Origin: a virus | Lineage: Duplodnaviria; Heunggongvirae; Uroviricota; Caudoviricetes | DNA: 4,691 bases | IMG/VR virus record: IMGVR_UViG_2693429748_000020 | Strand: one strand, 5' to 3' | Shown: piece after piece, positions 1 to 4,691 of the stretch | How positions within the stretch are numbered: the stretch's first letter is position 1 | Layout of the letters: the number at the start of each line of letters is the position of its first letter | The notes under the pieces: generated by a model | The model's input: the letters and a program-made list of their open reading frames with translations, nothing else | Database searches by the model: none | Told to the model about the DNA's origin: nothing | Made by a program: the position numbers and the translations under genes

Positions 1-73
1 CAAAGTGATCTACTATTCCGCGCAGCTATTTAGGAGTAGAGCGATAACGTGTTTTAATTCTGTCTCGTTCATT

Positions 74-133
74 TTACTCACCTGACACGCCACATACCAG
101 AGATTCGTTGTTGCCAAGATCGATAGTATTCAT
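74..133 (-). pseudogene. ydfA-like small prophage gene, copy A, with a 96-bp in-frame internal deletion (19 codons left versus 51 in copy B)
   Basis: Minus-strand ATG at 133..131 and the following 13 codons match copy B (MNTIDLGNNESLV). Window 62-85 and 101-175 align to 2525-2548 and 2660-2733; copy B 2549-2644 is absent, and the ~15 bp right of the junction (86-100 vs 2645-2659) is diverged. The frame is preserved and ends at the same TAA (76..74). Confidence 0.4.
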
Positions 134-313
134 GTTGACCCCATTTCCCCTTAACGCCGGGTGGCGGAACGTTTTATCTACTGCGCTTTGTATCAATCAA
201 CAACTGCCGTCATGTTCGTATGCCTCAGGCTGGCTACTTAGCCCTGTTCAGTGACTGGATAACTCGAGGTATTGTCCTGCCGTTCTCTGGTGGGGCGTTG
301 TTTGGATATGCTT

Positions 314-342
314 ATTAAACACAATTTGTTTTCTTGTGTCAA
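314..342 (-). promoter_or_regulatory. PL-like sigma70 promoter of cassette A reading toward ydfA (-35 TTGACA, 17-bp spacer, -10 TTTAAT)
   Basis: On the minus strand: TTGACA (revcomp of 337-342), 17-nt spacer, TTTAAT (revcomp of 314-319). It lies downstream of the repressor A terminator and upstream of the ydfA remnant, the position lambda PL occupies relative to cI. Confidence 0.45.
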
Positions 343-355
343 CACGCAATGTGTT
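318..355. promoter_or_regulatory. Two operator-like dyads of the CAC-N5-GTG family (OL-A) overlapping the PL-like promoter
   Basis: AACACgcaatGTGTT at 341-355 is a perfect 5-5-5 dyad. AACACaatttGTtTT at 318-332 has one mismatch. Centres are 23 bp apart, the same spacing as the sites between repressor A and cro A. Confidence 0.4.
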
Positions 356-384
356 TTATGGTGAGTGTCATATGATGATGCTAC

Positions 385-408
385 AAAAAAGCCCGCTGAT
401 AGCGGGCT
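385..408 (-). terminator. Rho-independent terminator downstream of repressor A
   Basis: Minus-strand transcript reads AGCCCGC-TATCA-GCGGGCT followed by TTTTTTG (7-bp GC-rich stem, 5-nt loop, T tract), 30 nt after the repressor stop at 439. Confidence 0.7.
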
Positions 409-438
409 GATTGGCATATTACTGTGATAGCAAGATCA

Positions 439-858
439 TTATTCCGGTGGGGGATTATCTTTAATCCTGCCTCTCAAATATTTTTCTACATACTCATCGA
501 TTTCTTTTAGCCGGACTTCAAATAGCTCAATCATTCGTTGTTGTTCTGAGCCCGGTAGCTGGTTAAACAACTCAAGAAGTTTTCGTTGGGATTCATTTAA
601 CCACAATTCAGAAGATTCCTGTTCTCCAAAGAGGAGCTCAGGAGGAGATATGCCAAGTGCCTTTCCCAATACGACAGCGTCATGTACTCCAACATTTCTG
701 CTGCCCGCCTCATAGTTACCTATACGCGATTGCGTCCATCCGCAGATTTCAGCAAGTTTTCCTTGAGATAAACCAAGCTTCTGCCTGCGCTCTTTAAGAC
801 GCATTGCAATTTTGTCATTGAGCCTACTAGCGGCAATTTTTTCGTTTTCTTTTTCCAT
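439..858 (-). CDS. Phage repressor A: XRE-family HTH, DicA-like architecture without an S24 peptidase domain (139 aa)
   Basis: ORF with RBS AAGGA 5 nt before the ATG. HTH segment QKLGLSQGKLAEICGWTQSRIGNYEAG. C-terminal motif LLELFNQLPGSEQ parallels LLQLFDALPESEQ in the DicA-like repressor at 2895-3302. Divergent from a Cro-like gene and followed by a terminator. Confidence 0.85.
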   Translation of the reverse strand: MEKENEKIAASRLNDKIAMRLKERRQKLGLSQGKLAEICGWTQSRIGNYEAGSRNVGVHDAVVLGKALGISPPELLFGEQESSELWLNESQRKLLELFNQLPGSEQQRMIELFEVRLKEIDEYVEKYLRGRIKDNPPPE

Positions 859-869
859 TGCATCCTTGT

Positions 870-930
870 ATCACGAATCGTGATTTACATAAAACACAAA
901 ACAGCTTGGCTATATAACACAAGGTGTGTT
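870..930. promoter_or_regulatory. OR-A: three evenly spaced operator-like sites (CAC-N5-GTG family) between repressor A and cro A
   Basis: ATCACGAaTCGTGAT at 870-884 is a perfect 7-1-7 dyad resembling lambdoid operators. AACACAaggTGTGTT at 916-930 is a 6-3-6 dyad. A degenerate half-site AACAC sits at 893-897. Centres fall at about 877, 900 and 923 (23-bp spacing). Confidence 0.45.
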
Positions 931-954
931 TAAAATTGTCATCGGAGGTTTTCA

Positions 955-1197
955 ATGAACAAAATTTCAACATATCGAAAACAGCTTGGGCTGTCTCAAA
1001 GACAACTTGCTGTTCAGTTAGGGTGGATACAAAGCCGACTGGCAAATTACGAAGCAAATTTTCGTACCCCTGGACTAGAGGAGTGCAGAAAAATTGTTTC
1101 TACCCTTAATCGGCTTGGCGCTCATTGTGGACTTGACGATGTATTCCCCCCAGACGGTAAGCATAGCGAAAACAGCATAGGAGCGGTTGATTCATGA
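955..1197 (+). CDS. Cro-like XRE-HTH regulator of cassette A (80 aa)
   Basis: RBS GGAGG 6 nt upstream. HTH KQLGLSQRQLAVQLGWIQSRLANYEA closely parallels the repressor A HTH (LGLSQ..LA...GW.QSR..NYEA). Divergent from the repressor; stop overlaps the next gene start (ATGA at 1194-1197). Confidence 0.8.
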   Translation: MNKISTYRKQLGLSQRQLAVQLGWIQSRLANYEANFRTPGLEECRKIVSTLNRLGAHCGLDDVFPPDGKHSENSIGAVDS

Positions 1198-1463
1198 AAA
1201 TCAGGCATGAGCACATCGAATCAGTGTTGTTAGCCCTGGCAGCCGAAAAAGGGCAGGCGTGGGTCGCTAACGCAATTACTGAAGAATATCTGCGCCAGGG
1301 GGGCGGCGAATTGCCCCTTGTACCAGGCAAGGACTGGAACAATCAGCAGAATATCTATCACCGTTGGTTGAAAGGTGAAACGAAAGCGCAAAGGGAAAAA
1401 ATTCAGAAACTGATCCCTGCGGTTCTGGCAATTCTTCCGCGCGAGCTGCGTCACCGACTCTGA
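1194..1463 (+). pseudogene. ydaT: YdaT-like (CII-analog) gene, copy A, 3'-truncated at the IS junction
   Basis: The first 88 codons are ~98% identical in nucleotides to the intact 140-codon copy at 3590-4012. Identity ends at 1462; from 1463 the sequence is the IS orfB interior, and the TGA at 1461-1463 is created by the junction. Confidence 0.7.
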
Positions 1464-2122
1464 TTTTTCAGCGTTCCCCAGAAGCTTTCCATCGGAGCGT
1501 TGTCGTAACAGTTACCTTTACGCGACATTGATGTTTTCAGACCAGACTGCTCCTGTATGACCCGGTAATCGTATGCGCAGTACTGTGAACCTCGATCAGA
1601 GTGGTGGATTAGCCCGGCAGGTGGGCGCTGGCTCCTGAGCGCCATAAACAGGGCTTTACCTGTCAGCTCTTTTGTCATGCGCTCTCCCATGGCGTAGCCG
1701 ACAATTTCGCACGTATAAACATCTTTGATGCCAGCGAGGTACAACCATCCCTCCTGTGTGGCAACATACGTCAGGTCCGCCACCCAGACCTGATTTGGTG
1801 CTGTAGGAGCGAACGTCTGGTTCAGCAGATTTGGCGCAACTGGCAGATTGTGGTTCGAGTTCGTAGTCGCTCTGAACTTGCGTTTCTGCTTACAGCGTAG
1901 CCTTAGCTCCTTACGAAGACGTGCCAGTCGGTCACGACCAACGATGATGCCATTCTCTGCCAGCTCCGTCTGGAGCCGCCGGGTTCCATATGTTTCGCGA
2001 GTGCGGATATGTGCCACCTTAATCTCCAGTTTTAGCCGCTCATCACTTTGTTTTCTGTCTGAGGGTTCATGCTGTACCCAGTTGTAATAACCGCTCCTGG
2101 ATACACCAAATACCTGACACAT
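1451..2122 (-). CDS. IS3-family transposase OrfB (DDE integrase-like catalytic domain), C-terminally truncated
   Basis: DDE-region motifs are present: WVADLTYV, HHSDRGSQY and CYDNAPMESFWGTLKN. The last codons (QSR-stop, 1451-1462) are read from flanking prophage DNA. The frame stays open upstream to the slippery site at ~2209, consistent with an OrfAB fusion. Confidence 0.8.
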   Translation of the reverse strand: MCQVFGVSRSGYYNWVQHEPSDRKQSDERLKLEIKVAHIRTRETYGTRRLQTELAENGIIVGRDRLARLRKELRLRCKQKRKFRATTNSNHNLPVAPNLLNQTFAPTAPNQVWVADLTYVATQEGWLYLAGIKDVYTCEIVGYAMGERMTKELTGKALFMALRSQRPPAGLIHHSDRGSQYCAYDYRVIQEQSGLKTSMSRKGNCYDNAPMESFWGTLKNQSR

Positions 2123-2157
2123 CGCTTCAATGGGAAATTGTTGTCGCCATTGTTCGA

Positions 2158-2460
2158 TTAACGCGTATTTTTCAGCGACTCCTGTGCAAAATACGCTGTT
2201 GCTTTTTTTAATATATCTCGCTCAAGGCGAGCTTCATTTAACGCCTTACGCAGTTGCAGAATTTCAGATTCCAGTTCAGCCACCGTGCGGGAACCAGGAG
2301 TACCGAGCCCTTTTCTGGCGGCGGTAACCCATTGTCCTAAAGTGCCTTCAGGAAGAGATAATCGGGAAGCGCCTTCACTGATCGAAAGTTGATTTTCAAG
2401 AACCGTTCTGACAGCTTCGGCTTTGAACTCTTTAGAGTAACGTTGGGTTTTTCTGCTCAT
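2158..2460 (-). CDS. IS3-family OrfA (HTH plus leucine-zipper transposase subunit, 100 aa)
   Basis: Protein MSRKTQRYSKEFKAEAVRTVLENQLSISEGASRLSLPEGTLGQWV...LESEILQLRKALNEARLERDILKKATAYFA shows the typical IS3-family OrfA HTH and heptad leucine repeat. Confidence 0.9.
   Translation of the reverse strand: MSRKTQRYSKEFKAEAVRTVLENQLSISEGASRLSLPEGTLGQWVTAARKGLGTPGSRTVAELESEILQLRKALNEARLERDILKKATAYFAQESLKNTR
2203..2209 (-). other. Putative programmed -1 ribosomal frameshift site (A AAA AAA G) linking orfA to orfB
   Basis: A run of seven A on the minus strand lies in the orfA codons TTA-AAA-AAA-GCA. A -1 shift here reads into the orfB frame (..KKSNSVFCTGVAEKYALIEQWRQQFPIEAMCQVFGVS..). This is the standard IS3-family arrangement. 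Confidence 0.5.
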
Positions 2461-2536
2461 TATTAGCTCCTTCTGATGCCATTCTATTTCAGGAAGGAGT
2501 GTCCGTTAAACTCAGGCTACCTCAGTCTCGTTCATT

Positions 2537-2692
2537 TTACTCACCTGAATGTCTTCCCAACCAACGACGTGCGCCAGCTTCGGTTTTAAACGTTTTGCTT
2601 TTGGTATACGTCATGGCGGTGAATGTGCCGTCCTGGTTGGGGAACACGCCGTACACCAGAGATTCGTTGTTGCCAAGATCGATAGTATTCAT
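2537..2692 (-). CDS. ydfA: ydfA-like small prophage protein, copy B (51 aa from the internal ATG; the ORF track extends to a GTG at 2746)
   Basis: The ATG at 2692..2690 is preceded by a G-rich RBS-like stretch (AGGGGAAATGGGG). Product MNTIDLGNNESLVYGVFPNQDGTFTAMTYTKSKTFKTEAGARRWLGRHSGE. It lies directly downstream of the DicA-like repressor in the same orientation, as ydfA does relative to dicA in E. coli K-12 Qin (recalled). Confidence 0.55.
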   Translation of the reverse strand: MNTIDLGNNESLVYGVFPNQDGTFTAMTYTKSKTFKTEAGARRWLGRHSGE

Positions 2693-2768
2693 GTTGACCC
2701 CATTTCCCCTTAACGCCGGGGTAGCGGAACTGTTTGCTGAGAACACCGTGCGGTGTCTTGATGAATGA

Positions 2769-2798
2769 AATTTAGAATAACCTAAGGTGGGCGGTCAA
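2769..2798 (-). promoter_or_regulatory. Candidate PL-like promoter of cassette B reading toward ydfA (-35 TTGACC, 18-bp spacer, -10 TAAATT)
   Basis: Minus strand: TTGACC (revcomp of 2793-2798) and TAAATT (revcomp of 2769-2774). The -10 is weak. An operator-like TTAG-N6-CTAA site overlaps it. Confidence 0.3.
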
Positions 2799-2821
2799 GG
2801 TTTTTGTGTAGAAAAACCTAA
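2772..2821. promoter_or_regulatory. OL-B: operator-like TTAG-N6-CTAA sites downstream of the DicA-like repressor
   Basis: TTAGaataacCTAA at 2772-2785 is a perfect 4-6-4 core. gTAGaaaaacCTAA at 2808-2821 has one mismatch. Same core and spacer as the three sites between dicA-like and dicC-like. Confidence 0.35.
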
Positions 2822-2894
2822 GTTTTTTGATGTAAAAAACACAAGTGTTTGAAAGTTTGTGCTTTTTATTACAGGGTGTGGAGAAAAAAGGGGA

Positions 2895-3302
2895 TTATTT
2901 GTTTGCGCTTCTTTTGCGAGCTTTGAGTAGTTCTTCAAAAAGTTTGTTGAAATTTTCAACTCGAGCACGCATCTCTGACAACAGGGCCTTTTGCTCTGAC
3001 TCAGGCAGTGCGTCGAACAGTTGAAGTAACTCTTTTTGATCTTCTGTCAGAATGGCTGGCTGATTATCCGGGATCGGTTCGCCTGGTTGTTTATCTTCAT
3101 CCCCAAAAAGAAGCCAAGTCGGTGAGCACTGAAGCGCTTGGCTCAGTGCGAATAATCTTTTCCCCGCCGGCTGTGTTTCATCTCTTTCCCATTGAGAAAT
3201 TGTTACGTGAGCCACTTTGACCAGCTTACCTAATGCGGCCTGAGACAGTTTTAATTTTTTACGCCTATGTAAGAGGCGAGCACCGAAGGTTTCGTTTTTC
3301 AT
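2895..3302 (-). CDS. dicA: DicA-like prophage repressor (XRE-HTH, 135 aa, no S24 peptidase domain)
   Basis: Strong recalled similarity to E. coli Qin DicA across the C-terminal two-thirds (LFALS..LQCSPTWLLFGDEDKQP...LLQLFDALPESEQ...EMRARVENFNKLFEELLKARKR). The N-terminal HTH is diverged. Divergent from a DicC-like gene. Confidence 0.9.
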   Translation of the reverse strand: MKNETFGARLLHRRKKLKLSQAALGKLVKVAHVTISQWERDETQPAGKRLFALSQALQCSPTWLLFGDEDKQPGEPIPDNQPAILTEDQKELLQLFDALPESEQKALLSEMRARVENFNKLFEELLKARKRSANK

Positions 3303-3368
3303 ATTAGGGAATTCTAATTTTTCTTGACTTAGGTTTCTCTACGATCTAGTTTCCTTAGGAAAATCTAA
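3303..3368. promoter_or_regulatory. OR-B: three evenly spaced operator-like sites (TTAG-N6-CTAA) between dicA-like and dicC-like
   Basis: ATTAGggaattCTAAT at 3303-3318; TTAGgtttctCTAc at 3329-3342 (one mismatch); TCCTTAGgaaaatCTAAGGA at 3352-3371 (perfect 7-6-7, core 3355-3368). Centre-to-centre spacing is 25-26 bp, as for lambdoid OR1-OR3. Confidence 0.5.
3324..3352 (+). promoter_or_regulatory. Candidate dicC-like (Cro) promoter (-35 TTGACT, 17-bp spacer, weak -10 TAGTTT)
   Basis: TTGACT at 3324-3329 and TAGTTT at 3347-3352, overlapped by the middle and right operator-like sites. RBS AAGGAG sits 7 nt before the ATG at 3379. Confidence 0.35.
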
Positions 3369-3378
3369 GGAGCTCGAT

Positions 3379-3606
3379 ATGTTGAAAATTGATGCTATAG
3401 CGTTTTTTGGCAGCAAAACAAAGCTTGCCAATGCCGCAGGAGTTAGGCTGGCAAGCATTGCTGCATGGGGGGAACTGGTTCCTGAAGGTCGCGCGATGCG
3501 CCTGCAAGAGGCATCTGGCGGGGAACTTCAGTACGACCCCAAAGTTTATGACGAATATCGTAAGGCAAAACGACCTTGGAAGGTGATTCATGAAAATCAG
3601 GCATGA
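3379..3606 (+). CDS. dicC: DicC-like Cro-type regulator (75 aa)
   Basis: Strong RBS. Divergent from the DicA-like repressor. Product has an HTH-like segment (SKTKLANAAGVRLASIAAW). Resemblance to E. coli DicC is from recall. The 3' end overlaps the ydaT-like start by 17 nt. Confidence 0.75.
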   Translation: MLKIDAIAFFGSKTKLANAAGVRLASIAAWGELVPEGRAMRLQEASGGELQYDPKVYDEYRKAKRPWKVIHENQA

Positions 3607-4012
3607 GCACATCGAATCAGTGTTGTTAGCCCTGGCAGCCGAAAAAGGGCAGGCGTGGGTCGCTAACGCAATTACTGAAGAATATCTGCGGCAGGGGGGC
3701 GGCGAATTGTCTCTGGTACCAGGCAAGGACTGGAACAATCAGCAGAATATCTATCACCGTTGGTTGAAAGGTGAAACGAAAGCGCAAAGGGAAAAAATTC
3801 AGAAACTGATCCCTGCGGTTCTGGCAATTCTTCCGCGCGAGCTGCGTCACCGACTCTGCATCTTCGATACCCTGGAACGCCGTGCATTACTGGCGGCGCA
3901 GGAAGCGTTGAGTACGGCAATTGATGCGCATGATGATGCTGTCCAGGCCGTTTACCGGAAAGCACATTTCAGCGGTGGTGGGTCGCCCGGCGATTCTGTC
4001 GTAGTGCATTGA
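3590..4012 (+). CDS. ydaT: YdaT-like protein (CII functional analog of Rac/CP-933P-type prophages), intact copy, 140 aa
   Basis: 140-codon ORF with RBS GGAAGGTGA, immediately downstream of the cro-like gene. Length and position match YdaT (recalled). Its first 88 codons are duplicated at 1194-1462. Confidence 0.75.
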   Translation: MKIRHEHIESVLLALAAEKGQAWVANAITEEYLRQGGGELSLVPGKDWNNQQNIYHRWLKGETKAQREKIQKLIPAVLAILPRELRHRLCIFDTLERRALLAAQEALSTAIDAHDDAVQAVYRKAHFSGGGSPGDSVVVH

Positions 4013-4056
4013 TTGAAATTAATCGTGCCGGATTGTTTTGTTCGGTATCAGTTAAA

Positions 4057-4077
4057 TGTAACGCTGCGAGCGTTACA
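4057..4077. repeat. Palindrome 1 of 3: tGTAACGCT-gcg-AGCGTTACa (perfect 9-3-9), 13 bp upstream of the replication gene start
   Basis: Perfect dyad read directly from the sequence. It abuts the RBS AGGTGA (4078-4083) of the gene starting at 4090. Confidence 0.6.
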
Positions 4078-4089
4078 AGGTGAAAACAA

Positions 4090-4431
4090 ATGGCTTCAAA
4101 CTGGATAAAGCTCGAGGTTATTACGCCGGATAAGCCGGAAATATTCAGGCTTGCTGAGATTCTGAATATTGATCCAGATGCCGCATTAGGGAAGGTTATT
4201 CGCTTCTGGGCATGGGCGGATCAACAAATGATAGACGGTAATGCAGATTGTAACGCTCGCGGCGTTACAAAAAGTGCAATAGATCGCATCACTTTTATGT
4301 CTGGTTTTGCTGATGCGTTAATTCAGGTTGGATGGCTGGTCGAAAATGACGGTGGGCTTTCTCTACCTAACTTTGAACGTCATAACGGAAAAAGCTCTAA
4401 AAAAAACGGGCGGTTACAAACGAGCGAGTAA
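4090..4431 (+). CDS. Replication initiator, N-terminal domain (phage replisome-organizer-like); frame ends prematurely at 4431
   Basis: RBS AGGTGA 7 nt upstream. The N-terminus MASNWIKLEVITPDKPEIFRLAEIL...FWAWADQQMIDG resembles the N-terminal domain of phage replisome organizer / O-like proteins (recalled). The gene position after the CII analog fits a lambdoid layout. Confidence 0.65.
   Translation: MASNWIKLEVITPDKPEIFRLAEILNIDPDAALGKVIRFWAWADQQMIDGNADCNARGVTKSAIDRITFMSGFADALIQVGWLVENDGGLSLPNFERHNGKSSKKNGRLQTSE
4249..4269. repeat. Palindrome 2 of 3: tGTAACGCT-cgc-gGCGTTACa (one inner mismatch), inside the replication gene
   Basis: Same 8-bp arms as 4057-4077 and 4459-4477. Lies in the coding sequence (codons D-C-N-A-R-G-V-T-K). 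Confidence 0.55.
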
Positions 4432-4458
4432 CAAAAATACGCGAACTGAAACGAAAAG

Positions 4459-4477
4459 GTAACGCTGCCAGCGTTAC
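4459..4477. repeat. Palindrome 3 of 3: GTAACGCT-gcc-AGCGTTAC (perfect 8-3-8), with an extra half-site AGCGTTAC at 4493-4500
   Basis: Read directly. The lone half-site repeats the right arm 23 bp downstream. The site lies just 3' of the 4431 stop, in the only frame that stays open. Confidence 0.55.
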
Positions 4478-4502
4478 ACAAACGGATCAAAAAGCGTTAC
4501 CA

Positions 4503-4538
4503 GAGGAAGAGGAAGAGGAAGAGGAAGAGGAAGAGGAA
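4503..4538 (+). repeat. (GAGGAA)6 perfect tandem hexanucleotide repeat encoding a 12-residue poly-Glu tract
   Basis: Six perfect GAGGAA units read directly from the sequence. They are in frame with the open linker frame of the replication gene. Confidence 0.9.
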
Positions 4539-4691
4539 GATCTAAATACTGATCTCCCCCTCGCCAAAAACGAGCGTCTAAAAAATTCGAGCCGGAGGCT
4601 ATTGAGCTGCCCGATTGGTTGCCGGAAACACTCTGGCATGAGTGGGTCCGGTTCAGACAGGCATTGCGAAAACCGATTCGAACGGAGCAGG

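Follow-up and report, generated by a model that had tools for sequence, protein, structure and literature searches.

Two repressor/Cro modules and an IS600 fragment

The window, a 4,691-nucleotide stretch of DNA, holds two known prophage repressor/Cro switches of a Shigella sonnei-type chromosome bridged by a broken IS600, either through rearrangement or through a mis-join in assembly. The two halves are modules of the usual lambdoid type, each with a short DicA-like repressor, a divergent Cro analogue and then the CII analogue ydaT. Palindromic operators lie in the repressor-Cro intergenic region, with more at a leftward PL-like promoter before ydfA. A first-pass annotation had described the repeats and the two cassettes, and these exist; several of its details were wrong, and it overlooked the IS600, leaving unnamed the 1,062 bp that separate the cassettes (1463-2524).

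In cassette A, repA (439-858, minus strand) encodes a 139-aa short XRE/DicA-like repressor without an S24 peptidase domain (Pfam HTH_3; PHROG 8). It scores 57 bits against the NCBIfam DicA model, under the 101-bit cut-off, and 776 contigs carry the identical protein. The neighbouring croA (955-1197, plus strand) encodes an 80-aa HTH_3 Cro analogue (Pfam). A palindrome search gave one OL-like putative operator, ACACGCAATGTGT, between repA and ydfA_A (342-354), and OR-like putative operators in the repA-croA intergenic region, CACGAATCGTG (872-882) and CACAAGGTGTG (918-928). ACAC-N5-GTGT was seen twice (0.03 expected) and CAC-N5-GTG three times (343, 872 and 918; 0.84 expected), so the CAC-N5-GTG set attributed earlier to this cassette is present and above chance. 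The terminator that it was said to retain is also there: a terminator-like hairpin of the intrinsic type with a T-run, found by sequence scan downstream of repA (390-408, minus strand). The promoters also credited to it are not borne out by the consensus scan, which gave 5 sites, with 5.2 expected.

Both flanks of cassette A are damaged. The DUF1391 gene ydfA_A (74-133, minus strand) is a remnant of 19 codons, left by a 96-bp in-frame internal deletion whose joint (85/86) shows 1-3 bp of microhomology. In the alignment, copy B retains these 96 bp, as do all other cassette-A loci, S. sonnei 53G included, and a 38-mer over the joint was not found in genome or metagenome contigs. On the right, ydaT'_A (1194-1463, plus strand; PF06254 and alignment with the B copy) keeps the first 89 codons of ydaT, and its stop codon TGA (1461-1463) arises from the IS600 junction. 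YdaT is a CII analogue whose residues 1-96 alone do not bind DNA (PMC9986795; PMC5917428); by analogy, the 89-aa YdaT'_A should be inactive. The rest of ydaT and the replication genes ydaU/ydaV are gone in comparison with L014, the cassette-A locus of S. sonnei 53G, and the claim that cassette A lacks its downstream replication module was right. The window begins with one end (30 nt) of an IS630-family element, followed by the TA duplicated at its target (31-32); both were recognised in 1-32 by identity to S. sonnei loci. This element has both ends AATAGCTGCGC...GCGCAGCTATT and TA on each side. Positions 1-85 are 100% identical to L014 and to a second S. sonnei locus, L011, where a 343-aa DDE_3 transposase gene comes next, while loci without the element part from the window at ~32.

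Cassette B is built around repB (2895-3302, minus strand), a 135-aa DicA-family repressor (NCBIfam DicA, 237 bits against a 101-bit cut-off) with 97.8% identity to dicA as annotated in PPompW prophages, and croB (3379-3606, plus strand), a 75-aa DicC/P22_Cro-type Cro analogue (NCBIfam DicC, 153.8 bits against a 130-bit cut-off; PF14549). The 51-aa DUF1391 gene ydfA_B (2537-2692, minus strand; PF07151, E=3.5e-28) is intact. Between it and repB, at 2769-2820 on the minus strand, sequence scanning and analogy with dicBp point to a PL/dicBp-like promoter match, TTGACC-18-TAAATT, with two putative TAG-N6-CTA operators (2773-2784 and 2809-2820). The palindrome search placed three putative OR-like operators of the same type at 3305-3367 (3305-3316, 3330-3341 and 3356-3367). 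In all, TAG-N6-CTA was seen five times (2773, 2809, 3305, 3330, 3356) against 0.5 expected, and TTAG-N6-CTAA three times against 0.10, which bears out the TTAG-N6-CTAA set proposed for this cassette. Downstream, ydaT_B (3590-4012, plus strand) is an intact 140-aa CII analogue (PF06254; PHROG 163 'CII-like') whose protein is identical to a common B type; at the nucleotide level, the allele table shows A-type synonymous alleles at 3623/3628 and 3838/3859 and B-type alleles elsewhere. It is followed by a ydaU-like replication-initiator gene of prophage B (4090-4691, plus strand; PHROG 2509 'replication initiation protein', E=1e-58), which runs past the window end and is frameshifted at an A8 run (4391-4398), an A8/A9 polymorphism. 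Palindromic iteron-like repeats occupy 4054-4078, 4246-4269 and 4455-4478.

The stretch between the cassettes (1463-2524, minus strand) is a truncated IS600, running from its position 1062 to 1, with 99.8-100% identity to full Shigella IS600 copies (NCBIfam transpos_IS3) and labelled 'IS3-like element IS600' in matching records. Its left inverted repeat and orfA are intact, orfB is cut, and ~200 bp including the right inverted repeat are gone. With one end absent the fragment is dead, transposition being impossible. Its outer end lies 12 bp downstream of the ydfA_B stop codon, a junction also seen in L025, L026, L031-L032 and L034-L040, where stubs of 274, 290 or 712 bp remain. The joint at its inner end is of the microhomology-deletion kind and was not made by transposition. 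Positions 1458-2524 are co-linear with the IS600 at L014 2696-1630 (IS600 positions 1-1067 of 1264), and a CTCT microhomology occupies 1458-1461 at the ydaT'/IS600 joint. Both window ends fall at repeat boundaries.

The slot shared by the two cassettes

Nucleotide similarity had been denied between the cassettes, and none of any meaning was found (no megablast match; best blastn hit 17 nt, E=0.009). The further claim of unrelated DNA-binding domains applies to the Cro analogues only: croA and croB gave no alignment (HTH_3 versus P22_Cro/DicC), but repA and repB are homologous, with 30% identity over full length (E=5e-17), both HTH_3 and both matching the DicA model. The arms, reported as ~98-100% identical, are so on the right, where 1187-1462 and 3583-3858 agree at 271 of 276 positions (98.2%). 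The left arm is no simple repeat, since 96 bp are absent from copy A: 62-85 matches 2525-2548 at 24/24 positions and 86-161 matches 2645-2720 at 73/76.

In the cassette alignment the modules share a boundary at a palindrome, TGATT-CATGAA-AATCA, that spans the ydaT start codon (1188-1203, second copy 3584-3599) and differs from the published YdaT operator by 1-2 mismatches. At least six different cassette types meet the ydaT arm at the identical nucleotide. The inner arm boundaries are true mosaic boundaries, as expected of lambdoid phages, while the outer ones, which had been read in the same way, were made by IS600: 62/2525 is its insertion point and 1462/3858 its truncation junction.

Cassettes A and B do alternate in the ydfA (DUF1391)-ydaT slot of Rac/Qin-type prophages. 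As the first-pass annotation had suggested checking, each occurs elsewhere as a single immunity region: cassette A in 153 of 5,426 complete E. coli genomes, and cassette B, whose repressor protein is found in >10,000 indexed blocks, in 20/20 B-type loci examined. The top whole-window matches in complete E. coli genomes mostly carry one immunity region plus the shared arms. Alternative cassettes in one type of slot were therefore correctly recognised; their union in a single slot of one mosaic phage was not, the two belonging to separate remnants at distant places in S. sonnei chromosomes.

Cassette B has the order of the Qin dicA-dicC region of E. coli K-12 (dicBp-ydfABC-dicF-dicB), with ydfA and a dicA-like gene leftward and a divergent dicC-like gene. 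RepB shares 62% identity with K-12 DicA and scores above the DicA cut-off, as croB does above that for DicC, and two TTAG-N6-CTAA sites recur in matching positions between dicA and dicC of K-12. In Qin, dicBp upstream of ydfA is repressed by DicA and relieved by the antirepressor Rem (bioRxiv 10.1101/2023.04.14.536235). A Rem gene occurs in B-type loci, and RepB, likewise short and without an S24 domain, is by analogy presumably relieved by Rem. Unlike in Qin, cassette B continues into ydaT/ydaU, which are Rac-type early-right genes, instead of ydfX/ydfW, and the IS600 12 bp beyond ydfA means that the dicF/dicB part is not adjacent. Rac and CP-933P (RacR-YdaS-YdaT; PaaR2-PaaA2-ParE2/YdaS/YdaT) share the divergent repressor and Cro analogue followed by YdaT (PF06254), the YdaT operator-like palindrome at the cro/ydaT boundary and the intR/xisR/recE prophage context; the pairs in the window differ from these in specificity type (A: HTH_3/HTH_3; B: DicA/DicC), and one of the ydaT copies breaks off after codon 89. 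Tandem or poly-lysogeny (PPompW plus an Stx2 phage, LC5678xx) also puts two lambdoid immunity specificities into one chromosome stretch, but those are complete prophages of tens of kb each, whereas the window has 1-2 kb fragments and no integrase/att structure. The IS600 itself matches that of Shigella (IS3 family) at 99.8-100% over positions 1-1062, including the left inverted repeat, orfA and most of orfB, and differs from the full element by lacking the last ~200 bp and the right inverted repeat.

Origin of the junction

Both halves have ordinary counterparts in S. sonnei. The left (1-1462) is 100% identical to the cassette-A remnant of strain 53G except for the 96-bp ydfA deletion, and the right (2235-4691) is the cassette-B (DicA/DicC) remnant. 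The two loci are ~1.2 Mb apart and in opposite orientation in 53G (1.95 Mb versus 0.77 Mb), lie at 4.15 and 2.96 Mb in CP032523, and are separate in every complete genome with both, at very different chromosomal positions among S. sonnei genomes. IS600, IS630, IS1 and another IS3-family element break up these IS-riddled remnants. Such remnants at variable positions fit IS-mediated prophage decay in Shigella, where rates of IS-associated rearrangement are high (PMC8072062), but the A-IS600-B adjacency was in none of the genomes examined.

The window is best explained by recombination between IS600 copies followed by a 2.7-kb microhomology deletion, and we give about an even chance to its being, through such events in vivo, the junction of two separate defective Rac/Qin-family remnants. 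The history would begin with the insertion of IS600 12 bp downstream of ydfA_B, a step demonstrated by the same junction in other Shigella genomes. That copy, or a 290-bp stub of it, would then have recombined with an inverted IS600 2.7 kb downstream of ydaT_A; the resulting inversion, suggested by the geometry of both loci in 53G, would bring locus A to a position immediately upstream of locus B. Next, 2.7 kb would have been deleted at a CTCT microhomology, with loss of ydaT_A codons 90-140, ydaU, ydaV, a DUF977 gene and the right ~200 bp of IS600, as the exact co-linearity of 1-2524 with L014 minus that segment indicates. The 96-bp deletion in ydfA_A would be independent.

Against this history, the arrangement is unique among the collections searched, and at least four unique events in 4.7 kb are needed (inversion, 2.7-kb deletion, 96-bp deletion and two conversion patches). 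No place covering ≥80% of the window was found among the 5,426 complete E. coli genomes, nor the tandem in phage, plasmid or contig collections, nor the 40-nt junction in genome, metagenome or viral contigs. Neither the 223-aa OrfB fragment nor the 40-aa DUF1391 frame left by the deletion is recorded among 153 billion gene positions, and the 89-aa YdaT' is on record solely as partial genes at contig ends. This singularity also favours a lesser but serious possibility, that the tandem is no natural single molecule and that an assembly mis-join or an in-vitro template-switching chimera passed through the multicopy IS600, with the ydaT arms mixed by path switching or polishing. The halves are indeed linked through 290-1,062 bp of a repeat with dozens of copies, so that contiguity is unprovable from sequence alone, and the IS600 SNPs give no clue to which copy is present. 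The window also looks like a whole contig between repeats, 1-30 being the exact IS630 end and the right end beginning an A/B-identical ydaU stretch. The A/B/A/B allele mosaic of ydaT_B, with 62-122 nt shared between switches, is what paralogue collapse or PCR recombination typically gives. Finally, the ydaT'/IS600 junction (1462/1463) coincides with the first A/B-discriminating SNP, where other short-read contigs break; yet a breakpoint beside one of ~20 A/B SNPs has a ~5-10% chance, which makes this a weak coincidence.

The shortness of the joints speaks against a mis-join. De Bruijn joins need k-1 identical bases, and with only 4 bp of microhomology at the ydaT'/IS600 joint a k-mer-graph assembler could not have made it; the 96-bp deletion has 1-3 bp. 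Real molecules with those joints therefore existed. A simple unitig assembler would also not give output with a 143-nt exact repeat twice and 1 kb of IS600, the IS600 copies compared show no fork at position 1067, and, starting from the S. sonnei loci, a single ordinary inversion between IS copies yields the observed order and orientation.

On the model drawn from the first-pass annotation, a mosaic lambdoid prophage gained an orphan immunity cassette by recombination at the ydfA/ydaT arms, which would give a selected dual-immunity island. The module junctions at the inner arm boundaries are genuine and common to at least six cassette types, and both repressor genes and operator sets are intact, as this model would have it. 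Unequal recombination between arms, however, predicts arm-cassette-arm-cassette-arm with the arms intact, whereas the middle pair consists of a ydaT cut at codon 89 and fused to an internal IS600 point, and a ydfA beside the IS600 end. The halves moreover agree at nearly every base with two loci that already exist separately in S. sonnei, IS scars included, and the tandem occurs in no phage or prophage of the collections searched. Already contradicted by the IS600 junction anatomy, this model is very improbable. We find it harder still to credit that one immunity region was duplicated locally in tandem and that one copy then had its repressor/Cro pair replaced. The near-identity of the arms (96-100%) would fit, but the A arm carries A-locus-specific S. 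sonnei alleles and the B arm mostly B-type ones, so that in the allele table the copies are not each other's closest relatives; the left flank with its IS630 end and the IS600 belong to separate S. sonnei loci, and the internal IS600 breakpoint is left unexplained.

Immunity in Shigella sonnei

The tandem does not amount to a novel type of double immunity region: both switches are ordinary and already known. With repA and repB both intact, each probably represses its own operators, and a cell with the two would be immune to A-type and B-type Rac-like phages. Judged from their sequences, these DicA-like repressors would resist RecA cleavage because they have no S24 domain. A second immunity specificity conferred by an orphan cassette A is nevertheless no consequence of the tandem. 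In ordinary S. sonnei both repressor genes are intact at separate loci, and the tandem therefore gives no new function; dual immunity predates it in this species, and it adds nothing obvious.

The two repressor/Cro cassettes

The window contains two divergent repressor/Cro pairs, as the first-pass annotation had claimed. Genes repA (439-858, minus strand; 139 aa, HTH_3) and croA (955-1197; HTH_3) of cassette A are 96 bp apart, and repB (2895-3302, minus strand; 135 aa) and croB (3379-3606; P22_Cro/DicC type) of cassette B are separated by 76 bp. All four products bear HTH domains, and both cassettes show the layout of a Rac/Qin-type immunity module: a divergent HTH repressor and a Cro-like gene with a short intergenic region between them. 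A CII analogue, YdaT (PF06254; PHROG 'CII-like'), is encoded directly downstream of each cro: ydaT_B (3590-4012) is whole, with 140 aa, and ydaT_A (1194-1463) is cut at codon 89. The Pfam names 'YdaS_toxin' and 'YdaT_toxin' would suggest a type II toxin-antitoxin pair, a candidate we rejected since published YdaS and YdaT are Cro and CII analogues (PMC5917428, PMC8630535, PMC9986795) and no toxin-antitoxin feature was seen in the window.

Membership of the DicA and DicC families was judged by a score above the curated cut-off of the respective NCBIfam models (NF007257 and NF007282). Cassette B belongs to both, with repB scoring 237.3 bits (cut-off 101) and croB 153.8 (cut-off 130). RepB is 62% identical to K-12 DicA and 97.8% identical to the annotated dicA product of PPompW prophages. 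The alignment of repA to the DicA model is full length at 57.3 bits, under the 101-bit cut-off, and croA gave no match to the DicC model: repA shares the DicA fold and architecture and is, by the curated threshold, outside the family. Its closest phage relatives are repressors of Citrobacter, Actinobacillus and Aeromonas phages (60-65% identical). The two repressors are 30% identical over their full length (E=5e-17) and both match the DicA model, so that the DNA-binding domains proposed to be unrelated are so only in the Cros (HTH_3 versus P22_Cro/DicC, with no alignment). Between the cassettes as a whole no meaningful nucleotide similarity was seen, in line with the earlier reading.

Taken alone, neither cassette is unusual, and each commonly serves as a single immunity region. 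Cassette A is present in 153 of the 5,426 complete E. coli genomes, lying between DUF1391 and ydaT in Rac-type prophages with intR/xisR/recE; cassette B is the sole immunity region in all B-type loci examined (20/20), and the gene-position index has 10,028 blocks with the exact repB protein.

Both cassettes also carry repeated palindromes at operator positions, in the repressor-cro intergenic region (OR-like) and in a leftward, PL-like set between repressor and ydfA (OL-like). In cassette A, CAC-N5-GTG occurs at 343 (OL side) and at 872 and 918 (OR side); in cassette B, TAG-N6-CTA occurs at 2773 and 2809 (OL side) and at 3305, 3330 and 3356 (OR side). Both sets exceed the shuffled expectation, and two TTAG-N6-CTAA sites keep their position in the K-12 dicA-dicC intergenic region. 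The operator-like palindromes of the first-pass annotation are thus real as motifs, and the terminator it placed in cassette A was found after repA. Its cassette A promoters gained no support: a promoter consensus scan of the window gave matches at chance level, and the dicBp-like match is the only promoter claim we keep.

Shared arms and a switch point at ydaT

The arms described as near-identical do exist as repeats. On the right, 1187-1462 and 3583-3858 share 271 of 276 positions. On the left, 62-85 equals 2525-2548 (24/24) and 86-161 matches 2645-2720 (73/76), with 96 bp missing, in frame, between the two pieces in copy A, so that the left arm is broken there. This 96-bp deletion lies in ydfA_A, a DUF1391/ydfA remnant (74-133, minus strand); its joint at 85/86 is unique, has 1-3 bp of microhomology and leaves a 19-codon ORF. 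The copy beside cassette B, ydfA_B (2537-2692, minus strand; PF07151), is intact.

The arm limits had been read as breakpoints of a lambdoid mosaic, which is right for the inner limits alone; the outer ones (62/2525 and 1462/3858) are made by IS. Six different cassette types join the shared ydaT arm at one identical nucleotide: A, B, a PaaR2-PaaA2-ParE2 module with YdaS, an S24 repressor with a P22-type Cro, a CI-type repressor with YdaS, and a 153-aa HTH protein with YdaS. The inner boundaries are genuine, and the proposal that A and B are alternative cassettes of one slot holds. The switch point is a palindrome, TGATT-CATGAA-AATCA, over the ydaT start codon (1188-1203 and 3584-3599), and it differs by 1-2 mismatches from the YdaT operator TTGATT-N6-AATCAA established by footprinting in CP-933P (PMC9986795). 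A third near-match lies at 4009-4026, overlapping the stop codon of ydaT_B.

Downstream of cassette A the replication module is lost, as had been noted, and cassette B is followed by a ydaU-like replication-initiator gene (4090 onwards), which is frameshifted. The frameshift is at an A8 run (4391-4398), which is A9 in the S. sonnei loci L032, L035 and L038 and A8 in L031, L034 and L040. The gene also holds a GAAGAG hexamer array (~4503-4540) whose copy number varies among S. sonnei genomes; both tracts are slippage-prone. Three palindromes of 20-22 bp, TGTAACGC-N5-GCGTTACA, occur at 4054-4078, 4246-4269 and 4455-4478, spaced ~200 bp apart, one just upstream of the gene and two within it. In appearance they resemble iterons or an origin sited within the initiator gene, an arrangement known from lambda O.

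Two S. sonnei loci joined at a truncated IS600

The sequence between the cassettes is a truncated IS600 (1463-2524, minus strand), with IS position 1 at window 2524 and position 1062 at window 1463, and 99.8-100% identity to full 1,264-bp copies. It is a fragment, an incomplete element: it keeps the left inverted repeat, orfA and codons 1-221 of orfB and is without the right inverted repeat and ~200 bp, and therefore cannot move by itself. Its SNPs cannot tell which copy, or hybrid, is present, because the window IS600 is the common consensus. The left IS600 end sits 12 bp past the ydfA_B stop codon. Many Shigella genomes share this junction, so the insertion is an inherited, real one. What remains of IS600 there is, in S. 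sonnei, a stub of 274 or 290 bp and, in loci L025, L026, L033 and L037, a 712-bp piece cut by another IS3-family element at the equivalent of window 1813. That element, with terminal sequence TGAAGTGGTCAACAAAAAC..., is presumably IS911-like. Three of these loci (L025, L026 and L037) carry a further full IS600 within ydaU, at the equivalent of window 4197, giving nested IS insertions in the same remnant. The opposite IS600 end is not a transposition joint: codon 89 of ydaT_A is fused to an internal IS600 position, with a CTCT microhomology reaching 1458 and a mismatch at 1462.

The two halves of the window correspond to two separate S. sonnei loci. Positions 1-85 and 85-1462 match the cassette-A locus of S. 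sonnei 53G (HE616528, L014), and that of other S. sonnei, at 100% identity, and the 96-bp deletion is the sole difference in 1-1462. Positions 2235-4691 correspond to the S. sonnei cassette-B locus, from which they differ by 4-5 substitutions and in the lengths of a few simple repeats. In L014 a same-orientation IS600 sits 2.7 kb downstream of ydaT_A, and removing L014 5396..2697 yields window 1-2524 exactly. The claim that the two cassettes sit in one mosaic slot and form an orphan-immunity island does not hold up: the joint consists of a truncated ydaT on internal IS600 and an IS600 end by ydfA, and neither the one continuous backbone nor the intact homologous arms of a single mosaic prophage are found.

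The geometry of 53G suggests a route to this arrangement. Locus A (~1.95 Mb) and locus B (~0.77 Mb) have opposite orientation, and the IS600 copy that follows locus A is inverted relative to the stub at ydfA_B. From these coordinates, one recombination between the inverted copy and the stub would invert the intervening segment and give the order IS630 - ydfA_A - repA - croA - ydaT_A - ydaU - ydaV - DUF977' - IS600 - ydfA_B - repB - croB - ydaT_B - ydaU_B, which in order and orientation is that of the window. A 2.7-kb microhomology deletion would then produce the observed ydaT'_A/IS600 joint. In other complete S. sonnei genomes the A and B loci lie at quite different positions, a scatter in keeping with published work that finds IS-associated rearrangement at a high rate in Shigella (PMC8072062). 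Two other routes, tandem duplication and arm-mediated unequal crossover, were rejected on the strength of the junction anatomy and the arm alleles.

Two short patches of A-type synonymous alleles (3623/3628 and 3838/3859) interrupt the otherwise B-type ydaT_B; they reflect either gene conversion between paralogous arms or a consensus artefact. The first patch abolishes a 1-bp frameshift seen in all Shigella B loci examined. The mosaic SNPs are synonymous, and the YdaT_B protein equals a common B type and is not distinctive.

Rearrangement or chimera, and what the tandem would do

We searched for the tandem in complete E. coli genomes, in ~40 Shigella and E. coli loci and in phage and plasmid collections, and found it in none. 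Species-representative genome, metagenome and viral contigs contain neither the 40-nt ydaT'/IS600 junction nor the 38-nt deletion joint, and the gene-position index has no entry for the 223-aa truncated OrfB or for the 40-aa ORF of the shortened DUF1391 gene. Exact look-up of the 89-aa YdaT' returned contig-end partial genes only, in other contexts. Short-read contigs of many E. coli/Shigella assemblies (L003-L010) stop at or just past ydaT codon 89; near this codon a C/T SNP ends 143 nt of identity shared by co-resident Rac-type prophages. Contig breaks at this SNP account for the recurrent 89-aa 'partial protein' in databases.

These observations bear on whether the window was joined in the cell or by a mis-join or in-vitro chimera through multicopy IS600, an explanation we hold to be somewhat improbable yet serious. 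The only link between the halves is a stretch of a repeat with dozens of copies, no shorter than 290 bp and no longer than 1,062 bp. Each window end coincides with a repeat boundary, as would be expected of an entire assembly contig: the window starts exactly 30 nt within an IS630-family element (1-32, the last 30 nt plus the TA duplication at a CTAG target) and stops where A- and B-type ydaU turn identical, 34 nt past the last base separating them (region 4657-4691). The ydaT'/IS600 joint moreover coincides with the first A/B-discriminating SNP after the 143-nt identical stretch, where short-read contigs of other genomes break. The A/B/A/B allele mosaic of ydaT_B is as expected from paralogue collapse, polishing or PCR recombination, and the tandem, its joints and joint-specific ORFs are unmatched in the collections searched. 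Yet a k-mer graph cannot make joints with 1-4 bp microhomology, and the match between joint and SNP has a ~5-10% probability of arising by chance. A fork at IS600 position 1067, had there been one, would have favoured a two-contig mis-join, but none of 65 HSPs showed it. The S. sonnei geometry, besides, reaches the arrangement by one ordinary inversion. For an in-vivo rearrangement bridging two S. sonnei-type prophage remnants, we see the chances as about evenly balanced. The fuller history is unlikely, though worth stating: a real event in one S. sonnei-type lineage, in which IS600 x IS600 inversion merged two decaying Rac/Qin prophages into a compact 3.5-kb island with two intact repressors, and short-patch conversion from the A-type arm then repaired the inactivating frameshift of ydaT_B.

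Each repressor would probably bind its own OR-like and OL-like palindromes, silencing cro/ydaT to the right and ydfA to the left. At 135-139 aa, both are short XRE/DicA-type proteins that lack an S24 peptidase domain, and if they behave like DicA they would escape SOS cleavage and yield to an antirepressor. Qin DicA represses the PL-like dicBp upstream of ydfA and is counteracted by Rem (bioRxiv 10.1101/2023.04.14.536235), and a Rem gene lies further downstream in B-type prophages. YdaT(1-96) does not bind DNA (PMC9986795), so the 89-aa YdaT'_A should be inactive. A cell with this DNA would probably have immunity against Rac-like phages of both types, A and B.

Ordinary S. sonnei has both intact repressors at separate loci, and the tandem thus adds no identifiable new property. 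Its components are already known, and they meet here in a one-off event, either a rearrangement bridged by IS600 or an artefact. Earlier work documents both modules, the shared ydfA/ydaT arms, IS600 and the way IS elements scramble Shigella prophage remnants, and the biological weight of the arrangement is little. It carries two cautions: IS-bridged joining of two loci can place near-identical 'arms' on either side of unlike cassettes, and a route traced through a multicopy IS is not trustworthy without spanning reads. If true, the fuller history would illustrate, on a small but concrete scale, how paralogous prophage remnants can rescue genes in one another. The mapping of the ydaT switch point is one mildly useful by-product: with at least six repressor/Cro cassettes switching at a YdaT-operator-like palindrome, it pins down a recombination and module boundary of Rac-type prophages.

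Follow-up and report, generated by a model that had tools for sequence, protein, structure and literature searches.

The five sites related to CAC-N5-GTG in cassette A are probably the repressor and Cro operators of a Rac-like lambdoid prophage immunity switch, a reading to which we assign a probability of about 85%. The window, i.e. the whole stretch of 4,691 nucleotides analyzed here, holds all five sites where the first-pass annotation had located them (Table 1). The 23-bp spacing that it had claimed for the site centres was also borne out, with centres at 325 and 348 in the OL-like cluster and at 877, 900 and 923 in the OR-like cluster. We infer from the comparisons presented below that repressor A and Cro A both bind these dyads. 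Switches of the lambda type are known already and cassette A is an ordinary further member, with no new mechanism.

Table 1. Coordinates of the cassette A features in the window; operators and promoters are predictions.
Feature	Position	Strand	Remarks
pL-like -10, TTTAAT (minus-strand reading)	314..319	-	17 bp after the -35
OL1-like operator (putative), AACACAATTTGTTTT	318..332	.	GTT for GTG as the only mismatch; situated in the pL spacer, with overlap into the -10
pL-like -35, TTGACA (minus-strand reading)	337..342	-	TTGAC directly abuts the OL2 dyad in 13/13 loci
OL2-like operator (putative), AACACGCAATGTGTT	341..355	.	Exact dyad; overlaps the pL -35
Intrinsic terminator of the repressor transcript	390..408	-	8-bp stem with 6 GC pairs, then a T run
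Repressor A, 139 aa	439..858	-	N-terminal HTH_3 and short helical C-terminal domain; no S24 peptidase domain
Predicted PRM, extended -10 TGATACAAG	865..873	-	TG at 873-872, hexamer at 870-865
OR3-like operator (putative), ATCACGAATCGTGAT	870..884	.	Perfect 15-bp palindrome, centred 19 bp before the repressor ATG
OR2-like site (putative), AACACAAAACAGCTT	893..907	.	Left half-site alone, centred 42 bp before the repressor ATG
PR-like -35, TTGGCT	906..911	+	Relatives have TTGAC
OR1-like operator (putative), AACACAAGGTGTGTT	916..930	.	Exact dyad, overlapping the PR -10; centred 65 bp before the repressor ATG
PR-like -10, TTTAAA (929-934, 17-bp spacer) or TAAAAT (931-936, 19-bp spacer)	929..936	+	Register ambiguous
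Cro A, 80 aa	955..1197	+	HTH_3 fold; recognition helix as in the repressor
YdaT-family gene of cassette A (CII position)	1194..1463	+	Pfam YdaT_toxin; shortened by an IS600 remnant (~1462-2524)

The intergenic region between repressor A and cro A is 96 bp long (859-954), and its tandem dyads overlap PR and the extended -10 of the repressor gene. The second cluster lies on the leftward promoter TTGACA-17-TTTAAT directly beyond the repressor terminator, an arrangement that is kept in 13 loci. At the expected 23-bp step the window contains neither a third OL site nor a fourth OR site. A GACAC half-site on the minus strand (369-365) was considered as a third OL site and rejected, as its centre is 14 bp from that of OL2 and therefore out of register. 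A fourth dyad is present beside the cro start in Citrobacter loci. OR3 and OR1 consistently differ in the base beside CAC, with ATCAC versus AACAC in the window and GCCAC versus GACAC in Pectobacterium and Enterobacter loci.

Short palindromes are common in promoter regions, and of the five sites, one amounts to no more than a half-site and another carries a mismatch. The dyads might on these grounds be taken for functionless chance palindromes in AT-rich intergenic DNA. However, AACAC-N5-GTGTT with up to two mismatches was found nine times in the window against an expectation of 2.23 ± 1.39, and none of 200 shuffles reached this count; three of the nine matches (at 4060, 4252 and 4461) represent another repeat, AACGC-N5-GCGTT. 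Comparative data speak even more clearly. To see whether the dyads disappear from homologous cassettes, the refuting outcome named in the first-pass annotation, we inspected 12 related loci, which come from eight enterobacterial genera and three sequenced phages. They do not: exact dyads recur in the same two locations, 5' of the repressor gene and on a conserved TTGAC promoter beyond the repressor terminator. The OR and OL intervals of 12 loci, whose repressors share 57-99% of the aligned residues with repressor A or belong to the phages mEp213 and VT1-Sakai (58% and 49% identity in the HTH region, respectively), contain 44 exact CAC-N5-GTG dyads in 2.4 kb compared to eight in 55.7 kb elsewhere. 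The P value of this roughly 128-fold enrichment at fixed positions overstates independence because the loci are mutually related and the pattern used to anchor the OL intervals includes part of the dyad; for the OR intervals, the repressor ATG served as the sole anchor. Relative to this ATG, nearly all loci have their OR dyads centred at about -19 and -65.

In a comparison of the window copy with those of APEC O1 and Salmonella, 23 of the 96 OR columns are variable, but none of the 25 that belong to half-sites (Fisher P = 3e-4); the changes lie in the central 5 bp and the linkers. The OL2 site of APEC O1 differs from that of the window only within the central 5 bp, at 346, 347 and 349, and its changes in OR1 are likewise confined to the central 5 bp. 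An exact dyad is found at the OL2 position in all homologs except the Yersinia locus, and in homologous loci the OL1 counterpart lies between the -35 and -10 of pL. A further, independent conserved position is the base directly inside CAC, with a purine in 84 of the 86 family half-sites. Overall, these data already effectively refute the chance reading, whose remaining probability is negligible.

The outer half-site bases covary with the recognition helix of the proteins: GW[TA]QSRIGNYE is associated with A[AT]CAC, GWATASRVGNYE with G[AC]CAC and GWSGA[SP]RVANYE with TTCAC half-sites, and repressors that are only 38-46% identical to repressor A are accompanied by other dyads. The recognition-helix strings given in the first-pass annotation, GWTQSRIGNYEAG for the repressor and GWIQSRLANYEAN for Cro, are correct, and the HTH regions of the two proteins share 45% identity across 42 residues (E 2e-10). 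Cro and the repressor have the recognition helix in common in every member of the family. The Cro homologs of mEp213, VT1-Sakai and Chris1 contain GW.QSR..NYE and a C-terminal VFPP motif.

As the neighbouring gene encodes a member of the YdaT family, whose proteins bind DNA as regulators (PMC9986795), the dyads could alternatively be targets of the regulator in the CII position, or of a host factor, instead of repressor A and Cro A. This is very improbable. The YdaT protein of CP-933P recognizes another motif, TTGATT-N6-AATCAA (PMC9986795), and mEp213 and VT1-Sakai, which carry a lambda-type CII and no YdaT, keep the same dyads. Cassette B has a near-identical ydaT gene, yet its intergenic region contains no CAC-N5-GTG dyads; this DicA-like cassette has CTTAGG/CCTAAG motifs. 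Furthermore, a YdaT target would not be expected to change its outer half-site bases together with the recognition helix of the repressor and Cro.

The first-pass annotation had described the minus-strand promoter overlapping the OL-like pair as strong. Both hexamers and the 17-bp gap are present, but the second base of the -10 is T rather than the usual A, so that the promoter cannot be called strong; for the same reason, a consensus promoter scan omits pL. The PR -10 in its TTTAAA register is non-canonical at this position, too. TAAAAT or TAGAAT score higher as PR -10 in the window, APEC O1 and Salmonella, whereas the 17-bp register suits most relatives and yields the best -10 for the majority of the 26 family promoters. 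A 19-bp spacer for all promoters was rejected since it was better only for PR of these three copies and for pL of one Enterobacter locus. A conserved TTGAC -35 adjoins OR2 and OL2 in all 13 loci, and in the window the OR2-like site abuts the PR -35. Position G909 is A in APEC O1 and FDAARGOS_944, which results in TTGAC in both. With its TTGGCT -35 at PR and a ydaT gene cut by IS600, the window copy of cassette A may be partly disabled; an intact ydaT copy lies at 3590-4012. The terminator is situated between the repressor gene and pL, and equivalent hairpins occur 3' of the repressor gene in homologs. An Rfam scan of the whole window yielded only a sub-threshold Trp_leader match on this terminator, which we read as chance. 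By hand count, OR3 has the G of its GTG exactly 16 nt before the repressor ATG in 12 of 13 loci, with TGnTA at -15 to -11. The repressor transcript might start at or beside the ATG at 858 and would then be leaderless.

In the proposed switch, dimers of repressor A and of Cro A would bind (A/T)(A/T)CAC-R-N3-Y-GTG(T/A)(T/A). Occupancy of OR1 would cover the -10 of the cro promoter PR, while the OR2 half-site would presumably be filled only by cooperativity. OR2 sits 42 bp before the repressor start, and it is from this distance that CI of lambda activates PRM. OR3 overlaps the extended -10 TGATACAAG from which the predicted leaderless repressor mRNA would arise, and it could serve both negative autoregulation and as a target of Cro. 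OL2 and OL1 would cover the -35 and the spacer and -10 of the leftward promoter, from which the side of the prophage with DUF1391, kil and recET would be transcribed. Observed are the sites with their conservation and geometry, and the homologies of the proteins; protein binding, the order in which sites fill, cooperative filling, activation of PRM, the leaderless start and the induction route are inferred.

The claim that cassette A reproduces the OR/OL logic of lambda is supported by the positional conservation of the dyads, the TTGAC -35 elements, the 19/42/65 geometry and the annotation of VT1-Sakai. It is improbable, though conceivable, that the dyads are repressor operators working by another logic, with Cro A acting on a subset of the sites or on other sites, OR2 unused, and neither cooperativity nor self-activation of PRM. 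OR2 is only a half-site in cassette A, the repressor of 933W binds non-cooperatively (PMC3202840) and Cro of PY54 is reported to bind a single operator site (PMC4488713). As a bare half-site, OR2 of cassette A may perhaps never be bound. However, no base of this half-site varies among the window, APEC O1 and Salmonella, in contrast to its neighbours, and the OR2 position of the nine other loci holds a dyad with 0-2 mismatches (at most one in eight of the nine). The shared recognition helix of Cro and repressor and the spacing of 19/42/65, which is that of lambda activation, also argue for the lambda-type switch and against this alternative.

Repressor A is predicted to be a short non-cleavable protein of the GfoR/DicA/RacR class with a DNA-binding head like that of lambda CI. 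Pfam detected only HTH_3, HTH_31 and HTH_19 in addition to a sub-threshold Pou match, and an S24 peptidase domain with its self-cleavage site is absent from the 139 residues according to Pfam and to the alignment with lambda CI, which covers the N-terminal part only (residues 1-71, 31% identical, E 2e-6; LSQ and QS motifs kept). The PDB sequence matches of repressor A include the DNA-binding domains of the 434, lambda and P22 repressors. With the DicA-like repressor of cassette B it shares 30% identity (E 5e-17) over both domains, including the C-terminal one. In total, 155 homologs were found at E <= 1e-5, and the existing names of repressor A and of its Salmonella homolog are generic only. 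In repressor A, a lambda-CI-type head whose helix 3 begins with Gln-Ser is joined to a short C-terminal domain of the DicA/GfoR type. As there is no RecA-sensitive S24 domain, induction, if any, would proceed via an antirepressor rather than by cleavage. No antirepressor gene is present within the window and none has been identified for repressor A. In one related genome a Rha-family regulator is encoded on the left side, with no link to repressor A.

The gene order in the window, repressor, Cro-like gene and YdaT-family gene, is the same in homologous loci. In APEC O1, recET, kilR, sieB and DUF1391 are found to the left and ydaT and ydaV to the right. Region 230-1200 of the window, which contains cassette A, matches 162 of 5,426 complete E. 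coli genomes; in 153 of them the match spans 80% or more of the region. Salmonella, Citrobacter, Klebsiella and Serratia, among others, carry close relatives of cassette A. The related loci show no N gene on their pL side. The conserved leader downstream of pL was considered as a put-like antiterminator RNA and rejected: the window copy folds no better than its shuffles (z = +1.69) and the alignment of the relatives contains hardly any covariation: a single pair, in one sequence, has both of its members changed. This element has distant, unannotated BLAST matches in many Rac-like phages and no match in HK022.

The presented comparison assigns an operator code, promoters and a switch geometry to an immunity type that has been annotated just as "helix-turn-helix protein". 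The lambda operator skeleton and the PRM geometry persist despite a swap of the sensor domain to one of the antirepressor type, which makes cassette A a clean example of the modular evolution of phage switches. A more far-reaching idea is that one DNA-reading module, consisting of HTH head, Cro and CAC-N5-GTG operators, serves both the RecA-cleavable CI proteins of active lambdoid phages (mEp213-like ones and, more distantly, the Stx1 phage VT1-Sakai) and the non-cleavable short repressors of widespread Rac-like cryptic prophages, and gives rise to cross-immunity by cryptic prophages; we consider it rather doubtful. If the specificities truly overlapped, a cassette A prophage would confer SOS-insensitive cross-immunity against phages of the mEp213 and VT1-Sakai type. 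A co-resident prophage of that immunity type could then stay repressed during DNA damage by a non-inducible repressor acting in trans.

Among the closest known systems are phages with the same dyads. VT1-Sakai (Stx1 phage, AP000400.1) and mEp213 (NC_019720.1) have three CAC-N5-GTG dyads at OR and three at OL, 22-27 bp apart, including full or near-full dyads at OR2 and OL3; the middle OR site of VT1-Sakai has one mismatch. In the GenBank record of VT1-Sakai, the equivalent dyads are annotated as putative operators overlapping PR, PRM and PL. PR of mEp213 is TTGACT-17-TTTAAT, with a -10 identical to that of pL in the window. Unlike repressor A, the repressors of both phages are 211-216 aa proteins annotated as LexA-family or CI, with a C-terminal domain of the LexA/S24 type, and unlike cassette A both phages carry a lambda-type CII, N and nut sites. 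Citrobacter phage Chris1, a sequenced phage genome, has a 126-aa repressor of the same family and the same dyads. Cassette A shares with this group the GW..SR..NYE helix in repressor and Cro and the A/T-flanked CAC-R-N3-Y-GTG at OR and OL. In the literature, we found no binding or transcription experiment for the CAC-N5-GTG immunity type. The VT1-Sakai record likens several genes to those of H-19B, but neither cI nor cro, and for this reason we do not claim the H-19B footprints for cassette A.

The same architecture has been footprinted with other operator sequences for PaaR2/YdaS of CP-933P (PMC8630535) and RacR of Rac (PMC9638921). Both have a repressor, a divergent Cro-like gene and ydaT, with footprinted operators over PR and PRM in an intergenic region of ~100 bp (PMC8630535, PMC9638921). 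CP-933P additionally shows OL sites at a pL, a paaR2 mRNA without a leader and, unlike cassette A, a toxin-antitoxin pair behind the repressor. Its operators are repeats of the GTTTAGTAA type (PMC8630535) and those of Rac are (T/A)TAGGC-N3-GCCTA(T/A) (PMC9638921), both unlike CAC-N5-GTG. The class of short non-cleavable repressors has been described for GfoR, GfhR and GtgR of Gifsy prophages, DicA of Qin and RacR (PMC3121763, PMC10448788). Repressor A resembles the GfoR type in its length (~130-140 aa in the class), the N-terminal HTH followed by a short C-terminal domain, the lack of an Ala-Gly cleavage module and the Rac-like context of its immunity region. Its C-terminal EKYLRGR is similar to EKYMKGR of GfoR, which we translated by hand from a published tagging primer. 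The primer-derived termini of GfoR and GfhR indicate related, not identical, proteins. In contrast to RacR and the DicA-like cassette B, the DNA-binding head and operators of repressor A are of the lambda/mEp213 type.

Cassette A differs from lambda in several components. Repressor A lacks the self-cleavage domain of CI, Cro A is an HTH_3 paralogue of repressor A without the lambda Cro fold, a YdaT-family gene takes the CII position, OR2 is only a half-site and there are two OL sites compared to three in lambda. The arrangement, however, is strikingly similar: repressor and cro are divergent, a second operator cluster lies on pL, a leaderless repressor mRNA is predicted and the N-terminal domain of repressor A is homologous to that of CI, with Gln-Ser starting helix 3. 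The OR3, OR2 and OR1 centres of lambda lie 19, 42 and 66 bp upstream of the repressor ATG, those of cassette A 19, 42 and 65 bp. The first-pass annotation had suggested a different sequence specificity, which holds only in part. The annotated lambda operators, (T/C)A(T/A/C)CAC-N5-GTG, have the skeleton A-x-CAC-N5-GTG-x-T in common with cassette A, and lambda OL1 and OR2 match it exactly. The base inside CAC does differ, being a pyrimidine in 11 of 12 lambda half-sites and a purine in the cassette A family. Finally, the TTGAC -35 is fused to the end of OR2 as GTGTTGAC in lambda and in most members of the family.

Sequence comparison, on which the whole analysis rests, supports the interpretation of the CAC-N5-GTG-type sites of cassette A as operators of a putative immunity switch. 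The five sites placed by the first-pass annotation were all read at exactly the same coordinates, and the 23-bp spacing holds, with site centres at 325/348 and 877/900/923. Allowing up to two mismatches, AACAC-N5-GTGTT occurs nine times in the window versus 2.2 expected (0 of 200 shuffles got to nine); three of these matches come from an unrelated repeat to the right. This repeat is a 19-bp palindrome, GTAACGC-N5-GCGTTAC, whose three copies (4058-4076, 4250-4268, 4459-4477) lie in and around a YdaU-like replication-initiator gene and may serve as initiator or origin binding sites. The YdaU-like reading frame (4090-4431) is apparently interrupted near the A-run 4401-4408, and downstream of it the hexanucleotide (GAGGAA)n is repeated in tandem (4503-4540).

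Table. Genes and operator-like sites of cassette A
Feature	Coordinates	Strand	Sequence	Remarks
Repressor A	439-858	minus		139 aa, HTH_3
Cro-like gene (Cro A)	955-1197	plus		80 aa, HTH_3
YdaT-family gene	1194-1463			truncated by IS600 remnant
OL1-like site	318-332		AACACAATTTGTTTT	one mismatch
OL2-like site	341-355		AACACGCAATGTGTT	
OR3-like site	870-884		ATCACGAATCGTGAT	perfect 15-bp palindrome
OR2-like site	893-907		AACACAAAACAGCTT	left half-site only
OR1-like site	916-930		AACACAAGGTGTGTT	

At E <= 1e-5 repressor A has 155 homologs. They range from one in Salmonella, 83% identical, to others in Serratia, Klebsiella, Citrobacter, Yersinia and Pectobacterium; the compared loci were drawn from genomes, assemblies and phage records. 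The first-pass annotation had made its reading depend on conservation of the dyads in homologous cassettes, where we found them kept at fixed positions. Exact CAC-N5-GTG lies around -19 and -65 relative to the repressor ATG in every locus with a repressor at least 57% identical, Yersinia excepted; loci with repressors only 38-46% identical carry other dyads. One to three additional dyads per locus accompany a TTGAC promoter further downstream, which lies directly beyond the repressor terminator in most loci and about 1-1.5 kb further away in VT1-Sakai and a Pectobacterium locus. Across 12 loci, the OR and OL intervals hold 44 exact dyads in 2.4 kb versus 8 in the remaining 55.7 kb, the latter being close to the random rate; a formal P value for this enrichment is inflated because the loci are not independent of one another and the pattern used to anchor the OL intervals touches the dyad. 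The OR intervals were defined from the repressor ATG alone. When the window copy is compared with those of APEC O1 and Salmonella, 23/96 OR columns are variable compared with 0/25 half-site columns (Fisher P = 3e-4), and the positions at which APEC O1 differs inside OL2 and OR1 are all within the central five bases.

Two further regularities, neither used in site selection, are what direct readout by the helix of repressor and Cro would produce. Just inside CAC, 84 of 86 half-sites have a purine, and the outer two half-site bases vary together with the recognition helix: GW[TA]QSRIGNYE pairs with A[AT]CAC, GWATASRVGNYE with G[AC]CAC and GWSGA[SP]RVANYE with TTCAC. The common recognition helix noticed earlier was borne out, Cro A being an HTH_3 paralogue that carries the helix of repressor A. 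OR3 and OR1 differ at the base next to CAC, with ATCAC versus AACAC in the window and GCCAC versus GACAC in the Pectobacterium and Enterobacter loci; this systematic difference is of the kind that lets two proteins rank sites differently. A fourth site, the exact dyad CTCACATATAGTGTT, adjoins the cro start 26 bp past OR1 in the Citrobacter loci, phage Chris1 among them (L003 1396-1410, L021 2396-2410); the window has no fourth dyad near the cro start. Four OR sites are given for H-19B in a review (PMC8065619).

A TTGAC -35 adjoins the OR2 position and the OL2 dyad in 13 of 13 loci. The minus-strand promoter overlapping the OL-like pair had been called strong; its hexamers, TTGACA (342-337) and TTTAAT (319-314), and their 17-bp spacing are present, but the label strong is not established, since the -10 has T at a normally-A position, for which reason a consensus promoter scan did not list the pair at 342-314. 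A leftward promoter, pL, at these hexamers is plausible. Most relatives have TTTAAT, GATTAT, GACTAT or GAAACT as -10 in the 17-bp register. The cro promoter PR reads TTGGCT-17-TTTAAA, or TAAAAT at 19 bp, and its register is ambiguous in cassette A. Position 909 is G in the window, unlike the other two E. coli copies in the comparison, APEC O1 and FDAARGOS_944, where A restores the -35 to TTGAC; TTGGCT may reflect a change that weakened the promoter in a defective copy. In 12 of 13 loci (counted by hand), the OR3 GTG has its G exactly 16 nt ahead of the repressor ATG, which places TGnTA at -15 to -11 relative to the ATG, a putative extended -10 absent from the first-pass annotation, and would have the transcript begin at the start codon. 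A leaderless repressor mRNA would follow from this spacing. The lambda cI mRNA is leaderless. Leaderless mRNA has also been shown for paaR2 of CP-933P (PMC8630535).

Downstream of the leftward promoter lies a conserved leader (window 150-300, minus strand; L003 2040-2165, L009 1990-2125, L026 2540-2675). A block of ~60 nt, GGCAGGA.GCCCACGAAGTAGCTGCCGGCGGCATACGAA.CACCGGATGAG, and a second block, GCGCAGCAG...ACGTTCCGCCAGCCTGGCG, are almost invariant in Citrobacter, Dryocola, Enterobacter, Kosakonia and Klebsiella loci, and the window, Salmonella and Pectobacterium have a variant form. The leader had no Rfam match, covariation was unconvincing and the window copy folded no better than shuffles; it is a tentative candidate for an antitermination element of the put or nut type. 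A weak Rfam Trp_leader match over the repressor terminator hairpin (383-469, minus strand; 25.8 bits, gathering score 41) is taken to be chance.

Both cassettes within the window are of the Rac-like lambdoid prophage type. Of 5,426 complete E. coli genomes, 162 carry cassette A, on the chromosome every time, and in APEC O1 it has recET-kilR-sieB-DUF1391 to its left and ydaT-ydaV to its right, the immunity position of a Rac-type prophage. In cassette B, a DicA-like repressor, a P22_Cro/YdaS-like gene and an intact ydaT follow downstream of a DUF1391 gene. Near-identical DNA flanks the two cassettes, namely DUF1391 on the left (62-175 and 2526-2735, with an internal deletion in the cassette A copy) and the 5' part of ydaT on the right (1194-1461 and 3590-3857), and the IS600 remnant (about 1462-2524) forms their junction. 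They look like alternative immunity modules of one prophage backbone. Cassette B repeats its own motif, CCTAAG/CTTAGG, at its OL-like and OR-like positions (2779-2824, 3326-3372) and its intergenic region has no CAC-N5-GTG dyads, so the two look mutually heteroimmune.

Repressor A lacks an S24 peptidase domain. In its C-terminal half it is similar to the DicA-like repressor of cassette B (overall identity 30%), and its C-terminal motif resembles that of GfoR, whose end was read from tagging primers. These features place it, by sequence, in the class of GfoR, GtgR, DicA and RacR, short, non-cleavable prophage repressors that are taken off DNA by antirepressors (PMC3121763; PMC10448788). The most likely working model of the whole switch, in which we infer binding, cooperativity, activation and the induction route, is as follows. 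PR would be blocked by repressor bound at OR1 and, through cooperativity, at the OR2 half-site; from OR2 (-42) the repressor may stimulate its own leaderless promoter. Occupation of OR3, at high repressor or by Cro, would turn the repressor promoter off, and occupation of OL2 and OL1 would block the leftward promoter. OR2 is a bare half-site and the -10 elements are non-canonical in cassette A; given the weakened PR -35 and the IS-truncated ydaT, the window copy may not be a fully working switch.

The first-pass annotation had seen lambda logic with a different sequence specificity. Skeleton and geometry are indeed those of lambda, but the contrast in specificity is narrower than proposed, as the CAC-N5-GTG core is common to both and the base inside CAC differs. 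The lambda operators (NC_001416 annotation) have the same (T/C)A(T/A/C)CAC-N5-GTG skeleton, exact in OL1 (TATCACCGCCAGTGGTA) and OR2 (TAACACCGTGCGTGTTG) and with one mismatch in the other four. OR centres lie 19, 42 and 66 bp upstream of the repressor ATG in lambda and 19, 42 and 65 bp in cassette A; aligned by eye, the OR regions are almost gap-free, with TATCAC at equal offset from the repressor start and lambda GTGTTGACTAT corresponding to AGCTTGGCTAT. Just inside CAC, where the cassette A family has a purine, 11 of 12 lambda half-sites have a pyrimidine, and the central bases are also unlike. From residue 1 on, repressor A aligns with the N-terminal domain of lambda CI (31% identity, E 2e-6), with the LSQ motif and the Gln-Ser at the start of the recognition helix both kept. 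In the lambda structures Gln44 and Ser45 read A and C:G of TATCAC, which fits the common operator core.

We found no experiment on this immunity type in the literature, and its proteins carry generic names only. The immunity type, which is common but has no name, is now solidly annotated. In the Stx1 phage VT1-Sakai (AP000400.1), annotated 17-bp putative operators, three at OR and three at OL, coincide with our dyads and overlap its putative PR, PRM and PL. Phage mEp213 has three exact dyads per operator and a PR of TTGACT-17-TTTAAT. Unlike repressor A, both phages' repressors are S24-type, with HTH domains 49-58% identical to it. Citrobacter phage Chris1 has the same dyads with a short repressor of the repressor A family. 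The same architecture has been footprinted for PaaR2/YdaS (CP-933P) and RacR, with different operator sequences. One reading head and operator code may serve cleavable and non-cleavable repressors alike, which makes SOS-insensitive cross-immunity between cryptic Rac-like prophages and active lambdoid phages a testable possibility.

Follow-up and report, generated by a model that had tools for sequence, protein, structure and literature searches.

The window analysed here, the whole 4,691-nt stretch of IMG/VR virus record IMGVR_UViG_2693429748_000020, very probably (roughly 80%, as judged from its sequence and that of related loci) holds the decayed control regions of two Rac-like prophages from a Shigella-type genome, joined by an immobile IS600 remnant. 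Decay of this kind is already known for IS elements and prophages; the event is real but ordinary.

The IS600 remnant and its insertion site

Positions 1463..2524 (minus strand) are IS600, a member of the IS3 family, with 99.4-99.9% nucleotide identity to full 1264-bp copies over 1062 nt, which confirms both the truncated IS3-family element of an earlier sequence-only reading and its guess that the element was IS600. The alignment of 1458..2524 with copies annotated in RefSeq as 'IS3-like element IS600 family transposase' is gapless, and within the IS the window shows 0 differences over the 1062 nt from three full-length copies at Shigella-type loci, of which L013 has two and L017 one. An 'IS600 ORF2' annotation also underlies the match to Shigella flexneri pCP301 in the plasmid collection. 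Numbered from the left inverted repeat (IRL), nt 1-1062 of 1264 are kept, which is 202 bp short of the reference copy (1304..2567 of L002, E. coli O26 11368, which carries a full IS600), close to the ~200 bp estimated earlier. The left end is intact, as had been proposed: the IRL (TGAGGTAGCCTGAGTTTAACGGACACTCC.., 2492..2524, minus strand) is complete, and the element terminates at 2524 (..GGCTACCTCA, or TGAGGTAGCC on the minus strand), with the same terminal base as full copies (2567 in L002), 12 nt (2525..2536) before the ydfA-B stop codon (2537-2539). E. coli IS600 matches that reach 13-15 nt past 2524 were considered as a sign of a longer element, and rejected as chance flank similarity among thousands of copies.

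Within the remnant, orfA (2158..2460, minus strand, 100 aa; Pfam HTH_Tnp_1 E=1.5e-20) is intact, and an A7G slippery site for -1 frameshifting lies at 2202-2209; in L001 (VL40) and L002, RefSeq marks this CDS with a 'programmed frameshift'. The orfB remnant (1451..2122, minus strand) comprises 220 IS-encoded codons followed by Q-S-R and a stop, these last four being contributed by antisense ydaT. Its DDE core is intact: the Pfam rve profile is covered from 2 to 102 of 102 (E=5.7e-26), the ..PMESFWGTLK motif is kept, and NCBIfam transpos_IS3 (E=4.5e-83) matches at profile positions 106-327 of 369. The C-terminal 52 residues of OrfAB are absent, the annotated full CDS in L001 running 159 nt longer. 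No right inverted repeat (IRR) was found anywhere in the window with ≤3 mismatches allowed, which together with the alignment to full IS600 bears out the claim that the 3' end of orfB and the right terminus are gone. Compared with IS600 of pCP301 and RefSeq E. coli, the window copy thus shares the IRL, orfA, the A7G site and the rve/DDE core but lacks nt 1063-1264, the segment comprising the IRR and the last 52 OrfAB codons. Of the two terminal inverted repeats (TG..CA) that characterize the IS3 family it has the IRL alone; on its sequence this is a remnant and not a complete element, and with only one end it should be unable to transpose.

The DNA that IS600 entered belongs to a conserved 67-codon gene that matches no Pfam or NCBIfam family. 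In cassette A, its first 14 codons (MNETELKHVIALLL.., 31..72, minus strand) lie directly downstream of ydfA-A, as defined by alignment with VL40 (L001), L021 and L024, and the position matching the IS600 insertion (61/62) is undisturbed, as the sequence-only reading had stated. That reading had also noted a 19-codon ORF here (72..13, starting 1 nt past the ydfA-A stop). The ORF exists but is not a separate gene: 14 of its codons belong to the 67-codon gene, and the remaining 5 and the stop are supplied by an IS630 end (1..30), inserted at a CTAG of that gene. Window 1..30 corresponds to 1962..1991 of L045 (IMG/VR contig IMGVR_UViG_2534682164_000011), in which 835..1995 is 99.6% identical to 'IS630-like element IS630 family transposase' and the adjoining 343-aa ORF is a DDE_3 protein; homology to the uninterrupted 67-codon gene begins at 31. 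In cassette B, comparison with copy A and with the uninterrupted L021 and L024 shows that only the first 11 nt of the gene (ATGAACGAGAC, 2525..2535, minus strand) precede IS600. The IS does interrupt this copy, as had been claimed, but inside codon 4 and not after it, the third base of that codon being the terminal base of the IS.

The would-be 3-bp target duplication is GTC at 2525-2527, and none is recoverable because the right IS end has been deleted. The fetched loci contain 12 distinct full copies of IS600, of which 4 have identical 3-bp flanks and 8 do not. A full-length copy at this site with a GTC duplication, a check that the sequence-only reading had suggested, would have the right junction ..AATTCTGTC followed by TGAGGTG..; no such copy was found in E. 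coli, GTDB, JGI or IMG/VR, and the insertion step is therefore inferred from truncated copies only.

Two control cassettes in the same orientation

Cassette A retains 19 of the 51 codons of ydfA-A (DUF1391; 74..133, minus strand) after a 96-bp in-frame deletion at 85/86; L045, L005 and VL40 carry 96 extra bases between window positions 85 and 86 and are otherwise 99.7-100% identical. Sister contigs have lost ydfA-A through two different deletions. Thousands of Rac-like prophages in E. coli have the 139-aa repressor of the cassette (439..858, minus strand; Pfam HTH_3 E=4.6e-13) placed with DUF1391 on one side and an HTH/YdaT pair on the other. Next, on the opposite strand, comes an 80-aa Cro-like HTH protein (955..1197, plus strand; Pfam HTH_3 E=6.7e-10), the exact sequence of which occurs in 19110 blocks of the collection, with an intact 140-aa YdaT after it in 10/10 places listed. 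Elsewhere, in the loci examined, cassette A leads into an intact 140-codon ydaT and then ydaU and ydaV. In the window, ydaT-A (1194..1463, plus strand) is identical to the intact ydaT-A of L045 over all 269 nt and ends after codon 89, at a TGA stop (1461-1463) made by the junction itself, TG coming from ydaT and A from IS600. Its product matches Pfam YdaT_toxin (PF06254; E=2.1e-9, 38.1 bits, cut-off 21) over profile positions 6-45 of 92 only.

By alignment, the last residue of YdaT-A, 89, corresponds approximately to residue 92 of CP-933P YdaT, in which a hinge spans 94-99 and helix α6 spans 100-120 (PMC9986795); a construct of residues 1-96 stays monomeric and fails to bind the operator (PMC9986795). 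YdaT-A is thus cut just before the hinge and α6 and does not combine an N-terminal POU-like DNA-binding domain with a C-terminal tetramerization helix. Lacking this helix, it should not be expected to bind DNA, going by the comparison with CP-933P. Cassette A appears to persist as an orphan immunity module.

Cassette B is better preserved, beginning with an intact 51-aa ydfA-B (2537..2692, minus strand; Pfam DUF1391 E=3.5e-28, profile 2-47 of 48). A DicA-type repressor (2895..3302, minus strand) matches NCBIfam 'transcriptional repressor DicA' over its full length (E=3.4e-71), and a DicC/P22-Cro-type regulator (3379..3606, plus strand) matches NCBIfam DicC (E=1.1e-45) and Pfam P22_Cro. The intact 140-codon ydaT-B (3590..4012, plus strand; PF06254, 43.3 bits, cut-off 21), beyond which lies a partial ydaU, serves as the reference for the ydaT-A break. 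It is 98% identical to ydaT-A over 1188-1462, and its product aligns end to end with PDB entries 8bt1 and 3c4r. An Rfam scan of the window matched no RNA family, DicF included.

The ydaT-A/IS600 junction and its origin

The recombination junction (1458..1463) was resolved by a three-way comparison of the window with intact ydaT (window 3851-3865 and L045) and full IS600 (L002 1496-1516). The ydaT-A sequence matches intact ydaT up to base 1462 (..CGACTCTG before the break, C.. after it) and IS600 picks up at 1463, where the reference reads ..GGCTCTC and then ATTTTTCAGCG; the break between 1462 and 1463 places IS600 nt 1062 against ydaT-A codon 89. All that the two parents share is CTCT (1458-1461), an imperfect 4-nt overlap lying one base off the crossover; the bases TG at 1461-1462 come from ydaT, since the IS600 reference has TC there. 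The base at 1463 is interior to the IS, with no inverted repeat, TG..CA end or target duplication. Given the absence of an inverted repeat and a duplication, and with only this imperfect overlap, the junction has the character of illegitimate recombination and not of insertion, in keeping with the earlier statement that IS sequence stops where ydaT-A homology starts and that the join is not a simple insertion. A right inverted repeat with a target duplication at 1463, the arrangement that would have contradicted that statement, was looked for and is not there.

The exact 35-nt junction sequence (GCTGCGTCACCGACTCTGATTTTTCAGCGTTCCCC) is absent from 5426 complete E. coli genomes, GTDB species representatives, JGI metagenomes, IMG/VR, and phage and plasmid collections, as searched by exact-pattern scans (GTDB, JGI and IMG/VR) or megablast (E. 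coli, phages and plasmids), a set in which Shigella chromosomes are not covered. The junction-spanning 223-aa OrfB' has no exact match among ~15 billion proteins, and look-ups of a 40-aa and a 34-aa ORF were likewise negative. Contigs of cassette A type (L005, L010) and B type (L008, L009) end ≤2 nt from the junction. Between gene nt 127 and 350 the intact forms of ydaT-A and ydaT-B do not differ, and an assembly fork is therefore expected at this point if those isolates carry the junction. These contig ends are weak evidence of a fork, because the look-up of the 89-aa YdaT-A' that yielded them is limited to products exactly 89 residues long. A reading of the YdaT-A' matches as a mosaic hotspot was rejected for the same bias, the matches being only partial genes at contig ends.

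The IS600 insertion is common to other lineages. The IRL/67-codon-gene junction (2524/2525) is found in the Shigella-type contigs L013-L018, L041 and L042, which carry the same cassette B at 99.3-99.8% identity with the identical IRL junction beside ydfA-B; in these contigs ydaT-B is frameshifted (a 101-aa call), whereas it is intact in the window, and no cassette A lies upstream. A 113-aa protein neighbouring the insertion in these contigs is named Shigella sonnei in its sources, including strain 53G. In L013-L018 and L042, IS600 breaks off at nt 290 in a fusion to the start codon of Rha, and in L041 an IS911 end cuts it off at nt 712. The 67-codon gene is uninterrupted in flexneri-type and other genomes (L011, L012, L021-L030), and genomes that have cassette B and lack the IS at this site retain the gene. 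The shared IRL junction with different IS cuts shows a common ancestral insertion, eroded separately on the same (right) side in each lineage. Two further breaks in related scaffolds, an apparent ydaT-A/cI-B junction in L043 and an IS600 truncation in L046, were set aside as scaffold Ns (in L046 inside the IS) and not biology.

These data give a probable course of events. As the comparison of loci shows, IS600 first transposed into the 67-codon gene below ydfA-B, 11 nt past its start, with the IRL beside ydfA-B. An illegitimate, near homology-free recombination would then have linked IS600 nt 1062 to ydaT-A codon 89, taking out the right end of the IS (the IRR and the last 52 OrfAB codons) and all DNA between. 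The lack of an IRR, a TG..CA end and a duplication makes a secondary deletion or recombination the right reading of this second step, and since the two cassettes point the same way, a deletion between tandem or already linked prophages is the simplest topology and the one that we favour over other recombination topologies. The course proposed earlier, IS insertion near ydfA followed by a deletion or recombination that removed the right IS end, is supported by this join without marks of transposition, and its insertion-first order independently by the IRL junction shared with other Shigella-type contigs and by the uninterrupted gene in flexneri-type and other genomes. What it describes as everything between the IS and ydaT-A may have amounted to only ~2.7 kb, had a full IS600 already joined the cassettes, as L045 suggests.

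Such a prior link is the core of a variant of the main explanation that we regard as possible but doubtful, in which homologous recombination between two full IS600 copies joined prophages A and B, one copy lying downstream of ydaT-A in a DUF977 gene (as in L045) and the other in the 67-codon gene of B, and a later local deletion of ~2.7 kb removed the stretch between ydaT-A codon 89 and a point in IS600 202 nt from its right end. L045 has the IS630 insertion too, its cassette A matches that of the window at 100% identity, and it continues through ydaT-A, ydaU, ydaV and a truncated DUF977 gene to an IS600 right end that is complete, in the window's orientation and 2.5 kb downstream of ydaT-A; the 8/12 distinct full IS600 copies without matching 3-bp flanks also indicate that IS x IS recombination is frequent in these genomes. 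However, the L045 contig stops inside the IS, and L046, with the same DUF977/IS600 junction, is broken there by scaffold N. The L045 IS600 also differs from the window copy at 3 positions within nt 203-691, giving the variant no positive support, and no contig carries the linkage of the truncated DUF977 gene through IS600 to ydfA-B.

An assembly or scaffolding chimera at the repeats, namely the two 98% copies of ydaT and the many copies of IS600, is very improbable. It would account for a ydaT/IS600 junction that is unique among all collections searched, and artificial N-marked joins do occur in related IMG/VR scaffolds (L043, L046). Yet the break is interior both to IS600 (nt 1062) and to the ydaT repeat and not at a repeat boundary, the 4 nt shared fall far under any assembler overlap, no N is present, and contigs of independent isolates stop within 2 nt of the same point, as they would at a real fork. 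We give hardly any credence to a junction made by transposase, whether through attack on ydaT-A by an internal pseudo-end at nt 1062 (one-ended or intramolecular transposition with an adjacent deletion) or through deletion by the IS-excision enhancer (IEE). Intramolecular transposition and IEE delete IS-flanking DNA in E. coli with IS3-family elements (PMC9397093), but such events start from a true IS end, and the IS either stays whole or is removed, whereas here the IS itself is cut. The break resembles the IRR at only ~5/26 positions by eye, in a window whose IRR search was empty; the TG at 1461-1462 is of ydaT origin where the IS reference has TC; and no other IS600 among 48 IS600 matches in the fetched loci is cut at exactly nt 1062. 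A separate proposal concerns why erosion recurs: selection, and not neutral decay, may be silencing the early-left operon (ydfA and the genes after it) and the CII-like YdaT, with the repressors kept against toxic cro/ydaT-type genes. Behind this lie the same IS600 insertion cut at three points in three lineages, the two different ydfA-A deletions of sister contigs and the two intact repressor genes. We consider it unlikely; if true, the outcome would be orphan immunity cassettes that are stable and keep out two heteroimmune Rac-like phages as well.

Annotation and comparison with known prophage switches

For annotation, the labels IS600 remnant (pseudogene) and truncated ydaT suit the region better than transposase gene and small 'toxin'. 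As the IS600 insertion is truncated differently in each lineage examined, the junction could serve as a typing or lineage marker. It adds a further documented case of prophage remnants stitched together by IS elements and illegitimate recombination in Shigella-type genomes; its importance beyond annotation is little.

The layout of both cassettes recalls RacR/YdaS/YdaT of the Rac prophage (E. coli K-12) and the CP-933P system, in which YdaT is the CII equivalent: as in the window, divergent repressor and cro-like genes are followed by ydaT, and ydaU-/ydaV-type replication genes lie downstream in relatives, as in the Rac-type switch. The specificity of the repressor/cro pair differs from Rac, being an HTH_3 pair in cassette A and of the DicA/DicC type in B. 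Cassette B also resembles the dicA-ydfA-ydfB-ydfC/dicC region of the Qin prophage (E. coli K-12), likewise having DicA/DicC regulators and a DUF1391 (YdfA) gene first beyond the repressor. Unlike in Qin, the gene after ydfA in cassette B is the 67-codon ORF, without family assignment, and the cassette continues on its other side into ydaT and ydaU, a Rac-like replication side.

Layout of the window and the IS600 remnant

A map built from sequence and ORF reading, with family scans, places two cassettes on either side of an IS600 copy without its right end (1463..2524, minus strand). Cassette A comprises an IS630 end (1..30), the first 14 codons of a 67-codon gene (31..72, minus), ydfA-A with an internal 96-bp deletion (74..133, minus), an HTH_3 repressor (439..858, minus), an HTH_3 cro-like gene (955..1197, plus) and codons 1-89 of ydaT-A (1194..1463, plus). 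Cassette B comprises the first 11 nt of a second copy of the 67-codon gene (2525..2535, minus), ydfA-B (DUF1391; 2537..2692, minus), a DicA-family repressor (2895..3302, minus), a DicC/P22-Cro-family regulator (3379..3606, plus), an intact ydaT-B (3590..4012, plus) and a frameshifted ydaU-like gene (4090..4431, plus). Three repeats are common to both (59-85 = 2522-2548; 85-161 = 2644-2720; 1188-1462 = 3584-3858).

Thousands of copies annotated as "IS3-like element IS600 family transposase" were recovered when 1400..2560 was compared by megablast with 5426 complete E. coli genomes; they match 1458..2524 at 99.3-99.4% and confirm the IS3-family/IS600 identity proposed in the sequence-only reading. 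Aligned to a full-length reference of 1264 bp (E. coli O26:H11 11368; L002 1304..2567), the window element has exactly the reference left end (..GGCTACCTCA, window 2524) and begins at reference position 203 from the right end. Relative to that copy 202 bp are absent, 43 nt of right-end region and 159 nt of the orfAB reading frame, and no right inverted repeat (IRR) was found across the window at up to 3 mismatches. The earlier description of an intact left terminus, 12 nt from the ydfA-B stop, and a lost right end of ~200 bp was therefore correct. The element is identical over 1062 nt to three full-length Shigella-type copies (two in L013, one in L017). It retains the promoter-proximal end, orfA, the frameshift site and the catalytic core up to ..ESFWGTLKN; having only one end and lacking part of its transposase, it should be immobile. 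Just outside the left inverted repeat (IRL), 13-15 loosely similar nt (T-TCG-TTCATTT) recur in many independent IS600 copies (E. coli matches H31-H60 and H61-H85), probably as chance matches selected among thousands of copies, possibly as a weak target preference.

At the break (slash), intact ydaT reads ..CACCGACTCTG/CATCTTC.., IS600 reads ..CAGGCTCTC/ATTTTTCAGCG.. and the window reads ..CACCGACTCTG/ATTTTTCAGCG.., which places the crossover between 1462 and 1463. The only sequence common to both parents here is CTCT, separated from the crossover by one mismatch. The junction generates the TGA that ends ydaT-A, and through it the orfB frame extends three codons (Q-S-R) into antisense ydaT. Because the break shows no transposition marks and almost no homology, it is an illegitimate recombination joint; with no IRR in the window, the prior view that this is not a simple insertion holds.

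The small gene beside ydfA and the source of cassette A

E. coli VL40, like flexneri-type and other Shigella-type genomes, has a 67-codon gene (MNETELKHVIALLLEDAKRLQQLEPN..) that starts 1 nt past ydfA. In copy A homology to it ends at window base 31, and window 1..30 has exactly the end sequence of an element in IMG/VR contig L045 (835-1995), an IS630 match at 99.6% whose transposase is a 343-aa DDE_3 protein. The 19-codon ORF previously described does start 1 nt past the ydfA-A stop, but is therefore a stub of the IS630-cut gene. The L045 insertion lies within the 67-codon gene of cassette A at CTAG, the site always seen in IS630-flanking sequence. Both copies are IS-disrupted, copy B by IS600, which does split the ORF as noted earlier, though within codon 4 (after 11 nt) rather than after it. 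Farther upstream of IS630, L045 carries an LRR (ipaH-like) fragment, pointing to a Shigella-type host. The 96-bp deletion in ydfA-A is in frame at window 85/86, the region being intact in L045 (2047-2142); the sister contig L044 carries a different, GTG-flanked deletion of ~106 bp (L044 about 60-80) that removes the 67-codon gene start and most of ydfA-A. ydfA-A has thus been lost twice independently in one lineage.

The protein/contig collection lists the cro-like protein of cassette A in 19110 blocks; in 10/10 places shown it lies in a Rac-like prophage, with a 140-codon ydaT after it (gene set recT, recE, ydaE, kilR, DUF1391, repressor, cro, ydaT, ydaU, ydaV). Cassette A occurs in E. coli VL40 at 99.7% identity and in L045 at 100%, there with ydfA and ydaT-A intact. 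The IS630 junction is common to three IMG/VR contigs (L043, L044 and L045). L045 also holds ydaU (399 aa, DUF1376), ydaV and a DUF977 gene interrupted at codon 123 by an IS600 whose right end is complete, an insertion missing from L044.

Origin and age of the junction

We favor, with a probability of about 0.8, an IS600 insertion beside ydfA-B followed by an illegitimate deletion or recombination that would have formed the ydaT-A/IS600 junction. The sequence-only reading was accurate in observation; with minor corrections, truncated IS600 copies that share the IRL junction and the homology-poor break support its interpretation. As the cassettes share orientation, the simplest topology would be a deletion between prophages arranged in series. 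L045 suggests a shorter path, in which recombination between two IS600 copies would link DUF977-A' to ydfA-B and a 2.7-kb deletion would then run from ydaT-A into the IS interior: its IS600 lies 2.5 kb downstream of ydaT-A in the window orientation. However, the L045 contig ends inside the IS, neither L045 nor L046 sequence crosses it, and this IS600 differs from that of the window at three positions, whereas the full copies in L013 and L017 are identical to it; we consider this variant of the favored reading doubtful.

The identical IRL junction (2524/2525) recurs in L013-L018 and L042, where 290 nt of IS600 (L013 8147-8436) run at ..TTAAATG into the start codon of a Rha-family gene; in L041, an IS911 right end cuts the element to 712 nt (5034-5745). 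The pattern is consistent with a single ancestral insertion that later lost its right side in three separate ways: in each of the three lineages the missing part is on the IRR side, the cuts lying at nt 290, 712 and 1062. The 67-codon gene is uninterrupted in cassette B of L011, L012 and the flexneri-type L021-L030, which have ipaH-like genes nearby, and the IRL/ydfA-B junction was absent from complete E. coli genomes. A full-length IS600 with the predicted GTC duplication beside ydfA-B was not found in the collections searched; 3-bp duplications flank 4 of 12 other full copies in the fetched loci, the remainder evidently being recombinants. A 1-nt deletion in ydaT-B (101-aa call; equivalent of window 3590-3700) marks the nt-290 and nt-712 contigs plus L017 and L019, which begin inside IS600 (set L013-L019, L041, L042). 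The window ydaT-B is intact, so its lineage branched before that frameshift.

No sequence spanning the ydaT-A/IS600 junction was found in the databases searched, Shigella chromosomes being covered by exact-protein look-ups only. An apparent junction in L043 was rejected as evidence, the scaffold having N at that point. The 89-aa YdaT-A product is recorded only as contig-end partial genes, and the contigs that stop at most 2 nt from the junction include cassette A (L005, 100%; L010) and cassette B types (L008, L009; identical or nearly so). Intact ydaT-A and ydaT-B are identical over gene nt 127 to 350, and a fork at codon 89 needs a cause since it falls inside this 224-nt stretch; short-read assemblies would fork at nt 269/270 only with a junction-like join present. 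This support is suggestive, not proof, because the look-up returns only 89-residue products. Eight short contigs from unrelated assemblies (L003-L010), representing at least five different immunity cassettes, stop no more than 2 nt from ydaT codon 89 (window equivalents 1460-1462 and 3856-3858), a clustering that is partly look-up bias. That an assembler created the join as a chimera is unlikely, given a break interior to both repeats with only 4 nt shared.

Consequences and neighboring features

YdaT-A ends at the position corresponding to residue ~92 of CP-933P YdaT, just before the hinge (94-99) and tetramerisation helix alpha6. As a published construct of residues 1-96 is a monomer that fails to bind operator (PMC9986795), YdaT-A is probably inactive. 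Cassette A would remain as an orphan repressor/cro pair. Two studies of K-12 Rac report that its repressor is essential because it silences ydaS/ydaT (PMC5700373, PMC5700377); silencing of such genes could be why these repressors persist.

A frameshift in an A8 run (4398-4406) reduces the ydaU-like gene to 113 codons; the exact product is widespread, recorded in many contigs and named for Shigella sonnei, including strain 53G. Downstream of the frameshift, a (GAGGAA)6 repeat (4503-4538) would specify a stretch of Glu residues if the protein were intact. Just before and within this gene region lie three copies of a 20-22 nt palindrome (TGTAACGCTGCGAGCGTTACA; 4054-4078, 4246-4269 and 4455-4478), spaced about 190-210 nt apart, which may be replication-origin binding sites, by analogy with lambda, whose ori is located within gene O.

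No new mechanism or family is seen here: the processes that form such scars are well known, and the junction is a strain- or clade-specific scar assembled from equally well-known parts, IS600, IS630 and Rac/Qin-type immunity genes.

Follow-up and report, generated by a model that had tools for sequence, protein, structure and literature searches.

Five TTAG-N6-CTAA dyads as probable operators of a Qin-type DicA/DicC immunity switch

Gene content of the window and its two immunity cassettes

The window, by which we mean the whole 4691-bp stretch of DNA that was analysed, carries two lambdoid immunity cassettes in tandem, with an IS600 copy (~1451-2520) between them. Cassette B comprises a ydfA-like gene, a gene for a 135-aa repressor, a divergent gene for a 75-aa protein and a YdaT-family gene (Table 1). 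A preliminary description had called the two central genes dicA-like and dicC-like, and both proteins indeed score above the cut-offs of the respective families. The repressor reaches 237.3 bits over its full length (1-135) against NCBIfam NF007257, 'transcriptional repressor DicA' (cut-off 101), and is 62% identical to DicA of E. coli K-12. The divergently encoded protein reaches 153.8 bits against NF007282, 'DicC' (cut-off 130), belongs to Pfam PF14549 (P22_Cro), is 74% identical to K-12 DicC and matches the structure of P22 Cro (1rzs, E = 2.5e-7). The ydfA-like gene is the first gene of the PL-like (dicB-promoter-like) transcript.

The N-terminal domain of the DicA-like protein (residues 2-69) matches the P22 c2 structures 1adr, 2r1j and 3jxb with E-values of 1e-21 to 3e-21. 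Pfam returned only HTH families for the 135-aa protein, with no LexA/S24-type autocleavage domain, and DicA has been described as devoid of an Ala-Gly cleavage site (PMC10448788). Since the C-terminal part is a short helical domain and the cleavage domain is absent, induction cannot proceed via RecA-stimulated autocleavage.

Cassette A, whose repressor is a different one, has a dyad of its own, AACAC-N5-GTGTT, at 341-355 and 916-930, with a one-mismatch copy at 318-332. Its regulatory regions contain no TTAG-N6-CTAA at up to one mismatch; a single two-mismatch match was found at 301-314. Given its own dyad and the absence of the TTAG-N6-CTAA motif at that stringency, the two cassettes look heteroimmune. 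Cassette A also holds a 13-bp palindrome, TCACGAATCGTGA, at 871-883.

Two modules are common to the flanks of both cassettes: a ydfA fragment (85-161 and 2644-2720, 96% identical) and the 5' part of ydaT (1188-1469 and 3584-3865, 98% identical), the first copy of which is interrupted by IS600. When a collection of complete E. coli genomes was searched for the two cassettes in this arrangement, no record covered at least 80% of the window. The duplicated flanking modules, the ydaT gene cut by IS600 and the absence of the arrangement from the complete E. coli genomes of this collection suggest an IS600-associated rearrangement or a junction of two prophages, possibly in Shigella.

Downstream of ydaT, in and around the replication-gene region, three perfect 19-bp palindromes, GTAACGC-N5-GCGTTAC, lie ~190-210 bp apart at 4058-4076, 4250-4268 and 4459-4477 (0 expected by chance). 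They may be candidate sites for a replication initiator or another regulator. The same region contains a perfect hexanucleotide tandem repeat, (AGAGGA) x 6.5, at 4502-4540; an ORF at 4090-4431 ends before it, so slippage or frameshifting is possible there.

Table 1. Genes and regulatory features of the two cassettes (positions in the window).
Feature	Position	Strand	Remarks
Cassette A repressor gene	439-858	-	
Cassette A cro-like gene	955-1197	+	
ydfA-like gene (DUF1391)	2537-2692	-	ATG at 2692; Pfam DUF1391, 97.4 bits; position homologous to K-12 ydfA
PL-like / dicBp-like promoter	2769-2798	-	-35 TTGACC (2798-2793), 18-bp spacer, -10 TAAATT (2774-2769); predicted function
OL1-like operator (putative)	2772-2785	.	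Perfect, TTAG-AATAAC-CTAA (minus strand CCTTAGGTTATTCTAAAT); over the -10 of the PL-like promoter
OL2-like operator (putative)	2808-2821	.	One mismatch, minus strand TTAG-GTTTTT-CTAC; adjoins the -35 on its upstream side; distance to OL1 36 bp
Terminator-like hairpin (predicted)	2833-2868	-	AAAAAGCACAA...UUGUGUUUUUU, with A- and U-runs; directly 3' of the dicA-like stop codon
DicA-like repressor gene (135 aa)	2895-3302	-	NCBIfam NF007257
Oa-like (OR3-like) operator (putative)	3304-3317	.	Perfect, TTAG-GGAATT-CTAA; 1 nt before the dicA-like ATG
dicC-like promoter	3324-3352	+	-35 TTGACT (3324-3329), 17-bp spacer, -10 TAGTTT (3347-3352); by homology
Om-like (OR2-like) operator (putative)	3329-3342	.	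One mismatch, TTAG-GTTTCT-CTAC; within the dicC-like promoter spacer
Oc-like (OR1-like) operator (putative)	3355-3368	.	Perfect; 18-bp palindrome CCTTAG-GAAAAT-CTAAGG at 3353-3370
DicC-like (Cro-like) gene (75 aa)	3379-3606	+	NCBIfam NF007282; Pfam P22_Cro
YdaT-family gene	3590-4012		

Dyad sites, promoters and hairpin of cassette B

The preliminary description had reported three TTAG-N6-CTAA dyads between the dicA-like and dicC-like genes, with centres 25-26 bp apart, and two further copies downstream of the dicA-like gene, one of them perfect and the other with a single mismatch. All five were recovered. Its coordinates for the outer intergenic sites, 3303-3318 and 3352-3371, denote the same sites with 1 to 3 flanking bases. 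Perfect dyads occur in the whole window only as the OL1-, Oa- and Oc-like sites, and the OL2-like (GTAG...CTAA) and Om-like (TTAG...CTAC) sites have one mismatch each. A sixth one-mismatch match, at 2463-2476, lies in an IS600 end without conserved context and was taken as a chance occurrence. The centres of the intergenic (OR) dyads, 3310.5, 3335.5 and 3361.5, are spaced by 25 and 26 bp, the Oa-like and Oc-like centres lying 8 and 59 bp from the dicA-like ATG. The two PL sites have their centres at 2778.5 and 2814.5, and a third PL operator was not found at up to two mismatches in 2693-2894.

The three perfect dyads compare with an expectation of 0.10 for the window, and none of 200 window shuffles reached this number. 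As the intergenic DNA is AT-rich, the intergenic regions alone were also shuffled, with dinucleotides preserved, 20,000 times each. The OR region (76 bp) contains two perfect dyads and three at up to one mismatch, where the shuffles gave means of 0.009 and 0.10; the fractions of shuffles reaching the observed counts were 0 and 1e-4, respectively. For the PL region (148 bp), with one perfect dyad and two at up to one mismatch, these fractions were 1.3e-3 and 7.5e-4.

The sites are not equivalent in their details. The outer CC/GG flank that extends the Oc-like dyad to an 18-bp palindrome is found on one half of OL1 as well, but not on Oa. Om and OL2, read on the minus strand, are identical at 13 of 14 bases and have the same CTAC asymmetry in two different promoters, their common sequence being TTAGGTTT(C/T)TCTAC.

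A PL-like promoter directed toward ydfA, anticipated in the preliminary description, was located on the minus strand (TTGACC-18-TAAATT), with 9 of 12 consensus matches in a promoter scan. Relatives keep its TTGAC and TAAAT elements, while its spacer is free to vary. The consensus scan did not report the dicC-like promoter because its -10, TAGTTT, matches at only three of six positions. It was assigned by alignment to the K-12 dicC promoter, TTGACT-17-TATCTT, whose transcription start has been mapped by 5'RACE (PMC3441716). The overlaps described earlier with the TTGACT -35 and with the dicC-like ribosome-binding site are confirmed at the level of single bases: the middle site and the -35 have base 3329 in common, and the dicC-proximal site overlaps the Shine-Dalgarno sequence AAGGAG (3367-3372) at 3367-3368. 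The Oc-like dyad lies right after the dicC-like -10 and spans the predicted dicC-like start and two nucleotides of the Shine-Dalgarno sequence.

On the minus strand, the Oa-like site contains TAGAAT (3316-3311), which is likely the -10 of the dicA-like promoter. With the -10 in this place there is no room for a Shine-Dalgarno sequence before the ATG, and the dicA-like repressor mRNA is thus probably leaderless. The dicA mRNA of K-12 is leaderless (PMC4681348, Fig. 2A).

Between the dicA-like gene and the PL-like promoter stands a terminator-like hairpin with a predicted RNA folding energy of -9.6 kcal/mol (z = -3.06; 1 of 200 shuffles as stable). A consensus terminator scan missed it because its stem is AT-rich. 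In relatives the stems differ and, as judged by eye, pairing is kept. The sequence ACACAAGTGTTT near 2837-2850 was considered as a cassette-A-type operator and rejected, as it contains no AACAC-N5-GTGTT match at up to one mismatch and is rather an arm of this hairpin.

Related operators and their variation across the family

All five dyads lie at positions of operators of the Qin prophage of E. coli K-12. These operators, Oa, Om and Oc together with those of the dicB promoter, are known from Bejar 1988 (as cited in PMC10448788) and Yun 2012 (PMC3441716); three lambda-like operators have been described at each promoter (PMC10448788). Qin of strain MG1655 has the TTAG-N6-CTAA core at the Oa position, adjoining the dicA start codon (TTAGCTAATGCTAA), at the dicC-proximal Oc position (TGTTAGTTATGACTAACA), which is the positional equivalent of 3355-3368, and at the dicB promoter before ydfA (TTAGCCATGACTAA), the equivalent of OL1. 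The preliminary description had proposed a comparison with the K-12 dicA-dicC region and had held that absence of the cores from orthologous regions would count against it; the cores are present at equivalent positions.

The resemblance extends to the gene order (ydfA-dicA-dicC-ydaT/ydfX-like), to the short repressor of 135 aa lacking a RecA-cleavage domain and to the distances of the cores from the dicA ATG, with centres at 8 and 59 bp here and 9 and 59 bp in K-12-type loci. In both systems Oc directly adjoins the dicC -10 and Oa the dicA start codon, and one dyad covers the -10 of the ydfA-directed promoter downstream of dicA. On the other hand, the repressors are 62% identical, with the recognition helix AHVTISQWE here and SHVSVSQWE in K-12, and the spacer sequences are unrelated. 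The middle site has both half-sites here (one mismatch), whereas the K-12 site has two mismatches in one half, and the PL-like promoter has two detectable sites where three have been described at K-12 dicBp. Finally, the outer flank of the strong sites is CCTTAG...CTAAGG here and TGTTAG...CTAACA in K-12, so that the K-12 Oc specificity, TTGTTAG-N6-CTAACAA, is not matched: the core is identical, but the flanks differ. Judging by the sequences, the CC...GG flank is the mark of a different specificity subgroup and no ground for leaving the Qin-type DicA/DicC family.

Published binding data, with which a comparison had likewise been proposed, place DicA and DicC at equivalent sites. DicA recognises a 20-mer with K-12 Oc, TTGTTAGTCATAACTAACAA, in vivo, and no longer does so once one A of the CTAA half is replaced by C (PMC3441716). 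K-12 Oc shares bases with the dicC -10, and from this site DicA activates dicA (PMC3441716). Repression of the ydfA-dicB promoter (dicBp) by DicA is 22-fold (PMC10448788). Cloned singly, neither K-12 Oa nor K-12 Om bound DicA in the in vivo assay (PMC3441716, data not shown there). ChIP-seq of DicC yielded the palindromic motif TT(A/C/T)G...C(G/A/T)AA, with the strongest signal at its own promoter region and binding inferred on both sides of dicA, and induction of DicC lowered dicA 48- to 84-fold (PMC11430063). A further ChIP-seq compendium (PMC12059191) does not mention DicA in its main text. The DicA-family operator consensus proposed in the preliminary description thus agrees with the K-12 sites and the DicC ChIP-seq motif; it is not new, as it re-derives the Qin operators. 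The sites are moreover probably common to the DicA-like and DicC-like proteins and not purely DicA operators. Since K-12 Oa has a perfect core yet does not bind DicA alone, the 8-base core is probably not sufficient for DicA binding by itself, and flanks, spacer or cooperativity would matter.

The repressor is also related to P22 c2 (structures 2R1J and 3JXB), with a homologous N-terminal DNA-binding domain, the same numbering, and Val33 and Gln37 kept from the P22 c2 residues N32, V33, A34 and Q37. The operators likewise have 4-bp half-sites 6 bp apart within an 18-bp dyad in the same register; the P22 operator consensus is ATTTAAGATATCTTAAAT, that is, TTAA-N6-TTAA (quoted in PMC5175364). In contrast to P22, the half-site is TTAG rather than TTAA, residue 32 is His rather than Asn, and the C-terminal part is a short helical domain instead of a cleavable LexA/S24-like one. 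As in lambda, the repressor and cro-like genes diverge from a tripartite operator (OR) with ~25-bp spacing, and the operator site nearest the repressor gene lies over the promoter of that gene. The repressor mRNA probably has no leader, and the lambda cI mRNA made from PRM has none; a further set of operators is situated at a promoter beyond the repressor gene (PL in lambda). Operator sequence and protein family, however, differ from those of lambda, and the two detectable sites of the PL-like promoter, 36 bp apart, bracket its -35 instead of forming a tight triplet.

We compared family loci from bacterial genomes (51) and viral contigs (160). Alignments covering five genera show no change in the TTAG/CTAA columns of Oa, Oc and OL1, next to columns that do vary. 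Most loci with the recognition helix H-V-(T/S)-(I/V)-S-Q-W-E have dyad centres fixed at -8/-9 and -57 to -59 from the dicA ATG, and in loci with H-V-x-x-S-Q-W-E the PL pair is mostly 33-36 bp apart, while spacers and surrounding DNA diverge. The 76-bp OR spacer occurs in 15 haplotypes in the 62 loci whose repressor shares at least 95% identity with the one studied here; 13 columns vary, none of them within the 24 core columns (P=0.004). The Oc core is invariant in these 15 haplotypes and across genera. The OL1 core is invariant in 31 PL haplotypes of the studied allele and is kept, with occasional TTAA variants, in more distant relatives, and most relatives keep the position and core of Oa. 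Om hardly varies in either half from E. coli to Pantoea within the subgroup that has SQ(A/S)AL in helix 2, whereas in the TQR subgroup and in K-12 this position holds only the half-site next to the -35. The asymmetric CTAC half of OL2 is kept in most relatives; as it varies in some haplotypes, OL2 is the weakest-supported of the sites.

The half-site itself varies within the family. Homologues with the helix S-x-(A/S)-(S/T)-I-S-L-W-E have TTGA-N6-TCAA in the same register. As the half-site varies with the recognition helix, protein and DNA change together, as expected of operators, and P22 c2 (TTAA), DicA (TTAG) and the TTGA homologues constitute a small natural recognition-code series. In the 100 nt upstream of the dicA homologue, loci L013, L016-L018, L020 and L022, which have this helix, have dyads of the TTGAG-N4-CTCAA type in the place of Oc and TTAAGATATCTAAA in the place of Oa. 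The outer flank follows another part of the protein: family-wide, the C/G flank goes with SQ(A/S)AL in helix 2 and the G/C flank with TQR, and the recognition helix can be identical in the two groups. The TG...CA flank is found in Qin and in a second common E. coli allele, where TGTTAG...CTAACA is invariant and the 6-bp spacer polymorphic.

A probable Qin-type immunity switch and alternative readings

Core conservation, the K-12 data and the covariation of half-site and recognition helix point to the dyads being OR-like and OL-like operators of a P22-c2-like switch, and we consider it highly probable that all five are operators of a Qin-type (DicA/DicC) lambdoid immunity switch. The individual roles proposed here are carried over from the K-12 orthologues, at 62% (DicA) and 74% (DicC) identity, and are to be read as predictions. 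In the proposed mechanism, which would follow the logic of lambda, dimers of the DicA-like protein would read the half-sites TTAG and CTAA, one helical turn apart, with their P22-c2-like helix-turn-helix. Occupation of Oc would block the dicC-like promoter at its -10 and start site and, by analogy with K-12, would activate the weak dicA-like promoter, so that the repressor sustains its own synthesis. At the ydfA operon, occupation of OL1 and OL2 would block the promoter. These dyads are probably bound by the DicC-like Cro analogue as well, which at Oa would shut off dicA-like transcription and thereby flip the switch. Om and OL2 are probably weaker sites that are filled cooperatively, and a distinct immunity specificity probably results from the outer flank, which is CC...GG here and TG...CA in K-12.

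Some of the conservation could have another origin. In the closest subgroup there is strong conservation throughout the 76-bp intergenic region, four sites overlap promoter or Shine-Dalgarno elements and OL2 abuts a -35, so that part of the site conservation could stem from these elements. Taken to its limit, this would mean that the dyads are not protein-binding sites at all, and that AT-rich promoter, ribosome-binding and start elements (TAGAAT, TAAATT, TTGACTTAG, CTAAGGAG) merely happen to hold TTAG or CTAA. We regard such a coincidence as extremely improbable: in each dyad the partner half, which has no promoter role, is equally conserved at the exact 6-bp spacing, shuffles of local composition give P<=1e-3, the half-site changes with the recognition helix across the family, and K-12 genetics and ChIP-seq place binding at the equivalent sites (PMC3441716, PMC11430063).

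A narrower reading accepts only Oc and OL1 as operators of the DicA-like protein, with Oa serving mainly or only the DicC-like protein, as OR3 serves Cro, and Om and OL2 being half- or non-functional resemblances kept by their overlap with promoter -35 and spacer elements. Indeed, as K-12 Oa and Om do not bind DicA alone (PMC3441716), not every one of the five sites need be a DicA site, and some may not be. The half-site that alone is kept at the middle position of K-12 and the TQR subgroup and the restriction of the CC/GG flank to Oc and one OL1 half fit this reading too, as does the putative -10 TAGAAT within Oa, which is kept in loci L025, L027, L029 and L037 despite a lost CTAA half. However, weak sites that are filled only cooperatively would fail a single-site assay as well, and neither the near-identity of Om and OL2, with the same CTAC asymmetry in different promoters, nor the near-invariance of both Om halves from E. 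coli to Pantoea is expected of accidental resemblances. On balance, this two-operator arrangement appears rather unlikely, and we favour a switch with five operators.

With respect to specificity, we tentatively propose that the allele studied here represents a separate immunity specificity in the DicA family, set by the two outer flank bases of the 18-bp operator rather than by the TTAG core or the recognition helix, both of which are shared. Recognition of the flanks would fall to the first residues of helix 2 (S-Q-A-A versus T-Q-R-x), and Om and OL2 (TTAGGTTTYTCTAC) would be tuned weak cooperative sites. We hold this proposal with distinctly less confidence than the operator assignment itself. 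If it is true, several DicA-type prophages could share one genome without cross-repression.

The main yield of this analysis is the annotation of five operators and three promoters. What is new is the allele-level variant with a different flank, the operator system itself being already well known; the hypothesis that we offer is that a repressor-operator pair conserved in other respects has diverged in specificity through flank bases and helix-2 residues. In most E. coli and Shigella genomes, toxic prophage genes (dicB, dicF, ydfD and others) are kept silent by switches of the DicA type, and many strains carry multiple DicA-type alleles. The operator sequence of each allele shows cross-immunity among prophages, as well as the host sites at which a particular DicA or DicC might act.

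Follow-up and report, generated by a model that had tools for sequence, protein, structure and literature searches.

Three 19-bp palindromes and a lone half-site, lying at and inside a phage replication gene and leading into a purine repeat, raise the question of what such sites are for: are they iterons of a replication origin, operators that regulate the gene, or by-products of the RNA or protein that the DNA encodes? We addressed this in the window, i.e. the whole 4,691-nucleotide stretch of IMG/VR virus record IMGVR_UViG_2693429748_000020 (Caudoviricetes), and in loci homologous to it. The sites are real, are under nucleotide-level selection, co-vary with the initiator subtype and are tied to the initiator gene in every context examined. 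Judging from sequence comparison, it is quite probable that the dyads are iteron-type initiator-binding sites, which together with the homopurine tract would form a replication origin inside the initiator ORF.

A disrupted initiator gene in a Rac-like prophage

The window comes from a lambdoid prophage that is Rac-like and of the E. coli/Shigella type, and the best complete E. coli genome matches positions 3590–4691 at 97.6%. From position 2895 the gene order is a cI-like repressor gene (2895–3302, minus strand), a P22-Cro-like gene (3379–3606, plus strand), the CII-like ydaT (3590–4012, plus strand; Pfam YdaT_toxin, E = 5e-11, and the annotation of homologous loci) and a replication initiator gene in the Rac-like 'ydaU' position (4090–4691, plus strand), which continues past the window end. 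The location of ydaT upstream of the initiator identifies this region as the early-right operon of a lambdoid, Rac-like prophage.

The window also contains two tandem immunity cassettes, at 439–858 (minus)/955–1197 (plus) and 2895–3302 (minus)/3379–3606 (plus), whose cI-like and cro-like genes differ from one another. Each cassette is preceded by a 77-nt repeat (96%; 85–161 and 2644–2720) and is followed by the start of ydaT, the latter as a 282-nt repeat that is 98% identical between its two copies (1188–1469 and 3584–3865). This double cassette has the appearance of a Rac-like region that has undergone recombination or duplication and carries two different immunities. An IS3-family insertion sequence on the minus strand (1451–2460), comprising orfA (2158–2460, minus strand; HTH_Tnp_1) and orfB (1451–2122, minus strand; rve integrase core), interrupts the first ydaT copy at ~1463.

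In the initiator, a winged-helix N-domain is followed by a basic helix, a linker and a DnaT-like C-domain. Intact homologs are 262–266 aa long and are followed by ydaV, encoding a DnaC-like loader. PHROG 2509 ('replication initiation protein') matched an intact homolog over its full length (E = 3e-91) and PHROG 678 ('O-like') covered only residues 99–240, while a Pfam search of the intact 266-aa homolog matched no family. The C-terminal residues 174–266 (~90 residues) matched the DnaT C-domain (PDB 2ru8, E = 1e-4), and Foldseek returned no significant structural match. Using window residues 1–105 as the query, the N-domain family amounted to 6051 cluster representatives at E ≤ 1e-3 and 3468 at E ≤ 1e-10, and the alignment showed that the conserved N-domain motif NF(E/D)RHNGK...R is present in the window protein.

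The reading frame of the window copy is broken twice, which the original prediction had missed. A run of eight A (4399–4406, plus strand), six in intact homologs, causes a +2 frameshift with an ORF stop at 4431, and a 10-bp deletion after 4554 also breaks the frame. On this reading of its frame, the initiator copy in the window is a pseudogene.

Three dyads, half-sites and a homopurine tract

A pattern search of the window for GTAACGCTNNNAGCGTTAC returned 3 matches against a chance expectation of 0.01, and 3 matches were found in 0/200 shuffles. The exact core GTAACG/CGTTAC occurs seven times in 4030–4560 and once in the remaining 4160 bp. A chance origin of the sites was ruled out by the pattern expectation, the shuffles and this clustering of the core.

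All three palindromes and the lone half-site of the original prediction were recovered, although the arms are not all identical. Site 1 is a perfect dyad, GTAACGCT-GCG-AGCGTTAC, at 4058–4076 in the intergenic gap between ydaT and the initiator gene (0 mismatches). It had been placed over the ribosome-binding site; instead it stops at 4076 and abuts the Shine-Dalgarno-like AAGGTG (4077–4082), which is followed by the ATG at 4090. Site 2, GTAACGCT-CGC-GGCGTTAC at 4250–4268, carries one mismatch (G at 4261) and encodes C-NARGVT in the loop between two helices of the winged-helix N-domain (residues 49–60). The 21-bp coordinates first given to sites 1 and 2 included one extra flanking base pair on each side. 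Site 3, again a perfect dyad, GTAACGCT-GCC-AGCGTTAC, lies at 4459–4477 (0 mismatches) and encodes G-NAASVT in the inter-domain linker. These three full dyads are 192 and 209 bp apart.

Additional half-sites accompany the dyads. A degenerate direct half-site, GTAATGCA (4238–4245, plus strand), lies 12 bp upstream of site 2, and the matching half-site in phage 666R9 is GTAACG. Another degenerate direct half-site, with the core GAAACG (4448–4453, plus strand), lies 11 bp upstream of site 3. A further degenerate half-site, GCGGTTAC (4410–4417, minus strand), is weak and may be due to chance. Downstream of site 3 is the trailing half-site AGCGTTACC (4493–4501, minus strand), which contains the lone right arm AGCGTTAC at 4493–4500 and encodes (K)ALP with TTA as the Leu codon. 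As had been predicted, a hexamer tract follows this half-site directly: (AGAGGA)6.5 on the coding (plus) strand at 4502–4540, with 100% matches.

The number of hexamer copies is 6.5 in the window, 5.5 in DEC5E and ~2 in Shigella flexneri SFBU1023 and E. coli ECMA0423, and the tract is imperfect in phage 666R9. Such differences among close relatives show that the lengths of the acidic linker and of the tract drift by slippage.

The predicted location of sites 2 and 3 in the regions coding for the N-domain and the linker agreed with the AlphaFold model of a 262-aa homolog with 98% identity. In this model pLDDT is <50 at residues 53–57, inside the site-2 peptide (54–60), and at residues 120–159, which include the site-3 peptide. 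The site-encoded peptides thus fall wholly or partly in regions of low pLDDT, suggesting that the DNA sites lie mostly where the protein tolerates sequence change.

The site arrangement is conserved across phyla

Homologous loci were collected from viral contigs, from one genome per species (70 loci) and from phage records. After removal of near-duplicates 60 loci remained, with protein identities of 31–94% and G+C contents of 0.44–0.68, covering Enterobacterales, Pseudomonadales, Burkholderiales, Xanthomonadales, Planctomycetota, Verrucomicrobiota, Ignavibacteriae, Acidobacteriota and others.

At the site-2 position (~+149 to +161), 49/60 homologs carried a dyad built from their own type of half-site, and at the site-3 position (~+336 to +413) 50/58 did. 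An unbiased search for any perfect 6-N7-6 palindrome recovered the same sites. The check on conservation and spacing that had been proposed with the original prediction therefore found dyads at the same two places in the gene, 189–264 bp apart. The ~200-bp spacing had been a worry in comparison to the clustered iterons of lambda; this spacing turned out to be conserved, and the real lambda-like cluster is the one around site 3. Spacings of 189–264 bp do not correspond to a constant number of helical turns, so no claim of phasing between sites 2 and 3 is made.

The surroundings of the site-3 dyad were also conserved. Zero to three direct half-sites precede it at a phasing of 11–12 bp, and 52 inter-core distances of 11 or 12 bp were counted. 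After this second dyad comes the trailing half-site GCGTTACC and, immediately, a homopurine repeat: most phyla have (GAGAA)3-6 and enterobacteria have (GAGGAA)n. Under a strict criterion, a purine tract followed the half-site in 33–37 of 58 loci (~60%). The window carries the whole family arrangement, i.e. a dyad at codons ~50–56, a dyad after the basic helix, and the trailing half-site with its homopurine repeat. Upstream dyads like site 1 were confined to Enterobacterales (9 loci) and a single Stenotrophomonas locus (L069); some of them have a further direct half-site 11–12 bp upstream. In a Verrucomicrobiota subgroup and a few other loci, the sites were diverged or missing.

Across the genomes of phages 666R9 and TL-2011b, dyads occurred at the initiator gene only. 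Xanthomonas phage CP2 (L090) carries two extra arrays (5976–6017 and 34142–34184) far from its initiator gene, each made of a dyad plus two direct half-sites at 11–12 bp, with no adjacent purine tract. One of these arrays lies in an intergenic gap and the other overlaps the start of an opposite-strand gene. Being wholly or largely non-coding, they indicate that the motif works outside coding sequence, and may serve as secondary origins, copy-control sinks or regulatory sites. The initiator gene turned up in only three plasmid records, two of which were inspected for gene context and resemble phage genomes; the plasmid records thus provide no minimal-replicon evidence.

Selection acts on the DNA of the sites

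Codon use was compared at alignment columns with a conserved amino acid, using 9 columns within the sites and 53 control columns. Normalised codon entropy averaged 0.21 in the site columns and 0.89 (0.64–1.0) in the controls, with no overlap between the two sets (Mann-Whitney, P = 1e-6). The Asn codon was AAC in 47/47 and 40/40 cases in the two dyads (100%, at G+C contents of 0.44–0.68). The site-3 Val codon was GTT in 38/38, and GTT made up 88–100% of codons across the Val positions of the sites. For the Leu of ALP, TTA was used in 37/38 homologs (97%) compared with 66/663 other Leu codons in the same genes. Arg codons within the tract were AGA/AGG in 66 cases versus CGN in 5, the corresponding numbers elsewhere being 101 and 578 (Fisher test, P = 3e-42). 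This freezing of codons persisted in genomes with >60% G+C. Moreover, the repeat AGAGAAGAGAAG is read in two frames, as PEKRR or as PREEKRR, the choice being set by whether one additional T follows the half-site.

That synonymous positions within the sites are nearly frozen demonstrates selection on the DNA, rather than on the peptide. Given that site 1 lies outside coding sequence, and the CP2 arrays wholly or largely so, the conserved peptides are a result of the DNA signal and not its cause.

Half-site variants point to the initiator as the likely binder

Half-sites other than GTAACG occurred in a minority of loci: GTCACG in four, GTGACG in one, and GTCCGC in phage epsilon15 and in locus L081. 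In these variant loci, every dyad present and the trailing half-site change together. Across 99 dyads, position 3/17 was A·T in 90 and C·G in 7, always in both arms.

The initiator gene was the sole constant neighbour of the sites, the flanking genes varying by lineage. Loci of the Pseudomonas group included both GTAACG and GTCACG types, and phages of the closely related enterobacteria E. coli and Salmonella included GTAACG and GTCCGC types. Such differences among phages of related hosts argue against a host factor as the binder. A further pointer is K-12 Rac-type YdaU, which combines the shared C-domain with another N-domain and has other repeats in its linker. The comparison thus makes it likely that the initiator itself binds the sites, in line with the original prediction of candidate origin iterons bound by the initiator.

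The N-domain encoded by one locus (L075) shares 74% identity with that of a GTCAC-type protein, yet the sites of this locus are GTAAC-type, and its basic helix (RALTAKRV) is like that of the GTAAC group. Among residues not encoded by the sites themselves, only T109 and V113 in the basic helix and T47 in the N-domain tracked the site type. This locus, together with T109 and V113, suggests the basic helix as the candidate element that reads the sites, although the tracking pattern could partly arise from phylogenetic confounding or recombination.

In the initiator gene of epsilon15 (L086), two direct and two inverted copies of the half-site GTCCGC/GCGGAC occur twice, at 1553–1600 and 1833–1900. 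The final copy is joined directly to CCAGAGAAGAGAAGAGAAGAGAAGA, so that this gene follows the family grammar with another word.

Alternative explanations for the sites

The sites could be autoregulatory operators only, through which the initiator or another repressor throttles the replication gene, with the origin located elsewhere. Site 1 lies immediately upstream of the ribosome-binding site, in some enterobacterial loci it is flanked by additional half-sites that extend to the start codon, and a bound protein could block RNA polymerase coming from upstream. However, no promoter-like site was predicted in 3300–4691, and the upstream site is absent from most lineages while the two intragenic dyads are found in ~80–85% of homologs. 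An operator also leaves unexplained the fusion of a half-site to a homopurine repeat and the 11–12 bp half-site arrays of the linker. We therefore regard operators alone as unlikely. The autoregulation originally predicted from the palindrome's place next to the gene finds little support beyond that position, with no promoter-like site predicted nearby and an upstream site limited to certain lineages. An operator role could nonetheless coexist with origin function, and site 1 may add roadblock-type autoregulation in enterobacterial phages. A related possibility is that the sites are bound by some other protein, either a host factor or a phage regulator such as YdaT/CII or Cro. Further DNA-binding proteins are indeed encoded nearby in the window, but only the initiator gene always accompanies the sites, and the site type varies within a host group and tracks initiator residues, making another binder very unlikely.

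Two further explanations place the function in the transcript or in the protein. The palindromes might act as RNA hairpins in the mRNA, affecting its stability, processing or translation, and each dyad can fold into a hairpin of 8–9 bp with −7.6 to −9.4 kcal/mol and z scores of −4.5 to −5.5 (calculated as single-stranded DNA). The site-3 hairpin on the minus strand also fits a terminator-like pattern. Yet what is kept is the sequence rather than the pairing: positions 1–6 are nearly invariant across phyla, whilst the inner pairs are often unpaired (25/99 at position 8/12 and 26/99 at 7/13). Lone half-sites and direct half-site arrays cannot pair at all, and the CP2 arrays are intergenic, one of them over the start of an opposite-strand gene. 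An Rfam search of 3900–4691 gave no covariance-model match at E ≤ 1. Hairpins are accordingly an extremely improbable explanation. At 4459–4487 on the minus strand, the site-3 hairpin is followed by CTTTTCGTTT, a simple intrinsic-terminator pattern that is probably incidental since its T-rich tail is not conserved in homologs. As for the protein, the repeats might encode functional peptide motifs (NAxSVT, ALPEEE), with the DNA palindrome as a by-product, and GNAxSVT and ALP(R)EE are conserved in protein alignments. Against this stand the frozen synonymous codons, the non-coding location of site 1 and the CP2 arrays, the reading of the purine repeat in two frames, and the AlphaFold model, which places the encoded residues wholly or partly in a low-confidence loop or linker. 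Peptide-level conservation was ruled out by the codon test, and we give this explanation next to no credence.

A proposed origin inside the initiator gene

An origin formed by the dyads and the homopurine tract is favoured over an operator alone by the lambda-like layout, the fusion of the linker cluster to the tract, the restriction of dyads to the initiator gene in phages 666R9 and TL-2011b, the lack of a predicted promoter and the lack of the upstream site in most lineages. The core origin would be the site-3 cluster, i.e. the half-sites at 11–12 bp, the dyad at 4459–4477, the trailing half-site at 4493–4501 and the tract at 4502–4540. Two sites would be auxiliary, namely site 2 (~210 bp upstream) and, where enterobacterial phages have it, site 1 (~400 bp upstream); looping could bring them together with the core in a single nucleoprotein complex. 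In the mechanism that we infer, the initiator would contact the sites with its winged-helix N-domain and the basic helix after it, and would cause distortion or opening of the DNA at the purine tract, a candidate unwinding or loading element. Recruitment of the host helicase would follow, via the DnaT-like C-domain and the DnaC-like loader whose gene adjoins the initiator gene in intact homologs, and the complex would fire replication.

The tract in the window is homopurine with 50% G+C, and hence is not the usual AT-rich unwinding element; (GAGAA)n is relatively AT-rich in high-GC relatives. Strand asymmetry is the conserved property of the tract, and opening through an R-loop or triplex is conceivable.

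Because the initiator gene is a pseudogene here, the local origin is likely a relic. The prophage copy is decayed, and the element is probably what remains of an origin that once functioned; the cis sites have survived the loss of the gene and, though intact, are probably inactive unless a related prophage supplies the initiator.

More tentatively, and with somewhat more doubt than confidence, a broader picture can be drawn. A very large initiator family (~6000 clusters at 50% identity, with no Pfam entry) may have its origin hard-wired into its own ORF, with GTAACG kept across phyla and dictating the NAxSVT and ALP peptides. Specificity would have been re-programmed a few times, through concerted changes in the sites and in basic-helix residues. 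(GAGAA)n would stand in place of an AT-rich element, with a purine-rich transcript that could form an RNA-DNA hybrid of unusual stability, so that transcription of the initiator gene might help opening through an R-loop or triplex.

A literature search (oriJ, ydaU, the motif, epsilon15 iterons) returned no description of the sites, older oriJ and epsilon15 papers lying outside its coverage, and no binding, unwinding or replication assay for the initiator family was found by it. If the proposed origin is correct, it would supply a sequence-level rule to locate origins in thousands of temperate phages and prophages. This rule would serve replication modules annotated only as 'hypothetical' or 'primosomal protein I', including those of epsilon15-like, phiV10/TL-2011b-like and Xanthomonas CP2-like phages. 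It would also mean that a binding site constrains the sequence of its own binding protein, with codon freezing measurable across phyla. The variants GTAACG, GTCACG, GTGACG and GTCCGC, together with the two candidate specificity residues, would then be a system for studying initiator-origin co-evolution and the avoidance of cross-talk. Finally, the replacement of an AT-rich element by a homopurine repeat poses a testable question about duplex opening.

Comparison with lambda, Rac and plasmid origins

In lambda, the origin lies midway along gene O and is built from 19-bp inverted-repeat iterons, with an unwinding tract alongside (PMC7466680). The layout described here is similar, with the proposed origin inside the initiator gene at the linker-coding region, 19-bp inverted repeats and a compositionally odd tract after them. 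The early-right order of cro, a cII-like gene, the initiator and a helicase loader is also shared. However, O has no sequence-family link to the window initiator, which has no Pfam match and a DnaT-like C-domain. Whilst lambda has four tightly clustered iterons, the window has three full dyads ~200 bp apart, and loci of the family have two or three, together with half-sites at 11–12 bp. In place of lambda's AT-rich tract, the window family joins a half-site directly to a homopurine repeat, (GAGAA)n or (GAGGAA)n. Among lambda-type features, a linker dyad within the initiator ORF was thus found in the window, and clustering of the dyads, an AT-rich tract and homology to O were not.

The Rac prophage is reported to hold an active origin, oriJ (PMC3945230), and a paper on an oriJ plasmid (Potrykus 2000) is cited in PMC11014345; a fine-scale map of oriJ was not found in the searchable literature. 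The YdaU protein of Rac in E. coli K-12 resembles the window initiator in prophage type, gene position and the DnaT-like C-domain (81% identity over residues 143–266), and repeats are again present in the linker-coding region. It differs in its N-domain, which is DUF1376 (PF07120, 2.6e-26), whereas the window-type protein has no Pfam match. The K-12-type loci (L008–L013) have no GTAACGCT/GTAACG sites and instead carry linker repeats of (A)GATGTTCAAACA at ~33 bp spacing. In one of these loci (L008, 1370–1476), the linker region of the DUF1376-type ydaU contains four or five copies of (A)GATGTTCAAACA and an inverted copy. These repeats may be the iterons of oriJ, the classical Rac origin. By this comparison, the window element appears as a different specificity module in the same slot as K-12 YdaU.

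In the iteron origins of theta plasmids, a winged-helix Rep protein binds repeated sites next to an unwinding element, and sites near the initiator's own gene can mediate its autoregulation. Plasmid iterons are usually direct repeats of 17–22 bp within a non-coding origin that has DnaA boxes and AT-rich 13-mers. The window family differs from these in having dyads and 6-bp half-sites inside coding sequence.

Follow-up and report, generated by a model that had tools for sequence, protein, structure and literature searches.

Two derived frameshift lesions most likely inactivate the replication initiator gene of a Rac-like lambdoid prophage

The coding sequence that starts at position 4090 of the window (the whole stretch of 4,691 nucleotides that was analyzed) is that of the replication initiator in a Rac-like lambdoid prophage, a protein that corresponds to lambda O and takes the position of ydaU. 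With a probability that we put at about nine in ten, it is a genuine pseudogene fixed in its lineage and broken by two derived mutations, a gain of two nucleotides in an A-run and a 10-bp deletion between short direct repeats.

Reading frames of the initiator gene

Examination of the open reading frame (ORF) list and the translations placed three pieces of one protein in three different frames of the plus strand. The 5' fragment (4090 to 4431), which matches PHROG 2509, begins at the ATG at 4090, ends at the TAA stop at 4429 to 4431 and encodes 113 amino acids, with the native N-terminal domain in residues 1 to 105 followed by an eight-residue out-of-frame tail (NGRLQTSE). Up to the A-run this ORF differs from the intact alleles by one substitution in the base-level comparison and is otherwise identical. 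The second frame (4092+3k) contains a TAA at 4398 to 4400 and has no further stop between 4401 and the window end; its open part reads KKRAVTNERVTKIRELKRKGNAASVTQTDQKALP, then twelve glutamates, then DLNTDLP. Comparison of this translation with the intact protein identified the native middle segment at 4407 to 4561, which encodes RAVTNERVTKIRELKRKGNAASVTQTDQKALP-E12-DLNTDLP, basic in its first part and leading into an acidic linker. The third frame (4091+3k) contains a TGA at 4550 to 4552, is open from 4553 and encodes ..PPRQKRASKKFEPEAIELPDWLPETLWHEWVRFRQALRKPIRTEQ, with the complete translation from 4553 reading SPPRQKRASKKFEPEAIELPDWLPETLWHEWVRFRQALRKPIRTEQ. On the basis of this translation and of matches to the C-terminal parts of PHROG 6451 and PHROG 678, the start of a DnaT-like C-terminal domain was located in the third frame at 4556 to 4691, from where it continues past the window end. 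The homopolymer runs of this region are A8 at 4399 to 4406, C5 at 4556 to 4560 and A6 at 4580 to 4585.

The three segments are colinear, and in the same order, with the single continuous 266-amino-acid ORF of intact homologues, so the frame pattern is not a product of chance. Lesions that disrupt the frame relative to intact orthologues, with homology on both sides of each break, are the hallmark of a pseudogene and were found here. An earlier note, made from the letters of this stretch, had described the stop at 4431, the frames open from 4401 and from 4553 and the homopolymer runs, and all of these hold on re-reading, as does its arithmetic that one added base at each of two sites would give a single ORF.

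Nature of the two lesions

The lesions were defined by multiple DNA alignment together with a base-by-base comparison to intact alleles, and run lengths were compared in 13 loci. Alignment to intact homologues, which the earlier note had proposed, located the shifts at the A-run (4399 to 4406) and at a deletion junction (4555 to 4561), and the comparison of homopolymer lengths among related genomes that it had also proposed returned A6 in intact alleles against A8 in loci of the window type. The alignment, the indel list and the run lengths define the first lesion (4399 to 4406, plus strand) as a 2-nt insertion (AA) after reference position 309, which shifts the frame by -1. The second, defined by the alignment and the indel list, is a 10-bp deletion (TCCCCCTAAA) at reference position 458, which shifts the frame by a further -1 and is marked by a single surviving copy of TCCCCCT at 4555 to 4561 (plus strand) that contains the C5 run. 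The intact allele reads GATC-TCCCCCTAAA-TCCCCCT-CGCC, and the lost 10 bp correspond to one copy of the 7-bp direct repeat and its spacer. Judged from this sequence context, the loss of 10 bp between 7-bp TCCCCCT repeats is the signature of slipped mispairing. The A6 run at 4580 to 4585 is unchanged in all alleles.

Two 1-nt deletions had been suggested for this gene. There are indeed two breaks of -1 each, with the first in the A8 run, but neither is the loss of a single base: the first is a gain of two nucleotides, and the second, which had been assigned to a 1-nt loss in the C5 or the A6 run, is the deletion between repeats. The simpler arithmetic had worked because +2 and -10 both move the frame by -1.

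Over the full gene in eight related loci, the +2 and -10 changes are the sole indels that alter the frame. About 197 nt of the gene remain past the window end in these loci, with no further indels and three or four substitutions. Relative to the closest intact allele, four substitutions were counted in the part of the gene inside the window and seven over the full gene in the related loci. This scarcity of substitutions fits a recent inactivation and would also fit continued constraint.

A further length difference lies in the poly-Glu linker, where Tandem Repeats Finder identified 6.5 copies of an AGAGGA hexamer at 4502 to 4540 (plus strand). The window carries one extra, in-frame AGAGGA unit compared to the closest intact allele, and this region ranges from -6 to +18 nt in related loci relative to the reference allele. 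The copy number runs from about 4 to 8 units, always in frame, in Shigella and E. coli loci that are nearly identical otherwise, and its change is a harmless polymorphism. The hexamer is also a possible strain-typing repeat.

An alternative is that the frame changes are used rather than suffered, with slippage on A8 (either -1 ribosomal slippage on A_AAA_AAC or stuttering of RNA polymerase) and a second -1 shift on A_AAA_AAT at 4580 to 4586 providing a low, regulated amount of full-length initiator. Both shifts are in the -1 direction that such recoding requires, heptamers of the X_XXY_YYZ type are in register at 4401 to 4407 (frame 1) and at 4580 to 4586 (frame 3), and runs of eight or nine A or T permit transcriptional slippage. 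However, the homologues have A6 and a single ORF, which makes the arrangement in two frames a derived feature and not a conserved one. It is at 4556, the deletion junction, that the sequence returns to the native frame, not at 4580; a shift at 4580 would exchange eight native residues (PPRQKRAS) for seven out-of-frame ones (LAKNERL). The RNA fold of 4399 to 4485 gave a z-score of -0.99, the only stable hairpin being a palindrome 52 nt downstream of the A-run, and two low-efficiency shifts in series would leave almost no product. Genes with programmed frameshifting or slippage, such as dnaX, the IS3 transposases and Shigella mxiE, have a conserved two-frame slippery site and a nearby RNA structure, neither of which was found here. 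Programmed recoding was therefore rejected as the main explanation, the layout not being conserved and no stimulatory structure lying near the site, and we consider it very unlikely. The first lesion on its own might nevertheless be leaky, as A8 could support some transcriptional or -1 ribosomal slippage with A_AAA_AAC in register.

Distribution of the lesions among related genomes

Another alternative to be weighed, also raised in the earlier note, is that the lesions are homopolymer sequencing or assembly errors and that the real gene is intact, with A6 and TCCCCCTAAATCCCCCT. The first lesion does sit in a homopolymer, a classic site of error; homopolymer errors, however, usually involve one nucleotide and not two, and the second lesion, the loss of 10 bp, does not concern homopolymer length. 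The exact 113-amino-acid truncated product was found in 236 blocks of the assembly collection, on about 159 contigs, and the named members of its 90%-identity cluster are mostly from Shigella sonnei (for example SS53G_2911 of strain 53G). Ten loci (L004 to L013) from different projects, including both short-contig drafts and multi-megabase assemblies, were read. A8 was present in all ten independent assemblies and the 10-bp deletion in eight of them as well: L004 and L005 (GCA_900448845.1 / GCA_900449095.1) have A8 only, and L006 to L013 have both lesions.

The lesions were absent from complete E. coli genomes. None of the 132 complete E. coli RefSeq genomes that matched a query over the A-run has A8; the best identity was 97.5%, with 79 bases aligned to the 81 bases of the query, which corresponds to A6. 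Similarly, the 10-bp-deleted form was found in none of the 578 complete E. coli RefSeq genomes that matched a query of 4505 to 4620, all of which were below 95% identity and, among the matches listed, spanned 10 bases more than the query. All intact alleles, including a phage allele with 91.7% identity, have A6 and the undeleted form. Because the lesions recur across assemblies and are absent from the matching complete E. coli genomes, sequencing error is excluded for practical purposes, with a likelihood that we regard as close to nil, and both lesions are derived.

The related loci also suggest an order of events. L006, L007 and L013 carry a 1-nt deletion at a site corresponding to window position 3628 in ydaT, which shortens the called YdaT to 101 amino acids. 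This deletion is absent from L004 and from the window, where ydaT (3590 to 4012, 140 amino acids) is intact, so the window does not come from the exact lineages of L006, L007 and L013. Over 2522 to 4691, L004 differs from the window by 10 substitutions and L006, L007 and L013 by three or four; over 2235 to 4691, none of the fetched loci is identical to the window, the best being L007 at 99.8%. By these comparisons the genome of the window is very close to assemblies of the S. sonnei type and identical to none of those fetched. The simplest history would be a nested decay in which A6 became A8, the 10-bp deletion followed and the ydaT frameshift arose in one sub-lineage, with the AGAGGA copy number drifting throughout. 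The nested lesions, together with the AGAGGA repeat, are possible lineage markers for the decay of this cryptic prophage.

Intact homologues and family assignment

In a megablast search with 4090 to 4691, 679 of 5,426 complete RefSeq genomes of E. coli had a match over 80% or more of the query, 96.7% being the highest identity; no identical copy was found among the 5,426. The whole window was not covered to 80% or more by any record. The gene is also present in four phage records at 91 to 92% identity, three of which annotate it as DNA replication protein O, with the fourth (phage Rac) naming it ydaU. As an intact single ORF it measures 801 nt in E. coli OkiPb01713 (from bovine faeces) and in the O55:H7 strain DEC5E, and 789 nt in phage vB_EcoS-666R9, where it is annotated as DNA replication protein O. 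In these three examples ydaT immediately precedes it, and ydaV, which encodes a DnaC-like ATPase, begins 7 nt beyond its end. The gene order in related loci is repressor, cro-like gene, ydaT, initiator and ydaV, and the product of the gene 3' of the intact initiator is a 248-amino-acid ATPase of the IstB_IS21 and Bac_DnaA families, annotated as DnaC-like or ydaV. The related loci confirmed the position expected within a replication module, with the immunity genes on the upstream side and the helicase loader immediately downstream; for the window the loader falls past its end.

The intact 266-amino-acid protein matched PHROG 2509 (replication initiation protein) over residues 1 to 266 against profile positions 1 to 277 (E 2e-91), which bears out the earlier reading of the gene as a replication initiator homologue, and the 113-amino-acid piece from the window matched positions 1 to 102 of the 277 (E 1e-58). 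On the basis of this full-length similarity, the protein is assigned to a family of lambdoid or Rac-like replication initiators, the name itself resting on annotation. In all related PHROG families the N-terminal domain sits inside profiles of 277 to 312 positions, and with an intact ORF of 266 amino acids this contradicts the possibility, entertained in the earlier note, that homologues naturally end near 4431. Neither the intact protein nor the window fragments reached the cut-off of any family in Pfam or NCBIfam, and only PHROGs and the PDB sequences were informative; in particular, no Pfam match to DUF1376 appeared at E values up to 0.1 for either, and a Pfam match of the intact homologue to TFIIA was below threshold and was rejected as spurious.

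The window copy shares 91.7 to 96.7% DNA identity over 4090 to 4691 with the PHROG 2509 initiators, as well as their gene order and three palindromes described below. It differs from them in that they are single intact ORFs of 262 to 266 amino acids, whereas it carries the +2 and -10 nt lesions and is spread over three frames. In some E. coli genomes PGAP names the PHROG 2509 gene "phage replication initiator YdaU family protein." The YdaU of the E. coli K-12 Rac prophage, a member of the DUF1376 family, occupies the equivalent prophage position and has a related C-terminal domain. Its N-terminal domain, however, is unrelated to that of this initiator at the sequence level, and K-12 ydaU DNA aligned to the window at 85% identity over 4631 to 4691 only. 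A literature search on ydaU and the Rac prophage returned only papers that call the ydaUVW operon uncharacterized.

A DnaT-like C-terminal domain

A search of PDB sequences aligned residues 174 to 266 of the intact homologue (L001:3520-3798) with residues 92 to 179 of DnaT. The matches to the DnaT C-terminal domain (2ru8_A, E 2.4e-4; 9zbt_D, E 7.8e-4) include the terminal motif VNTVS.PDS.IPPGFRG, and the window segment that begins ELPDWLPETLWHEW is the start of this DnaT-like domain. E. coli DnaT (primosomal protein 1, involved in replication restart; 2RU8, 9ZBT) has the C-terminal domain alone in common with the initiator. The protein was rejected as a DnaT orthologue, since it scored 16.6 bits against the NCBIfam DnaT equivalog NF002770, whose cut-off is 201, and the homology is limited to the C-terminal domain. 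The C-terminal homology suggests that the initiator would enter the DnaB-loading pathway as DnaT does. An N-terminal domain of its own type, an acidic linker and a DnaT-like C-terminal domain offer a mechanistic pointer for a poorly characterized initiator family; this arrangement is not new in kind, domain mosaicism being typical of lambdoid initiators.

Candidate origin palindromes and the truncated product

The 19-bp palindrome GTAACGC-N5-GCGTTAC occurs in three perfect copies, against a chance expectation of none. The first (4058 to 4076) lies just upstream of the start codon, the second (4250 to 4268) inside the coding sequence of the N-terminal domain and the third (4459 to 4477) inside that of the linker, where it is followed by a half-site (GCGTTAC) at 4495 to 4501. 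The positions of the three palindromes are kept in all 13 related loci, and no others occur in those stretches of 6 to 12 kb. The palindromes are candidate initiator-binding sites or origin elements, although they lie about 200 bp apart and the iterons of lambda are clustered.

These sites bear on the possibility that the 113-amino-acid N-terminal domain has been kept as a stand-alone DNA-binding protein that acts on GTAACGC-N5-GCGTTAC and hinders the replication of phages with the same origin. The truncated ORF retains the native start and the whole N-terminal domain, the three conserved palindromes surround it and its sequence is identical across many assemblies. S. sonnei, however, has a very recent common ancestry, and identity among its assemblies is expected and uninformative on selection. 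In addition, every related PHROG family holds this domain within a profile of 277 to 312 positions, and the neighborhood is decaying, with IS insertions and the ydaT frameshift. We consider retention of the domain for such a function improbable. In a related scenario, to which we give an equally slender chance, the A8 allele would be leaky and would mainly supply a stand-alone N-terminal domain that binds the palindromes and excludes incoming Rac-like phages of the same origin at the level of replication; if true, this would explain the occurrence of the A8 allele both in L004 and L005 and in Shigella.

Proposed course and consequences of inactivation

The preferred explanation remains a pseudogene formed by two successive mutations. 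The intact protein is about 266 amino acids long, with an N-terminal domain of about 105 residues, a basic and poly-Glu linker and the DnaT-related C-terminal domain. Homopolymer slippage would have converted A6 to A8 (+2 nt), and slipped mispairing between the two TCCCCCT repeats would have removed the 10 bp. Translation from the native start would then end at 4431, after the 105 native residues and the eight-residue nonsense tail, leaving the DnaT-like domain in another frame and without a start codon. By analogy with the function of lambda O, the N-terminal domain most likely recognizes origin sites, possibly the palindromes, and the C-terminal domain most likely recruits the host helicase and the YdaV loader. 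The initiator should be non-functional: with origin recognition and helicase recruitment uncoupled, the prophage should fail to initiate its own replication, and we infer that it has lost replication competence, one of the two alternatives offered in the earlier note. With translation ending early, some 370 nt or more before ydaV, polarity may also lower the expression of that gene.

Decay of this sort is ordinary for a prophage and already familiar from Shigella, whose genomes have undergone reduction accompanied by IS expansion. Frameshift pseudogenes of Shigella cryptic prophages likewise carry small indels in homopolymers and between short direct repeats, have IS600 nearby and accumulate lesions stepwise along lineages, and the window locus has nothing that distinguishes it from them, being a typical example. 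Several deposited S. sonnei records name the product a 113-amino-acid hypothetical or bacteriophage protein; the correct annotation would be one frameshifted phage-initiator pseudogene.

Surrounding prophage region

The window covers an immunity and replication region that has been rearranged and is riddled with IS elements, which supports the earlier description of the locus as cryptic and rearranged, given its tandem immunity modules and an IS3-family insertion. The left module is composed of a DUF1391 fragment, a 139-amino-acid HTH repressor on the minus strand (439-858), an 80-amino-acid HTH protein (955-1197) and a copy of ydaT (1194-1463). An IS600-like element of the IS3 family (about 1458-2530), called IS600 by PGAP in a matching genome, interrupts this copy after codon 89. 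A look-up of the resulting 89-amino-acid product returned only proteins truncated by the ends of contigs, in contexts unrelated to this one. The right module contains a DUF1391 gene (2537-2746) and a 135-amino-acid repressor (2895-3302), both on the minus strand, a P22-Cro-like gene (3379-3606) and the intact ydaT (3590-4012), followed by the broken initiator. In E. coli DEC5E an immunity region equal to the left module is linked to an intact initiator. Two different Rac-like immunity regions are thus found in tandem, joined at the IS3-family element.

Disruption of ydaT is not confined to the window type of locus. In E. coli OkiPb01713 (L001:1188-2923) the initiator is intact, but an independent insertion of an IS3-family element, at a site other than that in the window, has split ydaT. 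The gene seems prone to repeated disruption, fitting its annotation as a toxin.
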